This document shows, piece after piece, positions 1 to 24,000 of a DNA stretch of 24,000 nucleotides. The position numbers were made by a program, and so were the translations under genes. The notes beneath the pieces are model-generated. The model did no database searches. It had not been told where the DNA came from and saw only the letters and a list, made by a program, of their open reading frames with translations. Position 1 is the first letter of the stretch; each line of letters opens with the position of its first letter. This DNA is from Candidatus Caldarchaeum subterraneum (GTDB taxonomy: Archaea; Thermoproteota; Nitrososphaeria_A; Caldarchaeales; Caldarchaeaceae). The stretch is taken from contig CALHAG010000008.1 in assembly GCA_937934305.1 (NCBI GenBank), forward strand, positions 56,377 to 80,376, read 5' to 3'.

Positions 1-2
1 GT

Positions 3-491
3 GATGGAAAGCTTAGGTTAGAGGTTTATGATTTTGAGCGTGATGCTGATAAGGCTTCTGCATGGGGTGTGGATAAAATTCCGGCGCTGCTTCTACATGG
101 TGCCAGGGAATATAAGGTGAGGTATTTTGGGCTGCCGGCGGGCTATGAGTTCGCGGCCCTATTGGATGACATCATAGACGTTAGCAAGGGAGCCTCTAGG
201 CTTTCACCAAGCGTCAAAGCCAAGGTGAGGGAAATCAGCAAACCCGTGCACATACAGGTCTTCGTCACACCCACATGCCCATACTGTCCAAGAGCCGTCC
301 GGACAGCGCATCAAATGGCGATAGAGAATGAGTTGATAACAGCCGACATGGTTGAAGCCATCGAGTTTCCGCACCTCGCCAACAAATACGACGTCATGGC
401 CGTGCCCAAAGTTGTAATAAACGATAAAGTATCTTTCGAAGGGGCTTTACCTGATATGCATTTTCTCGAGCATGTTTTGATGGCTGTTTGA
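3..491 (+). CDS. Protein disulfide oxidoreductase (glutaredoxin-like, two thioredoxin-fold units), 5' end off window
   Basis: Frame 3 is open from the window edge, with no stop between 3 and 69, so the 140-aa track ORF is only the C-terminal part. VRYFGLPAGYEF...VFVTPTCPYCP...MVEAIEFP...YDVMAVPK...FEGA is colinear with Pyrococcus-type PDO as I recall it. The CPYC active site is at nt 276-287. Confidence 0.85.
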   Translation, partial: DGKLRLEVYDFERDADKASAWGVDKIPALLLHGAREYKVRYFGLPAGYEFAALLDDIIDVSKGASRLSPSVKAKVREISKPVHIQVFVTPTCPYCPRAVRTAHQMAIENELITADMVEAIEFPHLANKYDVMAVPKVVINDKVSFEGALPDMHFLEHVLMAV

Positions 492-532
492 TGGAAAATC
501 GTTAAAGCTCGGCTTGGCGGGCTTTTGGCGGC

Positions 533-1441
533 TTGAAGGCTGTTTGGATGGATGGTGAACTGGTTCCCTGGGAGCAGGCTAAAGTCCACGTGACCGTCAA
601 CGCTCTCCACTATGGCACGGCGGTTTTCGAGGGCATAAGGGGATATAGCCATAACGATGAAATCTATGTTTTCCGTCTCCGGGACCATCTCAAAAGACTC
701 ATCGAGTCCGCTAAGATAATCATGTTCAACAACCCATACACTGTTGAGCAGCTGCAGGACGCGGTTATCAAAACCATAAGGGCAAACGGCTACAGGTCAA
801 ACGTCTACATCAGGCCAATAATATACGCCGGAGAAAACATCATGTCACTCAACGCAAGAGACCTGCCGATAAGAGCGTCTGTCATAGTTTTTCCGCTGGA
901 GAAGTTTTTCGCCAAAACTGGTCTTCGGGTATGTGTTTCGTCGTGGAGGAGGCTTCCCGATACCTCTATGCCGCCGAGAGCGAAGGCTGCGGCCAATTAC
1001 CTGAACTCCATACTCGCCTCTACAGAGGCCAAGATGATGGGCTATGACGAGGCTTTGTTGCTCGACCACCAGGGATACGTCAGCGAGGGCGCGGGTGAGA
1101 ACCTTTTCCTTGTAAAGAACGAGGTTTTAGCGACTCCGCCAACCTCCTCCTCTATTCTCGAGGGAATCACGCGGGACACGGTGATAAAGATGGCTTCGGA
1201 CGAGGGTTTCCGGGTTGTTGAGCGGCCGATTTCACGAACTGAGCTCTACACCGCTGATGAGCTGTTTTTCACGGGAACGGCTGCGGAGATAACCCCGATA
1301 GTGGAGGTTGACGGTAGGAAAATTGGAGACGGAGCCGTGGGCCCCGTCACCAGCAGGCTCAGGAAACTCTACGACAACACAGTCCGAGGCCTAGAGCCGC
1401 GTTACAAAGGGTGGCTTACACCGGTGTATGGTTCGCGGTAG
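533..1441 (+). CDS. ilvE: Branched-chain amino acid aminotransferase (fold-type IV PLP enzyme)
   Basis: 302 aa, TTG start. Hallmarks: HYGTAVFEGIRGY, RLxRLxESA, PRAKAAANYLNS (PLP lysine region), EGAGENLF, LEGITRD, ELFFTGTAAEITPI. Confidence 0.9.
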   Translation: MKAVWMDGELVPWEQAKVHVTVNALHYGTAVFEGIRGYSHNDEIYVFRLRDHLKRLIESAKIIMFNNPYTVEQLQDAVIKTIRANGYRSNVYIRPIIYAGENIMSLNARDLPIRASVIVFPLEKFFAKTGLRVCVSSWRRLPDTSMPPRAKAAANYLNSILASTEAKMMGYDEALLLDHQGYVSEGAGENLFLVKNEVLATPPTSSSILEGITRDTVIKMASDEGFRVVERPISRTELYTADELFFTGTAAEITPIVEVDGRKIGDGAVGPVTSRLRKLYDNTVRGLEPRYKGWLTPVYGSR

Positions 1442-1453
1442 AGGTAGATATCC

Positions 1454-1777
1454 TTGAAATGTGATGTCTGCGGCGAGTCTGTTCCATATTTGTTGCTAAG
1501 GCTGGATAAACCCCGTTGCCCCAAGGGTCATGAGCTAGGAGTATGGGTCGCATGCGGTAACCCCGAAGAGAGCCATGTCTATCTATGGAGAGAAGGGATG
1601 AAGTGTCCATACTGCGGCGACGAAAAATATCAGCCCATGTCACGAGGCGTCAAGGTCAAATGCCTAAACATGGGCCCAAGCGGTCCCTGCAACTATCCGT
1701 ACTACACTTGGCTCGAGGACGGGCCACCTTGTCACATGAACCATTTGAGCAAGATAGCGGTCGTAAAAAATGCGTAG
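1454..1777 (+). CDS. Cys/His-rich zinc-ribbon protein, function unknown
   Basis: 107 aa, TTG start. Metal-ligand candidates: C3xxC6, C22xxxH26, C51xxC54, C70, C79, C93-H94-xx-H97. Its end overlaps the tsaC start by 8 nt, which suggests co-translation. I recognise no family. Confidence 0.5.
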   Translation: MKCDVCGESVPYLLLRLDKPRCPKGHELGVWVACGNPEESHVYLWREGMKCPYCGDEKYQPMSRGVKVKCLNMGPSGPCNYPYYTWLEDGPPCHMNHLSKIAVVKNA

Positions 1778-2381
1778 ACATGGTTTACTAGAGGCGATAA
1801 ACTCAGCGGCCGAGGCGGTCAAACGCGGTGGAGTAATTGTTTACCCTACAGATACTGTTTATGGCATCGGCTGCGACCCCTTCAAAATCGACGCCGTCGA
1901 AAGGGTTATTCATGCTAAGATGCGTGAAAAAAAGCCCGCCCCTGTCCTGGTAAGCGATTTGGACCAGCTCCTAGAGGTTGCTGAGCCGACCGAAGAAGAG
2001 CTGGAGGCAGCCATACGTCTTTGGCCGGGGGCAGTGACAATCGTTATGGCGAAGAGACCCGAGCTGCCCGACCTTGTCACCGCCGGGGAGAAGACAGTTG
2101 GGGTCCGAATGCCCGCACATATTGTTCCTCTCCTGATAATGCAGAAGGCACGCAGGCCCTTGGTTGGCACGAGCGCGAATATTTCGGGTGAACCATCAGC
2201 AGCAACCATCGACCAGATACCTTCAAGCGTTCTCGAGAAGGTGGACGTTGTCGTGGACGCGGGAAGAACACATCATCAATTACCATCGACCGTTGTGAAA
2301 ATTCAGAACAGGCGGGTGATTGTTCTTCGTGAGGGCGCAGTATCTCGTGAAGAGGTTGAGAAAAGAATTGGGCTTAAATAA
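1770..2381 (+). CDS. tsaC: L-threonylcarbamoyladenylate synthase, short YrdC-domain-only form (TsaC/Sua5 family)
   Basis: 203 aa. Motifs: VIVYPTDTVYGIGCDP, VGVRMP, PLVGTSANISGEPS, STVV. There is no C-terminal SUA5 domain; the protein ends about 15 aa after the YrdC fold. Confidence 0.85.
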   Translation: MRRHGLLEAINSAAEAVKRGGVIVYPTDTVYGIGCDPFKIDAVERVIHAKMREKKPAPVLVSDLDQLLEVAEPTEEELEAAIRLWPGAVTIVMAKRPELPDLVTAGEKTVGVRMPAHIVPLLIMQKARRPLVGTSANISGEPSAATIDQIPSSVLEKVDVVVDAGRTHHQLPSTVVKIQNRRVIVLREGAVSREEVEKRIGLK

Positions 2382-2916
2382 GAGTCGTGGCTATTTTCTG
2401 CATAATCGCGAGCTTGAGCGCTTCTATGCTCGTTTTCGCTTGGACAGATTTGTAAACTTTTTCTGTAACTCCGTAGAGTTCCGCGAATCGCGTCTGGTCG
2501 GGATTTTTCGGCAAATCCGTCTCTTCACCGCCTGCAAGGGATAGAACCTTCGCTGCCTTCTCCTCAACCTGCTCCCGAGAGTTCCCCAGCACCAGAAAAA
2601 CCGCTCGCTTGCTGCCGGGCTTTAGCCCAAACTTGGCGATTGCTTCGCTGATTTGCGTGGTGGCGGCAAGCCGCATCAAAACCTCGTTTGAAAGAGTGCG
2701 CGCCCTCTGACGAGAGGCCCTCACAGCTAAGACAGCGTTCATAAGCGCGGCGTCGAAAACATCCCAATCAAGAATCGAGTCCGCGTCAAATACCTGAGCA
2801 TCATCCACAACGTTACGGACTTTTTCCACAAAATCATCAGCAGGTTCGTCCCGCAGCCACACCACGCCCGCGGCGAAAAACAGGTCAAAGACTTTTCCCA
2901 TCCTCATATTAGCCAC
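2374..2916 (-). CDS. cgi121: KEOPS complex subunit Cgi121
   Basis: 180 aa. QVFDADSI...A..NAV.A........RTLSNEVLMRLAATTQISEAIAKFGLKPG...VFLVL is colinear with archaeal Cgi121 (M. jannaschii pattern FQILNADVV...KSFWMEILVRASGQRQIHEAIKIIG). The GTG start at 2916 overlaps the upstream Ubl stop. An alternative ATG lies at 2907. Confidence 0.7.
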   Translation of the reverse strand: MANMRMGKVFDLFFAAGVVWLRDEPADDFVEKVRNVVDDAQVFDADSILDWDVFDAALMNAVLAVRASRQRARTLSNEVLMRLAATTQISEAIAKFGLKPGSKRAVFLVLGNSREQVEEKAAKVLSLAGGEETDLPKNPDQTRFAELYGVTEKVYKSVQAKTSIEALKLAIMQKIATTLI

Positions 2917-3178
2917 CGTGTATGGATGGAATTAACGTCACAACATCGTCCTCGTCAACCACCGTATCCAACCACGTTAGATACCTCACGTCAACTCCGT
3001 TAACCAGTATTAGCAGACCCGGCTGAGGACGTCCAGCATCATCCATAATCATCCTCCGCACCTCTTCATCAAACAGCACGAAAACCTCCCTCAACTTAAC
3101 CGGTTCCCTCAACGCTATATCAATAAACCTTTTCCCCACCATAGCTCTCAGAGGACCCAGTAGCTCGACCCTCAACAT
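2909..3178 (-). CDS. MoaD/ThiS/SAMP-type ubiquitin-like beta-grasp protein ending in Gly-Gly
   Basis: 89 aa. ...GLLILVNGVDVRYL...VVDEDDVVTLIPSIHGG is followed directly by the stop codon. This length and the LVNG...D.V.(L/I)IP...GG pattern are typical of sulfur-carrier and small archaeal modifier proteins. Confidence 0.75.
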   Translation of the reverse strand: MLRVELLGPLRAMVGKRFIDIALREPVKLREVFVLFDEEVRRMIMDDAGRPQPGLLILVNGVDVRYLTWLDTVVDEDDVVTLIPSIHGG

Positions 3179-3236
3179 AGAGCACTCAAGCAGGGTTGTA
3201 AAAAATCTTATCAGGTGAAAATTTTTTAGATGTTCT

Positions 3237-3755
3237 TTGGAACCCTTAGCTGTGAAGATTCCAGAGGAGCGTTTGAAGATATTTTTCGAGATGGAGGAGA
3301 AGTATAGGGAGAAGGATGCAGAATATTTCAGGACTTTGTTGAAGAGCGGTGACTTTGTTATCCGCGCTAGGGCTACGTGTATTTTGGCTGAGATAGGTGG
3401 CAGAGACTATATCCATGACCTTGCCGAGGTGCTGCTGCATGACGATAACCCTATTGTGCGTCATGAGGCCGCTTATAGTCTCGGGCAGCTGGGATACCGA
3501 GAGGCGATTCCCTACCTCGTTGAGTCTGTAAAGAAGGACCCGCACCCCATAGTCCGCCACGAATCAGCCATAGCACTCGGTGTAATAGGCAGAACAGACC
3601 CTGTCCCAGACCTAATCGAGGCGCTGAAGGACGAGTCCCCTGAAGTGGTAGATTCCGCCATTATAGCGCTAAGCAACATAGAGTTCTGCAAAAGGCTTTT
3701 CACACAAACAGTGGACGAGATGGCTGCAGAGTTCGCGCGCAAAACGGGAGGCTGA
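3237..3755 (+). CDS. HEAT-repeat protein resembling one half of deoxyhypusine hydroxylase (two VRHE motifs)
   Basis: 172 aa, about four HEAT/PBS-lyase-like repeats. The motifs NPIVRHEAAYSLGQLG (His-Glu codons 3462-3467) and HPIVRHESAIALGVIG (His-Glu codons 3558-3563) lie 32 residues apart. The start is uncertain: TTG 3237, GTG 3252 (best spaced, about 27 nt, from the A/T tract 3217-3228) or ATG 3291. Confidence 0.75.
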   Translation: MEPLAVKIPEERLKIFFEMEEKYREKDAEYFRTLLKSGDFVIRARATCILAEIGGRDYIHDLAEVLLHDDNPIVRHEAAYSLGQLGYREAIPYLVESVKKDPHPIVRHESAIALGVIGRTDPVPDLIEALKDESPEVVDSAIIALSNIEFCKRLFTQTVDEMAAEFARKTGG

Positions 3756-3794
3756 ACAACGGGAGAATATATTAAGGTCGTGTAGGCATTATCT

Positions 3795-4265
3795 ATGATG
3801 CAGTATTCCCGTGTTGAGAAAGAATTTTTCTTCAGGCTGAATGGAGAGGAGGTGAGAGTTAGGGCGCCGCCGGGATACACTCTTCTCGAGGTCCTCCGCC
3901 ACATTCTTCATCTAACCGGTACAAAGGATGGATGCAGCAGCGGCGACTGCGGCGCATGCACGGTGCTGCTTGATGGCAGAGCTGTTCACAGCTGTTTGAC
4001 GCTTATTTCACAGGTGGAGGGAAGAGAGGTGACAACCGTTGAGGCTGTCGATGAAAAAGTGGCAGATGCCTATGCACGGCATGGGGCGGTGCAGTGTGGA
4101 TACTGCACACCCGGGTTTGTAGTGGCTACCGCGTATTTGCTGAGCAAGATGCATAACCCCTCTGATGCAGAGATAAGGGAGTGGCTGAGGGGCAACCTCT
4201 GCAGATGCACGGGCTACGTCAAGATTTTGAAGGCTGTGGAATCGCTTGCCGGTGACGACGGTTGA
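3795..4265 (+). CDS. Molybdenum hydroxylase small subunit, [2Fe-2S]-binding (XDH/CoxS family)
   Basis: 156 aa. Plant-type ferredoxin cluster motif GCSSGDCGACTV plus second cluster motifs CGYCTPG and CRCTGY. Confidence 0.9.
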   Translation: MMQYSRVEKEFFFRLNGEEVRVRAPPGYTLLEVLRHILHLTGTKDGCSSGDCGACTVLLDGRAVHSCLTLISQVEGREVTTVEAVDEKVADAYARHGAVQCGYCTPGFVVATAYLLSKMHNPSDAEIREWLRGNLCRCTGYVKILKAVESLAGDDG

Positions 4266-5134
4266 AATCCCTCAGCTACATCGATGTCTTCACACCCAGG
4301 AGCCTCGAAGAGGCGCTTGAGCTACTCGATAAGCATAGGGGAGAGTTGGCTGTTTTAGCAGGCGGCACAGACCTCATAATCCAGCTAAGAAAAGCCCAGC
4401 AGAAAGCACCCAACCTTCTCAACATCTACATGCTCGACGAACTCCGCTACATCAAACATGACAACGAGATAATCAAAATCGGTGCTTTAACAGATTTCGC
4501 GACCATAACAGAGTCGCCGATAATTCAGAGGCATGCACCGGTTTTGGCAGAGGCAGCGGCCACCATAGGGTCTGTGCAGATACTGAACAAGGCCTCGATA
4601 GGCGGAAATATAGTAAACGCCTCGCCAGCCGCCGACTCTCTGCCAGCCCTCTACGTCCTCAACGCTACACTAACCCTTAGGAGCAAAACAGGGACACGCA
4701 AGGTGGCTATCGAGCAGTTCTACAAAGGATACAAGAAACTCGACCTTCAGAGCGGCGAACTCCTCACCGAGGTCTCCTTCCCCGCAATGAAGCAGAACCA
4801 GATAGGGATGTTTTTCAAACACGGGCTTAGGCAGGGAGACGCGATCTCGGTTGTCAACGGCGCCATTCTTCTCGAGGTTTTGAACGGATATGTAAAAGAT
4901 GCGCGAATAGCTCTTGGAGCTGTTGCGCCAACAGTCGTCCGAGCCACAGAGTCTGAGAAAACCCTCATCGGCCAGCGTCTCAGCGAAGATGTCATCCTGA
5001 AAGCGGCACAAGCATGTCTAACCTCCATTTCGCCAATAGATGACGTGAGAGGCTCAGCGGCTTATAGAAAGGAAATGTGCGTGAATTATCTCTACATGAC
5101 GCTTTGGCAAATGATGAGGATGGTGAATCTATGA
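4262..5134 (+). CDS. Molybdenum hydroxylase medium subunit, FAD-binding (CoxM/XdhB family)
   Basis: 290 aa. The TTG start overlaps the upstream stop (gTTGA). Motifs: LAGGTDL, ASIGGNI.NASPAADS, and a C-terminal CO-dehydrogenase-flavoprotein-like domain with DDVRGSAAYR. Confidence 0.85.
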   Translation: MKSLSYIDVFTPRSLEEALELLDKHRGELAVLAGGTDLIIQLRKAQQKAPNLLNIYMLDELRYIKHDNEIIKIGALTDFATITESPIIQRHAPVLAEAAATIGSVQILNKASIGGNIVNASPAADSLPALYVLNATLTLRSKTGTRKVAIEQFYKGYKKLDLQSGELLTEVSFPAMKQNQIGMFFKHGLRQGDAISVVNGAILLEVLNGYVKDARIALGAVAPTVVRATESEKTLIGQRLSEDVILKAAQACLTSISPIDDVRGSAAYRKEMCVNYLYMTLWQMMRMVNL

Positions 5135-7401
5135 AACAGTCTACCACGTGGGTTGGTAAAGAGGTTGTTCGGAGAGATGCTTTAGAGAAGGCGAGGGGGC
5201 TGACGAAGTATGCCTCAGACATGTTTTTGGACAACATGCTATGGGTGGCGGCGTGCAGAAGCAAATATCCACATGCAGTGATCAAGCGGATAGATGTCTC
5301 AAGAGCTTTGAAGAGCCCCGGAGTTGTGGCTGTTTTTACACATCGTGACGTGCCCAACAACAGGTACGGCGTCTTCGTCAAAGACAGGCCCGTGTTATGC
5401 GACGACAGAGTCAGATACATCGGTGACATTGTCGCCATCGTGGCAGCGGAGTCCAAGGAGGAGGCTGAGCAGGCGGTTGAGGAAATTGTTGTGGAATATG
5501 AGCCGCTGCCTGTTGTTTCGGACCCGTTGGAGGCCATGAAGCCTGATGCTTTCCCAATACATGAAGGTGGAAACATTTCGCGAAGCACCCGCATAACCTT
5601 CGGCAACGTAGAGGAGGGGTTCAAAGCCTCGAAGGCTGTCGTAGAAAACGAGTATCGTACAGCTCCTCAAATACACATGTTTCTCGAGACAGAGGCAGGC
5701 TTCTCCTACATCGATGAAAAAGGTGTGATAACTGTTGTTGCGGGCGGCCAGTCACCATACAGAGACCATCACGAGATTGTTTCTACGCTTCAGCTTCCAC
5801 CCGAGAAGGTGCGGGTTGTAATCCCACATGTTGGCGGAGCCTTCGGTGGAAAGGATGATGTCTCGGTCCAGATTTATCTCGCGCTTGTAACATGGAAAAC
5901 AGGAAGACCTGCTCGCTTCGTCTGGGACAGAGACGAGTCAACAATAGCAGGGACAAAGCGTCACGCCTCGATAGTCAGAATGAAGACAGGGGCCTCAGCT
6001 GATGGAAAACTTTTGGCGAACGATGTAGAAATCATCTATGACACAGGAGCCTACACTGCTCTCGGACACGCTGTCCTCGACGTCGCTATAGAGAACTGCA
6101 ACGGCCCCTACAAAATACCCAACATCGACATCAAGGCCTGGCTCGTCTACACCAACAACATGGTTGCGTCTGCGTTCCGCGGATTCGGAGCCCCGCAAGT
6201 GATGTTCGCTATGGAGCAGCAGGTTGACCAGCTTGCATACGAGCTCGGCATGGACCCTATAGAGTTCAGGCTCCGCAACGCGCTGAAGAGAGGAGATGTA
6301 ATGGTTTTCGGCAACAAGCTTGAGACCAGCGTGGGGATATCGCAGTGCCTCGAGGCTGCGCAAAACCATCCCCTATGGCGTCAAAAAGAGACACTAAAGT
6401 CCGAAAAGAGTCTTCCCTGGATTAGGAGAGGGGTTGGTGTGGCGGCTGCGATAAAGGGCTTCACGCTCGGCGCGTTGCCCGACAGGGGAAGCGTGGCTGT
6501 TGAGCTTAGGCGGGACGGAGGTTTAACGGTGAAGGGAAGCTTCACAGAGATTGGTCAAGGCGTAGTACAGGCTGTGGCGCAGTTGGCCGCTGATCTCTTT
6601 AAAATAGACATCGAGAAAGTGGAAGTTGTCTTCGCAGACACAGGCAAAACACCTGACACAAGCGTAACATCAGCATCCCGCCAGCTGTTCCTCGCAGGAA
6701 ACGCGTTGAAAAAAGCGGCGGAAAACCTGCTCAACCTCATCCGAGAGGTTCTGACAACCCGTTATGGGCAAAAGGTGATAGAGGCGCGGTTCGAGAACGG
6801 ATACGTAGTTGGACCGGGTTTCAGCCACTCGTTTGAAGAGGTTGCGCAGATGCTTGAGGAACATGGTCTCTCGAGAGAGGTTGTAGGGGTTTATGATGTT
6901 CCACGTGTCGAGCCCATTCCCGGCTCTCTCGAGATACCGCATCTCTTCTACATGTTCGGCGCAACATTGGCGCTCGTCGAGGTCAACATCTTGACAGGAA
7001 CTGTGACAGTGCCCAAGCTCGTCAGCATAGCAGACGTGGGGAAAGTAGTCAATCCGCAGACCTTAACAGGCCAGCTGGAGGGGGCGGCGGCGCAGGGGCT
7101 TGGATTCGCACTCCTCGAAGAACCTATAATTGACAAAGGCATACTGAAGACAACCAACCTCTCCACATACCTTATCCCAAGCATAAAAGACGTCAACGAA
7201 ATAGAGGTCATCCCGGTCGAGAGCTTCGAGGATGAGGGGCCCTTCGGCGCCAAAGGCATAGGTGAGATAGGCATAATCTCAGTTGCACCCGCAATAGCCA
7301 ACGCGATATATCACGCTGTCCGGGTCCGGCCCAAGTCGGCGCCCATGACGCCTGAGAAAATCTATTGGCTGGTTAAGCAGGCTGGTTTAACCGTTAAATA
7401 A
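5131..7401 (+). CDS. Molybdenum hydroxylase large subunit, molybdopterin-binding (xanthine dehydrogenase/aldehyde oxidoreductase family)
   Basis: The ATG at 5131 overlaps the upstream stop (ATGA). The 5077 start in the track would overlap the medium subunit by 58 nt. Motifs: GGAFGGK, ASAFRGFGAPQ, FGAKGIGEIG (catalytic Glu region). It lacks the CODH signatures I recall (form I VAYRCSFR, form II AYRGAGR). Confidence 0.9.
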   Translation: MKQSTTWVGKEVVRRDALEKARGLTKYASDMFLDNMLWVAACRSKYPHAVIKRIDVSRALKSPGVVAVFTHRDVPNNRYGVFVKDRPVLCDDRVRYIGDIVAIVAAESKEEAEQAVEEIVVEYEPLPVVSDPLEAMKPDAFPIHEGGNISRSTRITFGNVEEGFKASKAVVENEYRTAPQIHMFLETEAGFSYIDEKGVITVVAGGQSPYRDHHEIVSTLQLPPEKVRVVIPHVGGAFGGKDDVSVQIYLALVTWKTGRPARFVWDRDESTIAGTKRHASIVRMKTGASADGKLLANDVEIIYDTGAYTALGHAVLDVAIENCNGPYKIPNIDIKAWLVYTNNMVASAFRGFGAPQVMFAMEQQVDQLAYELGMDPIEFRLRNALKRGDVMVFGNKLETSVGISQCLEAAQNHPLWRQKETLKSEKSLPWIRRGVGVAAAIKGFTLGALPDRGSVAVELRRDGGLTVKGSFTEIGQGVVQAVAQLAADLFKIDIEKVEVVFADTGKTPDTSVTSASRQLFLAGNALKKAAENLLNLIREVLTTRYGQKVIEARFENGYVVGPGFSHSFEEVAQMLEEHGLSREVVGVYDVPRVEPIPGSLEIPHLFYMFGATLALVEVNILTGTVTVPKLVSIADVGKVVNPQTLTGQLEGAAAQGLGFALLEEPIIDKGILKTTNLSTYLIPSIKDVNEIEVIPVESFEDEGPFGAKGIGEIGIISVAPAIANAIYHAVRVRPKSAPMTPEKIYWLVKQAGLTVK

Positions 7402-7420
7402 TCGGAGACCGGTGCAAAGT

Positions 7421-7483
7421 CGCCGAAGTTGAATGGAGAAGCTGCTGAAGATGTCTGCTTGGGTTTATTGTTGAGCTTCGGCG
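7421..7483 (+). repeat. Inverted repeat (8 bp perfect, CGCCGAAG/CTTCGGCG) enclosing a 13-codon mini-ORF, just upstream of aspartate kinase
   Basis: Arms are at 7421-7428 and 7476-7483. The ATG at 7433 opens MEKLLKMSAWVYC, with its stop at 7472-7474. The aspartate kinase TTG is at 7495. Confidence 0.5.
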
Positions 7484-7494
7484 GGGGTGCTTAG

Positions 7495-8715
7495 TTGGGT
7501 AAATATGTTGTAAAGCTTGGTGGCTCGGTTCTAGCAGACGAGATGAGCATCGAGAGAGCTGCATCTTGGATTAAGGGCCTCGTGGAGAAGGGTAACAAAG
7601 TGGTTGTCGTGGTCTCCGCTCTCAAGGGTGTTACGGATGAACTTCTCCGCAGCAGCCAGAGGCTACATCCCGACGCACCTCCAGAGATGCTTGACGAAAT
7701 CTTAGCCATGGGTGAGAGAACGAGCGCGAGGCTCTTTACACTAGCTCTCAGACGACAAGGAGTCGACAGCGTCCTAGTCGACCCGGACTCACCTCATTGG
7801 CCCATAATCACCAACAACCAGCACCTCGACGCCTCGCCTCTCCTCGAAACATGTAGACAGAAGGTCTCAGAGGGCCTCGCTAAGCTCGTTGAAGAGGGGA
7901 GGGTTCCAGTTGTATGCGGATTCGTAGGCTTGACAGTCGACGGAAAAATTACAACAATGGGCCGCGGAGGCAGCGACACCACAGCCGTCGTGCTCGCAAA
8001 CTGCCTCGACGCTGACGAAGTCATACTGGTGAAAGATGTTTCAGGCGTATATTCCACAGACCCGCGTAAAGATGCTGAGGCAGAGGTGCTTGAGGTGCTG
8101 ACAGCTGATGAGGTTTTCCGATTAAGCAAAGGCGGCTCAAAAGTGATACACTCGAAAGCACTTCTCTATCTTCATCCACGGGGAAAAATTAGAATAGGGT
8201 CTCTGGACACTCTAGAAAACAGTGGCACACTTATCCTCGGCTCAGAGATACCGCGGCTCAACGTCGTCGTCGACGACACAAACATCACCATGGTCACGAT
8301 AATCGGCGAGTCCATGGGTGAGCCGTCCAAGATAGCCGCGGCGGTGAAGTCTGTTGAAGGCGCCGGAGGAAAACTCGCAGCAGCCTCTGTGGAAGAAGAA
8401 TCGCTGATACTTTATTTGCGTGGAGACGGGGAGATAGTTGAAAAGTTGCATGACTATTTTGTCCAGAACAAGCTGGGAAAAGCCGTAAGCCACTTCCCTA
8501 ACCTTAGTGTGATAAAAATCTACGGCGCAATGCTTGAGCTGGTTCCGGGCGTGGTCTTCAAAGCGGTTCAACCGCTTGCCACACAGGGAGTCAACCTCTT
8601 CGGAGTATTAACGATAAGCTCATCCGTTCGCATCTTCGTCTCTACAAAGGATGTCGAAAAAGCGGTCAACTTGATAAAGAAAAACTTAGCCGAGTACATG
8701 ACGCAGGAAACATGA
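7495..8715 (+). CDS. Aspartate kinase (amino-acid kinase domain plus C-terminal ACT domains)
   Basis: 406 aa, TTG start. Motifs: VVKLGGSV, VVVVSALKGVTDEL, GRGGSDTTAV, VKDVSGVYSTDPR. The C-terminal roughly 130 aa are ACT-like (ITMVTIIGESM..., IKIYGAML...). Confidence 0.85.
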   Translation: MGKYVVKLGGSVLADEMSIERAASWIKGLVEKGNKVVVVVSALKGVTDELLRSSQRLHPDAPPEMLDEILAMGERTSARLFTLALRRQGVDSVLVDPDSPHWPIITNNQHLDASPLLETCRQKVSEGLAKLVEEGRVPVVCGFVGLTVDGKITTMGRGGSDTTAVVLANCLDADEVILVKDVSGVYSTDPRKDAEAEVLEVLTADEVFRLSKGGSKVIHSKALLYLHPRGKIRIGSLDTLENSGTLILGSEIPRLNVVVDDTNITMVTIIGESMGEPSKIAAAVKSVEGAGGKLAAASVEEESLILYLRGDGEIVEKLHDYFVQNKLGKAVSHFPNLSVIKIYGAMLELVPGVVFKAVQPLATQGVNLFGVLTISSSVRIFVSTKDVEKAVNLIKKNLAEYMTQET

Positions 8716-8717
8716 GC

Positions 8718-9629
8718 CTACCCTGTTTCCTCTAAAAGCGCCAGAACAAGAATAGGCAGCGCAACTGTCGCATCTGTTTTCACGAAGACATGCCGCCCCT
8801 TTGAAGAGATTTTATGCCATGTGACGGCTTCCCTGGGCCTAGCTCCGCTTAGGCTGCCGTCATATTCATCGGCTGTTGAGATGTAGACCGCTGTATCGAG
8901 TCCCTCTCCCCCGAACTGAGACCACCAAAGCAGATGATGTTTCGATATTCCGCCGCCGATTATGAGCCCGGCTTTACGGCGGCTACTCCACATTATCTCG
9001 TTGAGAAGGTTTTGGTCTTTTTCATAGCTCAGCCTTATCTTTTTACGTAGCCACAGCTGGTATCCGAAGGCGCCGTCAAAAATTCCCGGAACCATGACGG
9101 GAACCCTATGTCTATAACACCAGTAAAGCCACGAGTTTTCGGACCCAAGCCTCTCACCAATTTTCCACAAAACCTCATACACGGGCAGTTCAGCTCCATG
9201 TCCAAGCTCTCCGACAAGGTCCGCTACCTCACGCTCAACCACCAGCCCATAGCTTGACTGGTCGATGTAGACGTTGCCGAGTCTGTGGACGTTTTTCTCG
9301 GCGAGCTCCCAATCATCGGCGTCAAAACTGCCAACCCTGTAGCGGGACCTTGTACGGGCGATGTCGTGGTCAACGGCCCCGCAGGTTGTAAACACCAAGT
9401 CAAACCATTTTCTCCGCAGCATCTCTACAAACACCCCCCTTAGGCCTGTTGCCACAAGGTTGCCCGTGAAAGAAATCATTCTCAAACATTCTCGGTCAGA
9501 CAACACATCCCTGAGCAGCTGATAGGCCTCGGCGAGATGAGCCCCCATAAACCCGCCCATCCTCCCCATCATCCTGAGAAGCTCCGCCGCCGAACATCCC
9601 TTCACCAGCCTCACATCCTCAACATACAT
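8718..9629 (-). CDS. dys: Deoxyhypusine synthase
   Basis: 303 aa. Motifs: FTGNLVATGLRG, FTTCGAVDHD, GNVYI, IIGGGISKHH, STADEYDGSLSGARPREAVTWHKI (catalytic Lys region). Convergent with aspartate kinase, with 2 nt between the stops. Confidence 0.9.
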   Translation of the reverse strand: MYVEDVRLVKGCSAAELLRMMGRMGGFMGAHLAEAYQLLRDVLSDRECLRMISFTGNLVATGLRGVFVEMLRRKWFDLVFTTCGAVDHDIARTRSRYRVGSFDADDWELAEKNVHRLGNVYIDQSSYGLVVEREVADLVGELGHGAELPVYEVLWKIGERLGSENSWLYWCYRHRVPVMVPGIFDGAFGYQLWLRKKIRLSYEKDQNLLNEIMWSSRRKAGLIIGGGISKHHLLWWSQFGGEGLDTAVYISTADEYDGSLSGARPREAVTWHKISSKGRHVFVKTDATVALPILVLALLEETG

Positions 9630-9699
9630 AGAATTATCCGCTTAATCGCCAGCTATAAACCCGCGAAACAATTAAGAAACCCTCTAACAGAAAAGTTGC

Positions 9700-9942
9700 A
9701 TGACTGTTGTAGGAATATTTTTATCCGTGGTAGGCGGCATGCTGACCGCCGGCGGGTTCTGGCTATGCTGGGATGTTTACAAGACACAGCAGTATGAGGG
9801 CGGCGGTGCCGAGACACCTTTTCCTCTTCCCTTCTTCTCAAAATATCTCAGACGCGACGCCGCCTTCGACCTCGGTGTCTCGATGGGTGTATTGGGATAC
9901 CTAATAGGTCTGATGGGCGCTTTTCTCACCTGTCAAACATAA
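9700..9942 (+). CDS. Small membrane protein with two predicted TM helices
   Basis: 80 aa. Hydrophobic segments VVGIFLSVVGGMLTAGGFWLCW and LGVSMGVLGYLIGLMGAFL. A TATA-like ctataaac lies about 45 nt upstream. No recognisable family. Confidence 0.45.
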   Translation: MTVVGIFLSVVGGMLTAGGFWLCWDVYKTQQYEGGGAETPFPLPFFSKYLRRDAAFDLGVSMGVLGYLIGLMGAFLTCQT

Positions 9943-9985
9943 AAGGTGGATAAATCAACAAAACTCAGGAAACAGAGGAAAAGAG

Positions 9986-11239
9986 ATGGAGATAACTTTT
10001 CTAGGGGGATGCCTAGAGGTCGGTAGGTCGGGAATACTGGTCAGCTACAAGAACACCAGAATCCTTCTCGACTACGGCGTCATGCTCAACGACCACCCAG
10101 AGTTCCCGATGCCTGTTGAAACAAAGAAGCTCAACGCAGTTATCCTAACCCATGCACATCTCGACCACTCAGGCGGAATCCCCATGCTATACATTAACAG
10201 AAACCCAAAACTCTACACAACGTCGATGACAAGAGACACCGCGGCACTCCTCATAAAAGATTTCATAAAACTTTCAGGACAATACCTCCTCTTTGAAAAC
10301 CAGGAACTGGAAAAAATGCTGCGAAACACGCGGACCTTCTACTACCGCGAGCCATTCACAGTCGGAGACCTTGAGATAGAGTTGGTTGACGCGGGACACA
10401 TACCGGGAAGCGCCCAGGTCCTGGTCAACGGCGACAAAACACTCGTCTACACAGGCGACTTTACAACTATCAAGACCCGGATGCTTGACGGAGCAGATAC
10501 AACCATAGGTGATGTGGACGCGGTTATAATAGAGTCAACCTATGCCCATGAAGACCATGAGCCGCGGCCGGAACTGGAGAAAAAGTTTGTCAAAGCCTGT
10601 CGCGAAGTGGTGGAGAATGGTGGAAGAGTGTTGGTGCCAGCCTTCTCTGTGGGCCGTTCCCAGGAGATTCTCTGCATACTCGCTGCTCACAACTTTCCCT
10701 ACACCATCTGGCTCGACGGCATGGCGAAGAAAACACTCGAAAATTATTTGTCGGATAAAAGGTTTGTGGATAACGTGGACATCCTCGAGAAAGCCAACAG
10801 GAAAACACGCTTCGTTAAAGGACGTAGAGAAAGGGAGACGGCGCTCTCGGAGCCAGGTGTCATCGTGACCCCCGCAGGTATGTTGAAGGGTGGGCCCGCT
10901 CTCTACTATGCGCCCGAGATAGTTGAGGACGAGAAGTCGGCGATTTTCCTCGCAAGCTTCCAAATACCTGGGACGCCGGGCGAGATTCTCCTCAACCAAG
11001 GAAGACTGGTGGTCGACAACCTAGACAAGCCAGCCAACTGCATCGTTAAACAGTTCAGGTTCTCGGGACACGCCGGCAGGACGCAGCTACACGACTACCT
11101 GCGAAAAATAGAGACAAACGCCAAAGTCTTCACCGTCCACGGAGAGCCAGAGATGTGCAAAACTCTCTCAACATGGGCCCAGCAGGAACTCGGGCTCGAA
11201 GCCACAGCCCCCAGAATCAACGACACCATAACACTTTAA
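9986..11239 (+). CDS. Beta-CASP family metallo-beta-lactamase ribonuclease (KH-less, aCPSF2-like)
   Basis: 417 aa. MBL motifs: LLDYG, THAHLDHSGG, AGHIPGS, YTGDF. Beta-CASP motifs: A (IIESTY), B (RFSGHA), C (TVHGE). Confidence 0.85.
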   Translation: MEITFLGGCLEVGRSGILVSYKNTRILLDYGVMLNDHPEFPMPVETKKLNAVILTHAHLDHSGGIPMLYINRNPKLYTTSMTRDTAALLIKDFIKLSGQYLLFENQELEKMLRNTRTFYYREPFTVGDLEIELVDAGHIPGSAQVLVNGDKTLVYTGDFTTIKTRMLDGADTTIGDVDAVIIESTYAHEDHEPRPELEKKFVKACREVVENGGRVLVPAFSVGRSQEILCILAAHNFPYTIWLDGMAKKTLENYLSDKRFVDNVDILEKANRKTRFVKGRRERETALSEPGVIVTPAGMLKGGPALYYAPEIVEDEKSAIFLASFQIPGTPGEILLNQGRLVVDNLDKPANCIVKQFRFSGHAGRTQLHDYLRKIETNAKVFTVHGEPEMCKTLSTWAQQELGLEATAPRINDTITL

Positions 11240-11245
11240 ATAAAT
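11235..11245 (+). promoter_or_regulatory. TATA box for tRNA-Gly, overlapping the beta-CASP stop codon
   Basis: tttaaataaat is centred about 28 nt upstream of the tRNA 5' end (11268). The TAA stop at 11237-11239 lies inside it. Confidence 0.6.
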
Positions 11246-11267
11246 CGCCGACAAACAATACAAACAA

Positions 11268-11341
11268 GCGGCGGTCGTCTAGCCTGGTAGGACACCAGCC
11301 TGCCACGCTGGGAGTCGCGGGTTCAAATCCCGCCCGCCGCA
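11268..11341 (+). tRNA. tRNA-Gly (anticodon GCC)
   Basis: Hand-folded cloverleaf of 74 nt. Acceptor GCGGCGG/CCGCCGC, D stem GTCT/GGAC, anticodon stem CCAGC/GCTGG with loop CTGCCAC, T arm GCGGG-TTCAAAT-CCCGC, discriminator A. No intron and no encoded CCA. Confidence 0.9.
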
Positions 11342-11372
11342 GCTTCGAAAAAATAATTTGTTGGAGGGTGTT

Positions 11373-11419
11373 CAATCTACTTTGGGGATGTTATTCCATT
11401 CTCGGTGCTTAGTAGATTG
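11373..11419 (+). repeat. 9-bp perfect inverted repeat (CAATCTACT/AGTAGATTG) 32 nt downstream of tRNA-Gly
   Basis: Arms are at 11373-11381 and 11411-11419, with a 29-nt spacer. It sits at the left edge of the low-GC islet. Confidence 0.5.
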
Positions 11420-11580
11420 TAAATGAGATAATTTTTTAGCCACATAACACCATCCAGAAGCTTTATATTCTGGTCGAGCGCAGGAACGAATTACCGTTTC
11501 ACTTGCCAGTATCAGGGCCCTTAGGAACCTCCTAGAACAAGCGCCCGTCTTCCACGTCTCAAAACATGGGGAGGAGAAAT

Positions 11581-12558
11581 ATGAGCTCTGTGTCCTCCCA
11601 GGATGAGAAGGCTGGTCAGGCGGTGAAGAGGAGGTATCTTCCACGAGAATTGCGGATAAAGGCCCACGACATGGTCATAAGGCTTCGATTGCAGGGAATG
11701 TCGTATAACAAGATAATCTACGAGGTTTACATTGCGCTCGGAGTAAGGTTATCAAAGTCACACATTAGCTACTATGTAAGAGGACTTCATAATCCAAGGA
11801 ATGGAATATACATTAGTTCTCTTGAGTGTCTGATGCCTAGCGAAGACCTCGCCTTTGTAATTGGTGCTGTAATTGGCGATGGGACTACAAAGAGGACAAA
11901 ATCAGGAGACTTCGTCATGATGTTTAGGGTTAAGGACAAGGAGTTCGCAGAAGAGTTCTCTAAGAGGATAGCGAATGTCCTTGGGAGACAAGCGCTAAAA
12001 CCGCGGGTTCTTAAAGATGGCAGATGGGCAATAGAAATTAAATCGAAGATTCTCTATGAGCTACTTAAGAAGCCTATCGACATCGAGAGGATAAGACCAT
12101 TTGTCGAACACTGTGAAAAATGCGTTGGGGCGTTTATTAGAGGGTTCTTCGATGCCGAAGGGATTGTAAGAAAAGATGGAACCATGACCGTGGTCAACAC
12201 TGACTTTAATCTACTGCTTTATGTAAGGGATTTGTTAAGGAAAATCAATGTCGAGACGACAAGCGAGCCGAAACTGCATACACCAGCAGGAACATCCGTC
12301 AGAGGCCGTAATGGTAAGGTCTACAAAACCAGAAAAGACCTCTATTACTTACAAATTAGAAAGTCTTCGAACGAGAACTTCTACGACATGGTGGGATTCA
12401 CTATTGATAGGAAGAGGAAAAGGCTGGAGGAATACCTGAGACGGAGAAAAAGCCGGCCAGCCTCAACCACCCCTATTTTTTCCCTATTTACACCTCACCT
12501 GTTTTTTGAAAACAATTCCATTCTTAAAATTTACCTAAAGTCCTCTAAAGCTTTATGA
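11581..12558 (+). CDS. LAGLIDADG (double-motif) homing-endonuclease-family protein with an N-terminal helix-turn-helix region
   Basis: Two LAGLIDADG motifs with acidic residues intact: LAFVIGAVIGDGTT and VGAFIRGFFDAEGIV. The N-terminal roughly 70 aa (LRLQGMSYNKIIYEV...LSKSHISYYVRG) looks HTH-like. ATG 11581 is preferred over 11566 because GGAGG lies 6 nt upstream. The C-terminal roughly 30 codons run through T-rich, intergenic-looking sequence. Confidence 0.8.
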   Translation: MSSVSSQDEKAGQAVKRRYLPRELRIKAHDMVIRLRLQGMSYNKIIYEVYIALGVRLSKSHISYYVRGLHNPRNGIYISSLECLMPSEDLAFVIGAVIGDGTTKRTKSGDFVMMFRVKDKEFAEEFSKRIANVLGRQALKPRVLKDGRWAIEIKSKILYELLKKPIDIERIRPFVEHCEKCVGAFIRGFFDAEGIVRKDGTMTVVNTDFNLLLYVRDLLRKINVETTSEPKLHTPAGTSVRGRNGKVYKTRKDLYYLQIRKSSNENFYDMVGFTIDRKRKRLEEYLRRRKSRPASTTPIFSLFTPHLFFENNSILKIYLKSSKAL

Positions 12559-13985
12559 TATGCCATTGTTGCATAGGAGATGCATGGGTAAAGACTTTTG
12601 AGAAGGTGTTTTGTGGTTTCGCTGGTTTGAGGGCTTCGGTTGTTCTGCTTTTGGCAGGGTTGCTGTTTTTGTTGGTTGCGGGTGTTGGGGGGTTGTCGCC
12701 GCCTCGGCTGGTTGAGCTAGGATTCAGTGGTACTGTTTTGCGTGTTGACTCGGATGGAGGCTCTGTGGTGGCGTTGGCTTTCCGCGACAGAGACGTGCTT
12801 GGTCTCTATTATGCGGACATCGGTTCGTATGTAGAGGTTGAAGTGGGGGCGCCGGTTGTGATGACCGTTTTTTCACAGAACTTTGCTGCAGCTCTTCTCC
12901 AGGGCGGTGGGAGAATCGCTCTGGTTGACCTCGTCTCGAAGAAAGTTGATACCGTGGAGCTGGATGCTTCTGCCTTCGCTCTCGCAGGCGACGAAACAGG
13001 TGTCTATGTTGTTTACCCACGGCTCGGCCGTGTTGAGAAGCTTGACCCTGCGTCTCGGCAGATTGAGGCCAGCTGGGATGTCCGCATCGCAGAAAATCTC
13101 AAAGCCGTCTCAGCAGCCAATGGGGTCTTCTACGGTCTCTCGGAATCTCTCGACGAATTGGTCACGCTGGGAGATAGTGTTTCACGTGTACGGCTCGACG
13201 GCTTAGGCTCATTGGTCAAGGCCTCGGGCCGGGTTGTCTGGGTTGTCAGAAGCGATGACACCGTTCTAAGAATTGTCGGCGCATCTATCACCTCCACAAC
13301 ACCTTTACCAAGAGCCACATTCGTCGCAGACGCCGTTGCGATGGATGATAAGCTGGTTTATGTGAGCGTTTCACGCAGGGTTGTAGGTGTCGTCGACCAG
13401 CAGGGCTTCAGAGAGAGCAGGTTAACTGAACAGGCTCCGGTTTCGGTTGCGGCATCACGCCCCAGCCGCATATGGTTCATAGACGGGCAGAGCAACAAGC
13501 TATACCTGTTGTTCGACTCCTTGCCTCCTATAATTTCGGAGAAAAGGCTGGAAACCTCAGCAGACCGCTCGACCACTGTGCGTGTAAGAGCTGGAGACCC
13601 TGACAACGACCTTGACAAAGTTGTGGTGCAGCTCTACGAGTATCAGGGAGCTTTCCCGCTTGACCCACGTACAATCCCCATGGATGAGGTAGGAGGTTTC
13701 TGGGTGGCTGTCTATCGTCCGGGCGAAGGAGTGACGAGGGCGGAGTTTTTCGTCAACGCAACGGATAAGGCGGGCAACAGCGTGTTGGAGAAAGTGGGTG
13801 AAGCCGATTACAGAAGCTCGCCGACAAGCCCACAAGTAACCGTTGTTGAGACCACCGCTCCACAGAACCCTGCCACATTCCCCATCCTCTTCTCAGAACT
13901 GCTGCTACTCATTCCCCTAATCCTCGTGGCCACGTTGTTTGTCTTTGCGCGAAGAGGCAGGAGAAAGAAGAGCAAGAAGAGATAG
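12555..13985 (+). CDS. Cell-surface protein: N-terminal signal/anchor, beta-propeller-like repeats, Ig-like region, C-terminal TM helix and basic tail
   Basis: 476 aa. N-terminal hydrophobic stretch ASVVLLLAGLLFLLVAGVGG. Recurrent blades of about 40 aa (GVYVVYPRLGRVEKLD, NGVFYGLSE..DELVTL, GRVVWVVRSDDTVLRI, DKLVYVSVSRRVVGVVD, SRIWFIDGQSNKLYLL). C-terminus LLLLIPLILVATLFVFARRGRRKKSKKR. The start is uncertain: ATG 12555 overlaps the upstream stop, and GTG 12606 is an alternative. Confidence 0.6.
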   Translation: MICHCCIGDAWVKTFEKVFCGFAGLRASVVLLLAGLLFLLVAGVGGLSPPRLVELGFSGTVLRVDSDGGSVVALAFRDRDVLGLYYADIGSYVEVEVGAPVVMTVFSQNFAAALLQGGGRIALVDLVSKKVDTVELDASAFALAGDETGVYVVYPRLGRVEKLDPASRQIEASWDVRIAENLKAVSAANGVFYGLSESLDELVTLGDSVSRVRLDGLGSLVKASGRVVWVVRSDDTVLRIVGASITSTTPLPRATFVADAVAMDDKLVYVSVSRRVVGVVDQQGFRESRLTEQAPVSVAASRPSRIWFIDGQSNKLYLLFDSLPPIISEKRLETSADRSTTVRVRAGDPDNDLDKVVVQLYEYQGAFPLDPRTIPMDEVGGFWVAVYRPGEGVTRAEFFVNATDKAGNSVLEKVGEADYRSSPTSPQVTVVETTAPQNPATFPILFSELLLLIPLILVATLFVFARRGRRKKSKKR

Positions 13986-14507
13986 GTCACGAGGCTCATC
14001 TACGTCGAGCGCCGTGCCCAATCCATAGTAAATCTTTGGACAGGGGTGTAGACGCAGATGCTTTATGAAACTGTTTACGCCGAAGCATGGACGGTATCCA
14101 TCCCACGTGTTTACGTAAACGATGTTTGTTCCGCGGAGTTTTTTGTCTGGACATACAACATATTCCCAACCCAACTCACAAATTGTCTTCAGGTCCGTGG
14201 CTGTTAACATCGGCAAGTCAGGTAAAATGATGAAGTAGCTTGTGGGCTTCAGTGTTTCTATAGCATGTTTGATAGCTTTGTTCAGCCCGTGACCCGGGTC
14301 AGGTATTGAGTGTCTGCCCAGCTCAGCAGCGAGAGTTTTATCCGAGGTTACCGCATAAGGCCGTAAACCAGCTTCTAAGCATGTTTTCCACACATGGTTA
14401 AACAGCTTCTTAGCAAGGCTTCGACGATTATTTGATGAGAGAACTGTTGATAGCCTTGACTTGGCTTGATCCAGGTTCTTGACCGGCAGGAGGGCCACGT
14501 TCTTCAA
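13917..14507 (-). CDS. cofC: F420 biosynthesis guanylyltransferase CofC (2-phospho-L-lactate/PEP guanylyltransferase)
   Basis: 196 aa. VALLPVKNLDQAKSRLS..LS...R..L, GLNKAIKHAIE, IILPDLPML, RGTNIVYV, NSFIKHL and DVDEPRDL are colinear with M. jannaschii CofC as I recall it. There is a 4-nt overlap with cofD. Confidence 0.8.
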   Translation of the reverse strand: MKNVALLPVKNLDQAKSRLSTVLSSNNRRSLAKKLFNHVWKTCLEAGLRPYAVTSDKTLAAELGRHSIPDPGHGLNKAIKHAIETLKPTSYFIILPDLPMLTATDLKTICELGWEYVVCPDKKLRGTNIVYVNTWDGYRPCFGVNSFIKHLRLHPCPKIYYGLGTALDVDEPRDLSLLALLSPASSRKDKQRGHED

Positions 14508-15436
14508 AGCCTGTATCCAATAGCCTTCAAACAGAAGGCTGCAAGCCTCACTCTATCCTCGAAGCTCTCCATGATTGTCCGGGTTGTCAACGGCTTCACT
14601 CCAAGCGCCTTGACATCTTTTGCCATCTCCTCGTCGGCTGTGTCAAAAACAAGTATGTCGAGAAAGTCATGATACATATCCGCTACTCCGACGGGGGAAG
14701 GCTCGTATCCCATGCTTTTCATAAGCTCCGCCGCCGGGCCGCGGAGTGCGTGGCCTCTTATGATTGGTGAGACGGCGAGTATCGTCGCGTTGCTGTTCCT
14801 CAACAAATCTCTCACGCCTGGTAGAGTAAGTATTGGCCCGATGCTGACAACCGGGTTGCTGGGAGGTATTATGAGATATTCGGCGCTGCTCAGAGCCGTG
14901 ATGACCTCTTTTCCAGGCTTAGCCTTCTCGATGCCCTGGAAACGGATGTCGTGAACCTTGAGGCTGTACCGATATTTGACGAAATATGTTTGGAAAGGCA
15001 GCGGGCCAATCTCTGTCTCGACTATGGTTTTGACGGGGTCGTCGGACATGGGGAGAATTCGCCAGCTGACTCCAAGCTTTTCCGCAAGCTCTGCCGTGAC
15101 CTGTGTTAGAGAGGCGCCCTCGTTTAGCCTCATGGTTCGGTAAAGATGTGTGGCGAAGTCTCTGTCACCTATCTTAAACCATGTCTCGAGCCCTAAGCGG
15201 CTTAGCATCTCGAGGGCGTTGAATGTGTCATCCTTGATGCCCCATCCCTTGGCTTCATCGCCTATTCCAGCCATCTGGTAGATTATTGTATCTATATCGG
15301 GTGAGACGTGGAGCCCGTAAAATTTTTCGTCGTCGGCTGTGTTGACCACCACCGCTCCCGTTTCGGGATGCATGACGTGTCTGAGGCCTGTGAGCAGTTT
15401 TGAGCCACCTACTCCTCCTGCCAGAGCTGTCAACAA
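14504..15436 (-). CDS. cofD: 2-phospho-L-lactate transferase CofD (LPPG:FO transferase)
   Basis: 310 aa. N-terminal ALAGGVGGSKLL, then NTADD, GDRD.ATH, IIPPSNPVVSIGPIL and AVSPII.G...GPA. Confidence 0.9.
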   Translation of the reverse strand: MLTALAGGVGGSKLLTGLRHVMHPETGAVVVNTADDEKFYGLHVSPDIDTIIYQMAGIGDEAKGWGIKDDTFNALEMLSRLGLETWFKIGDRDFATHLYRTMRLNEGASLTQVTAELAEKLGVSWRILPMSDDPVKTIVETEIGPLPFQTYFVKYRYSLKVHDIRFQGIEKAKPGKEVITALSSAEYLIIPPSNPVVSIGPILTLPGVRDLLRNSNATILAVSPIIRGHALRGPAAELMKSMGYEPSPVGVADMYHDFLDILVFDTADEEMAKDVKALGVKPLTTRTIMESFEDRVRLAAFCLKAIGYRL

Positions 15437-16047
15437 ATCGGTTCACCCCATCGATTGAGTGAAGCAACGTCGCTCAGCGGTTTTCTTCGCCCCATCGTCT
15501 CTCCACCTCTCAGTCCAATTTCCACGAAGGCCATAGGCTCAAAATCGCTCGGCAAACCCAGAACATGTTTAACAGCCTCGGGTGCGAAAAGCGGAGAACA
15601 ACGCCAGCACGCGCCATAACCCAAGGCATGAACAGCTAGCAGAATGTTTTGCACCGCGGCTGCAACACTCTGCACACCCATAACATACTCGCATCTCCTG
15701 CGTTTGGAATCCCAGTATACATCCATGTCACTCATGCATAAACAAGCGACTATGATGTATGAGGCTCTCATGCTTCTACCGTTAGAAGACTCGACTATCT
15801 GCCTAGCCTTCGCCTCGTCGACGCCATCGGCCAAGAGGTCGGATAGCCACTCCCGGCCCATCTCCTCGATGAGCCTTCTCTTTACATCGGGGTCAGAAAC
15901 CACCACAAACCGCCACGGCTGAGCGTTATGCGCATTAGCAGCCCACACACCAGCCTCCAAAGCCTTCAAAACAACCTCGAAAGGAACCTCACCAACCCCA
16001 AGGCTCTTCGAGCTCCGCCTACTTTTAATCAGCGTGAGGAAATCCAT
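15430..16047 (-). CDS. Nitroreductase-superfamily flavoprotein, stand-alone, resembling the FbiB C-terminal domain
   Basis: The canonical family N-terminus MDFLTLIKSRRSSKSL begins at ATG 16047. The track ORF extends to 16089, and an ATG is also present at 16071. Motifs: AANAHNAQPWRFVVV, VQNILLAVHALGYGACW, MAFVEIG. There is a 7-nt overlap with the cofD start. Confidence 0.75.
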   Translation of the reverse strand: MDFLTLIKSRRSSKSLGVGEVPFEVVLKALEAGVWAANAHNAQPWRFVVVSDPDVKRRLIEEMGREWLSDLLADGVDEAKARQIVESSNGRSMRASYIIVACLCMSDMDVYWDSKRRRCEYVMGVQSVAAAVQNILLAVHALGYGACWRCSPLFAPEAVKHVLGLPSDFEPMAFVEIGLRGGETMGRRKPLSDVASLNRWGEPIC

Positions 16048-16067
16048 CAAACATGCAACGTGTAAAA

Positions 16068-16080
16068 CCATATTTATGTT
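16068..16080. promoter_or_regulatory. Shared A/T-rich TATA element between divergent leaderless genes
   Basis: ccatatttatgtt is centred at about 16074. That is about 27 nt from ATG 16047 (minus strand) and about 27 nt from ATG 16101 (plus strand). Confidence 0.5.
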
Positions 16081-16100
16081 AGCCGCCATAAAGAAACTGG

Positions 16101-17162
16101 ATGGTTGAGCTCTGGCTACGCTACGGACGAACCATGATCTTCACAGACCTCGAGGACAACTTCGAGGTCCTGGCTCCGGCGAAACTATGGAACAATTCTG
16201 AGAAGCTGGTGGAGAATCTCATGAAGCACATATCTTCAGAGACACGGGCCATCATAATTGACTATGTCCACGGCTTGACGGGATTCGATAAAGTGGTTGA
16301 AACGGTGTTTGATGCTGTCAGAAAAAGTGGAGTTGACTTGGAGAGGCTGGAGGTGTTTGTCTCGGGATGGAGATACTGTGACGAAAGCATGGAAAAAGTA
16401 TTGGTTAACATGGTTAAGACAATTATTTCTGAACATGGTGTGGGAAAAATCTCGGCTCTCCCATCAAATTCTTTGGATGAGTATTCCGATGTTGTTGTTT
16501 CTCCAGCGGTTTATTGGAATGGTGATGTGCTGACTCATGAGGATTTTCTCGAGACAGTTGGGCTCAGGACCTTCAGCTGTGTCGTCGCACCTGTTGTTGG
16601 CAGAGGAGGGGTGGTGTCCGAAGTCTATTCGGGCGATGAAGTCTCTGACACCGATTTGAGAAACGAGGCGATGAAAGCATCCGCATACATACCTTCTAAA
16701 GAGCCGCAGGTCGTTGTTGTGGGAGGGCCCGGGTATCCAGTTGACTCAAGGCTTCAAACATGTTTAAACATGGCTAGCACGGTGCGGGAGCTCCCTGAAA
16801 ACAAGGTCATCGTCCTAGCGCTTGAATGCTCCGAGGGCCTCGGAGGAAAAACATTCATCGACACACTTCTAAACAAGATGCAGCCAGATAATCATTATAT
16901 GGCTAAAGACATCGAGTCGTGGCGGTTGGTTGCATCTCGTCAAAAAATGTGTCTCGTCACAGCTCTCCCCTCATCAATAGTTAGCCATCTACTCGCAGCG
17001 AGACAGTTCGACACACTCGACCAAGCCATGACCTATGCACGGCGGCTTAAGTCAAGGGAGGCCCATGTGCTTTTTGTGGAGAACGGTGTTGGGACGAGGG
17101 TTTTAGAATATGCGGCTGAGGGGGACGAAGCTGAGGATAAACATGGCGGCAACGCCGATTAG
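16101..17162 (+). CDS. LarA-like (DUF2088, lactate-racemase-fold) protein, shortened and apparently lacking the cofactor-tethering motif
   Basis: 353 aa. The N-terminus VELWLRYGRTMIFTDLEDNF resembles LarA VAIDLPYDKRTITAQIDDENY. VVVGGPGYPVDSRLQTCLNM resembles STNGGYPLDQNIYQAVKGM. VIVLALECSEGLGGKTF resembles IIMVAGARDGHGGEGF. The C-terminal FDTLDQAMTYA resembles AKTLDEAMEKA. No GGRK-type segment was seen. The comparison is from memory of L. plantarum LarA. Confidence 0.5.
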   Translation: MVELWLRYGRTMIFTDLEDNFEVLAPAKLWNNSEKLVENLMKHISSETRAIIIDYVHGLTGFDKVVETVFDAVRKSGVDLERLEVFVSGWRYCDESMEKVLVNMVKTIISEHGVGKISALPSNSLDEYSDVVVSPAVYWNGDVLTHEDFLETVGLRTFSCVVAPVVGRGGVVSEVYSGDEVSDTDLRNEAMKASAYIPSKEPQVVVVGGPGYPVDSRLQTCLNMASTVRELPENKVIVLALECSEGLGGKTFIDTLLNKMQPDNHYMAKDIESWRLVASRQKMCLVTALPSSIVSHLLAARQFDTLDQAMTYARRLKSREAHVLFVENGVGTRVLEYAAEGDEAEDKHGGNAD

Positions 17163-18203
17163 CGAAATTTTTCGCCAGAAAGATAGGGGAGAAACCTCGT
17201 CGAGAGGAACGATGTCCACGCTCCGCCCCATCATCAAAATCAGCAGAAGAGCCATGAAATAATAGCCGGCCAAAACCAAAAGAGCCAAAGCCGCGTAAGA
17301 CGCTACAAGATGCTGTCTCCGCGAGAGAAAGCTTCTAAATATTCTGCCACCGTCCAGCTGCCAAATCGGCATAAGATTCAATGCAGTAACAACCATTCCC
17401 AGCCATGCCGCAAATCCGACGGTCATGAAAAACGGAACATAGCCCGGCCTTTCATAAAACATCCCAATCAGGTAAAAGATTAGAGGCGGCTGCACGAAGG
17501 TGCCTTGACCAGATATAGCTTCTAAAACCTGTTGGTAACGGTCCATAGGCACCCAGACAGCGGTCTCAAAAGTGAGGAAGGTAACCAAGACCGCGACAAC
17601 AAAACCAGCCACAGGGCCGCTCACACCCAAGTCAAACATGTCATCCCTGTTGGCCAACGGCTCCTTCTGGAAAATAACAGCCCCCAATGTAGGTAAAACA
17701 CCCGGCAACCCGGGAATAAAATAGGGGAGGCTTGCCGCGACACCGTCTATTTTGGCGGAGATCTTGTGACCCATTTCATGGATAAAGATTATACCGAGAA
17801 GAGCCAATGAAAAGAGGACCCCGTTCACGATGATGGAGTTTAGTCCGAAACCTGGCGAAATTATGCTGAAGATTGGGCTGCTCGACCTGAGTATGCCGTC
17901 TACGGTTACGGTTCCCACGGTTGCTGCGGCGAGGACCAGCGGTATCTTTACATCGTTTCTAGCGGGCCGATTGTACGGAAAAACCCGCAACTTAATAACC
18001 GATTGCTCACGTCGCGCAGAAGCGAGGAAACCCATTTTCTTAAGCTCCGCCAAACAACTTTTGAACGCCACCTTGATATCTCCGTCGAGAACCTCAAACG
18101 TCAACACACCAGCCTCAAAATACGTGTTCGCCACATTGAAGTGCCTCTCCACCGTCAGCTTCAACGAGTCAATGACGCCGTCGTAGACAAAACTCATGAA
18201 CAA
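17103..18203 (-). CDS. Site-2 protease family (M50) membrane metalloprotease
   Basis: 366 aa with multiple TM segments. HExxH motif at IFIHEMGHKISA and second M50 motif ALNLMPIWQLDGGRIF. The 3' end overlaps the convergent LarA-like gene by 60 nt. Confidence 0.8.
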   Translation of the reverse strand: MFMSFVYDGVIDSLKLTVERHFNVANTYFEAGVLTFEVLDGDIKVAFKSCLAELKKMGFLASARREQSVIKLRVFPYNRPARNDVKIPLVLAAATVGTVTVDGILRSSSPIFSIISPGFGLNSIIVNGVLFSLALLGIIFIHEMGHKISAKIDGVAASLPYFIPGLPGVLPTLGAVIFQKEPLANRDDMFDLGVSGPVAGFVVAVLVTFLTFETAVWVPMDRYQQVLEAISGQGTFVQPPLIFYLIGMFYERPGYVPFFMTVGFAAWLGMVVTALNLMPIWQLDGGRIFRSFLSRRQHLVASYAALALLVLAGYYFMALLLILMMGRSVDIVPLDEVSPLSFWRKISLIGVAAMFILSFVPLSRIF

Positions 18204-18292
18204 ATCACCTTACGCTAATCGAATCTAAAAAGTTTAACGAGACAACAATCCACACTATTAAACGGTGAAACAACCCCTACGTTATAGGTCCT

Positions 18293-18368
18293 TGGGGCCG
18301 GTGGGATTTGAACCCACGACCTCGCGGGCCCGAGCCGCGCATCTTAGACCAAGCTGGACCACGGCCCC
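18293..18368 (-). tRNA. tRNA-Pro (anticodon CGG)
   Basis: The reverse complement folds by hand into a 76-nt cloverleaf. Acceptor GGGGCCG/CGGCCCC, anticodon stem CGCGG/CCGCG with loop CTCGGGC, T arm GTGGG-TTCAAAT-CCCAC, discriminator A. The D stem has one mismatch. No intron and no encoded CCA. Confidence 0.88.
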
Positions 18369-18390
18369 TGTTCTACTTTTTTGAGGCTTG

Positions 18391-18398
18391 TATAATAT
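18391..18398 (-). promoter_or_regulatory. TATA box for tRNA-Pro, abutting the PCNA stop codon
   Basis: tataatat lies 23-30 nt upstream (on the minus strand) of the tRNA 5' end at 18368. The PCNA stop is at 18401-18403. Confidence 0.55.
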
Positions 18399-18400
18399 GT

Positions 18401-19171
18401 TTATTCCAGGCGGGGAGCTATTAGGAATTCTATTTTCCCGCCTGTGAGGGGGAAGCTGAGTTTAATCGGCTTGTTTGTTGAGAGTTCTATTCCTGTTTCG
18501 TCGGAGAGTGTTTTGCTGGCCGACATGATTTTCTCGAGGTAGGCTAGGCTGAAGCTGGCTGAAACCTCTTTGTCTGTCGAGATTTCGTGGACGAGGCTGC
18601 CGTCTTTCTCGAGGCGAGTGACATGTGTCTGGACATCGCTCTTGCTTGATATGACCAGCTCGTTTGGCCTGATGATTATTCTCGCGTAGTCGCTGACTAT
18701 GGTTGCGTCGTCAACCGCCTCGTAGAAGGCCGCGGTGTCTACTCTGCACCTGGCCTCGAAGGTGAGCTTGGGAACAGGTGTCGGCCCCGCTCCCGGCTCG
18801 AGCGTGCTCATCACAAACCTCCTTTCCTTGCGTGCGGCTGTGTTGGCGAAAACAAGTGTGAGACGCTTGTTAACCTCATCATACTCAATAGTTAGAGATT
18901 CGTTTCCAGCCCGTTTCAAAAACTTGTAAAGCGAAGAGATGTTAACCTTAATCTCCACAGGTTTCTCGCAGACATATTCCTCCGCTGCTTCACGGTTGAA
19001 GACAAAGTTGACGAGGCTAACATGTGCGGGGTCCATTCCCGTGAGCTTAAGAGACTCGCTATCGGCTGTGAAAGAGCCTTCATCCACTACAGCTGAAATG
19101 GCTTTCACGATGGATGCGAAGTAGTCCGCCGATGGAAGGGTTAGCTTGAAGGTAGGCTGGGATTCACTCAT
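18401..19171 (-). CDS. pcn: DNA polymerase sliding clamp PCNA
   Basis: 256 aa. F.L......F...V.AIS.VVDEG.F......L.L.GMDP.HVSLV, two-domain length, and the central linker EPGAGPTPVPKL (interdomain connecting loop). Confidence 0.9.
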   Translation of the reverse strand: MSESQPTFKLTLPSADYFASIVKAISAVVDEGSFTADSESLKLTGMDPAHVSLVNFVFNREAAEEYVCEKPVEIKVNISSLYKFLKRAGNESLTIEYDEVNKRLTLVFANTAARKERRFVMSTLEPGAGPTPVPKLTFEARCRVDTAAFYEAVDDATIVSDYARIIIRPNELVISSKSDVQTHVTRLEKDGSLVHEISTDKEVSASFSLAYLEKIMSASKTLSDETGIELSTNKPIKLSFPLTGGKIEFLIAPRLE

Positions 19172-19193
19172 GCCCCCAAGTGGTGAACAGGTG

Positions 19194-19201
19194 AATATAT
19201 T
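19194..19201 (-). promoter_or_regulatory. TATA box for leaderless PCNA
   Basis: aatatatt is centred about 26 nt upstream of the PCNA ATG (19171-19169). Confidence 0.55.
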
Positions 19202-19311
19202 CTTGTACTGTATGACCGCGGTATTGTGGAGGTGTTTACAGGAGATTATGAACTGGGGCTTTGGCCATCTTACGGATAAAAGCCGGCATGAGGTAGCGGG
19301 GTCTGGCTGAG

Positions 19312-19719
19312 TTGGCGCCGCGTAGAAAAAAGGTCAAGTTCGAGATGGAGACAGGCGACGGGGATAAGATAGCCATAACATTTGAGGGGGCTCTCACACG
19401 GGAGAAGCTCTACCAGCTCGCTGATTTTCTCGAGCTAGTAAGTGGAGCACCTGAGCCAAGTGAAAACATCCGCGGCAACAAGCTAGCTAAGCTGATGAGC
19501 ATTGTAGAGAAGCATTTCCCCTACTCCTTCTTCACTTCCCGCGAAATAGCGGAGGCCTACCAGTATGAATTCGGCGAACCCATCCCACTCAGCACCGCTT
19601 CAACCTATTTGGCAAGACTCGCCGAGAGAGGATGGCTGGAGAGAACGGGTAGCGGAAACTTGGCGCGTTACAGAATAGTGCATGGCGAGGCTCGTCAAAA
19701 AGAGTTTGAAACGGTCTAA
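19312..19719 (+). CDS. Winged-helix DNA-binding protein, function unknown
   Basis: 135 aa, TTG start (alternative ATG at 19345). The C-terminal wHTH-like segment is FTSREIAEAY...PLSTASTYLARLAERGWLERTGSGNLARYRIV. ggataaaag lies about 30 nt upstream. The stop overlaps the ppdK stop by 4 nt (convergent). Confidence 0.5.
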   Translation: MAPRRKKVKFEMETGDGDKIAITFEGALTREKLYQLADFLELVSGAPEPSENIRGNKLAKLMSIVEKHFPYSFFTSREIAEAYQYEFGEPIPLSTASTYLARLAERGWLERTGSGNLARYRIVHGEARQKEFETV

Positions 19720-22379
19720 ACGGTCGCCGCGACTTTTACGCCTTCACCGACGGCGGCCTGTGCAGCGGCTAGCCGGGCTATGGGAACTCTGTATGGTGAG
19801 GCGCTGACATAGTCGAGGCCTGCTTTGTGGAAGAATTTGACGCTGTCGGGGTCGCCGCCATGTTCTCCACAGACACCCACCTCTAGGGTGGGTTTGGTCC
19901 TTTTTCCCTCGGCTGTAGCCATTTCAACAAGTCTGCCTACTCCACGGGTGTCGATGGATTCAAATGGGTTATGTGTGACAATGTGTTTCTCGAGATAGTC
20001 CGCCATGAACTTGGCCTCTGCGTCGTCTCTGCTGAAGCCGTAGGTTGTCTGGGTGAGGTCGTTTGTGCCAAATGAGAAGAAGTCTGCGACCTCAGCTATC
20101 TCAGCGGCTGTCAAAGCCGCTCTAGGCGTCTCAATCATCGTGCCCACCTTGTAGTCAATTCTCTCGCCAAGCTCCTTGAACAGGTTCTCAGCCGTTTCCT
20201 CGATTATTTTTCTCAGGTATGCGAGCTCGTTCTTCTCGCTTACCAGCGGCAGCATGATTTGGATTTTCGCCGTCTCGCCATGTCTTCTCCTAACCTCTAT
20301 AGCGGCAGTCAGTATCGCGCGGACCTGCATCTCATATATCTCGGGGTACCGGATGGCCAACCGGCATCCACGATGCCCCAGCATCGGGTTATGCTCCTTT
20401 AGCGCCAAAACTTTTCTGAGAAGCTCTTGTCTAGCGGCGATTTCCTTCTCGTTTCCCGGCTTTTGGACAAGCTCAAACATCTCCTTCAGTATTTCCTCGG
20501 CAGGTGGCAGGAACTCGTGTAGAGGTAGGTCGAGCAGACGCACCGTTACGGGAAGTCCCTTCATCGCGGTGAATATGCCTATGAAGTCGCTGACTTGGAA
20601 GGGCAGCAGCTTCTCAAGAGCCCGCCGCCGTTCTTCAGATGTTTCAGCCATTATCATCTCGCGGACAATAGGTAGCCTGTCGGGGGCGTTGAACATCCGC
20701 TCGGTTCTGCAGAGCCCTATGCCCTCTGCGCCAAAAGCCCTCGCCTTGGCGGCTGCCTCGGGTGTGTCAGCATTCGCTCTTACACCAAGCCTCCTGAAAC
20801 GGTCTGCAAGGCTGAGAAGCTTGTTGAGCTCCCCGGTCATCTCAGGCTCTGTGGTGGGGGCCTCCCCGAGGTAGACGTTTCCAGTCGAGCCGTCTATCGT
20901 TATCACATCATCGTGTCGCACAGCCACTCCATCAGCTGTTACAAACATTTGCTCATCCATGTTTATTTTGATGCTTTCGCATCCCACGACAGCTGGCTTG
21001 CCCATTCCACGGGCCACAACAGCTGCGTGACTCGTCATTCCTCCACGTGATGTCAAAACTCCCTGCGCCGCAATAATCCCTTTAATGTCCTCGGGGGTTG
21101 TCTCAGGCCTCACAAGGATAATTTTCTCTCCTTTGTTACCTCTTTCCGCGGCCTCATCGGTGTCGAAGACTACTTTGCCTGTTGCGGCGCCTGGCGAGGC
21201 GTTGAGGCCTTTTGCTATGGGTTTGCCCTTGAACGATGCGTCGATGCGTCGGTGAAGGAGCTGGTTAAGCTCCTTCGGCTCCACCCTTAACAGAGCCTCC
21301 TCAGCAGTTATCAACCCCTCTTCAAACATGTCCACAGCTATCTTGACAGCGGCCTGCGCTGTTCTCTTTCCGTTTCTTGTCTGTAGGAGATAGAGTTTTC
21401 CGTTCTCCACCGTGAATTCGAAATCCTGCATGTCTCTGAAGTGTTTCTCAAGTTTCTCAGCCATCGCCAATAGCTGTCGATAAAGCTGCGGCTCGACCTG
21501 GGAGAGTGGGAAAGGTGTTCTTATTCCCGCGACCACATCCTCGCCCTGTGCCTTTGGCAAATATTCTCCGAAGAGCTTTTTCTCACCTGTTGAGGGGTCG
21601 CGTGTGAAGCCGACGCCTGTGCCAGAGTTTTCGCCCAAGTTGCCGAAAACCATCATCTGAATGTTGACGGCTGTCCCAAGGTCGTCAGGAATTTTGTAGA
21701 ACCTTCTATACTCGATTGCTCGTGGATTGTTCCAGGACTTGAACACCGCTTCGACAGCCATCTTAAGCTGTTCCGAGGGGTCTTGAGGCAGCTCCCTCCC
21801 AGTCTCCTCTCTGACGACGCGTTTAAACTCCTCAACAATTTTCCGCAACTCCTCCGCGGGAATCTCTATGTCGAACCTTACCCCTAGCCTCTGCTTCGTC
21901 TCTTCAAGAATTTTTTCGAATCTATCGGTTTTGACACCCATGGCGATGCGGGCGAACATCTGGATGAAACGTCTGTATGCGTCGTAGGCAAACCGCCGGT
22001 CACCGGTTAATTTAGCCAGGCCCTCGACAACGGCATCGTTGATGCCGAGGTTGAGAATTGTGTCCATCATTCCCGGCATCGAGTAAGGAGCGCCAGACCT
22101 CACGGATAGGAGAAGAGGGTTACTGGGGTCTCCCAGCCTTTTCCCCACTTTTTTCTCCAAAATTCTCAGCTTCTCCATAAGCTCCTCAAACAACCCCTCC
22201 GGAATCTTTCCACCCTCACGATAATACATCTTGCACGCCGTGGTTAGAATAATAATCCCCGGCGGAACAGGTAATCCAATAGCGCTCATCTGCACAAGGC
22301 CATAGCCCTTGCCACCTAGCTCAAACTTATCCAAGTTTGTGAATTCCTCAAAAAGCCCGACCAAGCCTTTCAAAGACAT
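19716..22379 (-). CDS. ppdK: Pyruvate, phosphate dikinase
   Basis: 887 aa. N-terminal ATP-grasp (LGGKGYGL, SVRSGA..SMPGMMDT.LN.G), phospho-His domain (TSRGGMTSHAAVVARGMGKP), C-terminal PEP-utilising TIM barrel (FFSFGTNDLTQ, GVCGEHGGDP). Confidence 0.95.
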   Translation of the reverse strand: MSLKGLVGLFEEFTNLDKFELGGKGYGLVQMSAIGLPVPPGIIILTTACKMYYREGGKIPEGLFEELMEKLRILEKKVGKRLGDPSNPLLLSVRSGAPYSMPGMMDTILNLGINDAVVEGLAKLTGDRRFAYDAYRRFIQMFARIAMGVKTDRFEKILEETKQRLGVRFDIEIPAEELRKIVEEFKRVVREETGRELPQDPSEQLKMAVEAVFKSWNNPRAIEYRRFYKIPDDLGTAVNIQMMVFGNLGENSGTGVGFTRDPSTGEKKLFGEYLPKAQGEDVVAGIRTPFPLSQVEPQLYRQLLAMAEKLEKHFRDMQDFEFTVENGKLYLLQTRNGKRTAQAAVKIAVDMFEEGLITAEEALLRVEPKELNQLLHRRIDASFKGKPIAKGLNASPGAATGKVVFDTDEAAERGNKGEKIILVRPETTPEDIKGIIAAQGVLTSRGGMTSHAAVVARGMGKPAVVGCESIKINMDEQMFVTADGVAVRHDDVITIDGSTGNVYLGEAPTTEPEMTGELNKLLSLADRFRRLGVRANADTPEAAAKARAFGAEGIGLCRTERMFNAPDRLPIVREMIMAETSEERRRALEKLLPFQVSDFIGIFTAMKGLPVTVRLLDLPLHEFLPPAEEILKEMFELVQKPGNEKEIAARQELLRKVLALKEHNPMLGHRGCRLAIRYPEIYEMQVRAILTAAIEVRRRHGETAKIQIMLPLVSEKNELAYLRKIIEETAENLFKELGERIDYKVGTMIETPRAALTAAEIAEVADFFSFGTNDLTQTTYGFSRDDAEAKFMADYLEKHIVTHNPFESIDTRGVGRLVEMATAEGKRTKPTLEVGVCGEHGGDPDSVKFFHKAGLDYVSASPYRVPIARLAAAQAAVGEGVKVAATV

Positions 22380-22401
22380 ACACTAGAAAGACTGTGCTCT
22401 A

Positions 22402-23403
22402 TCATTTAAATGGTTTACTTTTGGCAGCCGCGAGGATGGATAGGATGTCTTGATACTCTTTTCCGGGGCGGGGCTGCGGATAGATTAGAGGTGTGATTCC
22501 TGCTTTGCGGTATCTTTTCAGCTGCTCGCAGACATCCCTGTCACAGAAAACCGATACACTTTCGACTACATCGTTGTCTAGGGTCTCGACAGCTGCGTCT
22601 CGTCCACGAGTATCCAACACTGCGGTGAATCTCTCAACAGCTTCGCCGTGCCCTGCTTCACGCATTATTCTTCTGTAAGCAGGTGAACTAAGGTAGAAGG
22701 CAACAGACCGCTTCAAGGCGTTGAAACACTCTGGTTCGCTCGACGCGGCAGCAAGCACAAACGACAATTTTTTGAAGGCTCTGCTTGGGTCATGTGATTT
22801 TTCGAGTCCCTTGTCTATTGCTTTGTTGACATAGTTGGCTGCGCGGGGGTCGAAGAGGTTGAGTATCAGGCCGTCTGCTTTCTCTCCTGCGAGAGTGAGC
22901 ATCTGAGGGTTGAGGGCCGCTAGATATATTTCGGTTGGCCTCGGCTGCTTCATCCATAGGCGAACGCCGTCGACGCGGTAGTGTCTACCGCTGTATTGAA
23001 ACCGTTCCCCAGTTAGAAATCTTCTGACTATCTCTATGTATTCAGACATTTTTTGCACAGGGTTTGATATATCTGCTCCATGTCCCTTTCGGGAAATGTC
23101 TGGCCCTCCTACGCCGAGGCCTAGGATGAAACGGTTCTGTGAAAGCTCTTGAAGGGTTGCTGCCTCCATCGCCGTGGCCATGGGGGTTCTTGCGAAGATG
23201 TTGATTATGGCTGTTCCGAGTTTTATTCGCTCGGTATGTAGAGCGGCTGCGGCGAGTGTTACAGGTGAGGCGCGCGCCATTTCCTCCGTCATCCACAGCG
23301 AGCTGTACTCCAGCTCCTCCGCACGCTTAGCTACTTCTATAAACTGTTGTGAAGTAAGGTCTACGCTTCTGATGCAGAGGCCCAGTTCATCACCCTCTCC
23401 CAT
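22402..23403 (-). CDS. Luciferase-like monooxygenase (LLM) class oxidoreductase, probably F420-dependent
   Basis: Motifs: AEELEYSSLWMTEE, KLGTAIINIF.RTP, RFILGLGVGG. About 330 aa. ATG 23403 is preferred over 23430 because it reduces the overlap with the upstream thioesterase gene to 14 nt. Confidence 0.8.
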   Translation of the reverse strand: MGEGDELGLCIRSVDLTSQQFIEVAKRAEELEYSSLWMTEEMARASPVTLAAAALHTERIKLGTAIINIFARTPMATAMEAATLQELSQNRFILGLGVGGPDISRKGHGADISNPVQKMSEYIEIVRRFLTGERFQYSGRHYRVDGVRLWMKQPRPTEIYLAALNPQMLTLAGEKADGLILNLFDPRAANYVNKAIDKGLEKSHDPSRAFKKLSFVLAAASSEPECFNALKRSVAFYLSSPAYRRIMREAGHGEAVERFTAVLDTRGRDAAVETLDNDVVESVSVFCDRDVCEQLKRYRKAGITPLIYPQPRPGKEYQDILSILAAAKSKPFK

Positions 23404-23974
23404 GTGCAAACATGCTGTGCAGCGGTTCAAAAATCTGCATCTCTTCTAAACGCCTCTGTCTAATCGCGCGTCTAGCCCTCATCTCTCTTAACCGCTTTTC
23501 TTCGCCTTCGTTGGATGGCTCAAAAGGCGGCATGGGCACGGGTTTTCCAGCCGAGTCTACGGCGACCATGGTGAAAAATGTTGTGGCCGCGTGTCTTCTC
23601 ACACCGCTGGAGGGGTTTTCCGTGATGACTTTTGCGGCAACCTCTGCGGAGGACCTGCCCACACCCGTTAATACCAGCTCAACATCGACGATGCTCCCCT
23701 GCCGAATAGGGTAGTGGAAGCTTGTGGAGTCAACTGCCCCTGTGACGGCCACGGTCTTGGCATAAGAAATAGCCACTGCACCTGCCATCTCGTCGAGAAG
23801 ATGTAGCAGCTTTCCTCCCGACATTATTCCTCCCATCGTGGCATCGGAGGGGGCTACGAGGTGTGAGGACTTCATCCTGTAACGGGCGTCGGGCCCATAC
23901 TCTGATGTGTCGAGGCTCATGGTTTTTCTGTCGTTGAGTATTTTTCTTCTTTTTTCGGCTCTTTGTTCGGCCAA
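23390..23974 (-). CDS. Acyl-CoA thioesterase (hotdog fold, YciA/Acot-like)
   Basis: Motifs: MKSSHLVAPSDATMGGIMSGGKLLHLLDEMAG, VTGAVDSTSFHYPIRQGSIV, VGRSSAEV, FFTMVAVD. The start is uncertain: TTG 23974 or ATG 23920. Confidence 0.8.
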   Translation of the reverse strand: MAEQRAEKRRKILNDRKTMSLDTSEYGPDARYRMKSSHLVAPSDATMGGIMSGGKLLHLLDEMAGAVAISYAKTVAVTGAVDSTSFHYPIRQGSIVDVELVLTGVGRSSAEVAAKVITENPSSGVRRHAATTFFTMVAVDSAGKPVPMPPFEPSNEGEEKRLREMRARRAIRQRRLEEMQIFEPLHSMFAHGRG

Positions 23975-24000
23975 GGAATAGAGCTGCTCCTCTTCTTTTG

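Follow-up and report, generated by a model that had tools for sequence, protein, structure and literature searches.

The closest described relatives of the protein examined here are the eukaryotic deoxyhypusine hydroxylases (DOHH; EC 1.14.99.29), represented by the human enzyme (PDB entry 4d4z) and yeast Lia1. These enzymes are HEAT solenoids of ~300 aa in which two four-repeat lobes are fused and a single chain carries four His-Glu (HE) pairs. The human pairs occupy positions 56/57, 89/90, 207/208 and 240/241, as the first-pass annotation stated and a review confirms. In each lobe, two His and one Glu act as iron ligands, and the Glu of the HE pair and a Gly at position H+7 (human G214 and its N-half equivalent) serve as substrate residues. 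Papers from 2016, 2018 and 2021 found no DOHH orthologue in archaea, and our literature search returned no later report of an archaeal DOHH; hypusine-positive Crenarchaeota include Pyrodictium and Thermoproteus.

Generic HEAT proteins of the PBS-lyase type (HEAT_2/HEAT_PBS, the designed alphaRep proteins, E. coli YibA and CpcE/F) provide the second point of comparison. They share the 31-33-residue repeat and the VR..AA.ALG.IG consensus with the protein described here, but HE pairs are rare in them and no metal site is known.

We analysed a window of 24,000 nucleotides from Candidatus Caldarchaeum subterraneum, in which a half-length DOHH-like HEAT protein had been proposed from the sequence as a candidate for the missing archaeal hydroxylase. 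This protein resembles eukaryotic DOHH in its HEAT solenoid, in a lobe of four repeats whose second and third repeats carry VRHE-type HE pairs, and in the LGQ glycine, the R-x-R-A of repeat 1, the [ST]-x-x-x-AL of repeat 4 and the C-terminal aromatic tail. However, it consists of one lobe of 167-172 aa with two HE pairs, and the spacing between the pairs is 32 residues in its family as opposed to 33 in the eukaryotic enzyme. The family is further set apart by a motif in its N-terminal helix, by C48 and by a terminal TGG that never varies, features that eukaryotic DOHH lacks. Since the defining arrangement of eight repeats, two lobes and four HE pairs in one chain is absent, the protein is not a canonical DOHH, and could supply that arrangement only as a dimer.

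The half-size protein and its conserved motifs

The open reading frame at 3237..3755 on the forward strand, running from TTG at 3237 to the stop codon TGA at 3753-3755, encodes a four-repeat HEAT protein of 172 aa. A Candidatus Caldarchaeum MAG contains a protein, P0001, with 100% identity to it. Its length and approximately four HEAT repeats, as first described, were borne out by the translation and by an AlphaFold model, and the sequences IVRHEAAYSLGQLG and IVRHESAIALGVIG assigned to repeats 2 and 3 are both found in the translation. Numbered from 3237, the HE pairs are H76/E77 (nt 3462-3467) and H108/E109 (nt 3558-3563), with the 32-residue spacing that had been noted. Because orthologues of 165-168 aa open with MKIPxERL, the real start is probably GTG at 3252 rather than TTG at 3237, which would give a protein of 167 aa beginning MKIPEERL. 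The features of the window that bear on the argument are as follows:

3220..3231, no strand assigned: AT-rich box AAAATTTTTTAG, a candidate archaeal TATA element ~25 nt before GTG 3252, from a reading of the sequence
3237..3755, forward strand: single-lobe DOHH-like HEAT open reading frame, 172 aa; translated, identical to P0001, AF2 pLDDT 92.6
3252..3755, forward strand: probable true coding region with GTG start, 167 aa, MKIPEERL; from orthologue starts, codon checked
3270..3329, forward strand: family-specific N-terminal helix region; from conservation and the AF2 model
3363..3380, forward strand: repeat 1 motif RARATC
3456..3488, forward strand: first His-Glu motif VRHEAAYSLGQ, with H76/E77 at 3462-3467 and G83 corresponding to human G63/G214
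3552..3590, forward strand: second His-Glu motif VRHESAIALGVIG, with H108/E109 at 3558-3563, corresponding to human H89/E90 and H240/E241
3645..3677, forward strand: repeat 4 motif VVDSAIIALSN, aligning with DOHH E(T/S)C..AL
3732..3752, forward strand: invariant C-terminal tail FARKTGG
8718..9629, reverse strand: deoxyhypusine synthase (DHS), PF01916 at 297 bits

The AT-rich box is located inside a 58-bp divergent intergenic region. The neighbouring genes for a ThiS/Urm1-like Ubl, CGI-121 and Sua5/YrdC are present as first annotated, and a three-subunit molybdenum hydroxylase and an aspartate kinase are further neighbours in the window.

Conservation extends along the whole chain. The N-terminal helix residues R12, M19, E20, Y23 and F31 and the repeat 1 residues R43, R45, A46 and C48 are invariant in alignment A1 and conserved to at least 90% in A3, and the C-half of every four-HE protein has an invariant Arg at the position that matches R43. 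Invariant positions in repeat 4 are S140, A144, L145 and N147. The chain ends in GG in 78 of the GTDB loci (among the best 80 of 557 relatives), and the Phe of the FARKTGG tail aligns with the F-[EQ]-Y tail of eukaryotic DOHH.

Retention of both HE pairs by orthologues had been named beforehand as a check on the proposal, and this check was passed without exception. Both pairs are invariant, with a spacing that is always 32, in 119 of 119 full-length homologues down to 48% identity, and they are likewise invariant in 80 of 80 GTDB species loci (the best 80 of 557 relatives). HE occurs at the equivalent position in only six of 1,705 generic PBS-type HEAT repeats (0.35%), in agreement with the earlier statement that such repeats usually lack it, and adjacent double HE was found in two of 738 generic repeat pairs. 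The two residues that follow VR are highly variable in generic PBS-type repeats, whereas in the window family HE is fixed at these positions on two adjacent repeats. The rarity of HE in generic repeats, taken together with its invariance among homologues, indicates more than chance. E77, E109 and G83 are also invariant in the family, although a Gly of this kind is common in generic repeats as well.

The 557 relatives were obtained from a scan of 185,579 GTDB species genomes, and taxonomy was assigned to the best 80. All of these belong to the Nitrososphaerota and comprise Caldarchaeales (Aigarchaeota), Nitrosopumilales including Nitrosotenuis, Nitrososphaerales and Nitrosomirales. Several half-size members have been auto-named 'deoxyhypusine monooxygenase' by JGI; 'HEAT repeat-containing PBS lyase' is another database name in use for family members. 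Two kinds of apparent variant were set aside: 'long' members of ~200-225 aa, from thaumarchaeal contigs, probably owe their length to wrongly called start codons, and P0278, a thioredoxin-fold/HEAT fusion seen on a single contig, is probably an assembly chimera in which two divergently transcribed neighbours were joined.

Sequence relationship to deoxyhypusine hydroxylase

Among natural proteins in the PDB, human DOHH is the best match to the open reading frame (87.5 bits), with a margin of more than 50 bits over the next natural protein. A profile of the family scores human DOHH at 131.5 bits and other natural proteins at no more than 49 bits. Across searches with the open reading frame and the profile, scores were 34-49 bits for Rpn2, 30-47 bits for YibA and 23-29 bits for CpcE. 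The PDB matches that rank above human DOHH are designed alphaRep proteins, whose top raw scores follow from their consensus design.

The human N-half sequence given in the first-pass annotation matches PDB entry 4d4z exactly, and the colinearity seen with it was reproduced. The colinearity in fact extends to both human halves, each 34-35% identical to the open reading frame, and the HE pairs line up, the human spacing being one residue longer. The similarity continues into the C-terminal tail, where ALSNIEF…KFAxxTGG aligns with ALDMYEYE…FEYA. Mutagenesis, as reviewed, has assigned the same His, Glu and Gly residues of DOHH to iron and substrate binding.

Since Pfam and NCBIfam searches returned generic HEAT models only, we took 90 eukaryotic DOHHs and built one HMM each for their N-halves, their C-halves and the two kinds of half combined. 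Scored against these three models, the open reading frame reaches 71, 70 and 82 bits, respectively, whereas a set of 148 generic HEAT proteins, each represented by its best domain, peaks at 56, 63 and 64 bits (medians 37-42). This is a hard control, because the 148 proteins were pre-selected as the top scorers against the family's own profile among 1.8 billion proteins, and any of them can be matched at many places along its chain. When the four H and E residues of the motifs were changed to Ala, the open reading frame scored only 51-60 bits, the upper end of what generic HEAT proteins reach. The loss of ~20 bits indicates that the DOHH-specific signal rests heavily on the motif itself. The comparison of DOHH with generic HEAT models, the other check named in advance, therefore came out in favour of DOHH, with a margin that vanishes once HE is masked.

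These comparisons establish a specific sequence relationship to DOHH, with two invariant HE motifs in DOHH register. They also support the view, as judged from sequence, that the window protein is specifically DOHH-like, more than it is a generic HEAT or PBS-lyase protein. We regard it as highly probable that the chain represents a DOHH-homologous lobe with a putative metal-binding role.

The fold agrees with this relationship. The AlphaFold (AF2) model of the monomer (pLDDT 92.6, pTM 0.87) is an all-helical solenoid of approximately four HEAT hairpins with an N-terminal helix and a C-terminal tail. It superimposes on chain A of 4d4z with an rmsd of 2.9 Å over 139 residues, a fit that generic HEAT proteins achieve equally well, and a fold search with the monomer model did not separate DOHH from designed alphaRep proteins.

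Two-unit architectures and gene neighbourhoods

A profile search of 1.8 billion representatives gave 98,620 matches, a list swamped by giant multi-repeat HEAT proteins because scores sum over repeats. Its sole useful yield was P0125, a natural tandem of 363 aa on a woesearchaeal contig that consists of two family units with four HE motifs, the second unit ending in FARLIGG. Both units retain the N-terminal helix motif. The AlphaFold model of P0125 (pTM 0.78), disordered at the N-terminus and in the linker, matches human DOHH globally (TM 0.83 normalised to DOHH, 303 columns), whereas every other PDB entry matches one lobe only (TM no more than ~0.5, rmsd above 11 Å). As eukaryotic DOHHs were present in the alignment behind the model, the DOHH-like arrangement of its lobes speaks for compatibility and is not independent proof.

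Another archaeal architecture is formed by HEAT proteins of ~280 aa in DPANN archaea, including P0301 and P0296 (from a 'Nanoarchaeota archaeon' MAG), with four HE pairs spaced 32 residues apart within each half. They share ~30% identity per half and all HE columns with the window family, but combine two lobes in one chain, apparently through an independent fusion, have degenerate second motifs (V[KI]HEC, V[IL]HE[GA]) and lack the TGG terminus. Their loci are archaeal contexts with PCNA, and a convergent NOG1 GTPase gene is a neighbour in all four loci examined. The earlier statement that no DOHH homologue is known in Archaea consequently holds for the literature but not for database entries, given this four-HE family and the automatic naming of P0301 and several half-size proteins by JGI. 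Tandem P0125, the DPANN-type proteins and eukaryotic DOHHs agree without exception at all four HE columns and at the H+7 Gly.

The history of the two-lobed forms was addressed with a bootstrapped NJ tree of half-units, in which the same half had been entered twice for three eukaryotic sequences without effect on the clades named here. The half-size family and both P0125 units group with 100% support, the P0125 units falling inside the half-size clade. In both the DPANN and the eukaryotic proteins, N-halves group with the C-halves of their own lineage (100% and 75%, respectively), and the cross-lineage grouping of N-halves with N-halves received 0%. Halves that group within each lineage, together with the position of the P0125 units, point to independent fusions, and the simplest reading of this sequence tree suggests that the half-unit was fused three times. 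Such repeated fusion would be expected if the ancestral functional form were a dimer of half-units. Concerted evolution is an alternative explanation for the same groupings. The natural tandem with its DOHH-like model and the independent fusions lend indirect support to the idea of two copies working together.

Several gene neighbourhoods suggest a connection of the family to the hypusine pathway. The gene 5 kb downstream in the window was correctly placed and named as DHS, but its linkage to the HEAT gene is shared by no more than six or seven close relatives in Caldarchaeum. In Archaeon HR01, where the protein is 67% identical and the gene order differs, 76 bp separate the HEAT gene from a DS-family paralogue (302 bits) transcribed divergently from it, and the orthologous DHS is found at a distance of 1.1 kb. 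At locus L006, genes for DHS, a PLP decarboxylase, N-carbamoylputrescine amidase and agmatine deiminase precede that of tandem P0125, which closes this series of co-directional genes, and the cluster is flanked by two IF5A N-domain genes with hypusine-loop-like motifs (AGKHGGPK and KTGKQGHIK). The L006 DHS is 65-77% identical to those of Woesearchaeota and Nanoarchaeota, which indicates a DPANN contig with the ordinary DHS of its lineage. Related woesearchaeal loci contain the DHS-decarboxylase pair only, suggesting that the HE-HEAT gene was recruited into a DHS operon. A viral or bacterial origin of L006 with a homospermidine pathway was rejected in view of the woesearchaeal-type DHS and the two flanking IF5A-like genes. 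L006 is a single contig, and no further cassettes of its kind were found: metagenome scans gave two ordinary thaumarchaeal loci, and viral contigs nothing.

The situation in the Nitrosopumilales is different, where no DHS was found within 10 kb of the HEAT gene in ~60 loci. The gene is here part of a vertically inherited block in the order L15e, a divergent thioredoxin-fold gene with an invariant CPGC motif, the HEAT gene, a cupredoxin gene and Rad50/Mre11/HerA/NurA. Functional linkage of the family to hypusine is made plausible by the L006 operon with its DHS, IF5A-like and polyamine genes and by the DS-family adjacency in HR01.

Proposed function and significance for hypusine formation

Based on sequence, structural models and gene context, we lean modestly towards the view that the family is a homodimeric single-lobe deoxyhypusine hydroxylase acting on aIF5A. 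Two copies would associate about a two-fold axis into a C2 homodimer, in which dimerisation could be mediated by the conserved N-terminal helix. Each chain would contribute H76, H108 and E109 to one iron, rebuilding the four-HE di-iron centre, and E77 and G83 could line the cleft for the deoxyhypusine side chain. With O2 activated as in DOHH, the dimer would hydroxylate deoxyhypusine on aIF5A, with the DHS of the gene 5 kb away supplying the substrate, and aerobic Nitrososphaerota may thereby make true hypusine. The hosts of the family are mainly aerobic lineages, which fits an oxygen-dependent enzyme.

A dimeric oxygenase of the DOHH type, with a di-iron or other metal site, could instead act on a different substrate such as an aminoalkylated lysine, a free polyamine or another protein. 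This appears unlikely to us, but several observations are consistent with it: most hosts (Nitrosopumilales) lack linkage to DHS or IF5A and have the CPGC thioredoxin-fold gene divergent and the cupredoxin gene downstream, the N-terminal helix motif, C48 and terminal TGG are invariant features foreign to eukaryotic DOHH, and it is a second, divergent DS-family paralogue that adjoins the gene in HR01. However, none of the DOHH substrate residues (both HE Glu and the H+7 Gly) varies, every operonic context that was found involves DHS, with IF5A-like genes in addition at L006, and the thaumarchaeal neighbourhood is simply an inherited block that also holds L15e and Rad50/Mre11.

It is rather improbable that these are non-catalytic HEAT proteins (metal sensors, chaperones or scaffolds), whose HE pairs would coordinate a metal or contact a partner but carry out no oxygen chemistry. 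Such a role would sit well with Pfam and NCBIfam matches that are generic only, with a monomer fold indistinguishable from binder scaffolds and with a DOHH similarity that becomes generic once HE is masked, but would make it hard to explain why the exact iron and substrate residues of DOHH are fixed through the depth of the Nitrososphaerota, or why a tandem fusion into a DOHH-like architecture arose within a DHS operon.

An ordinary PBS-lyase-type HEAT protein (CpcE/F-like or NblB-like) with incidental HE pairs, as suggested by some database names and by weak NblB and CpcE matches, is effectively refuted by NCBIfam equivalog scores far below the curated cut-offs (NblB 34 against 300 bits, CpcE 25 against 330, CpcF 16 against 220), by PDB scores of 23-29 bits for CpcE against 88-131 for DOHH, by the DOHH-HMM scores, by HE invariance that contradicts 'incidental', and by hosts that are non-phototrophic archaea.

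The preferred reading as a deoxyhypusine hydroxylase does not extend to all archaea with hypusine. The analysis does not support a role of this protein as the missing hydroxylase in Crenarchaeota that contain hypusine, as every half-size member placed taxonomically (the best 80 of 557 in GTDB) belongs to the Nitrososphaerota. Moreover, Pyrodictium and Thermoproteus are strict anaerobes, so that an O2-dependent di-iron enzyme could not serve these hypusine-positive lineages. The hydroxylase of the hypusine-containing, partly anaerobic Crenarchaeota must therefore be another enzyme, which narrows the remaining puzzle.

With no archaeal DOHH in the literature, the family described here provides a concrete candidate for the hypusination of archaeal aIF5A, of ~19 kDa and easily cloned. 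With members in the cultivated Nitrosopumilus and Nitrososphaera and with aIF5A amenable to mass spectrometry, the claim that DOHH is absent in archaea becomes directly testable in ammonia-oxidising archaea and lineages related to them. If active, the protein would be a minimal DOHH with a symmetric di-iron site at the dimer interface of a repeat protein, and would show the origin of the internal dyad in eukaryotic DOHH. More tentatively, and with considerable doubt, we propose that the homodimeric single-lobe enzyme is the ancestral form, still working across Nitrososphaerota that make full hypusine, and that the two-lobed forms of eukaryotes, DPANN archaea and the woesearchaeal lineage are separate fusions. 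If this were true, the entire route to hypusine, the final oxygen-dependent step included, would be an archaeal invention older than the eukaryotes.

Four-HE proteins in DPANN archaea

A distinct family of HEAT-repeat proteins of ~280 aa with four His-Glu (HE) motifs was found in DPANN archaea (P0296, P0303, P0280 and relatives; loci L003, L004, L089 and L090), with an HE spacing of 32 within each half and degenerate second HE motifs, V[KI]HEC and V[IL]HE[GA]. In all four loci examined, the gene is convergent with that of a NOG1-type GTPase. This ~280-aa protein is a full-length, DOHH-like protein of archaea and is uncharacterised. Among 148 generic HEAT control proteins (within P0121-P0269), one giant protein has two pairs of adjacent repeats with HE on both repeats; this part of the protein may represent a DOHH-like module embedded in it.

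A tandem four-HE DOHH-like gene lies on the following woesearchaeal contig:
L006, 1-9903: Logan SRR21363124 contig 14

This contig also carries genes for deoxyhypusine synthase (DHS), a PLP decarboxylase, N-carbamoylputrescine amidase and agmatine deiminase, and the gene set looks like a complete hypusine cassette. It is flanked by two unusual IF5A proteins that consist of the N-domain only, one of them with a long, acidic, disordered N-terminus. The contig further includes a gamma-butyrobetaine-dioxygenase-like gene. The tandem protein itself begins with a hydrophobic, signal-peptide-like segment.

DHS neighbourhoods and a possible integrated element

The DHS gene of the window adjoins a divergent beta-CASP/RMMBL metallo-beta-lactamase RNase-like gene (9986-11239; region 8718-11239), and a gene of this type also occurs within ~2.5 kb of DHS in two woesearchaeal loci (L093 and L094). 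Archaeon HR01 encodes two members of the DS family:
L017, 7982-9922: two DS-family genes, tail to tail

The first is the orthologous DHS, 63% identical to that of the window, and the second is a 344-aa paralogue (only ~26% identical). Two further genes of HR01, one LOG/TIGR00725-like and the other ferritin/Dps-like, lie just past the HEAT gene.

Two further features were recorded in the window:
11268-11341: tRNA-Gly(GCC)
11566-12558: 330-aa ORF after the tRNA gene, LAGLIDADG-type homing endonuclease-like as judged by eye

A local G+C dip was also observed here, and the region 11268-12558 may represent an element integrated at the tRNA gene.

Diglycine terminus and Ubl neighbour of the HEAT gene

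The HEAT family, to which the single-lobe DOHH-like protein of the window belongs, has an invariant C-terminal end:
Window 3732-3752, residues 166-172: F-x-[KR]-x-T-G-G-stop

The terminal GG was found in 78 GTDB loci. Such a diglycine terminus resembles that of Ubl/SAMP/ThiS proteins. It is lacking from both eukaryotic DOHH and the DPANN-type four-HE proteins.

Beside the HEAT gene lies the following block:
Window 1770-3178: Ubl, CGI-121 and Sua5/YrdC (TsaC) genes

The divergent neighbour of the HEAT gene (2909-3178) encodes the ThiS/Urm1-like Ubl, which also ends in GG (HGG). This gene shares 8 nt with the start of the gene for the KEOPS subunit CGI-121, and the CGI-121 gene overlaps the end of the convergent Sua5/YrdC gene. 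A ubiquitin-like, sulfur-carrier-type protein is thus encoded tightly beside t6A-modification genes.

Thioredoxin-fold neighbour and doubled family members

The Nitrosopumilales HEAT gene has a conserved divergent neighbour:
L001, 7238-7903 (-): 221-aa thioredoxin-fold protein

Its CPGC motif is invariant in 63/63 loci (L001 and 62 other thaumarchaeal loci), and the intergenic region separating the two genes in N. koreensis spans 97 bp. The protein could act as reductant for a di-iron enzyme; the linkage may also be simply inherited synteny. In P0278 (ENA contig, 204 aa), the first ~92 residues of the CPGC protein are joined in frame, at a short 'GE' microhomology, to a HEAT protein without repeat 1. 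Because this join is confined to a single contig and the two genes are divergently oriented, P0278 is probably an assembly chimera.

Two MAGs contain two family members each. One pair (L066/L080) is 93% identical, a similarity that suggests strain heterogeneity. The members in the Nitrososphaera sp. WS208 MAG (L043 and L085) are only 54% identical and represent either true paralogues or a mixed bin; if they are true paralogues, a heterodimer would be allowed.
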